NCBI GenBank assembly: GCA_023231475.1
Contig: JALJEE010001547.1
Span: forward strand, 1 to 61,647
Source of the DNA: Seison nebaliae
Taxonomy: Eukaryota
DNA: 61,647 nt
Direction: 5' to 3'
Made by a program: the position numbers and the translations under genes. The notes beneath the pieces are model-generated. The model ran no database searches. It had not been told where the DNA came from and was given only the letters and a program-made list of their open reading frames with translations. Of the stretch, positions 1 to 61,647 are shown piece by piece. Each line of letters opens with the position of its first letter. Within the stretch, counting starts at the first letter, position 1.

Positions 1-315
1 TTAATTTATCATTTTATATTCAAACATATTCTTATCTTCCTATTATTTTTCAACTTTAGTAAACTATCCTTTTACACTTCTTTCTATCCACTAACTCACT
101 AGTCGAATTATCACTCTCCTCTCCAATCTCATCGAATCATAATTGCCGTTGGGTCGACTCATCACATGGACAGCGTTCCTTCGGTATAATTAAATAAATC
201 ATAAATTATTATAAATCGGAACATAATTATGTACAAAAAGATACGATATCTTTGAAGTATAATTAGTTGAAAATATGGGTTGACGGAAATTCTCGCTACA
301 TTTAAGTGTAATAGA

Positions 316-387
316 GGTTCTATGGTGTAGCGGTGAGCACTCTGGACTTTGAATCCAGCGACCCGAGTTCGAATCTCGGTAGGACCT
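316..387 (+). tRNA. tRNA-Gln, anticodon TTG
   Basis: Cloverleaf read directly: acceptor stem GGTTCTA/TAGGACC, D-arm GTGTAGCGGTGAGCAC, anticodon arm CTGGA-CTTTGAA-TCCAG, T-arm CCGAG-TTCGAAT-CTCGG, discriminator T; no encoded CCA. Confidence 0.97.
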
Positions 388-389
388 GA

Positions 390-394
390 TTTTT
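390..394 (+). terminator. Pol III terminator (T5) of the tRNA-Gln gene
   Basis: TTTTT run 3 nt after the tRNA 3' end. Confidence 0.75.
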
Positions 395-1338
395 AATTAT
401 CTTTTTCAAAGGATAAGTTGATTAAAATTTTATCGTTCGTCTAACATATCGGTCATAAATTAGACATTAAAGTAAATTAACATGATTGCTGTTTTGGGCT
501 TAATTTCTAGTTTGCAGAAATTTTTTGGAATGGCTTCCTATGTATACATATAGCGCTATAGCGCACTGCTAACATATAGAAACTTGATAAAAATTTGTCA
601 AATAAAATGAAAAATTCCGGGACCTTTTTTTAAAGCAGATAAAAATGAATTGAAATTCGTAAAGAATCGGTTCTGGTTAACTTGTAAAATTAAGTTGAAG
701 GATAATAACATAATATAAAAATAGCTTAGACCTAATTTAAAGAATCTTAATAAGTTAGAAATGTCTCAATTTGTCCCACTAAACTATAATAAAATTTTAA
801 ATTTCTCCCATAGTTTCAATTTCCTTAATTATGCAACTATCTAATGTATGGTGCATATTTTCAATAATTCTTTATAATTAATCGAATTGCTTCAACGAAT
901 AGGAGTAAATATTTCCCTTTAATTTCTCTGTTACATTATCCTCAGTCAAGGGGAAAAAAGGGAGAAAGATGAGGTAAAAAAATGGAAATAGAAACCTTTA
1001 ATTATTTTTCAGTCTTTTCCAACATCATTTGGCGAGAGACAATTAAAAATGTTGTTATAAAATAAAAACTCTTTCAAATATTTCGATGTAGAATTTGTTT
1101 GGAAGATAGTAGGCTTAACACTCGATTGAAGTTCGGCTAGAGAATTGCAACGGATAAATAGTGGTAGGAATGAGAAGTAGAAATAAGAAACGGAAAGGAA
1201 TATTATGAGAAATATCTTATAAAATTAGAAAGATTCTTCTTAAATGAACAATAAATTGAAGAAAAGAAAATTCGATGAATTACATGTCATGTCAGGCAAT
1301 TATATACACCTTTACACACCGAACTGTCTATATTAGTT

Positions 1339-1366
1339 ATGTGTGTGTCTGTGTGTGTGTGTGTGT
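1339..1366. repeat. (GT)n microsatellite
   Basis: atgtgtgtgtctgtgtgtgtgtgtgtgt; similar GT tracts near 19616-19680 and 55261-55325. Confidence 0.9.
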
Positions 1367-1722
1367 AAGGAGTGTAATTTGGAGGAGATGTTTATTTGGG
1401 AATGGTAGAGAAGATGTCTTTTCAATTCTCAGGAATATGGTAAATAAATATAAAAAAAATCTGTGAATTTCTAATTTGATTGAAATAGAAAATATTTGTT
1501 TTTTCTTTTTGCTTTTCTCCCAATCGGTTAAATGAGATTGCCCAACTGATCTGTCGAATTTTGATTACTTAAAATCAATTTTTAATTGGAGAAGACAAAT
1601 CGAAATGTATTTGGTTGTTATTAGGCGGAATAATTTCAATTTCATATTTGACCATAGTTGTTAAAGAAAGAAAGTTTATTTTCCTTTCAATTTTCCTTCG
1701 ATTTGAGACTGATTCAATTCAG

Positions 1723-4700
1723 ATGTTCATTTATCATTTCTTTTTAGGTATTTTATCTGGTGCAATCGGAACATGTATCGTCCTCCTATTAGTTTACAGA
1801 CGAATCACTTCCAATTTGAATTCGATGAGAATAAGCGAAGAATTCGAGGAGAACGACGAGCTGAAATTTGAGTTGCCGGATCGTGTAAAACGGACAATTG
1901 ATCGACGTCATGAAGATACGTTACAAGCGATAAATGTTTTTCAAAGTTTCCTTCTACAGGAAATGAAGGATACTATCGAATTCCGTCGAATGATTATGAG
2001 GAAACTATTCACTCAATTCGAAGATATACTCAACTTCGGGAAAATCGGTTTAGCACTTCACGATTTGACGATCGCTGATTTTCGAATGGATGCATCGACG
2101 ATTGATATCGGCGATATTCGTTTAGGTCAATGTGACATCGACAGACATACACAACGAATCGATTCGACGGAAATGTTCATCGACATCAATTATGACGACG
2201 GTTTCGTATTAACGGTGAAGGCTGATGTTGTCGTTCTGGGAACGGTGACTATTCGATGTAAAGCAAAACATTTAAGCGGTGTGGTCAGACTCGAATTCTC
2301 CCGAATTCCCTTCAACAACTGGAGTTTTTGTTTTCTAAAAGTTTCTATATTTTTTCCATTTTTGAGATTTGTTAAAATGTTTTCTTAGCGACCCAACATC
2401 GATTTAGAAGTACAAACTTATGTAGGAAAACGAAAAATTAATCGTTTAGCTGAAACGGTGAAGAGACAGATTATAAAACATATCGCTCAAAAGAACGTCT
2501 TTCCTAATGTTCGAATGAGAACCAAACCGTTTTTCCCAGCGAAACAACTTAATGAGAAATATGAGCCACTCATTCTTGGTGGTGTGGACGTGATTAAAGG
2601 TGATATTCGATTGAAAATTCATGAAATTGATCGATTACCCGAATTGAATTTGGATGAAGATATTCAATTCTATTTCACCATCTCTCTCGACCAACGACCA
2701 ATGTTGGAGTATATTCGTTGGAGAGACAACGATTTTCCCACTTTACTTTTAGAGGTTGTACGTATCGGTACAATTCAACGTGTTGGAATCGATTTGGTAG
2801 CGCGGAAAGTTCTCAACGAAAAGGAGATTGTCGTACATGACATTTATCACGAGTCTCCATGTTATCGAGCTGGTGTGGAAAAATATGATATATTGATAGC
2901 GATCAATAATATTCCGGTGGAGAAGGATGCCGGTCAAGTCTATCGTCGATTGAATCAATGTGTCGATCATTTCTCTCTTATCGTTCAACGACCACCGAAA
3001 GAATTATTTGTTCATGATGACAATTTCACTACTCTCCCATCGTTCGGAGATAGGAATGAACAAGATCGAAGTCGACGATTGGCCAATCGAACGACGACAG
3101 TGGCGAGGAGTGTCCTCCAAACAATATCATCAAAATTCCGTTCAGCTCATCATAGTGAATCGACTCTCGATGACACGAACAGTAATAACAGTAACATGAG
3201 AACGGAAGAAGAGAATAACGAAAGTTCTTCGGAAGATTTAGGAGGTGATTTATATCATGACGATTTTTGTCTATTATCAAATAATTATCCATTGGAAAGT
3301 ATACCAGAAAATGAGTCGAATGAATTGAATGATGAATCATCAAATGAGTTAGAGAAGGAGACGATTAATGAAAATATATCATTGTTGAATGAAGAGGAAA
3401 TAGATGAAAATAATTCCGCTCGTACAACCAATAGAGTGAGATCGGCGAAACCATATTCTCCAAAAATTCAATATCCGGCCAAATTTCAAACACGAACGAA
3501 TCTTTACACGTACGAAGGTCGTCATATGGTGAAAATTGACGAGACATTCGAATCAAATATTAGCAAACATCGATATCTCAACATTCTGTTATGGGCACGA
3601 GAAGTAGATGAAGGAAAACGATCGACCAAGATCAATCGGAAATATGAGAAACGAATGAACAAATCCGAAGAATTGATCAGAATCGATATTGGTGTCGCTC
3701 ACAAATATGACCATCTTTTAGGTGTAACTTCCATACCGACGAATGAAATAATGTTACAATGTTTGACCACGTCGAGACATGATGCGATAATCACAAAAAA
3801 TATTTTACCTGTTGATATTTCATCATCTCAAGATGATCGGAAAATATCGAAAGCTTTCCATCGTCATCATTATCGAGCGAAATTCGAACCGATGGGCTAC
3901 AATAAAGCATTAGCTAACGGTTATCTCACTTTTCATTTGTATCACACATTCCAATCTACTTGTTCCTCCAATCAACCATTCCGTCGTGTTCGTACTCGTA
4001 TGGAAATGAAAGATGATATGACATCGGTTTTCACTCCCAGTCCTTTCGAGAATACACAATCCGATTCTCATATCGACATTAATCATGCTTCATTATTGAA
4101 AGATGCTCGTCGATATGTGACGGATGAATTTATCAGAGTTCGAGAGAAAGATTTAGAAGCGAAGAAAAAAGTGTCGAAACGTCAATTTAAATCAGCTATC
4201 GATAAAAATAAAGCAGCATTCACTAGGAAACCAAGCGCCATACTTAGCAAAGTTCAATTGCACAAAGGGGGAAATTCACATCATTTCCAGATTGCACATG
4301 TTCCACGCGATCATCATCGTTGTTCGTTTTGTGAGAAGAAGTTCTGGAGTCGAATGGCGAAGATTTGCGTCAAATGTAACATTTATATTCATAGTCGATG
4401 TGAACAAGCTTGTTTAACTTCCACTGTTTGTACGGAAGGTAACGATTATTGGAATTCGGATGTGTTAGAAGATGAAGATGATGATCATCCGATTGAAGAT
4501 GGTGAATCGAGAGATAATTCCTCTCAAAATAATAATTGTGAAATTGTACATGATTTGGAGGTGGAGGAAGGTGGTGAAGAAGAATCATCTGATCGAGAAG
4601 AATCGAAAGAAGATGAATTGAATGAAACAATCATTCCAACTGAAAAACATGTCGATCAATCATCCCTAATTAATTCGTCTTCTATTCTTCCATCTGAACT

Positions 4701-5358
4701 TCGTAATCGTTTCACATCTAATGTCACTAATCTCCTCTCCAACAACGACGATCGGCAACAAAATAATACGATTTGGCCAATACGACGTGATGATTTCCGT
4801 CGTCGTATAGATAATTTCACTGGGAAAAGTGTTAACGCCATTTCGAAATGGAGGAATTCTCGTCTTCAACCTAAACGAAACGATCTGATGGAAAAGGCGG
4901 AGAATATCTTGCAAGATTTCAAATTAGATCATAAAACCAGACGTTCTGATATAGTCAATAACAACACCAACCATCATCACATTGTCGAGAATAATAATAA
5001 GAAGGATTCGATAGAAACATTCAAATCCAATTCCACCAAATCAGCCAATGTGCCGAATCAGACTCCAATGGAGGAATCGATCTCGTTACCAAATTCGTTG
5101 AAACTGAAGAAAGAGGAAACGAATCATGTCCAACTCTCGACTTCGTTACCATCATCTCTTACAAGAGAGGAGATGAGTATCATTAATTCCTCATTAACAA
5201 CTGTGGCAACATCAACTCCATCAAATGAATTACCAATAACCATTCCAATAACAGAAGCATCCTCCACAACATCAACGATAGACGAACATAAAATTTTCGA
5301 GAAGAAGAAAAATTTCGATACGATTGAAGAACAAATATTCATCGAACATAATCTATAG
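1723..5358 (+). CDS. PDZD8: PDZ domain-containing protein 8 (TM-SMP-C2/PDZ-C1 ER contact-site lipid transfer protein); exons 1723-2340 and 2389-5358
   Basis: N-terminal TM (MFIYHFFLGILSGAIG), SMP-like region (LSGVVRLEFSRIPFNNWSFCFLK/RPNIDLEV...RTKPFFP), PDZ (SPCYRAGVEKYDILIAINNIPV), C1 finger (HHF...CSFCEKKFW...CVKCNIYIHSRC). A 48-nt GTTTCT..TAG intron (2341-2388) joins the two ORFs in frame. Confidence 0.88.
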
Positions 5359-5689
5359 ATGATTCTTTCCTCTTCTCTCTCTCACATTTTATTGGAAGTG
5401 TGTCCTCATCTCTTCTATTTCTTATTTATTTCATTATTATGCTCGTCTATTATTTATTCGCATATTTATTATCAAATAAATTTCATCATTCTTCAACTTT
5501 CAAATGTCTATAAATGTCTGTATCCTACATTTATTTTCCGATATTTTTTCCTGTTTTTCTAACATTTTCCTTAAAACTTCTTTGGAATTATTGCACTTGG
5601 AAGATCAAATAATTATTTTACATTTTTCAACTTCTTATTGCACATTAATCAAATCTTTGAACATGTTTCCATAGCATTCATTCTTCCAT

Positions 5690-5990
5690 CATCCTTCAAC
5701 TTACAAGGCAACTACATTTACATCCCGGCTCAGATAATCTGGAAAATTCGGGAATAAGAAGAACATTATTTTTCATCTCTCAACATTTAACCACTTTTCC
5801 ACACGGTGCATATTCTGTCCACAATTTAATTATGAACTTTCTGACCTTAGGTATGATTTCTGAACTATTCGTAAACTAGGAGAATTCTCATATAACATAT
5901 TTTTCAGAAATCCAATTAATAGGAATCTCGTTGCTCAAATTGTGCACAATATACTATTTAACAACCACACTCCCACTTTGGCTCTAAAGA
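5690..5990 (-). mobile_element. Decayed interspersed repeat, possibly Ty3/gypsy RNase H remnant
   Basis: Shares blocks with 48390-48555 (actacatttacatcccggctcagataatctg vs actacacttacataccggctgagattaatctg; cttttccacacggtgcatattctgtccacaatttaatta vs cttttccagatggtgcatattttgtgcacaatttaatta). Minus-strand fragments EIPINWISEK, IKLWTEYAP and NFPDYLSR loosely resemble gypsy RNase H motifs; stops and frameshifts present. Confidence 0.4.
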
Positions 5991-6792
5991 TAAAATAAAC
6001 AAAGTAGAATTTATCTGTTACACATGTGTAATTCTTCAAATAAACGATGTTAAGACATAGTAATATTTTCGTTGTATTTTCATGTTAATGTTTAGAATAC
6101 AATCGAAACAATTCAACCCAATCTCTTGATTATACAATAGATTTCATGATACAATAATGAAATGGTGTGCATGCTTTGTGCACGAACTGATTGGAGAACC
6201 AACTACCGAAAAGTGACAGTGACTCTCACAATTGAAACACAACTCATAAAAAGTGAACAAACAAGAGTCCAGCTTATTTCAACTACTCATTTACATAAAA
6301 TTTTTGAATTAGCTAATTCTCTATTTCTTCGAATTGCATTAGAAAGGAGTTTGTTTGCTTTCACTAAAGTTGAGATTATTGTCGTTCTTTGAAATGAGTT
6401 TTATTTTCGAAGATTTTACTTTAGGGAAAACCCTTTTTTTTTACCAAAAAATTCACCAATGTGACTACGAAAAAAAAAGTTCGATCGTATTAATTCTGTA
6501 ACATTAATTCTGCTGCTAATTGCATGAAAAGGAAGACTTAGCCTTTTAGACTGTTTAAGACTTTTTGATTCATTCCATTATAAAAATGACCGGTTAATCG
6601 ATTATTCAATAAAATTTTCTTCTTCACCAAATCGAGAAATGGTTTAATAAAAAGTGAGAAAAAGAGTAATCATAAAGATTTTTTACGAATCAGTTAATGG
6701 AAAAATTTAGTTGAAGTTGAACTTAAAATTGATCATGTTTTTTTCGCCATCACAATCGACATTACAAATTTTATATTTATTTCTACATTAAT

Positions 6793-7150
6793 TTCTATAT
6801 GACCAATTTAAAAATAAACATGAACATTGCCTTGTCACTTCTCTTACCGAAGAGATATCTCCACAATATCGATTTTGTGCAAAAAGTCTGATCTCGCTGA
6901 ACCGAATTACGAAATGTGTGAGAGTCTCCTATCAAATTGTTCTGTTTTTATTATTCACTATGTCTTCCTGAATCGTATCCGGATACTGTTCAGTTAATTT
7001 CAAACTTCTATATTGATTCTTATATTCCTGAAACGCTGAAGAACGAATTGACTTCAGGAAGGAATCTTATTATCAATAACTCTGCGAAAGAGCTATCATT
7101 TTTTCTATTTAATTTGCCCCGCGAGGATTCGATTTATTAATAAAAAAAAA
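6793..7150 (+). mobile_element. 5'-truncated non-LTR retrotransposon 3' end, copy 1 (frameshifted)
   Basis: Translation across frameshifts RYLHNIDFVQK/SDLAEPNYEMCES/LFCFYYSLCLP...KELSFFLFNLPREDSIY* is homologous to the 8743-9187 copy; stop followed directly by taaaaaaaaa. Confidence 0.6.
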
Positions 7151-7234
7151 TAAGAATTATAAAATTATCTATTATGACACTAATCTATTTTACGTGATCT
7201 CATAAATTCTCAGAGTTTTCCGCACTAAACGGAA

Positions 7235-7970
7235 ATGTTTCGTCCGTTAATCAATTTATTATTTATGACATTGGTCACATGTAATTGGGTGGAGTATTCA
7301 ATCCGAACATTAAATTATCATATGGAAATGAAAATAAAGGAAGTTGAAGATAAGGGTTATGACGGTTGTGAGAATCGATGTACGTCACATGGCGAATCTT
7401 GGATAAACTTGATTGTTCCCGATTTACACTTCTTTTACTTCCTTGATACTATTAAAAGAGAAAAATCTTATCTACTTGGTCTATGTCGGAAACAATCAAA
7501 CTTTCATACATGGCAAGACCGGTACAAAACAAAAACCTTCAATGCAGATGATAAATGTGAGTTGTGGTTACACGACGAACCCGACAGTATAAGTCAGACC
7601 ATTGGACTTATTCGTGAAAAAAATCCCGCAAAAAATTTCACGAGAAATAAAAATACAGCATATGAACATCATGCTTTAAGTGATTATAAACCAACCGCTA
7701 ATTTTTACTTGGCTTGTTCCAATATTAAAGTTACGAAATTGGAACCGAAATTCATTATTTCTGATCCAAGTTTATATTAATCATAAATGACTCGGATTAT
7801 AATTTGTTTCAGATAGACAACTAATTCGAAAAATAATTGCCGAGTTACCCAACATCGATTACAAACTAATTTATGGATATGAATACTGTTTCAATGATAC
7901 GATTTTGACATTTCCAGAAGGTAAAGCATCGTTAATCTACAAACACTTCGATCGTAAAGACTTCGTATAA
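7235..7970 (+). CDS. Orphan putatively secreted protein (about 230 aa); exons 7235-7769 and 7813-7970
   Basis: Signal-peptide-like start MFRPLINLLFMTLVTC; several Cys; a 43-nt GTTTAT..TTTCAG intron (7770-7812) extends the frame to ...YKHFDRKDFV* at 7970. No family recognised. Confidence 0.6.
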
Positions 7971-8742
7971 TTTGGAAAGATTCTTATTCAACAGTTTTTA
8001 TTATTCGGTCATCAATTTTCTAGTCGTTTGAAATTGATTACTATAATAATAAATTTTATATCATTTCACTTCAACATATTTTCCTGCTTCTTATCATTTT
8101 TTACTTCATCAAAATGATCTCATCTCATTAACTTACAGAACTTTCAATTACAGAATTTACTCTTCTCTTCGTTGGACAAAATAAAATTTTTTTATATTAT
8201 CTCCACCATTTGATTTGGTCGTTCATAATTCTACAGTTAAATTCATCTTAGGATTAGGAGGAACGATTAAGAGTTTACACATTAAATATCGATCATTATT
8301 AATTGTCATGGAACAAAGCAGAGTTTTACATATTTCCCTAAAACAATCTTATTTAGAAATTTATAGAGTGGAAGTATAAGAAATATTTCGAATACTAGTA
8401 TCGAATCCTCGAGCAAGAATGACTTTAATAGGCAGTCAATCTTTTTCATTTTCGAAGAGGCATTCACTCAAATATCGAAACCTCAATTCAATTTTTCACC
8501 TCATAAAATATTATTCGGGAAGGAGTTCACCAAAATTGAGTGTTTCGAAGGAGAATTCACCTTTTTACTTAATATTTATTTTCATAATTATTCATTAAAG
8601 TATCGTTAATCATTCCACCCAGTGATTTTTCAGGTTTCTGTTCCTCTCTCTTAGCCATTGACTCTACTATCTCTAACAAGGGAAATTCAACTACCTCTGA
8701 CTCGAAATCGGACCTGAAACTTCGCATAGTTAGTTTTTTTGT

Positions 8743-9187
8743 CGAATATACAACCGAACAGTACGTATGTTACTCGGATGTGGCAAGTCTTTTAATAGAC
8801 CATTTATGTTCTATGTTAGCGGTCTGAAACCTTTGCCACTTCTCTTACAATAATAGGATAGTTAGTAATCATAGTTAGTGGAACGATACTTGAGAATACT
8901 CGATTCTGTTGGGACTTCCGAACTCGACTTACCGTCTTTCGTTCAGTGTGAAAATTTTGTTTCATCGTTAACTTTCTTTTGTCATTACTATGGTTTAACT
9001 ATTCCTTATACCATAAATAATTTCCGAATTCTGCTGTTAAATTTAAACATATCATTTCATGTGCCTGATTTGTTGCTTTCAAGAATAGATCAGGCCAAAT
9101 CATTTGTTTCCGCTGATTCACCTAGTGAGTTATCTTATTTCCTTCTTCACTTACCCCGTGAGGACTTGGTTTTATAATAAAAAAAAA
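8743..9187 (+). mobile_element. 5'-truncated non-LTR retrotransposon 3' end, copy 2
   Basis: RIYNRTVRMLLGCGKSFNRPFMFYVSGLKPL (resembles the post-RT YNRxxRxxLG region of LINE ORF2), then ...SELSYFLLHLPREDLVL* followed by taaaaaaaaa. Confidence 0.65.
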
Positions 9188-11107
9188 GAATATATTAATG
9201 AGACTTTTGGTGTTAACTTTGAACAATTCAAAGTTATCTTGGATTCACCTTAAGTCAAATTTAAGTTGCATCAATAATAGAGTGACAAGATGTATTGTTA
9301 CGCAGTTACCACTTGGTAAAATGGTTTGAGGACCATTGTAATGTAGCTAACATATTTCAAAGCTGATGGTGATGGAGGATTAAAAAATAGTTGCCTTGAT
9401 TAAAAACAGAATTAATTGAAGGTTGTAGTTCTTCCAATCGTTCATATGTAGGATAAATTCCTCTTTATTTTCTTCTTATCATTCTTTACTATTTCTTCAT
9501 GGGCTGAAGATAATAGGATTTTCTTTAAAAAATTCTTATTTTCTTTAAGTTCCAAAGTAGATTTTTTGAGAAAGAATTATCTTACTACGCAATTGATTAG
9601 CTGGCAAACTCACGGTTGTCCCGGTAATTCTGGGGAAAAATCGTTATCGGCAGACTCATCTTCAATTATTTATTAATTTAGGTATTTATGAATAATTAAG
9701 GTAATCACTATCATGAGAATAATTAAAGTTATCGCTACTTTGACTATTCTTTGATCTCTGACCAGAAGGTAAATCAGTTGTCAAAAATGTATCCTTAATG
9801 AAATTCAAAGATTGAAGTTTAATTGGTTAATGAAAAGATTTGACAACAATAGGTTAAAATTTAACCAAAAAATAGGATTATTCAGAAGAGGGACGATAAT
9901 CTAATGGAAATGCCTTTCGTACATTTGCTCTTCAATCTGTTACGATTCCACTAACTTTTTGATACTTACTCCATTCTCTTCCAAAATATCCTTCATAGCA
10001 TCGTTTATTCGACGTCCTGTGTGCGGTCGATTTAAAGTCGATTTTAAAAGTTTAAACTAAAATTTAGCTTTTATTGTCACTTACTCCCCAAAACATGTGT
10101 ACCCCAGGTTATTCAGGTGTGTTGGGTGGAGAAAAAATTATTCCGTATCAACACAAACATCAACACTGAAATGGAGTTGATATTTGGTTTTGATTGATTT
10201 CCTTTCCGAAATGAAGTTGATGTTTGATTTTAGACTGATTTCCTATCTGAAACCTAAGAAAGTGGCTGAATCCTCTTGGAAAACAATTAAGAGGATGAAT
10301 GAAAACATTGGGTGAATACGTGACGGATCACGTATTGACGGGTGAAAATCACCGTGATATAGAGCTCTAAATCAACGAAACTAGCCCGTTGGGAAGCCTT
10401 AAAATGAACCCTTCAATGTGAGGGCTTAAATGTATACTAGGGCCAGTTCTAGTTTCTTTTTCGTATCACCTCGTGTCATTCGTCTCATAATCGACTTTTC
10501 GGAATACTGCAAATCATTTTACTTCATAACATTACCATATGTCATAACATAAACTTATTATAACTAATAACTGATTATTAATAATAAAAAATTGTGAGAG
10601 ATGAAGCATCAATTCAGTAGTGAGTGTTTTGTTTCTGTAATGGCTGAAACGTGCAATAACAATATCACGAATGACTGATGTGAACTTAATGTTATCACCC
10701 GGATCCTGGCAGCTAGTATCAACATCGACGTTGCAAATCGAGTTCTGGTGGACTCTTAATTATTTAGTCACGCCGTTCTCCTGATGAGTAAACCTTAATC
10801 ACCCAAATTTAAGGAAGATGTTTTAGAATCAGGCATGTGAATAACCTACATGTTGACAGAACTTCCTGATCGAGTGCACTAAGATTAATCATCCTTGTAG
10901 CACTATAAATAGACTTCCTTTCTTTAAGACTTTACCTCACATATAAAATATTAAAACTCCATTATTCAAATAATTCCTTTTACAATTCAAACTCTCCTAT
11001 CTTTCTATTTCTATTAAATAAATTCTATTAAGTTGTATGAAGAAATGATGGTATATTCTACAAAACGAAAGATTATTGAAATAGTGAAAGAAATGAAATA
11101 TGAATCT

Positions 11108-14100
11108 TCAATCCGTCTTCACCTCCATGTTCAAATAGATCATCCAATAAATGATGTTGAATAGCACGAATGCGAAAGGAAATATGAAACGAGAAAGGAA
11201 ATCAATCATTTCGGCACTATCTTGAGCACGTTTCACCATTTCGTTTTCGTTCGTTCTCTTACTCGCATCATTGATGAGAAGTGACGAATTGAACATATCG
11301 TTATTTTGACCAGTGCCAGCTGCCATGTTTACTAAAGTTTGGGCTAATTGTTGGGTGGATAAGGAGGTACTTAATTGGTTGGATGGAATATTTTTGGTAT
11401 TGCTATTGGTGTTCGATTTCAATTGATTGTTCAGCATGTTCAAACAAATTTGTTGACGTAAACTATTTAATAGATTACCTTCCGGTTGAGCATCATTCGT
11501 TAAGGAGAGAGCTCTCATTCGCAAATCGTTGTCATCAGTTTTCTGCTCGTTCTCTTCAATGTTAGGAACGGAGTGCATGGTATTGTTCTTACGTAGAACA
11601 TCGATGTTCTGATCTTTCAACTGAAATTTTGAGGAAATGAAGTTGGAAGAATAAAAAATGAAAAACTTTATTAATTTTATTCGATTGATTTAGATCAGTC
11701 ATTGGAATCATTCCTTTCGAATTCGTTCTACAATTCCGATTGTTACCGTTCATGATATTTCGATGTCTCGTTATATTTCCCAATAACTTCTGAGAGAATT
11801 TCCCGTTCTTATGATTCTTCCACGACGAATTGGGATGCTGGTAATTCTTTTGCTTATTCTCATTACCACTATTGTTATTGTTGTTGTTGTACATGAGGTG
11901 GGTACATTCGTCTACGGGGAAAGCGTTATCGTCCATTTCAAACGAAGTGGATTCGGTCGAAGAGATCGACCGTCGAGATTCATTGATTGACATTTGTCTA
12001 TCACGTTGTCGTTGACGTTTATTGTTGTAGTGTTGATGGAGATGTAGAAGTTGATTGTGAGCATATTGTTGATTGGGATAATTGTATGACACATCACCAT
12101 GATTACAATAACATTGTGTTTCAGGTTTGGGATGGGTACATGATACCATATGATTTCCATCACAGTGACAACAATGTGTCTGTTCACACAATGCACAATG
12201 ATGATGACGATAACCGGTACGTCGATGTGGTTGAGACCGCTGACGACTTCCATACATCATTTGTGACGAGTTGTCGTTATATCTCGGTTGCGAATGATGG
12301 TGATGATGATGGTAACGTGGTAAATGTTGTTGTTGTTGTTGTTGTTGTTGACCGTAATTACATTTGAATAGTTTCTGATGAATATGATCGATATTGGAGC
12401 ATTTTATTTGATGGTTGCATTGTTGTTGTTGTTGTTGTTTGGGTTGAATATTATTTTCGTTGTTATTGAATTCAGTTAATGAGCAAAGTGAAGAATGACG
12501 ATTCTCCAAATTCAGATTATTACACTTACCACATTGACTCTTCTCATTGTTCTCATTATTCTTATTCTCATTCGACGATTGTTGATCTTGTTGATTCGCT
12601 TGATCTTGTTGTTGTTGTTGCAATAATGGAGATAACAGTGAATTGAGTAGCCGTTCATTCTTTTTCATTTCTCTGCAACGACTAAGACTACTCGTTTTGC
12701 TATTGGGCTTCTGTCGATCAGGAGTAAAATTTCCATTTTCCAGATCTTTTTCATTCCGTTTCAGATGTACATTCATATCATTCGTTATCATATTATTACT
12801 GTTCGAACTTCCGGTAGTAGACGAGATGATTGGATTGGCAAAAGTTCCTTCTAATCCGTCATTCGGTTTACGAATAAGAAATAATTCGTTCTTTATCTCT
12901 TCACAAGCCGATTTCGATTTACCGAAACTATCATACAATTTCTGTCCATTCTCTTCGAAACCATACAACGGATGATGATGTGATATACCGTCCGCTGATG
13001 ATTTCTTGAATAACATGTCCTCCTAAAACAAATGATGAAATTGAGAAATTGAAAGCATGTTCCCAACATTATCCATCGTGGCCGTACAGTTCATAAGAAC
13101 GGGAACATTTTCGTCATTCGAATTACCGTCCACAATGGTCGAATGTTTCCCAACCCGATTCTTTCTCCGACGTTTTTGCAATTTCTACAAGCGAACTTAC
13201 AATCATGTATATGATAAATACGAACTTTTCTTGCTTTTCTTGCCGTTTCTACTTGTTTTCTCGCCATCACATTCACAAAAGCATATTCGAGTAACGCAGC
13301 AAATACGAAAACTAAACACGTAGACATCCAGACGTCGATGGCTTTCACGTAAGAGACTCGTGGTAATTGTGTACGAATACCTGAAAGAGAAGAAAATGGA
13401 AGATGGATGAGGAAGGAATGTAATCACCTGACGATTGTGTAGTGACGGTGAGGACAGTCAGTAGACCCAGCGAAATTCGTGCGGGAACGGCACGATGATC
13501 GATCCAGAAGGAGACGAATGAGAGACATACGATCAGGATACTTGGCAGGAATACTTGAATGAGGTAAAACCCAAATAATCGTTGCATGAGAAACTCGGCT
13601 TTGATGCAGGTGAAAGCTCCTATAAAATAGATAACACCAAATCAATTGTCAGTTTATAAGCAATTTCTCTCTCTCTATCTCTCTTCCTGTTTTTCTCAAA
13701 AGAGAAAATTTGGGACAAAGAATAAATAAACTTCTTTCGAATTCATTCATATTCACTTAGCTAAATATATCCAATCGTATCTATGTCTCTCATTGTCATG
13801 AAATTTCCTTCTGGATCGGGAAGAGGGTTGTGGAGAAAAAATCATTGAAAGAGACTAATCTCTACAAACCTTCCGCCATCGTGATGATGGTTAGAACGGG
13901 TAGAATCGTGATGCCGATACGAGAGACCACACAGATGTGATCGATCCAATATGAGAGGAATGACAGAATGACAATGATCGATGTCGTGAAATATTCAACG
14001 CCATAATATGAGAAAATTCGAAAGAAGTTCAATTCAAGCATGAGACATGCATATGCTCCTAATGGGATTGGAAGAATGGATTAGACATTTAATTATTAAT

Positions 14101-17100
14101 TTATCTCATTTAATTAAATTATTTGATTTCCTCTCTTGCTAAATTCAATTTCGATATGAATTAAATATTAAAGACCAATACATTACCTGTCGAAGTTTTC
14201 TGATCGCATTGATAATAAGAAATATTCTCCAATTTGAAGTCAGGCATCTTCAACGAATTATGAGAGATGGGTCGTCCATATTTCCATCGGAACTGTAAAT
14301 CTTTCATTGTATAAGCGTCTGAACAATGACACAATGAAACGAATAGGAAAGAAGAGAAATACTAACAACTTCCTATGTTAATTCCACATGTCTGATTATC
14401 TAACGGAAATTTTTGGAGTTTCATTGGACATTCCAATTTGAGTGTAATTCTTCAACGAATAATGAAACATTTATTATGAGAATAGAAATAGAATAAAAAG
14501 AAGAATAGAATAACTAACCGTTGTGAGAAGAGAATTGTTCCATTGGAATAAACTCGAACCAATCGATTTGGTACAGTCACATCATGTTGTCTTCCTTCTT
14601 TCGAGTTTCTGAAGAAAGTGTCTGGAATCCAAACATTATTGATTTGTTCGTAATGGAGAGTGACATTCATTTCATTCTTAAACTTATTTTCATGATTGAA
14701 TGCCAAACGTGGATCGCGCCATATTTGACGAAAGTAGAGATCCAATGTGAAATCCATATTTACTTCATTGATGGAACTGATGGACATGATATGCATCGTC
14801 ATAGAGACATTGACAGGAATTTTTTGACGGAAGAATGGTCGTATTTTCCTATCATAATTTGTCGTTAAACAATATTCCATAAATTCTTCGACCGTCGAGA
14901 TATTATGTTTATCATCCGGTTGACATCGGCCATCTCTCGTCTGTATGGTATCGGAAGCAGCGGCATAAATACAATTGTTGATACAATTCAATCTTTTATT
15001 ATTTCCACGTTGATACGACCCACCAATATGGATATTTGATCGTCCATGACTCAATGAACCTTTGGGTGTGGTACGACCTTGTTGACTGACGGGAGGCATA
15101 ATGAAATTGAGAGGAGCGTCGTCTGATTGAGATTCGGTTGGTGGTCGATATTGTTCGAAAAGTCGCCATTTCTCATAAAATGAACTGAACTTCTCGAGAT
15201 CGTTGAGCAAATATTCGGAGTAATCGGATTGATTAAATTCCTGTTTATCGTTCTCATCGATCAATTCTTCGTTCACATACGACGTTGGATATTTCCTGGA
15301 GATGGTAAAAAAGAATTAGTGATTGAGGAATGAAAGCGTTATCAAAGTTAATAAGTTTTTTAAGATTTGTGGAGATTAATTTTAGAGAGATTTTCAAGAA
15401 GTTTAATGACTTTTTCACTTTAGTTCTGTATTGTATCCACTCGTGGAACAAGCGATGTAAACGGATCTTATAATTGGATGGTGAGGAAGTTGATAGTTGA
15501 AGAATTGAGTTAGAAGGTGGTTGGAATGTGCGATGAATATAGACGTTAATCTCATGCCATAAGATGACGATGGAGAAGACCTCAGCGATTCGTCGGGCGA
15601 CCATTTGAGGTGAGTCTACTTGAGCATTTTCCTCACGGATGATGATAATGGAAAAGACGATGAATATTCTGGCACCATAGAATGAGGAGGAAGAAATGAT
15701 TGTGTGAATTGAATTGAGAGCGAAGTGAAGTGGATGAAATGAAGAAGGAGAAGGCGCTCCCAATCGATATATATATATATATTGCTAATATCAGCACATA
15801 TTGAACGAGCAAAAAATGGGAAGAGGTTAATGAAAATGTAAGGGAAAGAATGGGGAGTACAGATCACTAAGTATTCCGGTCATCCATTTGAATGAGCTTG
15901 GAGCTAAATTTCGTATACGATAATATTTCTATTTGATTCGTTTTATTTACCTATCGCAAATATACCGTCATATTAATTATTAATAAGAAAGAATTGAGAG
16001 GAGGAATGATGGAAGTGAATGGTGAGATCAATGTATCGATTTGCAGAAAAGGTATGAGGGAAATCTTGTCAAACGTGAATCGTGTGCTGGATGTGAATGA
16101 GAGGAGAAGAAGGATGGACCGATTTACTCGGTACATTCAATTCAATGACGGAAATTAATTGGAAGAAATGGAAAATGAGTTTCATCTCGACACCACTCGA
16201 CTCATCATGATGAGAGTCGAAGGATAAGATAAATTGAAAGATAGTTCCATAACAATGAAAGTGAATTGATTTGAACGCGATGATTGGGGAATGGTGGAAG
16301 GGGAGCGATGGTTGAAAGAAGAAAAATAGTTTCTTTTCGTATTTGCTTTTGGATCGTTGGTTGATATAATTATTCTGGATATGGGAAGGAAGATGGTGAG
16401 AGGATAGGAGAAACAAGAGTAGATTTCGTTCACAAGAATGAAACGACAATGTTTATGAAAGAATGTGAGTGAAGGAAAGGAAATCGTAGGAAGGAACAAA
16501 AGAAGAACTATTGAATAATGGAAAGGAATTATGTCGAAGAAGCGAATAGTAGTAATAATATGAGAAGAAGAAAAAAGGAGAACACATTTAGATTAACGTA
16601 ACTGTATTAAGAAGAAGAATAAAAACTCCAAATTATTATAATAACAATTAATATGACATCATCAGTAAGCGGCTGCTCGGAAACGGAGAATAATTACGAA
16701 TTATAAATACGTTTCTCTTCGCCCATCCGACTTTTTGTGTTGAGCAGAGTTCTAATCTTTAAAGACTTACGGCTCATGTCTGTGAGAGTATTGGAAAAGA
16801 AACAAAAGTAGAATGAACCGATTTGAGACGATTGTTCTTGCATGTTTCCATGTTTCTGCTTTCAACCCAAATCTTACTGACGTATCTGACTCTGTCGAGA
16901 TTATTTTAATAATAATGTAACGAAGTCCAAGTGGGAGTGGGAAAAGCAAAGAACATTAGAGCGCTGACGAACGCGAGAACACAAAAGGAAGAGACAGAGC
17001 GATTCATTAATGTAAGACGAAGAAGATTAAATGAAATTTAAGAAAGTCAGATGAATGGATTCTCCGATTTATTAGTGACAATGATTATGACGATCGCTTT

Positions 17101-20100
17101 GTCATTTTCGATTAATCGGCATTATACTCCATCTTATCCGAATGCAATTCGCAACAATGTCTCCCCATACGGAAGTTACAAAAGTGGTTGAGGTTTCTCC
17201 TATTGCCTATGAGATTTATCGAAAAATTCTTAATGAAATATTAATGGGGGAAGGATGTAGATCTTTCTGTGCATTTCTGTGTGTATTTGTGTGTTTGTGT
17301 TTGTGAGTGTGTGTTAGTGGATGGATGGATAGATGGAATGAAAATTAAATTCAATTTTCTTTTAATAATCATTTGATGGATAAACTTACATCATTCTCAA
17401 ATGCCAACACCACTGACAACAACAACAACAACAACTTAACACACTAAATAAAGTTATTCGATATTCTCTATCAAACTGTACGGATAGTAGTGAAAGATAT
17501 GGTCGCAGATACAATAGACTTATCTTACTCATTACATCACCATCTTCATCATCATCTTATTTCATACAATAGCATAGAACACATAGACGAATCTCCACAT
17601 TGAGTTGAGGATTCTAATGGTACATATATTTACTCACATACCATTTGTGCTGGAACATGTATATCTATTTATCCATTTATTCATCTTATCTAAACTAGGA
17701 AAAATATTATGGGAAACTCCACACCACATCGGTGGAGGAATGTAAAGAAGAACGTGAAAATAAGATTTGGCAGTTAGACAAATAATATAAATATTAGTAG
17801 TTATCCCGACGTGTCTTCTCCTCCCGCTCTGCTAAGGCATTAACTGGGAAAATCATATCTGAGAATTCCTTCCTTCAATTCTTATCCATTCCTCGATCTG
17901 TTTATCCATCTAATTGTTTAGGAACGAGAACGAATCTCAATTGATTTCGACGAACGAACAGTAGTTCATCTTCCCCACAATATTTACACTCTCTTTCCAT
18001 GCAGGTAATATGCTGTCATTCCTTCTTACAAATGATGAATTCTAATTTTTTATTTCCATCCCATTCACTCCGTAATTTCTTTTGCTTCTGTCCTCCCCTT
18101 TTGTCATCAAGTCGTTTATTTTCACCCGCCTCATCATCGTCTCATATTCGACACATACATGTGCAATCATTGGATTGACGACGGCGACGAAATTCTTCCA
18201 CATTCCAACTATGCAGAAGCGATGAATAAAGAAACTGCTCATTAAACCCTCTAGATACGTAAAACGACAAATTAAAATTATCCTAACCAACTGGGTGAAG
18301 CTGGCGGGGAGATGTAGCTCGAACGAAGAACTGAGGAAAGAATTATTGCAATTTCATCCAATTCTCAATAATGATTCTTTGAAGTGAATTAATTAAATTT
18401 CTCGTACATTGAGTCCTCGTATTCGAAAGAAATTACTACGTCAAGAAAGAATTCGTCATAATTGTCCCTCCATCGTTCGCACTTCACATTTCATTAGATA
18501 ATAATAATTGTGTGCACACTTTCGAATTTACGTCTTTTTCAATTTACTTTCCTTCTTCTTTGCAAGTTGAAAATTCTCCACACTCCGTCACATACTTCAC
18601 GCACATGTGTACCTCAAGTCGCGCACCGTCTACTCGCACATCTGTTGTGTTCCTCTTCAATTATTTCTTCAACTTATTTTGATGACCGTTCCGATTAATA
18701 TTACGACGCTAACATCATCGTCGTTCAAATAGTAATTATCGGCAATAATTTGTTTATTCGTTAGAATCATTCCATTTTTAGTTCCAGCTGTTCCCTCCTC
18801 AATTACATGGTGAGAATGTGAAGATGAAGACCATCGAAATATATCTCCTTTTCACATATTGTCTTCGTTTCAACTCATGATCAGATGTCGTACATTTCTG
18901 AAAGTTTCTTCCGATTCGCTTCGAGAAGAATTCGAGATGAAACTCCTCCTGAAATGATGAATTTGTTGATTGGAAGAGAATGAAGGAAGAATGAGAGATA
19001 ATGAAGTTGGAGATGGTGATGAGTTGATGCTCCACTAAAAGATTATTTAATTTGAACGAATTAGCTCTAAACGATATGGGAAGTGCTGATGATAATAGAG
19101 TTATCGCAACTGATACATGTTGCGAGAGAAATTGATTGTGATTCTCCTTCATTTCACAATCATCGTATCATCCCCAATGATTGATGTGAACATAAGCATA
19201 ACGAATTCGCCATCTTCGACAAAAGAATAAAAATTTATATTTATTTATCGAGAATCATGACGCTGTTACTCAATCACGTACGATATTATATCGCAGTGAT
19301 AAGATTCGGAATGAAGATCGGAAGGATTTGGGGAAAAAATGAGCAGGAGGAATAGGAGTGGAGAAGAGTCGTCTAATTGGACTCAGTCTCCATTTGTTGA
19401 GAGGGCGAATTACCACTCAGATGACTATGATATTACTATCGTCTTCGGCAATGTGATTAGGAGAAAGCGGAGTAATAAAGCGACTGATTATCTTCTTCTT
19501 CGATTGGCAGTGAAAATCGAACTAAACGGAATTAGATGGAACTAGAACTTCCATAAAAGAAATGTCGTAAGGAAATTCAGTTAATTTGGTGGATGGCACA
19601 ATTTTTGGTGTTAGTTTGTGTATGTGTGTGTATATGTGTGTGTATAAGTGTGTGTATGTGTGAGTGTGTGTGTGCGTGTGGGATGGGTATTGGAGTGATG
19701 GAAAATTGGTATTAAAATAGAATTGACACTTGAAGTATTGGAAGTAGAGATCGCATGATCTTCACTATAAACATTGAAGGTAAGATATGTAGATGATATT
19801 ATGTGGTTCGTTCGTACTTCGATACGATAGCAGTCGTTGCCTCCTATATGAAGTTAATCGAATGAAGTTCAACGATATCAATTGTGGCGATCAGGAATAT
19901 TATAGTACATATAATTACATAATTATTCACTTTAAACATACATATCGACACATAAAAGGAGACAGACATACTTATTTTCAATTAACTACAGGACGGGAGA
20001 ACTTCGATAACGTTCCAATCACTTATATTCTCCCGCATACATTCAGGCGTACATGCAGATACAAGGGGACAGATAGAGAATGGAACATAAACTTCGAAAT

Positions 20101-21409
20101 TGCTTCAACCTACAAGGACATCGTCTCGGAGTACCTCAATTCTTCAGTCGTTCAATTCCATTTCTCACGAAAGAATTCTTTTACTGCCGACATTCCCACC
20201 GCCCGCTACTACCTGTTCGTATAAGAATTTCTTATGTTTACACCAAATACAATCTTACTACTTCCAAATGATGCTGCAACATTATTAGATGACGAGGTCG
20301 ATGACGGTTAATAAGGTACTAGTTTATCTGCGTTGTCAGTGTATCATTCGATGAATCGAGTGCTGCTATTACTTATTAAAAGGAATATGAAAATTAATGA
20401 TAGTAAGAGAGGAACGAAGGTTAGAATTGTCGAATAAAATTCCTATCATTTCTCCTCATTTGCGCCGATCGTTTCTCACATTTCCTGTCATGTACCAACC
20501 TACCAACAACAACGATGGAATAGAACGCTTTCGACCAAACACTCAAAATCTACTACATTCCTAATCCCATAGACAAAACATTATCACGATCGGACCAATT
20601 AAGAGTAATGGTTTGCATAACTGACGGTTGGTGAAAGTGGAGTTGTGAGAAATGATCGTCAGATAACACTTCAATCATTCTCCAATTAGTCCACTTAATG
20701 TTCGTTGTCAAAATTTCGATTTTGCATTGATGGCGCTATTCACCGCCGAATCTAATATGTAAACGAGTGGTAGGAAGTAGAAAGAATTGTATTTAGAACG
20801 GAAGTTTCGAACGAATGAAATATTCTTTCCATCGTCTCGTTAGACACTTCCTGACGAGAAAGACGTCGAGGAATATTGGTGAAGGATTTAGAGAAATTAC
20901 TCCATATTATGATCTCCACAATGTCTTCTCTGAATTAATTGACAGTTTTCCTTCACATGTATACGGGGGGAAATCTCTAATTATTCGTAGATTTATCTGA
21001 AACGATTATATTTTGATCGATAGTTGATGTTGTAATTAAGTAAATTCCTCCTACCTTTACTTCTTTCGATATTAATTATTTCTCCGCTCCAGATGGATTG
21101 TTGGAGAATTGTGAACATCAATTTCATAATATATGTAAATTAGAGAAGTTTTGTAATGAAAATGAAAGAAGAAATAATAAGAATGGAATTACTTACTAAC
21201 GATGAGGAAGATTTGGAAGATTGTTTAAATATATCGAATAATCGAGGAATTGTTTGATTATCGTTTGACGATTGATCGAATATATCATAATTTCTAGTGT
21301 TGATTCCATAATCAATATCATCCTCATGGTCACGTTCCATTCTCTCGCTCGATTCCATCATCATGAAGAACGAATGAAAAATCAACAGATAAGACACTAA
21401 TCGTTCCAT
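11108..21409 (-). CDS. Cys-loop ligand-gated chloride channel subunit (GluCl/glycine-receptor-like). Core exons 15295-14519, 14449-14367, 14318-14187, [14058-13870 or 13619-13428], 13380-13226, 13184-13068, 13022-11667, 11620-11108; putative first exon 21409-21201
   Basis: [33 protein letters not shown], Cys-loop [21 protein letters not shown], second loop-C Cys pair ([14 protein letters not shown]), PAR anion motif, M3 [23 protein letters not shown]4 [21 protein letters not shown]. Core junctions are GT-AG and in frame. The first exon (signal-peptide-like [15 protein letters not shown], phase-2 GTTAGT donor matching the acceptor at 15296) is less certain. Confidence 0.92.
13428..13619 (-). 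CDS. Canonical loopC-M1-M2 exon (exon B) of the Cys-loop channel
   Basis: 192 nt, phase 1-1, TAG acceptor and GTGATT donor; encodes [65 protein letters not shown]. Confidence 0.92.
13870..14058 (-). CDS. Duplicated alternative loopC-M1-M2 exon (exon A) of the Cys-loop channel
   Basis: 189 nt, phase 1-1, CCATTAG acceptor and GTTTGT donor at boundaries homologous to exon B; stop-free; encodes [64 protein letters not shown]. Confidence 0.8.
16771..16779 (-). CDS. Candidate 9-nt microexon of the Cys-loop channel gene
   Basis: Long pyrimidine tract cttttgtttcttttccaatactctcacAG, then ACATGAGCC, then GTAAGT; frame-preserving. Confidence 0.45.
19793..20311 (+). pseudogene. Unassigned antisense nested ORF with one in-frame stop
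   Basis: 143-aa non-repetitive ORF; after TAA at 20222-20224 the same frame continues 28 codons ([28 protein letters not shown]). No homology recognised. Confidence 0.25.
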
Positions 21410-24400
21410 TACACCAATTCAATCAATGCTACTATTGTCATTCTTGCTCTTGTTCTTGTTCTTGATGGTATTGATGGCGATTGTTATAACCTTGATCTAG
21501 TGGTTATATATATCCGATGGATGAGGAGAATGAAAGTTATTGAAAATTTATGTTCTTCCTCTCATGATTCTAAAAACAACAATTCATGATCTGAATGGAA
21601 AGACAATGAATAAAATTATAGACAATGAAATATGACAAGAAAAAGTTCGTCAACAAAAAGAAATAAAAGACACAATACCAATAACAACGAACACGACGAC
21701 GACGAAAATGACAATGGGGAGAAGACTTGGAATTTTGATCAGCGAATAAAATAATTTTGACAGAAGAGCAAGAAGAAGTTTGAATAGAATTCATTATAGG
21801 AGAAATGTTGTTGTTCTTGTAGCTAATGGCGATAATAACGATATCGGAGTTTGATCATTTCAAAGGAGAAGAAAGAATATTTAATGGACAAGAAAAAAAA
21901 ACTAATTTTCTTTTAATAATTTGATGATAAAACAATTTTTTTTGGGAGAGAAATAAAAGAAAAATTTTTTTGAAAATAATTTTTGACGAATGATAATGAT
22001 GATGATGATGATGATGATGAAGAAGAAGAGGAATTAGAAGAAGTTGATGATAGAAACGATGATGAGTATTGTTATGATGATGATAGTTCTCGTTAATATA
22101 ATATTATTCGTTTAATTTATTCATAGTTCCCATATCAATCATCTATTAATAGCATTTGTTGATTAATTAAATAAATAATTTTGAAGTAGATCAATAGTTG
22201 AATTTGATGCCTATGAACTGCATACTTTAATGGTACGTGAACATGGTAGAGATGTTGACGGACAGATTATGAATTTCGAGTCAATGGTTTCACGAAGAAT
22301 GAATAGATGAATAAACGAATGAATGAATGAGTGAGTGAATGAATGAATGAATGATGAAGGGCACACGAGCTGACGGTAGACAGACTTGTGATATATATGA
22401 GGAACGACGTTACATATGTGGGGATGTAAGTGCACCATCACCAAATTACATTAATGAACTCAACTACCAAAAGAATGAAAAGCGACAAATGAACTGTAAA
22501 ACGAAAGAATATGAATCGTAACAGATTTGATATTTCTCCTTTTTTTCCCTCCTGCTTCTCCTCCATTCAATCCATTTATTTGTCTTCGCATCCGTTCATT
22601 TATCTATTTATTTGCATGTATTTCCGAGAGATACAAGCACTTTCATCCATCTCTTATTGCCAGTTCTTGGTTGGCATCTCTTGTGCACAACTTGTGCTTG
22701 TTACATAATAATCATAATGATTTTATGATTCTTCATTAACCGATAGAATGACTTATGTATATAAACATCCGATTGGAGATAAGATGAAACTTAAAATGTG
22801 AAATTGGATGAATATGATATGTACGTAACTTCCATCTCCGACTGGTTCCCAATATCTGTGGAAGGAAGATTGGAAACATTACTACGAAAAGATCCGCTGC
22901 ACTAGATAATTCCTCCATATTGATGTAAACTCTGAGTGAATGAAGACGATAATAACGAGGATGAAAATATACATATATATCGAAATATTAATCTTTTATC
23001 AATAACATATCTCTTGCTAGATAAACCAGTTTAGCTAGCTAACTAGTTAATCAATCAGTCAGTCACTCAGTCACTCACTCACTCAATCAGCTATTCTCAG
23101 AGAACAGTTCTCATGTTTAAGTTCTTGTGTAAGTTGGGCGGAATGATAAAATGGTCCAACAAACTCCACTTTTTTCACTCCACTTTCTTTAACTAATCAC
23201 TTAATTTCCCATTCCGCAGACGATTGAATGGAAATCTATAGGAATTGTTCCGCATCATCGCCATTCCATTCATTTGCTCACACTCAGTCAATCCGAAGCG
23301 CATTATGATGGAATTTCTGATTTTATTTCATTAATTCCTCACTTTCTTCCCCTCCCTCCCTGCCGTCGTCGTAATTGATGATTTTTTATTATCATAATGA
23401 TGGAAATAATTTGCTTTGGTATTGTAAGGAATTTTATAATTAACAATTATTAATTTGAATATAAAAGACATCGAAAATTATTGACGTCGGAGCATGATTG
23501 TTCGACATAAAGATTCGTTCGGATGAATGAATGAGGAAGAATGAAATTATTCTTCTTTCTATTTTCCGAGAAAGTTTTTCTGATTGTTCTTTTTACCAAT
23601 TCATCTTGTCATCTAACTATCTAACTATCTAACTATCTATCCATCTATCTATCTATTTATATTTCCCATCTATCCTTCCATCCACTTCGACCTATCTGTC
23701 TCTATTTGTCTTCTGTTCTACTCTGCTCAAACGCTATAGTTAATTTATCACAAAAATATCATTCCAAAGCCAAAAGATGTGTATGCGCGCTCGTCCACAC
23801 TCCAAATACTTCCCACTCTCTTACGTAATATTCCTGATATTATAATGATCTTCACATATTCCTCTTCTCGTGATCAATTTACATTTTTACTTCAATGGAC
23901 GACTTCTCTTCATCATCGGGACACATGTGAGCTGCGTCGAACGATACATTAATAGATTAATGGTCTGTCCGTATACGCTCAAGAATACGTATACGTATCA
24001 TTCGTCTACCACCGAATATACTACTTCTCGTAACTGATAGAAGTTTATCTGAGAAATCACTTATGCACACATCGATATTGGCCATGCGGAATTGGTAGAG
24101 ATTGCGAGATATACGTTCAGATACGTCATTCCAATCATACTAATGTTTCAACCATATGGCTGGTGCGAGTGAGTGGAAATGGAATGGGAATGGGAAGTGA
24201 AATTGAATTTGGTAAACCTCTTAATTTCGACGAATAAGTCCAAATGGTGAATCATACATAAATATTTGTGCATAATCGTTTCTCATTGGGAAGAGGATTT
24301 TTTTCAGGGGGGAAGTATGGGTGATGTTTGGAGGAATCATAATGAACAGCAATCCAATTGATCAAGAACGAAAGGAAAATAAATAGAAATTTAAGTAGAA

Positions 24401-35578: not shown

Positions 35579-38500
35579 ATGAATCCTAATTATCAGAATG
35601 TCGATCTTCCAAATCTTAATATTAATGACGAAAGTTATTAACTTTCATTTATGTCTTTTATTCATCTTCATTAATGAAAAGTTGCTAAGATTTGTAATAA
35701 ATTAACGGAAGAAGCGAACGGAAAAATATCATCTTATACGGTTCTCTTTGGAGATTTAGTTTGATTTGTTTCCCTTCTCAATCTCATTCACGATCCATTC
35801 ATCAAAATTTTAGACGAAAGAGGTGGATAGTTTAACGAAGAAATTGGAGACTAAAACTATTCAATTCACTAATATCAAGAAACAATCGATTAAACTTAAA
35901 CATTCTATCAAATATAACGAGAAAGGTTGAGAACAAGAGATTGTCATATTCATCTTCCATAACCTCATGTAGATATTGCACACGAAATATTAATTTCGAA
36001 TGAACAACGTTTGAAAGATCTGAATGAAGAGATAGAAGAACGACAAAATCTCGAGAAGAATTTAGACGAAGAGATTGAAGAAAGAAATAGAAAATTAAAT
36101 GATCGCAAGTTCTTCTTCAAATCCTTCGCACCAATCTTTCATTGAAAGTTATTAGAAAAGTCATCAATGATTTAGCAGGAAAGTTTAATGAATCGATTAA
36201 CGAGTATAACGATCGTTTGAAAATTAAAACTGAAAAAGAAATTTATTTGAATGAGAAAATTGAATTGATTGAAAGAATGAATGAGAAGGTCTTCATAATT
36301 ATCATAATTATATGTCATCCCATCGTCCTATAGATAATTGAAATCGATGTTGGCATCGTAAATTTGAAGGAGGATATCATCGATTATGAAAAGAAATGTC
36401 GGAAGCAAATTGAGAAATTGAAAGGGGAGACTGTTAAATTTGTTTTTTTTTTTTAAATGAAATTATATTTATGGAATCCAAAGGAGGATAACGGGAAGAG
36501 ATTAGCAATTCTAATAAAAAAATATGCTTATGAGAAAAAGTTGGTGAAATTTGAATATCTACAAAATTTCCATTCGATTATCTAGTATTATGGACGAAGC
36601 GATTTTCAATGAGAGTGAGAAACGAAGTAATCTCAGTAATGTGAAAGATGTTTCAATTTCAAATTTCCTTCTCATTTCATTTATCTCAATTAGACAATTC
36701 AACAATTGACGAGACAAATCGAATCGTGTCGATTACAGAAAACTAATTTATCCACATCTTTCGATCACCTAATCGAAGAAGTTGCAACATCGAATAAATT
36801 ATAGTTAATTTATCCCGACGGGAATTTGATTAAAAAAAAATTTTTTTAATTTCCAACAAATTTTTTCTCTTCTCCTTTTTTCCATAGCGAAATCAAAATG
36901 AAAGAATTTAATGACTATAAAAAGAAGACGACTGAACGAATGAATTATTTGAAAAGAACAATTGTGGAAGTGAGTTGAATTGATAATAAAATAAATTGTT
37001 TCATTCTTAAATGAAACTTACATTCTTCACAGAATAAGAAGGAGATTGAATTGGTGAAGAAGAAAGTTGAGAAGGATCGAATGAAAGAGAATAAATTAAC
37101 TCAACAATTGAAGTCATTGGAACAGACTCAAAATAAGTCGACAGGAGAACGAGATCGTCAAACGAAAAAGTTTCTTTCTCACAAATATTTCTCCATTTGT
37201 TTAGGAGGAGAGAGAGAGAGAAATCGATCATTTGCCTGATTAGGCAATTACGATAAACCATATTATGGATTTGGTAAAGAATAAAGTTTCCACTAAAAAA
37301 AAATCCGATTTCCTCGTTCAACTTGTGAAATTTTGTACGTTCAATGATTGGTGAATCATTCTTTATCGATTTTTTTAGAATTCCCAATTGAAAACTTATT
37401 GATATTTTAATTTCTCATCGAATTAACTTTTTTTTAGATTTCAACAATTGAAAGATGAATTAATGAAAGTGACGGAGGAGAATGTTGAATTGAGTAAAAG
37501 AATTCGATCGACAAATCAAGAAATTATTGAGAATAAACAGAAACACAGGTTCCATTTGAAATGGAAGATGATTTCTCATCACTAGAAAATAGTATATCGA
37601 TGAGTGGGAAGAAGAATGAATTGAAAATGATCACGACGAAATTGAACGAGATAAAAACACGACGAGAGAATCTTCAGAAGAAAATTATTAATCTTCAAGA
37701 AAAAAATGGCGATTTCAAATCGGATAGTGAGAGAAGATATGGAGAGAAAGCAAAAAAGTTATTGGAATTGAAAGATGATTATACTCAAATTCGTCAAGAC
37801 GTTACAAATCGCTATTTCTTATTTGGATGATGATAAATTTATGATGAACAGTGGAACGAGGAAGATCAATCGAAAAGAGATTATGAGAAGAGTATAAAAA
37901 TCTTCAGAAAGTTTTATGATGAATCACAAAATAATCTTCATTCATATCATAAGAATTATGAAAAAATTGACAGTTTTCCTCTCATCATCTCATCTTCATC
38001 GTAAATTTAAATGGAATTTAAGGAATTTTCGACCAATTGTTGTCCCAACAATATCGTCTATTTACCATCTTCAAAATTCCAGTGACAGTTCAACAAGCGA
38101 AAAGTGTGAAAATAACAAGTATTAATTTGGAGATTATAAAAGAACGAGAAAACTTGGGAGGAATCTTACAAGGTTATTTCCACATACTAACCTTAAATCA
38201 TCTTCAACCAAAAATTAGTGAGTGAGAAGAAATTGGCTGAACGTAACAGAAAAATAGATGAGAATGAGAATTCTATAAAGAATTTTCAATATGAAATAGT
38301 TAGAATAGATTTGTGTATAAATGATTTCATTTTTTTTTAAAGGATCGATGTCAACATATGACGAAATTAACTAACGAATCCTTCCAAAAATTATCGTGTG
38401 ATAATAATGAAAGATTGAGGAAGATGGAGAATGAAATGAGTTTGAATGAAACGAAAATTTTCCAAATACTCAAAATGAACACTCTCATCCATCAGGTTCA

Positions 38501-38771
38501 TTTCCATATCCATATTTCTCCTATTGACTATGATATGTCTTAGAACATTCCCAAATTGGAAGAATATATGAATAAGTGGACGAATGTCAAATCATGGATG
38601 ATGGAAAAGGAAGAAATAAACGGAAAATTTATGGAATCGAATAATCAATTTGAATCGATAAAGAATACATTGAAAATGGTAGAAATTGAGAGTGAAAGAC
38701 GAATGAATTACGAGAATGATGTTGAGCGATTATTCATTCACTTTTCTTCAAACTGAACTTATCAGGTGTGA
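35579..38771 (+). CDS. Multi-exon long coiled-coil protein of unknown family (many short introns; 3' end at 38756 or 38771)
   Basis: Successive short K/E-rich heptad exons joined in frame by GT..AG micro-introns, e.g. MNPNYQNVDLPNLNINDE/IAKICNKLTEEANGKISSYT/TKEVDSLTKKLETK.../DIAHEILISNEQRLKDLNEEIEERQNLEKNLDEE. Not every junction was checked. Confidence 0.7.
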
Positions 38772-39687
38772 TTTCCATCACTTTATCCATATCCTTCAAC
38801 CATTCTAAATGATTTTTTATATTGGATTCAGCTGCATTCTCTAAAGTGGGCTCGAGACCGGGATAAACGAATTGACGAATTGTAGAAATATCAGAATTTG
38901 GTGTGTTTTTTAATGATTCTAAAATCTGTTTATTCCTCAATTTTCGATGATCAATATAACGTCTAATCTCATCCACCGGTTTCTCGATAATGTCACCATG
39001 TCCCGGATAAATGATTGATGGTTTTAACGATAATAATTTCTCTAACGAATCCATATATTGAGTGAGATTAACGAATACTGTCGTCTGTTTATCTCCCAAC
39101 ATACAATCGCCACTAAATAATGCATTCTCTTCAACTAATTGGAGACTGATATGATCGTCACAATGACCAGGAGTCTGTACCACTTTCAATGTAGTTTCGT
39201 CGTCCACTTTGAATAATTGATTGTGCTCAACATCCTTATAAAATTTCTCGAGATTTTTTTTCTTATAACTACTCTCGTATGGTAATTTATAGACGTTCGG
39301 TATATGTCGATTATTATTGAAGATTTGTTTGTCGGTAGAGGAAGAAGGAATATCGGAGGATTTTCTGGATGAAAGTGGAAATAATTTTTTGAATAAATCT
39401 CCAACTCCACCTTCATGATCATGATGATGATGAGTGACGATAATATCAGATATCGTATATTTCTTCCTCTGTAAATAATCAGTTAATAAATCGGTATATT
39501 TACTCACATTTTCGTCGCCACAATCTATCAATATTTTCTTCTCATTCTTCCCTACCAAATACGTGTTCGTTCCCTGCAATGTCATTGCACTAGGATTCTG
39601 TCCCAGTACTCGTTCTATTCGACTCGACAATTTTTTGATATTGTCCAACTTCGTTAATTGCATTCCGGCGATCATGATTCTTCTCAT
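38734..39687 (-). CDS. LACTB2: Endoribonuclease LACTB2 (metallo-beta-lactamase fold), intronless
   Basis: RVLGQNPSAMTLQGTNTYLVG, THHHHDHEGG, TPGHCDDH, LFSGDCMLG, IYPGHG, YIDHRKLRNKQI. Confidence 0.95.
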   Translation of the reverse strand: MRRIMIAGMQLTKLDNIKKLSSRIERVLGQNPSAMTLQGTNTYLVGKNEKKILIDCGDENVSKYTDLLTDYLQRKKYTISDIIVTHHHHDHEGGVGDLFKKLFPLSSRKSSDIPSSSTDKQIFNNNRHIPNVYKLPYESSYKKKNLEKFYKDVEHNQLFKVDDETTLKVVQTPGHCDDHISLQLVEENALFSGDCMLGDKQTTVFVNLTQYMDSLEKLLSLKPSIIYPGHGDIIEKPVDEIRRYIDHRKLRNKQILESLKNTPNSDISTIRQFVYPGLEPTLENAAESNIKNHLEWLKDMDKVMEITPDKFSLKKSE

Positions 39688-40022
39688 CGTGAAAGAAATG
39701 AGGAAGAGAAAAATAAAATGAAAAAGAGAAAATAATAAAGTGAAACATTTGATCTAATTCAATTGAATTTAAATGTGCTTCCCATCAATACGAACCAAAT
39801 GACAAGAAATAACACACAATTTATTCAATCATAATCGAAAGGGAGACACTTATCTAATATGAGTATAATATAAGAATTAAAAAAAAAAATTTTTCCCACT
39901 TCAATGTTAAGCGTTAAAATGGAGAAATTGAGAAAAAAACTTTTTGATAGTTTTTTTTAAAAAAATGGTGACTCTGTTTTATGAAATTATTATTAATAGA
40001 AAGAAATTGAATAAAAAATAAA

Positions 40023-41825
40023 TTAAACATAAGAGACAACAAATTGTCCGATTAATATCAGGACGCCAATGACGATGAGGAGAATATGGAATATGATGGA
40101 GCTCTTACTCGAATTATTCTGTAGTCGTTTAATTGTCAGATGGACGAGTATTGGAAGAGAGAAGACGTAAACGAGTCCGCAGAAACTGCCGAAATAACGA
40201 ATGACTAGACCGATGTGTGGAATGAATCGGGCGAATGTCACACAGATGGCGACGATGATGATATTGAATGCGATGATGGAACGATGATTTGGATAGATAT
40301 CGTTGAACATGAGATGCATTGTTTGCACTCTCATAATGTAGACGATGAGAGGATAGACAGATATCATTTGAAATAGGAAGACAACTCGTCCAATTGTCGC
40401 TAACACATCAGATGTGTAGAAATTATTTAATAGATTATCTTCGATGCAATTGTGTGTGAGTGGAAATGTGATGTAGAATACAATTCCAATTGTCAGATAA
40501 GTGAGACAAACGAGAATATAAGCGATACCCAAATCACGTTTATTATTTTGTGGTTTCTCTTGATTTCGTACAATTGTTAGAATACATGCATGAATGAAAT
40601 AAGCCAAGAGTAGAATGCCGGTTAAAGAAGGGAATTTGTAATTTGCATATACCACTCGAATATCTGTCGTTTGTAATTGGAATCCCCAACCAACTCCTTT
40701 CACTATAACAAAAATGACGAGATAACCAATCGATACAATTCCTTCCATAACATCAAATATTCATTAGACAAATTATAAAAGAAAAAGAAAACCGACTGCA
40801 TTGAATTTGAGGAAGAAGGATGGATTCTGTAAACTGATCAATGGGAAAAGAAGAGCGACTAAATATAAAGGACATGTCTTCTCTCGATCCCACAAACGAT
40901 AAAACCACACATCCTTCCCTGTTTCTTTCCACAATGAATTGATGGGATGTGAAGGACAAATAACTAGAAAGGAATTTTCAAACACATAAAATAAATTGAG
41001 GTATATGTATAACCACCGGAGGAATTGTCAGTTAAATAGTGTAAATTGAAGTGGTTGATAGGAGGGTATATATCCGTCGAATTTGAACCATGTTCAATAG
41101 AAGCTTATCAATTAAAAAATGAAAAGAAGTCAATTCCAAAACTAACTGTACATATAAGTGACGAGAGTATAAAGGAAATTACTCATGAGAATCCAATAGA
41201 CAATGGCACCGCCTAATATTGATAATAAACTGAAAGCCAAACTGGCCAATTCTCCAGTTCGACCGAAATAATATTTGCAGATATCAGTAAATTCAATAAT
41301 ACTCGTTCCTGGAATATGAACCGCATTTCTACTCTCCAAAATGAGTGTACATGTATAGAAACAGATAGCACACATCGTCAGAATGATGATGACTCCCAGA
41401 ACTAAACCAGCTTGATCGATAGCCCATGGCATGTTTAGTAACGACGTTCCCATCATCGTATTCCAAATGGCAAAAATTGTCACAAAACTTTTTTGTTTAT
41501 TCATATTCTCTTCTCGATGTGAATGTCGATGAGAATCGTTGGATGAATAATTCGTTCCATAACCCGTACTATAAGAGAGAAGATAATCGTCCGAACTTGT
41601 CACCGAACGATCTTCATCCTAAATCGACAATGAATAAGAATATAGAAATACAAGAATAAAATCAGTTTTAACTTCTTCGTTAATTCTCCCTGAATGATTT
41701 CCATAAATTAAGGGACAATTTTCGTTTATCATTCTTTCGTCATCATCATCGTTCGGAAGATGGGAGATAATTGCGGAAGACGAGGTTGATTCGTCGCTGC
41801 CAATTCCATTAAATTTCAATTTCAT
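40023..41825 (-). CDS. SLC38A9: Lysosomal amino-acid transporter SLC38A9, multi-exon
   Basis: VTIFAIWNTMMGTSLLNMPWAI, GAIVYWILMSNFLY, FFLKFNAVG, FPSLTGILLLAYFIH, NNKRDLGIAY, CIEDNLLNNF, FLFQMISVYPL; first intron 41619-41672. Confidence 0.93.
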
Positions 41826-42420
41826 TATTTTCTCACCAACAACAATTTAAGTTTCATTTACGAATTTATTTCATTTTCACATACAACTTATCACGTTCAT
41901 TGTGGAGGGAACGCTTGTTATGTCTTTTTCTAAATAAACAACATTCGCCTTATGATCTATCGTATGCAGCCTACCGTTCAACAAGTTCTCATAAGAATCG
42001 ACGTGCAAACTCTTCACTTTCTACTTCTAATTAATTAAACATTCATTCAAATTTTCCAATTTTTAGCACTTTAATTCCATCATGTCATTAACCAAAGAAT
42101 AAACATTTTTTTTTAAATTAACAAATCAATTAACATCAAATTAAGAAATAATCGAGTAATCTATTAATGTCCTCTAAACCTAAATAAAAGATATATTATT
42201 TTAAATAATTTATTTACAATATATTAAATCTTTCATAATAGATATTAAGTATTAGGTATTAAGTATTTCTTGAAAACTTAAAATTACTTAACTTAAAAAA
42301 CTTTAAAAAATATTTGTTTCATTAAAGAGAGCGGTATTGATAAGAACAATGTATTTCGTTCTCATCCAACTGATTTTCAAAAACCAGACATCACAATTAT
42401 ATTCGAGAACAGCCAATTTT

Positions 42421-42446
42421 TGTTCGTGTTCGTGTGAACAGCACTA
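42421..42446 (-). repeat. Dispersed TIR-like motif (TAGTGCTG...), also at 54281-54306
   Basis: Reverse complement tagtgctgttcacacgaacacgaaca vs tagtgctgtccgaacgaacacgaaca, 23 of 26 identical. Confidence 0.55.
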
Positions 42447-42868
42447 GCTATCATATATCCATACCATATTCGTGAAAAACATGAGAAATAATTGTTTGAA
42501 TAATGTTTAATGAATTTTAAAAAAATAATTTTCTTTTTGAAAATTTGAATGAGATAGAAGAAAGATGATAGGAAAGATATTAAAATAATTGAATTAGTTG
42601 ACCGGAGAAAGAATGTTCTCAAATTATCTCATCGTTTTGGAATGAGGATAAAGAAACTGAATTGGTATGAGGTCCACAATGGTTATACGAATGATCATGC
42701 CGGTTTTTATTTCTCGTAGGAAGAGAATAAGAACAAAAAAAATATGCCAGATGGAATGGTTTTTATTAAATGTGTATGAAAGTGTGGAAGAGGAATATCT
42801 TTAGAAAAAGTAAAAAAAACATATATTTGAACTTTTAACGAATAACAAAAAAATTAAATTAGACATTT

Positions 42869-45377
42869 TCAATGTGTTCCTGGCCAAGGGAAATCTTCTT
42901 CGTTGTCGTCGGATATTTGTCTTGAATTCGATTCATCAATTCCCCCATACGACAATGGAACCATGTTGGTGTTACTTTCAGATCTGAAATTGGGATATCC
43001 TTGAATTCTCGATGATAATGTATTGGTTCGGGTACAATCGGCACTATCGATACCGACATTGAGTGGAAGTTTAACGAATTCGATAGCCTCTTTCATTAAC
43101 GTCGATTCTTTGTACATTGCACAACTCAACAATTGTTCTTCGACAATACTCTAAGAAAGAGAAGATAATTAGGAAATAGAAATGCAATTTAAATTTGAAG
43201 GGAATTGAAATAAACTGATAAATTTTTGAAGAAGATATTGAGACATTTCTCATCCGTTTTCTTCTGTGTCGATGAGAGTACGAGCAATTGTTCAACTAAT
43301 TGCATTAGCACTTGAACAGTGGTCGAATCAAGAATGTGAATGTTCTCACATTCGAAAGTGATGGCGTCGATATCGGAATTAGATTTTTTTATTTCATCTT
43401 CCATCACTTTTGTATCGATGATGAGTTCGTTGGCTGATTGAAGTGTTTCTTTTCGAGGTGTCGATTCTATATCGACGTTATTATTCAATAAAGACGTGGC
43501 AGCATGTTCCATACAATCGTTCTTGAATAATAATCGTGGTGAGTCATCATTTTTGGTGATAAGGGAACGATCTTTTCCATTCACATTCTCCACATATTTA
43601 TTCATAATCGTCGAACTGAGATATTCGATGGAAGCGAATGTCAAATGTTTCTCTTGTAAATACACAACTAATTCCGTGTCGATTAACTCAACTTTCAAAT
43701 GTCGTGGTCTAGACAACCGATATAACATGATGAGTAATACGAGAGTGAATCCAGCCAATATTCCATATTCCAATTCATAAAGACAAACGAGAAAGGTGAC
43801 ACACCAACAAATAAATTCGAGCTTCGATGAAATAGTATGATTTCCTTTATTTGATCGTTGTTTCATTAATTTTAATGGATAATCGAAATCCACCATATGC
43901 AACACATTGACGATGACGACGGCGGCGAGTGAACTTGTTGGAATGTATTTCAACGGAGCAGTAAATCCAGCCAAAGCAACAATCATAAATAAACCTGAAA
44001 AATTGATGAATAATCAATTATGATAAGGAAATTTAATTAACTGGTCAATAACGCCGTTAACGGTGTTTTAGCACCACTTTGATGTTGGACGGCACTACGT
44101 GAAAAACTGGCAGTGATTGGATAAGCACCAACGAACGATCCCATACAATTGATTAATCCGGTAACGAAAATTTCACGATTTGTATTAATTAATTTAGTTT
44201 CATATCGACTGAAAGCTTTCACTATCGCCAACATTTCTAATATTCCCATCAATGGTACGACGATCAATCCAGAAGAGATCTTCCCACAAATATGCCAAAA
44301 TGATGTCGTCTTATTACTGACTTGGTCATAAATATTTAATTCTGGTGGTTTAATCGATGGCAATCCCGATGGCACATCACCAGCTATACGAAAATGTACT
44401 TTCGGATACATTGTCGTTATGGCGACTACGATCGCTGCACCGAAAATGACCACTAAAGCATTCTTACCAATACCAAGAAACCAGATGAATTTCCGAGCTA
44501 TTATTATCGATCGTTCTCCATGAGACTTACATTTACTTATCACCAACGGGTTATTCTTTTCCCATTTCGCCACTTGTCTTGACAAGAACTGTCCAATACG
44601 ACTCAGATAGACCAATCGCGCAATGAGATGAGAAATAATTAACTTTTAATCCGACGAGTAGAACTACACAAAATATACCGAGACACATATCCGCCACACT
44701 CGTCTCTTTGATGTGTTTGAATGTGTAAATGATTTGTGGGAAGAAACCTTCGGCGAAATGTAGAAATCCGAAGAAATTCTAAATAATAATAAATTTTGAA
44801 AAAATTTTTTGTATGAAAAGTTTAACTTTAAATTGTGTTACAGTAATTGTGATGGCGGCGGCGGTAGTAAATCCGCGAATAACTGGTAAAGGAATAAAAT
44901 TGAGAAGGAAACCTAAAACGACGGAATTATAATGGAAATGATGAATAAAAGAATGGAACCTAATGACGAGATTGCAATCAACATTTGAACGATACCTGTA
45001 ACGAAAGCGAGAAGGATTGCATATTGTGGTGCAGTAGCTGCTGATGGTGCAATATTTGTAGCATATGATAAAGTCAAGATAGACATGATAGATGTTGCTC
45101 CAATATTCAAATCTTTACATGAACCGAAGAACACGTAAATTATTCCGGGAACGATGGAACAATACAATCCATATTGTTGTGGTAATCCAGCGATTTGAGA
45201 GAAAGCTAATCCCGCCGGTATCATCATCAACGTGACAGCAACAGCTGCAATCAATTCAGGTATGATGTCCATCAACGAATACAACGGTACCCATTCCATA
45301 AAGGGGAAAATGATTCGAGCAGTTCGTTTGAGCCAACGAACATTTCGTCGATTTGAACAACATGTTTGTCGTCGCAT
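42869..45377 (-). CDS. SLC26 family anion transporter (SLC26A11-like) with STAS-like C-terminus, multi-exon
   Basis: IPAGLAFSQIAGLPQQYGLYCS, IYVFFGSCKDLNIGATSIMS, YPITASFSRSAV, GAKTPL, YIPTSSLAAVVI, ILDSTTVQVL; last exon joins via GTTTAT..TAG to ...FPWPGTH*. The 5' end may extend (CAG directly before the ATG). Confidence 0.9.
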
Positions 45378-48300
45378 CTGATTCGGGAGATAATAATAAT
45401 CAAATAAAATGAAGAATAGATAAAAAGTATGACGAGAGTAGCGAATGCTAAAGAAGAAGAGAGGAATGTTAACATCGAAAATTCAACAAAATTCTGTTAC
45501 TTTAATGTGAAGGCAGCAGCTGCAAATCAAAATAAAAATTGAATCCATCTCTCTCATTTGAGGAATGAAAAAGAAAAAAACTTTCGAATTTTCATGAAGA
45601 TGATTTATCTTAAACATAATTCCCTTCCTTCCCAATGAACAAACAACAACAACAATAACACAACACTCGTTCTCAAACAAATCAGTTGACTGGATTTTGG
45701 TGATGAGGAGAAATGTGAAGAAAGAAATTTTTTTTTTTTCGTTTCATCAATTTCAGAGAGAATTGAACACATTGAATGATAAAGGAAAAAGATATGAGAG
45801 TGTTTTGAGACAGAATGTGATAGATTTGTCTCATCTATTTATAGATTTGATCATTATTAAAAATGAATTGATGATGAATGAAGTCTAGACAGTAAATAAC
45901 CTAATTGTGATGAAAATCGTGAAGCGTAATGCTCGATATCACCATCTTTCAATTCTTCCTATGTCAATTCTTGTCTTATCAATGACTCTATTTTTATATC
46001 ATCATTTATGCCGTTCATCACTTTAACGAAAATGAGGAGGAAAGTTGTGACGGATCTTTTCCTTTCTCGTGGAATGTAAATAAAGAAGAGAATTCGAACG
46101 ATCATCTTTGTCGTATGATGGTGCACAGAACGTTATCACCTCATTCCTCTACATACATTATCGAACAACACATGGAAAACTCACCGAATAAAAGTGAATG
46201 TCCTTTCAATAAATTTCATCAAATATCTTCCAATAACAATCGATCAGAGATGCGTTAAATTAACTATTATTTGTGAGTCTCATCAAATTTTTCTCTTTAT
46301 TTATTTGTTGAGTAGATAAATATCTTAACTAGAAGAAGGACATGTTTCGTACGATAACATTTTTCTGCTCCGTTTCATTGACCATCATTCATTTCCTAAG
46401 AAAATCAATATTTTTGCACCTCTCAACTAATGTTCTGCTCGACTTCACTCTTTACTTATTCGGATGACGTTCCAAACTTGCATCGTTCCCCCAAAATCAA
46501 AAATGACTCGAATTACCATTTTCTTTATCGAATTTCCTTTTTACGAACATTTCTTTAATTTAACATCATCAAACTTCGTACCAAATTTGAAAGGATCGAC
46601 GACCTTATCGATCGTCAATGAAATTTATTTAAAAAGAATTTTTTTATTTTAAGCAATTTTAAAGAAATTTCTATTTTTGTTTATTACGAAGAAAGTCGTT
46701 TGACGACGATCATAATGTCGGTACGAAGTCGTCTTCTTTGTTTGACGAATGGAAATGACATTAATTTACTTAAAAAAGTTTCAAGTTAAATCTGATAATT
46801 TGGAAAAGTCGAATAGTTTTTTGTAAGAGAAAGAGTTGATTTAATCAAATTCAATTGTAAATGCGACTCAGATAAATATTTCTGACAATTTTATTCATAA
46901 TCTAAACACTGTTTATAAACAGACATGTCGATCATCTGAAAGTAAAACATAGAGAAAAAATTCGTTTTCTTAATAGATTGATATTCGGATAAAATATGAA
47001 GGGATTGGTGTCAATTGTGTACATCGTTCATCAATTTCCATTTTCTAACAAATCATAAAGAGGAAATGTTGATTATGAAGGAAAAAAATTGATAAATTTC
47101 TCTTTTGATTATTATTAATAATTAATGTTCTTATCACCAAAATGACAATGGTGAAGATGATGATTTGGTCAAACATCAAATATTAATCCCATATTCAATC
47201 ATTACACATAAACTCATCATTTCCTTAAGAACAACTGACATCAACATTTCATGTTTATTTTATCAGTTTTTTTCGCAGTCACATGACTTACAAATTTTGT
47301 TAGTCCACAGTCAATGAAGATGGGAACTATTAAAACTTCTGTTCTAAAATTTAGCATTTTTCATTCAAAAATTTCATATTATTTTCTTCGAAAATTTCAA
47401 ATTTCTTTCCATCATTTTTTCTAATATTTAGTTATGATTTCTTCATCGAATGTAATTGTGTTAGCGAAAAATTCAAAATGTCATAAAGACAAAGCCAATG
47501 TTTATGAAATATTCAAATCATTTACTCAACACAAATGATGAATGGAATGAATTGTATTTGAGCCAGTCAATTTTATCTAGTTGTTGAGAGTAAATTTCAA
47601 AAATTATTTCTTTTAAGCAACAACAACTTTTACATGTCCTATGAAGATTTCCTTCTCGTCAAACAACATTTAACAAGTAAATTATTTTTAAATGAATAAT
47701 TTTATTTTTATTTATAGGAGAGAAATGGTTTGACATCCAATTCTTAAATTATAATGATATTGATTTCTTGATGGCATCTCGATTAGTCGCTGATGATGAT
47801 CATGAGAGGAACGGCGAAAGGTTTGACGTCAGGGATGTAAAGAAAATGAAATTAACCGTGGACGACGAGAAGAGAATTGAAAGTTTTATATTCTTCATCA
47901 ATATTCACACCGAAACCGGTTTGCCATACAAGGCGTTACATCATCATAAAGAAATAATGAAATCAAAAAAATTTAATGCTCATTCAAACAAGTTCTCATT
48001 TTCACTTCTTAATTTCATTTCTTTTCAAAGATTCTTTCAAGTTCTACTCGATGCTAATGGCAATTATTTTTATTATCTTCTTCAAAATGAAAGTTGAAGT
48101 ATTGTTCTTGTCAATTGAGAATTAGCTGAATGTGAAAATAAATTTCCATGAGCTGCATTCGAATAATTGGACTAAATAAAAGATCACCATCGAATGATTA
48201 AATTTTAAAAAATCAAATTTTTCTATTACTGATAAAATAGAAATTTAAAAAAAGTTTGACCAATTTCTTTATTCAATTCATCGGATATTGAGCTTTTTTC

Positions 48301-48389
48301 CAATTATTCAAATGAACAGTTCGATAATCATTGGAATGATGGAAAAAGGATATTCGTTGAAATTTTGAAATTTATTAAAAAATTTACTT

Positions 48390-48555
48390 ATCCTTCTTAC
48401 AAGTACTTTCCAAAGAACTACACTTACATACCGGCTGAGATTAATCTGAAAATTTCTTAAAATAAACTAACAATAACTAATTGTAAATTATTTATCATGA
48501 TATGAGAGGGAATAACTTTTCCAGATGGTGCATATTTTGTGCACAATTTAATTAG
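48390..48555 (-). repeat. Second copy of the decayed repeat at 5690-5835
   Basis: Two shared sequence blocks in the same order and orientation as at 5690-5835. Confidence 0.6.
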
Positions 48556-48678
48556 TCAAAATAATCAGTTAACCAAATGTTAATAAGAACTCCAAGATAG
48601 CGCCAGCAAAGTTCAAAGAATCAGAGAGTAATGAACAGAGATTGACAAATCATTGGTGCAGTAAATTGGTGCATTATG

Positions 48679-51600
48679 TCAATCATTAAATTGACATAAA
48701 CGTAAATTGAGATTAGTTACTGAAGTTAATTTGGCTTTGAATCGTTTCTGGATCTCCAACAAAGTCTCCAACAATTTATTGTAATTGTTAACTTGATGTC
48801 CTTTTATGAGATCTTTTGTTGAATTAATCTTATCGATTGATACCTGATGATTTCCACAATATTTACAAACGTCCTTATTTACCAGATGAGAAGACAATTT
48901 CCCATCATAATATCTTACCATCCGCTCTTTGAATGCTTCTTTCTTTGAGATATGATGACAGGCTCGATTAATCATGGAATGAATGTGACCTTTAATACAA
49001 ATCACTTCTTCCTCATTCGATTTAGGAGGTGGATGAAGTAACATGTTGACATGATGCACCACTTCTGGATTGGTCATGTTTTGGGCATATGGAATGAAAG
49101 AATATTTTCGCATTTCACAAACCAGACGTTGATGAACGATTCCATAATCTTCAGCGATATTTGTAATTTGAAGGAATTGATCAATAAATTCGTTCAGTAA
49201 TTTCGTCTGGAAATTATAACGAATATTATTGGCATAAACACATTTCTCCACATTGATCAACGTATCGTTAATTCGATTTAATTCCATCATCTCATTAATG
49301 AGACTATTGAACAATGATTTTAATTGATACCATTCGGACATTCTTAATAGATTTTTGATGGATCTCGAACCAGATTTCTCCATTTTTGAATACGATTTTA
49401 ATAAGTGGAGTAGATCAGTGAGAGAAATTAAAAAATCTATTTCATTCGATGACGATAATCGATGAAGTTGAGATTGTAAGATCTTTTTCGTTCGTAATCT
49501 CGTTATCGTTTGTTTTTTATTAGTCCAAGGTCGAAAAGTGGCGGGCGATCTCATCCAACTGAATAATGACCATTGATTCTTAACGGAAAGAATTGGATGG
49601 AATAATCGAAAATAGAATTCGTTCTTAATCTCGTTAATTTCTGAGAAGATTTCAGGTGAATTATTTATTTGAGGAATAGAAATTGAATGAAAAATATTTC
49701 CTTTCGATTTCTCCAATTCCATCAATGACGGATCAACTAATAGATTGAGAAATCGTCGATTATTCTCAATAATTTGTCGATCATCTTCATTTTCATCAAC
49801 ATTATCAAATTCTAATTCGGAATCGGAGAATAAACGTTGTGGAATATTTTCTTGTAATTTCCTTGAAAATATTAATTCTCTCATCGATTCCTTCACCGAA
49901 TTCATCTGTTTATTCTCCTCCTCTTGTTGTTGTTTCTTTGTTTTCTTTTTCTTTTGTCCTTCTTTGAAACGAAGAACGTTATGATCAATTCCACATTCTT
50001 CCAATAGTCTCAATCTCGTTTCCATATTTTCCACATTTTTCCATTCTTCTTCTTTCCGTTTCTTCTTCCGTTTTTCCACTTCCTTCTCTTCTTTCGTTAA
50101 TTTTCGACTTCTTTTAGGAATTTCGTCCAATTCTTCATCTTTATGTTGACTTATTACTGCTCCACCTCTAATCGTACGTTCTTGAATTCGACGTTTCTCC
50201 AATTCTTCTGCCGTCAAAAAACCATCAGTCGATTCCTGTTCTATCTTCGAATCATCTTTGAATGGCATAATCTCAAAGAATTTCTTAATTATTTCATCCA
50301 AATTCGAATCTTCATATTTGTCTTGAGTTACTTTCCGTTCTCGTGGACGAAGTGGTGGTGATGATGATGGTGATGGTGGTGAGATATCGGTTGATTGTCG
50401 ACGATTATCTGATGACATTCTTATCGTTAAATTATCGTCATCATCATCATCATTTCTTCCCATATCGAAATCGACTAAAGTTTTATCATCTCCTTCATCT
50501 ACATTGGACAATAAATGAGAATTCATTGAATAATATCGAAAACTATCGAAGAAATTGATGGAATCGAAAGTTCCATTAATCGCTCGTTCCACAATACCGT
50601 CATCGTCCGATTGATGAGCATAAATTAATCGTAATTGGTCATATTGTTTCTTATTGTCGAACATGAATAAAAATACACTTATCACATGCCATTTTGATAT
50701 AACATTTTCATCAATCATATTATTAGTAATCATATTCCGTTTCCTTTCCATTATCTGGTAATTATCTTTCATTTCTGATAATTCACATAAATCATTAAAA
50801 AAATCACTATATGGAATTCGATCTTCTTCACTTCCATTATTTAGTTGAAAATCATCGAAAGAATCGTGCAAGGAAAGAATAGGTAGTTCCTGTAACAATC
50901 TGGGATAAGTAACTTGATTTGGATCATTCAATAAATTCTTGATTGAATTCTCTCCCAAATACTGCTCCAACGTTTCTTCATTCTCCAGAATCTCTTCTAA
51001 ATTATTAATTTTTTCATTTGTTCTCTCATCTTGTTTGGATGATGAGAATAAGTTCATATATGTCTCAAAATCTCCTAATTTATTCTCGTTCATCTTCAAA
51101 TTATCTGACACATAATTCTCATCAATTTCTTCTTCATTTCTAATTATTGGAATTTCTTCAAAATTATTAAGAAATTCACGAAAATAATCATCCGCTTCTT
51201 TCTCTTCATCAGACGATTTGTTACTTCTCTTAATTCTCCATCCTCTTTCACTATCGTTCAATGTCGAAGTGGATGATAAGAGAAATTTGAATGGAACAGA
51301 ATATCGTTGGAAATATCTGCAATGGAATAATTCGTTCAATGTGGTAAATCGATATCGATTATTCAATATTCCATAATAAAAATATGGATAAATATCTTTC
51401 CATTTCTTCTTCAATTCTTCCAATAATTCCTCCCAATTTTTTTCTTCTTCCATCAACCTTCCATCATCATCATTAGACATTGTTATATCAGAATTATTAT
51501 TTTTTTTCATTTCCATCAAATGGTCGAAAGGATGAAAAATATTATGGAGATATTGGGTATAATTGAATCGATTCAATTTCCCTTTCATTTCCATTTGATA

Positions 51601-52761
51601 ATTCATCATATAATAACATTCCATCGCTTCTCTCAATTTCTCTTCATCTTTTCTTTTTATTTTTCCAATTTGTTTTCCATTCAATTCTCCCGATTCATCC
51701 CAATTTTTTCTTCTTTTCTTTTTTTCATTCGAATCAATCTTAAATTCTTCCCAATTCACATTTCCTTCAACAACTTCATCACAATTTGAATTTTCAATAG
51801 ATAATTTCATAATTTTTCTTTTTTTTTCCTCATTGAAAAATTCATTTAATCTTTCTTCTTCTATCATCCAATTGTGATTTGTTGATGATTGTTTCTCATC
51901 TAACATCGTCTTGATATCTTCAGCGAAAACCACATATGATGGTTTCTTTTCTTTATTCGAATTCTTCTTTTCAATTTTTCCTTTTTTCGTCCGATTTTTC
52001 TTCCTTTTCTTCTTTTTCCATTTACCACCTCGTCCTCCTCCTCCTTCTTTTCTCCAAACTTTATAATCCAATTTCAAGAATTGACTATATAATGCCAATT
52101 TGGTGAGAGCAGGTCCCTTCACTTTCTCCCTATCACCCAACATCTTCTTCCAATAATTACTTGTCTTCATTATTTGATGGAAAAGAATTGATGAAGAAAA
52201 ATTGGGAAAAGTGAATAATTCATCGAGACTCTTACATAATCCTTTGCGAATGAATGTCGTAAAATGGAATGGTTGACATAAGAAATTCATATTCTTCCGT
52301 CCATATCGATAAGAGAGATTGTAAAGAAAGAATAATTCTTCAATTGATTCACATCCAATATAATGATACTCATATAAATCATCTCCATAATTTAATGAGA
52401 ATTGAATATAATCTTCTTTCATCATCACTTCATCTCTTATCACCTCTCCACTAATCTTCTTCTTATTTAATCTATTAATCTTATCAAATTTATCTATTTC
52501 ATTCTCTCTTAATAAAATTCGTTTCAATCCACTTCCCATATATCTCACGTCGAATTTGGCTGGTGTGGGAGAATTGTTAAAAAGAAATTTGTCACAAGTG
52601 GAAGTCATGAGGAAGAGTTTTTGGGAAATGGCATCGAAAGTTCCACTCGACGAAAAATCGTCATTCAATCTCTTCAACAATTCCATTGTCTTCACTTTTT
52701 TAATCGAATTATTTCCATGTTTCTCTTCTCTTTCAATTTCTTTCAAACATTTATCAATCAC
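48679..52761 (-). CDS. Large orphan K/E/N-rich protein (at least 1360 aa, single ORF; true start uncertain)
   Basis: 4-kb uninterrupted ORF in AT-rich DNA; basic NLS-like tracts (KWKKKKRKKNRTKK), coiled-coil segments, CKYCGNH near the C-terminus; the ORF-track start is GTG. Confidence 0.75.
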   Translation of the reverse strand: MIDKCLKEIEREEKHGNNSIKKVKTMELLKRLNDDFSSSGTFDAISQKLFLMTSTCDKFLFNNSPTPAKFDVRYMGSGLKRILLRENEIDKFDKINRLNKKKISGEVIRDEVMMKEDYIQFSLNYGDDLYEYHYIGCESIEELFFLYNLSYRYGRKNMNFLCQPFHFTTFIRKGLCKSLDELFTFPNFSSSILFHQIMKTSNYWKKMLGDREKVKGPALTKLALYSQFLKLDYKVWRKEGGGGRGGKWKKKKRKKNRTKKGKIEKKNSNKEKKPSYVVFAEDIKTMLDEKQSSTNHNWMIEEERLNEFFNEEKKRKIMKLSIENSNCDEVVEGNVNWEEFKIDSNEKKKRRKNWDESGELNGKQIGKIKRKDEEKLREAMECYYMMNYQMEMKGKLNRFNYTQYLHNIFHPFDHLMEMKKNNNSDITMSNDDDGRLMEEEKNWEELLEELKKKWKDIYPYFYYGILNNRYRFTTLNELFHCRYFQRYSVPFKFLLSSTSTLNDSERGWRIKRSNKSSDEEKEADDYFREFLNNFEEIPIIRNEEEIDENYVSDNLKMNENKLGDFETYMNLFSSSKQDERTNEKINNLEEILENEETLEQYLGENSIKNLLNDPNQVTYPRLLQELPILSLHDSFDDFQLNNGSEEDRIPYSDFFNDLCELSEMKDNYQIMERKRNMITNNMIDENVISKWHVISVFLFMFDNKKQYDQLRLIYAHQSDDDGIVERAINGTFDSINFFDSFRYYSMNSHLLSNVDEGDDKTLVDFDMGRNDDDDDDNLTIRMSSDNRRQSTDISPPSPSSSPPLRPRERKVTQDKYEDSNLDEIIKKFFEIMPFKDDSKIEQESTDGFLTAEELEKRRIQERTIRGGAVISQHKDEELDEIPKRSRKLTKEEKEVEKRKKKRKEEEWKNVENMETRLRLLEECGIDHNVLRFKEGQKKKKTKKQQQEEENKQMNSVKESMRELIFSRKLQENIPQRLFSDSELEFDNVDENEDDRQIIENNRRFLNLLVDPSLMELEKSKGNIFHSISIPQINNSPEIFSEINEIKNEFYFRLFHPILSVKNQWSLFSWMRSPATFRPWTNKKQTITRLRTKKILQSQLHRLSSSNEIDFLISLTDLLHLLKSYSKMEKSGSRSIKNLLRMSEWYQLKSLFNSLINEMMELNRINDTLINVEKCVYANNIRYNFQTKLLNEFIDQFLQITNIAEDYGIVHQRLVCEMRKYSFIPYAQNMTNPEVVHHVNMLLHPPPKSNEEEVICIKGHIHSMINRACHHISKKEAFKERMVRYYDGKLSSHLVNKDVCKYCGNHQVSIDKINSTKDLIKGHQVNNYNKLLETLLEIQKRFKAKLTSVTNLNLRLCQFND

Positions 52762-53218
52762 ACATATCAGAAAGTTCCATTGGACGAAGATGATAAATTT
52801 AGAAGTAAAGCTGATAACTCCCTATCTATGATACTGTGAGAATTGATAGTTTATTTATTTCATTTGTTTCCATCGGCAACATCGAAAAAATCATCTACTA
52901 TTGATATTGTGATAATTATGGAAAATTTCGAAAATTTTCATAAATGTGGGAAAACACAGAAAATTCAAATTTGAATCTATTTCAACGTTTCTATTAAGTC
53001 GTTGTACGGAATTTAATTATTCTTCTGTTTAATTTAAGACGAAACGAAATTTAAATTCCTCATTTTTAGTACTACCTAATACTTTTTATTTAATTTTCTT
53101 TTTAATATAGTTTACTTTTTAACAATAAATTTATATTTCATCTTATGAATTTTGATAGAGTTCTTTTCCACATCTTTCTCACAATGAGAATTTGATTCAT
53201 TGAATTTAAATAATTGTA

Positions 53219-53827
53219 ATGAAATCGTTAATTACAACTGCTATATTGAAACCGGATGTCATATCGAATCCCGTTCTACATCAACGATTAATTCGATCGA
53301 TATTAAGTTTCGGTTTCATTCCATCATATTCAAAAATTGAGAAGATTGAAGAAAATCGCGTTAGAAATCTGTATGAGATACATGAGAAAAAATTCTTTTA
53401 TGATCGATTAGTTACGTCGTTGAAATCAGCCGAGTCTCATATTCTTTGTCTCTCACATATCGATCCATCAGTGGATGTGCCCAACATCTGGAGGAAGTTC
53501 ATAGGGACAACCAAAATTTATCAATCCATATTCTTTCAACCATATTCTTTACGAAATCGATGTGGTTTAAGTGATACGAGAAATGCATGTCACGGAGCTG
53601 ATAATTCTCATAATGCAAAAGAAGAATTTTTCCAACTAACAAAATTAAATAATTTCCAATCAATTATCCAACAAACACAATTGATACATCAATTAAATTT
53701 GAATGTGAATTACGAATTTAATTTCATAAATTATTATTCAATTAACGATGATATCGAATGGAGACAATCGATGGACTTGAGAGAATTAAAAAATTTATTT
53801 AAAAATTTATTGAATTTGAAGAAATAA
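53219..53827 (+). CDS. NME6: Nucleoside diphosphate kinase 6
   Basis: TTAILKPD, YEIHEKKFFYDRLV, WRKFIGTTK, SLRNRCGLSDTRNACHGAD (phospho-His retained). Confidence 0.9.
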   Translation: MKSLITTAILKPDVISNPVLHQRLIRSILSFGFIPSYSKIEKIEENRVRNLYEIHEKKFFYDRLVTSLKSAESHILCLSHIDPSVDVPNIWRKFIGTTKIYQSIFFQPYSLRNRCGLSDTRNACHGADNSHNAKEEFFQLTKLNNFQSIIQQTQLIHQLNLNVNYEFNFINYYSINDDIEWRQSMDLRELKNLFKNLLNLKK

Positions 53828-54280
53828 AAAACATTTTAATTTTAAAAGAAAAGACGTCATTCAAAATGTAGAGCAATAATTGTGGAAATTTTTTAGACTC
53901 GTCAAAATATTATTTGTTAAATTCTTCATAATCCAATTACTTTTAATATTTACTCACTTTTTTTTACCAATCGACTAGAAACTTCTTTAATTATTTAAAC
54001 TCTTCTCTTCCAACTCCCAATCATATCGCTTTATACTGTTTTCTTCATTCCCTTTAGTTTTCCGTTGAAAATATATGAAATCCTAATACTTAATACCTAA
54101 TACGTAGTTTGTGTGAGTGATGTTTCTCTAAATGAAATTCGTGTAAATGAAATTTGGAAAAAATGTTCTGCAAAATAATGGTGAAGTGTTAAAAGAATTT
54201 TGTGGAGCCGATGATAAAAAATTAGGTATCTGAATTAAACATTTAATTGAAGGTAATAAGGTTTTATAATAGTATTCTAT

Positions 54281-54306
54281 TAGTGCTGTCCGAACGAACA
54301 CGAACA
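54281..54306 (+). repeat. Dispersed TIR-like motif, partner of 42421-42446
   Basis: tagtgctgtccgaacgaacacgaaca; 23 of 26 identical to the reverse complement of 42421-42446. Confidence 0.55.
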
Positions 54307-57300
54307 GAATATACATTTTTCGAAAAATAGTTTTTGTTGCTTTCGAACGGATTTTATGTACAAATTGTCTAACTTAACTATCCAGTTCAAAACTGGACTA
54401 TATTTGCTGTAATATTATATGGAAAAAATTTGTAATTAATTCGTAGGACTCGTCCATTCTGTGTGATAGAAGACTGATGTTCTGTAAAATCTGAAGTAAT
54501 TGAGTTATGTGGAAATTACATGGAAATTTCATTTCTAATTGACGGCTTAAATATACTAAATACTTTACAAATCACCATGGTAACGGTTATGTCGATTATT
54601 CATAACAAGTTCCATATTGAGGGGGTAGTGATAAAGGATTCTTCTTCCAATACTTAACACAATATTTCTCAAATTTGTTCTTCATTCACATCTTCTCGTT
54701 ATTCGAACGAGAACTAATTGATCTAATTAATGTTTTTCCATTCTGGTAATTGGGAGAAGTTTCTAAAGGAAAATCTTTTAAAAGTTCCACTCCATGCTCT
54801 TTTCCTTCCGACAACACGCATTCTATTGTCTCGTTATCCGAAGAAGCAAGTCCACAATACACCACCGATGAAAACATGAATTTGCCGAACTATGTATTTC
54901 AAATTCTTTCTTTATAAATTCTTTAACGACGATATATACATTATCTAAATGTCTGTTGAATAATTAAAACTCAACTTCTCCGTACAAACTCATCTTCTAT
55001 TTGAAGTTGGGCAGTCGATCAAATTCGATGTTAACTACCAGTTGACTTTCATTAAATTTCTTGATCTGGAGAGTCGATCAATATGTTCTCTCATAATTTC
55101 GAGTGATGACTAACGAATGTGATACATACGCTAGTAGTGGAGGTCGAACAGACTCCACATACCAACATGTATGCACATGCGGTGATGAGAAAATTAATAT
55201 GTAGTAAATTCATCTAGAAATTTGCTTGAGAGGTGTCTGTATACATATTCCTTTATTTGATATGTATGTATGTGTTAGTGTGTGTGTGAGTGTGTGTGTG
55301 TGTATGTGTGTACATGTGTATGTGTGGAAACGTAACGGTGTTCATACGTAAAGTATGCAGTGTTGTTAATACTTTAAATGGGTTTTATATTTTGAAGAAA
55401 ATTTTAATTACATTCAACTTTAATATAGAACATTCACCTCCGTTTCAGCTGCTTTTTCTCAAAATCGTTTCTTGCGTAGAATTTTATGGCGAAAAGAATT
55501 TGTTCACTCCAAAACTCGTTGCTATGGAGACGCGAATACAATTCATTGAAATTCTTGTTATGTTTCCAGCAAAGTCTCCTCTTCCTCTTCTTCTTCTTCT
55601 TCCTCCTCCTCCTCCTCTTCATCGCCGAAAGAGCCAACGGAGAACGGTAAGGAAACGATTGAATAGTTGGTTTTATTAATTTCAAAGTATTATCATGATT
55701 TTCCTGTCGTTGACATTTTCAACTGGCATCGATGAAACTTGTAAATCCCGGAGGCAATTCTTGTGTAGGATTCCCTATGTAGTAGTTGAATTGGATTTCG
55801 GGGAGGAAAAGAAGCCCGAACTTCTAGTATATGTGAACAGTACTCGTTTCTTCTTCATTTTCCTTTTGCTCAACTTCTGATTTGGATGATGATCATTATC
55901 GGATTGATGACGGACGATTATTGTTATGTATATTTTATTTTCCTTTTCTTCCTATTATCATTGTTAGGACTGTTGTGATTGTTGAACATAAATAGATATC
56001 ATGTCGTCACACGGTCACATACATTGGATGGGAGTTAAGCCGAAGGAAGGATAGAACGTATATGAATAAATAGAATAGCGTCATATCTTTCTTATTGATT
56101 AGTGTTACATTAGATAAATGTATGGTCACAATCATGAAGAATAATAAACATATTGAATGAATGATTGTCTATGATATAACAATGAAGTATCATCGCTCTT
56201 TTAAATCGAAGGAATATAATAACATTATAAGGACGACTCTGAAGGAATATCATCATTATCATTATCATCATTATCATCATCATTATCATTATCACCATCA
56301 GAACAAGAAGAACATCATTCTAATTATATTAATGATAAGGAAAGTATTGTTGAGGACATTATTGAAATGAAATTAAAATTTCCTCTTTCACAATCATTCT
56401 AATCACTTTCACTTCTCTTCAATGTAATCTATAATTCGTATGAAATTATTTCTTCTATCTTCAAAACCGAAAGGATTATCTGATTATATCAAACTTTCTC
56501 ATCCTCTACTACTGATGTTCCTACTACTATTTCTTCCTTCTTTCTATTCAATAAACAGAAATTTGTCGTTCTAAATTAATTTTCTTATTATCTTATAAGG
56601 TGTAATCGTCTTATTTATAGGTTACTCAAACAATTCCTCAAACACCAACATTACTGTCCCTCATTTTGTCGTTTAGATCTTTTTCCTTTTGATTGTCTTG
56701 GGAACAATGAGAAGAGTCTCGTCCAACACCAGAAGAAATTCATCTACTTTTGTGCAGTTTCGTGCTTCTACGTATTGGTATAGTTAAGGAACGTTTCTTT
56801 CCATACATCAAATTCTTTTGTTTGTGGAAGGAAAAGTAATTTAGAGAGAAATTTCCAGAAATATATTTCCATCATGTAATAACTTCCGCATATCGCCAGT
56901 GGAATTGTATTAGGAGACTTATTCTCATCTAATTGGGAGGGGATGTTATTGATAAAGTTAACAGTTTAGTCGTAATATTGTAAGTTGATAATGGAAATTG
57001 GAGACATTAAAGAAATTATTTAAAATATGTGAAATATTTGCATAAAAAATCGAGTGAATTAAATTCGTTTTTGTTTAACATGTTTAACTGTATAATCGAT
57101 ATACCTGTCTGTATAAATGTTAAGAGAATTTGAAGAGGATTCAATGACGTTATGTAATTCCCGAGTTAAGTCGATAAATATCGACCTGTTATCAATTCGA
57201 ATTAAATTCAATATTAATTAAACCCGATAATCATATGTAAGGTTATTAATTTGATGATCTTCACTTACATTATTATTATTAAAAGTTTCGATCATTTCAA

Positions 57301-58156
57301 TTCTCATCATCTCCATCCATTTTTTCACCATTTAATTTCCTTCATCTTTCTTACAGACAATAGACTAATCTAATTAGTCAATTGGATGTTATTTAACTTC
57401 ATCTTTCCTTCATTCATTCATTGAACGTAATGGACGGATAGACCGATGGATTTTTATTATGGCGCTCACTTCATAGTCATCTAAGCTTAAGGGGGGAATG
57501 AGATGAGATGAAATTTTTAGTGGAAAATGACAGAAAGAGCCGAAAGACGATTCGTTGAATTGTCACCATACCCAATAGTTAAAGAACGATTTGAAATTTG
57601 TCATTTGATTTCTCTTTACTTCTGATAGATAAACGAACATTGCAGATTGATAACCATTTCATTTAACCGTCATTTTGAGACGATGTTCAATGAAGGATTG
57701 TGAGAGAAGAAGTGAAACAATTTTTTGAAGAATCAACACTCCCACACTCCCCAATATTTTGTATATATATGTACGAGTGTGCTGATGAATGAAAACGGTC
57801 TTTGTCTAAGAAGTTCCATCTTATTCCATGAAATTTCATCATATTCAATCTCACAAGATTCGATGAGGAATTGATCCGTTTCTTCATCTTTCTTTCGTTA
57901 TCTCCATTCTTCTTCTTCATTCGTTATATCCGTTATCCACCTAAATATTTTTTCTCATTCCCAAATTTCTTTTACTAAAATTTTTCATAATACATCGGTG
58001 AAATTGATCAGTTTGTTTACATTCCCAACCGAAACGCTCATATACGAATATTGTGGGAACCAGGCAAGTGACAACGTCTGCGAGAAAGTCATCTTAAAAC
58101 ATTTTTTCCGTTACTAAACAACGAGGAATTGTGTGGTGTAGTTGAATTGTGTGTGA

Positions 58157-58549
58157 ATGAATGTGATATTGTTAGAATTTTTGAATATTCACTTTAATAT
58201 CGAAGAGAGCCATATGAGCGCAAAAACGAATAATTCTAATAAACAACTTCCACCTATAAAGCAACGAGGAAGTATTGCAAATAAAACAAATGCGAGTGAT
58301 ATACTTCATAAAATGACAAATGGTGAAGTAGAACTTAGACCGAATCGGCGAACGAAAGCTAATGGTTCTGCAGGACATTCGACATATAGTGCCAAATCGA
58401 ATGAGGTACGTTTGAGACATGCATCCTATCAGAACTTCGATCATTCCAAAAACTCTCAATCGAAGAATCGTGATGAGAGGAATAGTGAACGATATGTTGG
58501 TTTGACAAACGGTTATTCTCCAAATAACCATCATCCGACTAACAGTAAC

Positions 58550-58582
<33 letters not shown>

Positions 58583-60541
58583 TATCATACGAATATAAAA
58601 GTGAATGGCGATCATTATTATTCACCGGGCAAACAACGTCAACAACAACATCGGCAAAGAAATCAATATAATTCCCATAATAATGGAACACATCACAATG
58701 GAGGTCAACATGTCTCCGATAGCATTAACAGTAATGTATTGATCGAACCGATGTTTCAGGAAAATAATAATAATAAGAATCGTTTACATCATCATTATTC
58801 GATTAATGGAAATAACGTGGCAGAACATCGGACGTCACATGACAAGGAGGCAATCGAAGAAATTAATCGGTTAATTTCTTTTCGTCTCGTTAATGCTCAA
58901 CCAGAATTTAGTCACTTGCAGAATTCGCCGCGAGTTCGGAGAACGCACAACAAACATTTTTCGCCTTCTACTACCACAACTAACTCGTCTACAAATGTCA
59001 ATAATTCCGCTTCTTCCAATGTGAAATCGACGGGCGCCATTGTGAATTATGTGGGCGCGGATGGACAGAAGCAAAATCAATTGCAACCCCACAATCATAA
59101 TTCGAACAACGCACATAAGAGTAAATCTTCGTCTGCTAATCGTTCTTCCCATCTTCCACCTTCTCAACCTACTGCCTCAACTTCACAGCCGAATAATCGA
59201 CATCCATCGAACGCCGTCATCCTCAGTGGTCCGATGGCATTTAAATATTATGAGAATCGTCTCAACAAATATGAGCAACACGAGATACAGAATTTCGACG
59301 AAATTTATTTCTTAGGGGAGAAAGCGAAAAAACGTTTAGGTGTCATCGGAGGTGCGAACAATGACGGTTATGATGATGATCAAGGAAGTTATCTTCCAAT
59401 CCAACATGATCACATCGCTTACCGGTTCGAAATATATCGAGTTTTAGGAAAGGGTAGTTTCGGTCAAGTGCTCAAATGTTTCGACCATAAACATAAGACA
59501 TTCGTCGCGTTGAAAATCATGAGGAATGAACGTCGATTTCATCGACAGGCTCAAGAAGAAATCCGCATTTTAGAACACATGAAAAAGGTGGACAAGCAGA
59601 AACCGTGTAATGTGGTGCACATTCTCGAATCGTTTACATTCCGCTCTCACATTTGTATCACCTTTGAATTGTTGAGTATTAATTTGTATGAACTAATCAA
59701 AAAGAATCGTTATCAAGGATTTAATTTAAGTTTAGTTCATAAATTTGCAACAGCCATTCTTCTTTGTTTAGAGGCGTTGTATAAAAATACGATAATTCAT
59801 TGTGATTTGAAACCAGAGAATATTCTTCTCAAACAACCAACACGATCCAGTATCAAAGTCATTGATTTCGGTTCATCATGTTATGAGAATCAACGAATTT
59901 ACACATACATCCAGTCTCGATTCTATCGAGCCCCTGAAATTATTTTGGGTGCCTCCTATGGAATGCCGATCGACATGTGGAGTTTCGGTTGTATACTCGC
60001 CGAATTATTTACTGGATATCCATTATTTCCCGGTGAAGATGAGAGTGATCAATTGGCATGTATCATCGAATTAATTGGACTACCACCAAAACGTTTGTTG
60101 GATCGAAGTAAACGTAAGAATGATTTCTTCCGATCAGATGGAACGCCGAAATATTGTGGAGTTTCACGAAACGGATCTCAAATTGTGTACGAATCGGGGA
60201 AATCTCAACGGGGCAAACAACGACGACCACCAGCCATGAAATCATGGGAATTAGCGCTCAAATCATGCACCAATCCATCATTCATTTCATTTCTGAAGAG
60301 ATGTCTTGAATGGGAACCTGGTGTTCGAATGACTCCCATTCAAGCACTTCGTCACGAATGGATTCGTCAGATGGGCTCCATCTCCAAATCACAACGACAC
60401 ACAACGACCATATCGAATGTTTCAAACAATTCCACGTCAACACCACCCCATCAAATGAACAAGTCGAAGAAATCTTTAGAGAAGACGATGAATGACTCGA
60501 ATAAATCCAAATCTCGTGTACCCCAACTGCCCTCCCTCTAA
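58157..60541 (+). CDS. Class 2 DYRK kinase (DYRK2/3, MBK-2-like) with long N/H/S-rich N-terminus
   Basis: NAPA/DH-box region ([30 protein letters not shown]), [36 protein letters not shown]. May have upstream exons (possible acceptor TTAG at 58172-58175). Confidence 0.95.
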
Positions 60542-61477
60542 TTGTGGCATGAAATTTCTCAGACAAAACAATATTCCACTTCCTACCAATTGACGTTAAA
60601 TTATTATGATATGCAAACCGTTTCCTGCCACATCATCATTCTCCTGAATAAAACTGAGATTCTATATTTTATAATGAAACTTATAAGTGTTTTTTTAAAA
60701 ACAATTCTCAACATTTCCTTTTGACAATTCACATCTGACTCTGAATTATTTAACGATGAAACCTAATAAATTTAATAATTTTTCTTAAAACATATTCTCG
60801 TTAAAATTGGAGGAGAACAGGAAAATTTCAATGAAAATTAAATTTCCAACACTTACCAATTCCATATTACACGTTTATATACTTTTCCCAATTTCCGTTC
60901 AAAGACGTAGTTAAGCAATAAATTTATTTGAAGTATTTTAAGTTGACGATAAATAACTATAATGTCCATCATAACTATTTCGATGTATCTGCCGCTCTTC
61001 CTAATCCCGATATTGGAACGGGTGGACGTCTCTTCTCCTTCAACAAACGGTCCTCAGATATCGTCTGTTTTATTGGTTAAGGCATTTTCTATCTGTATCT
61101 CATACATTATGTACGACAAATCGTCGTCACCAGTTTCATTATTTGCTCATTATAGAATCTACTATCGCAACCATCTACTTCGTCATTGGCGGTGAGTTTA
61201 AGTGTAACGTTATCTCTCCTTCTCTCTTTTCATCTCAACCACTATAAATAATGTGACGTCAAATTTCACTGTAAATAGTGTACCATTTACCATTTCTTAT
61301 TCCATTATGTAAATGAGTTTTCAATGGCTATTTGGATCAACATTTGGTTAACGCAGCTGGATAGGTCATTAAGCCTTTACATCTTATAGTCATAAGGGCT
61401 GGGGGAATGATCCATGATCCTTAAATGATAAGGATCGATGCTTCTATATATCTTGGGAAAAAAATACAGGCTCCAAA

Positions 61478-61560
61478 CGACTCCTATACATACATTGGAT
61501 CGATCCTAAGTATGACTGTGGCTCGTACTTAGGATCGATCCAACACGTCGTTAGGAGTCG
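61478..61560. repeat. Nested palindrome / long hairpin
   Basis: Perfect 18-bp inverted repeat ttggatcgatcctaagta (61495-61512) / tacttaggatcgatccaa (61526-61543), with outer 9-bp arms cgactccta (61478-61486) / taggagtcg (61552-61560). Confidence 0.9.
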
Positions 61561-61647
61561 ATCCTTCTCAACTTCAACTGAAAATATTTTATTGAAAATA
61601 GCCTTAAATTTTATCTAAATAGTGTATAAATTTCGACTGACTGATAA

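Follow-up and report, generated by a model that had tools for sequence, protein, structure and literature searches.

Gene structure and the two pore exons

The window analysed here is a stretch of 61,647 nucleotides from the rotifer Seison nebaliae. The gene at the locus, SNEBB_011403, encodes a GlyR/GluCl-like subunit with Neur_chan_LBD and Neur_chan_memb domains and a Cys-loop, which places it among the Cys-loop anion channel subunits. Its M3-M4 loop is very long and Q/N/H-rich. The features considered below are, in the order of transcription:

14519..15295, minus strand: large extracellular-domain exon (loops G, D, A and E); the loop A Arg is residue 294 of P0001
14367..14449, minus strand: Cys-loop and loop B exon
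14187..14318, minus strand: constitutive exon upstream of exon A, coding for loop F, beta9 and the first Cys of loop C
14059..14186, minus strand: 128-nt intron preceding exon A
13870..14058, minus strand: exon A (189 nt, phase 1-1), the divergent duplicate of the beta10-M1-M2 module
13941..14037, minus strand: exon A stretch with predicted pairing to the intronic element; core 14036-13993
13722..13819, minus strand: candidate docking element of 98 nt in the intron, with complementarity to either exon
13428..13619, minus strand: exon B (192 nt, phase 1-1), the canonical form of the beta10-M1-M2 module, which carries the PAR motif
13499..13584, minus strand: exon B stretch with predicted pairing to the element; core 13536-13500
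13226..13380, minus strand: downstream constitutive exon (M2-M3 loop, M3)
11111..13184, minus strand: last three exons, 13184-13068, 13022-11667 and 11620-11111 (M3-M4 loop, M4)

An arginine at loop A is a mark of lophotrochozoan GluCl. Using the rule of PMC4338433, with the spacing of AVR-14 as reference (65 residues past the loop G position), we found this arginine in P0001 (R294, with M235 at the loop G position) and in P0014, which has R165 at loop A and N106, not an arginine, at loop G; the control P0008 has R65 and Q130 at the loop G and loop A positions. The subunit carries the lophotrochozoan GluCl loop A/loop G signature, from which a glutamate-gated current is predicted. The best PDB matches of the bdelloid orthologue are glycine receptors.

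The initial annotation described two stop-free homologous exons of phase 1-1, and we recovered both with the same translations and with AG/G...G/GT ends. The introns flanking exon A are indeed long, 128 and 250 nt versus 41-69 nt for the six others from the large extracellular-domain exon onward. Exons A and B share 27 of 62 residues and, in the nucleotide alignment, 96 of 186 nt. The M2 numbering also stood, exon A reading -2'V, -1'S, R0', G2', L6', P7', L9', T13', M14' and E16'. For the M1 proline, its loss from exon A was correct and its deletion was not: the best nucleotide alignment gives a Thr substitution and puts the one-codon gap of exon A at B codon 28. This proline is present in 175 of 175 homologous segments and absent from Seison exon A, which has a Pro at 7'. 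The PAR motif before M2 is found in exon B and in both bdelloid exons (A' and B, see below), and is replaced by V-S-R in Seison exon A. Exon A matches Pfam Neur_chan_memb weakly (E 0.022, versus 1e-12 for exon B), and its PDB matches are GlyR alpha1/GluCl chains (E 7e-6 to 2e-5). An AlphaFold model of exon A alone was uninformative (pLDDT 63, pTM 0.32).

With the M1 proline lost and a Pro at 7', the product of exon A may be non-conducting. A switch from anion to cation selectivity follows the -1' Glu rule. Since exon A has no -1' Glu, a clean switch of this kind is not predicted.

Age of the duplicate and selection on exon A

Exon A arose by an old duplication of the beta10-M1-M2 exon and is not decaying. 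The view that it is under selection is borne out by three lines of indirect evidence. The first is the codon-position pattern, identity between A and B being 32, 41 and 23 of 62 at the three positions in turn, which is beyond chance. The second is a neutral-decay null of 5000 runs, only 4% of which remained stop-free; none reached the identity of exon A to the bdelloid B exon (28/62; null mean 15.6), and none its similarity to the GlyR segment. The third is conservation in a second Seison lineage, represented by two contigs at a depth of 2.7-3.8. One of them spans 14002-14060, that is, the 5' third of exon A without the M2 part, with 7 differences in 59 positions and no gap. Across an intron that cannot be aligned (111 other letters replace 116 in the core of the 128-nt intron), the same contig shows 18 differences in 144 positions of the constitutive exon. 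The 5' third of exon A is thus as conserved as a constitutive exon (P 0.004 at a third-position divergence of 28%).

In trees built on 63 columns, exon A is a long branch without a firm position: the AU p value is 0.46 for A and A' as one clade and 0.33 for A with Seison B. A B-like profile gives exon A 55.5 bits, against 33.9 for an A' profile. Protein searches with exon A returned no orthologous A protein, the best single-stretch identity being 47%, a negative result weakened by short queries and clustering.

A duplicate in the same position was found in relatives. In bdelloid-like loci, the orthologous gene has an exon A' that is either skipped or spliced into, and A' lies upstream of B in all 13 genomic loci that span the upstream exon to B. 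Decay of these copies, which the initial annotation had proposed to look for, was not observed: the 11 distinct A' exons are stop-free with a dN/dS of 0.15, and with 0.02 for the bdelloid-like B exon both copies are under purifying selection. The flanking introns are of similar length (121-149 and 213-311 nt versus 128 and 250 in Seison). A' has L2', V9', K14' and E16' and keeps PAR and the M1 proline. A model of the bdelloid extracellular domain joined to A' has beta10, M1 and M2 as expected (mean pLDDT 74), although it leans on the alignment.

Exon A could also be a silenced relic without a protein role in Seison, either decaying slowly or held in sequence by RNA pairing alone. Its long branch, its departures at the nearly invariant M1 Pro, -2', -1' and 7' positions, and the location of the conserved 5' piece partly within a predicted RNA duplex would fit, as would the fact that no Seison RNA was seen among the data examined. 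The codon-position pattern and the neutral runs speak against such a relic, as do the retained hydrophobicity of M1 and M2 and the family majority residue that exon A keeps at 8 positions where Seison B departs. We regard it as highly improbable.

An intronic element complementary to both exons

Long introns had been taken as a sign of regulated splicing, and this is borne out insofar as they hold a regulatory-looking element. The competing pairing element itself was missed in the initial annotation and is new in this analysis. The element is predicted to form a duplex with exon A (-69.6 kcal/mol, 77 pairs) or with exon B (-67.8 kcal/mol, 70 pairs); 61 of its nucleotides are common to both, so that a single element has two overlapping pairings. 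Both are among the strongest long-range duplexes in the 61-kb window: an untargeted scan across the entire minus strand gave 4864 tile-direction values with a median of -18.1, among which the B duplex takes places 1, 2 and 5 and the A duplex place 4. Neither duplex covers a splice site, the one with A beginning 21 nt into its exon and the one with B 35 nt.

No element shuffle among 400 pairs as well as the real one (z -6.8 and -6.4), and neither does any of 400 synonymous recodings of each exon (z -3.8 and -3.5). Bdelloid exons reach only -36.6 to -48.9 with the Seison element. Each end of the element is specific to one exon, the cross pairs having z values of -0.2 and -0.9. Pairing of the element with the outer introns or other exons is not significant (strongest z -2.2, 8/300), and Rfam gave nothing above chance. 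When the whole region is folded under constraint, the two states have nearly the same energy (-202.4 vs -202.7). In the computed ensemble, almost all the weight is on A pairing (76.7 vs 0.5 expected pairs), so that the two minimum energies may overstate how even the balance between A and B is.

The element is conserved in the second Seison lineage, where a contig covering 13728-13817 has 7 substitutions and 5 gaps. The changes listed for that lineage keep both duplexes (-66.5 and -70.6), in a calculation for which 4 of the 7 element substitutions and all 7 exon A differences are unlisted. A 35-nt match at 13820-13854 in low-depth contigs was judged by eye to be chance or paralogous, because no exon A follows it and its flank conflicts with the contig over 13728-13817. 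At 13811, an acceptor-like site opens a short, faintly M3-exon-like frame; this possible hidden exon was provisionally set aside, since the stretch is the complement of exon B and has frame-shifting gaps in the second lineage. A simple origin of the element as the inverted fossil of one exon copy was rejected, only 7 element nucleotides pairing with homologous positions in both exons.

In the bdelloid-like loci, a central element is also present and pairs with introns. In each of 10 loci, 8 of them distinct, it has a partner in the intron upstream of A' (energies from -35.6 to -41.3), and none of 100 shuffles each is as good. In 5 of 7 distinct loci, the intron downstream of B also finds its best partner in this element (0/20 shuffles), the downstream pairing being absent in the other 2; the element's z values against the exons are mostly near 0. 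The bdelloid stem is 92% paired and covariation is weak, with double changes in 2 of 21 pairs, a level also attained in 56 of 500 shuffles.

Bulged duplexes of 70-77 pairs that lie on coding sequence also resemble editing substrates. The element might be an editing-complementary sequence that makes beta10/M1 of either exon an ADAR substrate, exon choice being set by proteins. Such an arrangement would suit splice sites lying outside the duplexes and paired adenosines capable of recoding (11 in A, 7 in B), and Cys-loop transcripts are commonly edited in insects (PMC2064938, PMC1919356). However, editing has no need of one strand common to two exons, and the intronic partners of the bdelloid-like element fit splicing control; a search on ADAR in rotifers found nothing relevant. 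We consider this quite unlikely as the main role of the element, although it is compatible with the splicing mechanism that we favour.

A model for exon choice and its relation to known systems

We propose that the two exons are alternatives, probably subject to mutually exclusive splicing through ATE1-type competing pairing with the central element. The element would pair with the coding body of either exon and not fully with both. The paired exon would be masked and silenced, by analogy with human ATE1, and the unpaired exon would be joined to the loop-C exon on one side and the M3 exon on the other. Because the duplexes leave the splice sites uncovered, unlike in ATE1, silencing through masking is assumed here. 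Exon B would be the default, since the duplex of A with the element can form before B is transcribed, and refolding of the element onto B would free exon A. The A isoform would keep the predicted glutamate-binding domain with a non-canonical pore and M1. It is most likely a minor, modulatory subunit in heteromers with B, where it would change gating, conductance or blocker sensitivity, rather than a stand-alone cation channel. Two other causes of exclusivity were discarded: an intron of 250 nt rules out steric exclusion, and both exon lengths are divisible by 3, which rules out frame-shift decay.

Among bdelloid-like spliced contigs, L001 and L006 skip A', whereas L002, whose 5' sequence is identical to that of L001, joins the upstream exon onto A' and continues into the following intron. 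No junction of A or A' to M3 was seen among the spliced bdelloid-like contigs and the NCBI models. The Seison contigs compared with the locus carry no splice joints and are neutral as to expression. The three NCBI cluster members comprise two B-only models and one A+B model (KAI3384502.1), and none is A-only. Since two of the three skip A, inclusion of both exons is not constitutive.

These data can be read in another way, with exon A as a regulated cassette or unproductive exon that the element mainly silences. Its inclusion would give either A+B (a six-helix subunit) or a stop in the next intron that cuts the protein after M2, and would lower or poison channel output. The A+B model and the intron retained in L002 are as expected for such an exon; 189+192 nt is in frame, two extra helices preserve the topology, pairing on the upstream side is stronger and more constant in bdelloid-like loci, and double inclusion of a duplicated exon 3 has been reported in silkworm nAChR alpha6 (PMC1919356). 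This leaves unexplained why the element pairs equally with exon B, or with the intron after B, and the PAR, M1 proline and low dN/dS of A' are those of a working pore. Moreover, gene predictors often concatenate mutually exclusive modules, as appears to be the case in the avr-14-like models P0008, P0015 and P0018. The cassette is in our opinion unlikely, and mutually exclusive choice is preferred.

A bolder form of the competing-pairing model is offered tentatively. The pre-mRNA may be a bistable switch in which one intronic strand co-evolves with the coding sequence of two rival pore exons and sets which pore a glutamate-gated rotifer channel receives; this choice would predate the seisonid-bdelloid split and have been rewired from intronic partners (bdelloid) to coding partners (Seison), with A giving a channel of changed selectivity or gating and an unchanged ligand site.

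The locus would be a compact case of competing RNA pairing, confined to less than 1 kb of pre-mRNA, in which the partners are protein-coding and encode the M1 region of a channel. If so, codons are constrained by fold and splicing at once, and evolution can remake such a switch while retaining the two exons. Bdelloid A' (L2', V9', K14', E16') and Seison A (no PAR, P7', no M1 Pro) are pore variants that occur naturally on a single ligand-binding domain and test the extent to which M1-M2 may diverge and still gate, and the A isoform is missed or misjoined in current rotifer gene models.

The exchange of a pore had been considered unusual, which was overstated given nAChR alpha6 exon 8 (PMC2064938) and avr-14 A/B (PMC8841521). 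The swap itself is precedented; the unusual part is the position of the selector sequences within coding exons. Insect nAChR alpha6 (8a/8b/8c; PMC2064938, PMC1919356) likewise has ancient duplicated Cys-loop exons, with a conserved major copy and divergent minor copies, and its exon 8 alternatives alter TM2 (PMC2064938). However, it is a cation channel, whereas the Seison gene encodes an anion-channel subunit in which the swap spans half of loop C, beta10, M1 and M2, between copies that, unlike the exon 8 set, share only 27/62 residues. Nematode avr-14 (GluCl alpha3; PMC8841521) also splices one ligand-binding domain to two alternative channel regions, and AVR-14A forms no functional homomer (PMC8841521). 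It exchanges the whole C-terminal channel and intracellular domain, whereas Seison exchanges only beta10-M1-M2, with M3, loop and M4 in common, and the Seison subunit has its arginine at loop A, not loop G, in contrast to avr-14. As in lophotrochozoan GluCl (PMC4338433), there are arginines at loop A (Q141-equivalent) and loop D and none at loop G, loop B does not begin with an acidic residue, and exon B has a PAR motif; the comparison rests on sequence marks, and the Seison ligand is predicted.

For the RNA mechanism, Dscam, 14-3-3 and Mhc (PMC6071210, PMC11802352) similarly have one docking strand, competing partners and tandem duplicated exons. In those systems the docking site is located outside the exon cluster and pairing activates the chosen exon, whereas the Seison element is central and would silence. 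A further parallel is human ATE1, exons 7a/7b (R1R3/R3R4; PMC7797038), where duplicated exons, an intervening docking element and competing upstream and downstream partners are arranged as in Seison. There, either of two partners can pair with the central element, whose loss leads to double exons (PMC7797038). The paired exon is suppressed in ATE1; in Seison this effect is predicted. In ATE1 the partners lie in introns, where they overlap 3' splice sites, whereas those of Seison are 85-97-nt stretches wholly within coding exons (70-77 pairs) that leave the splice sites free. In the bdelloid-like loci, in turn, the partners lie in the outer introns, and pairing would loop the exon out.

Exon A and its host gene

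Re-reading the sequence bore out the AG/GT ends, phases and translations that the initial annotation had assigned to two tandem pore exons, A and B, of a Cys-loop channel gene. The features concerned are:

14318-14187, minus strand: upstream exon
14058-13870, minus strand: exon A, 189 nt, divergent duplicate
13819-13722, minus strand: conserved 98-nt element in the A-B intron
13619-13428, minus strand: exon B, 192 nt, canonical beta10-M1-M2
13380-13226, minus strand: M3 exon

The introns flanking A are long, as claimed (128 and 250 nt versus 41-69 nt in six others). The M1 proline is indeed missing from A, but it was replaced and not deleted, since the gap in the A/B alignment sits at B codon 28. 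The two exons are identical at 27 of 62 residues, and their nucleotides agree at 32, 41 and 23 of 62 first, second and third codon positions, respectively. Among 175 homologous segments, retrieved with A as query, there are 8 positions at which A, unlike B, carries the majority residue. A has lost the M1 proline present in all 175 segments, and also lacks Pro -2' (157/175), Ala -1' (158/175), Gly 4' (154/175) and Thr 7' (165/175). When the third positions of B were randomised as a neutral null (5000 runs), 4% of the runs remained stop-free and none was as similar as A to the bdelloid B or glycine receptor (GlyR) segment. Exon A is a real, selected alternative pore exon.

Low-depth contigs ∼88% identical to the window were found in runs containing the stretch; two lineages within Seison nebaliae are described in passages of PMC8351084. 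Among the matches listed, constitutive exons show 37 codon changes, all synonymous, with 33/117 third positions and 11/31 fourfold sites differing. A 397-nt contig spans the AG and the first 19 codons of A with 7 differences in 59 and no gap; its upstream exon carries 18 differences in 144, and the intron between the two is unalignable. Seven or fewer differences in 57 have a P of 0.004 at 28% divergence and of 0.58 at the coding rate.

One database protein, SNEBB_011403 of this epizoic rotifer, is a 100% match to the extracellular exon. Of the three NCBI models in its cluster, two contain B without A, the third combines both exons and none is A-only; a passage search of the literature did not find how they were constructed. 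These models start at 15604 or 21340 and have no signal peptide evident by eye. An unannotated, signal-peptide-like short frame at 17007-16922 (minus strand) ends at a phase-2 GT fitting the acceptor at 15295, and is possibly the true first coding exon. The M3-M4 loop (13184-11200, minus strand) has ∼640 residues, is rich in Q, N, H and C, and includes a stretch with only synonymous changes between lineages; the bdelloid orthologue has roughly 100.

In the PDB, glycine receptors and GluCl are closest to the subunit. It has the loop A Arg and no loop G Arg, a signature of lophotrochozoan GluCl (PMC4338433), so glutamate gating is predicted; an AVR-14-like control (P0008) has the opposite pattern, with the expected 65-residue spacing. 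Exon A lacks the PAR motif and has no acidic residue at -1'. An acidic -1' residue is tied to the switch to cations in GlyR, and by this rule a full cation switch is not expected with A. The lost M1 proline, together with a mid-M2 proline, would point to altered gating. By analogy, AVR-14A, which gives no homomeric current in passages of PMC8841521, may serve as a model for a modulatory A isoform.

A duplicate exon in bdelloid-like loci

Searching metagenomes with the Adineta steineri orthologue yielded 27 loci. They are termed bdelloid-like here, as named bdelloid proteins have the same or almost the same B module. Fifteen, of which 13 are genomic loci and 2 spliced contigs, reach from the upstream exon to the start of B; all 13 genomic loci have a 192-nt duplicate, A', in between. 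The spliced contigs L001 and L006 join the upstream exon directly to B. Contig L002 has 5' sequence in common with L001 and five introns removed; its upstream exon is spliced onto A', after which the contig runs on into the next intron. The 11 distinct A' exons are stop-free, with a dN/dS of 0.15 versus 0.02 for B. A' retains PAR and the M1 proline, has L2', V9', K14' and E16', and folded as beta10-M1-M2 in a predicted structure model. Seison A and A' have in common their position, borders, intron lengths and A15'-E16' ending (A15' in 11%, E16' in 1% of homologues); trees and profiles favour neither one duplication nor two.

In these loci two additional introns (49-66 nt), absent from A' and both Seison exons, interrupt B, so that the alternation would be between one exon and a module of three. 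YGCY motifs, presumably of Muscleblind type, number 35 in 1180 nt downstream of B, 18 in 963 nt upstream of A' and 0 in 823 nt of introns inside B (L005, L007, L008, L013, L018, L023, L025); the three Seison introns contain one.

A central element is computed to pair with the intron upstream of A' in 10/10 loci (8 distinct; 0/100 shuffles each), and RNAalifold recovers this stem with weak covariation. For the intron downstream of B, the same element is the best computed partner in five of seven distinct loci, L005 and L025 being the exceptions.

An intronic element complementary to both exons

The conserved stretch of the Seison A-B intron is complementary, by computation, to exon A and to exon B. 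Its 5' half is predicted to pair with B at 13536-13500 (-51.2 kcal/mol); for the 3' half, the predicted partner is A at 14036-13993 (-32.8 kcal/mol), with 0/300 shuffles in each case; computed cross-pairing of the halves with the other exon gave nothing of note. As the halves had been picked by eye, the whole minus strand was scanned (4864 values, 24% GC): the B duplex took ranks 1, 2 and 5, with the A duplex at rank 4. In a blastn inverted-repeat scan (226 ranked), the two duplexes came joint first and sixth. The full 98 nt would pair collinearly with A at 14037-13941 (-69.6 kcal/mol, 77 pairs) or B at 13584-13499 (-67.8 kcal/mol, 70 pairs), and 61 element nucleotides are common to the two predicted duplexes. 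With either core forced, the 821-nt region is computed at -202.4 or -202.7; its computed ensemble lies strongly on the side of A pairing.

Synonymous recoding of either exon lost ∼20 kcal/mol (0/400 each), and bdelloid exons reached a computed -37 to -49 kcal/mol with the Seison element; therefore, the element fits the present-day codons of both Seison exons. A second contig of the other lineage covers 13728-13817 with 7 substitutions and 5 gaps. Both predicted duplexes survive that lineage's listed changes, which include 3 of the 7 substitutions. A local purine/pyrimidine hairpin predicted at 13709-13662 (minus strand), directly upstream of the B branch region, may shorten the effective intron before B.

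Predicted competing pairing and known systems

From these computations, a competing-pairing switch is strongly predicted in SNEBB_011403. In the growing transcript, the element could pair with A before B exists, likely hiding A and leaving B as the default, which fits the B-only NCBI models and the stronger conservation of B. If the element refolded onto B, it would mask that exon and release A. Both exon lengths are divisible by three and the intron is 250 nt long, so neither decay nor steric hindrance can enforce exclusivity, and a shared strand would thus be the simplest available device. No A-to-M3 junction was seen in the NCBI models or the spliced bdelloid-like contigs.

The earlier view that a pore swap of this magnitude looks unusual is overstated: passages of the literature describe alternative TM2 exons in insect nAChR alpha6 (PMC2064938, PMC1919356), a channel-domain swap in avr-14 (PMC8841521) and recurrent duplicated-exon events in the GLRA2/GluCl/avr-14 family (PMC9741552). 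Tandem beta10-M1-M2 copies also occur in other Cys-loop anion-channel models (P0004/P0149 from ENA, P0006 from Hyalella azteca, P0052 from Branchiostoma belcheri), and are possibly further unrecognised alternative pore exons.

Literature searches, with subscription journals and supplements largely outside their coverage, turned up no publication that deals with this rotifer gene or with pairing partners in coding exons. In docking-selector systems, as described in passages of two reviews (PMC6071210, PMC11802352), the partners are intronic, whereas the predicted ones in Seison lie within coding exons. The pairing topology is the same as that of human ATE1 exons 7a/7b, experimentally tested there and computed in Seison; passages of PMC7797038 report that the paired ATE1 exon is suppressed and that loss of the central element leads to double exons. 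By analogy, we infer that pairing would silence the paired exon in Seison.
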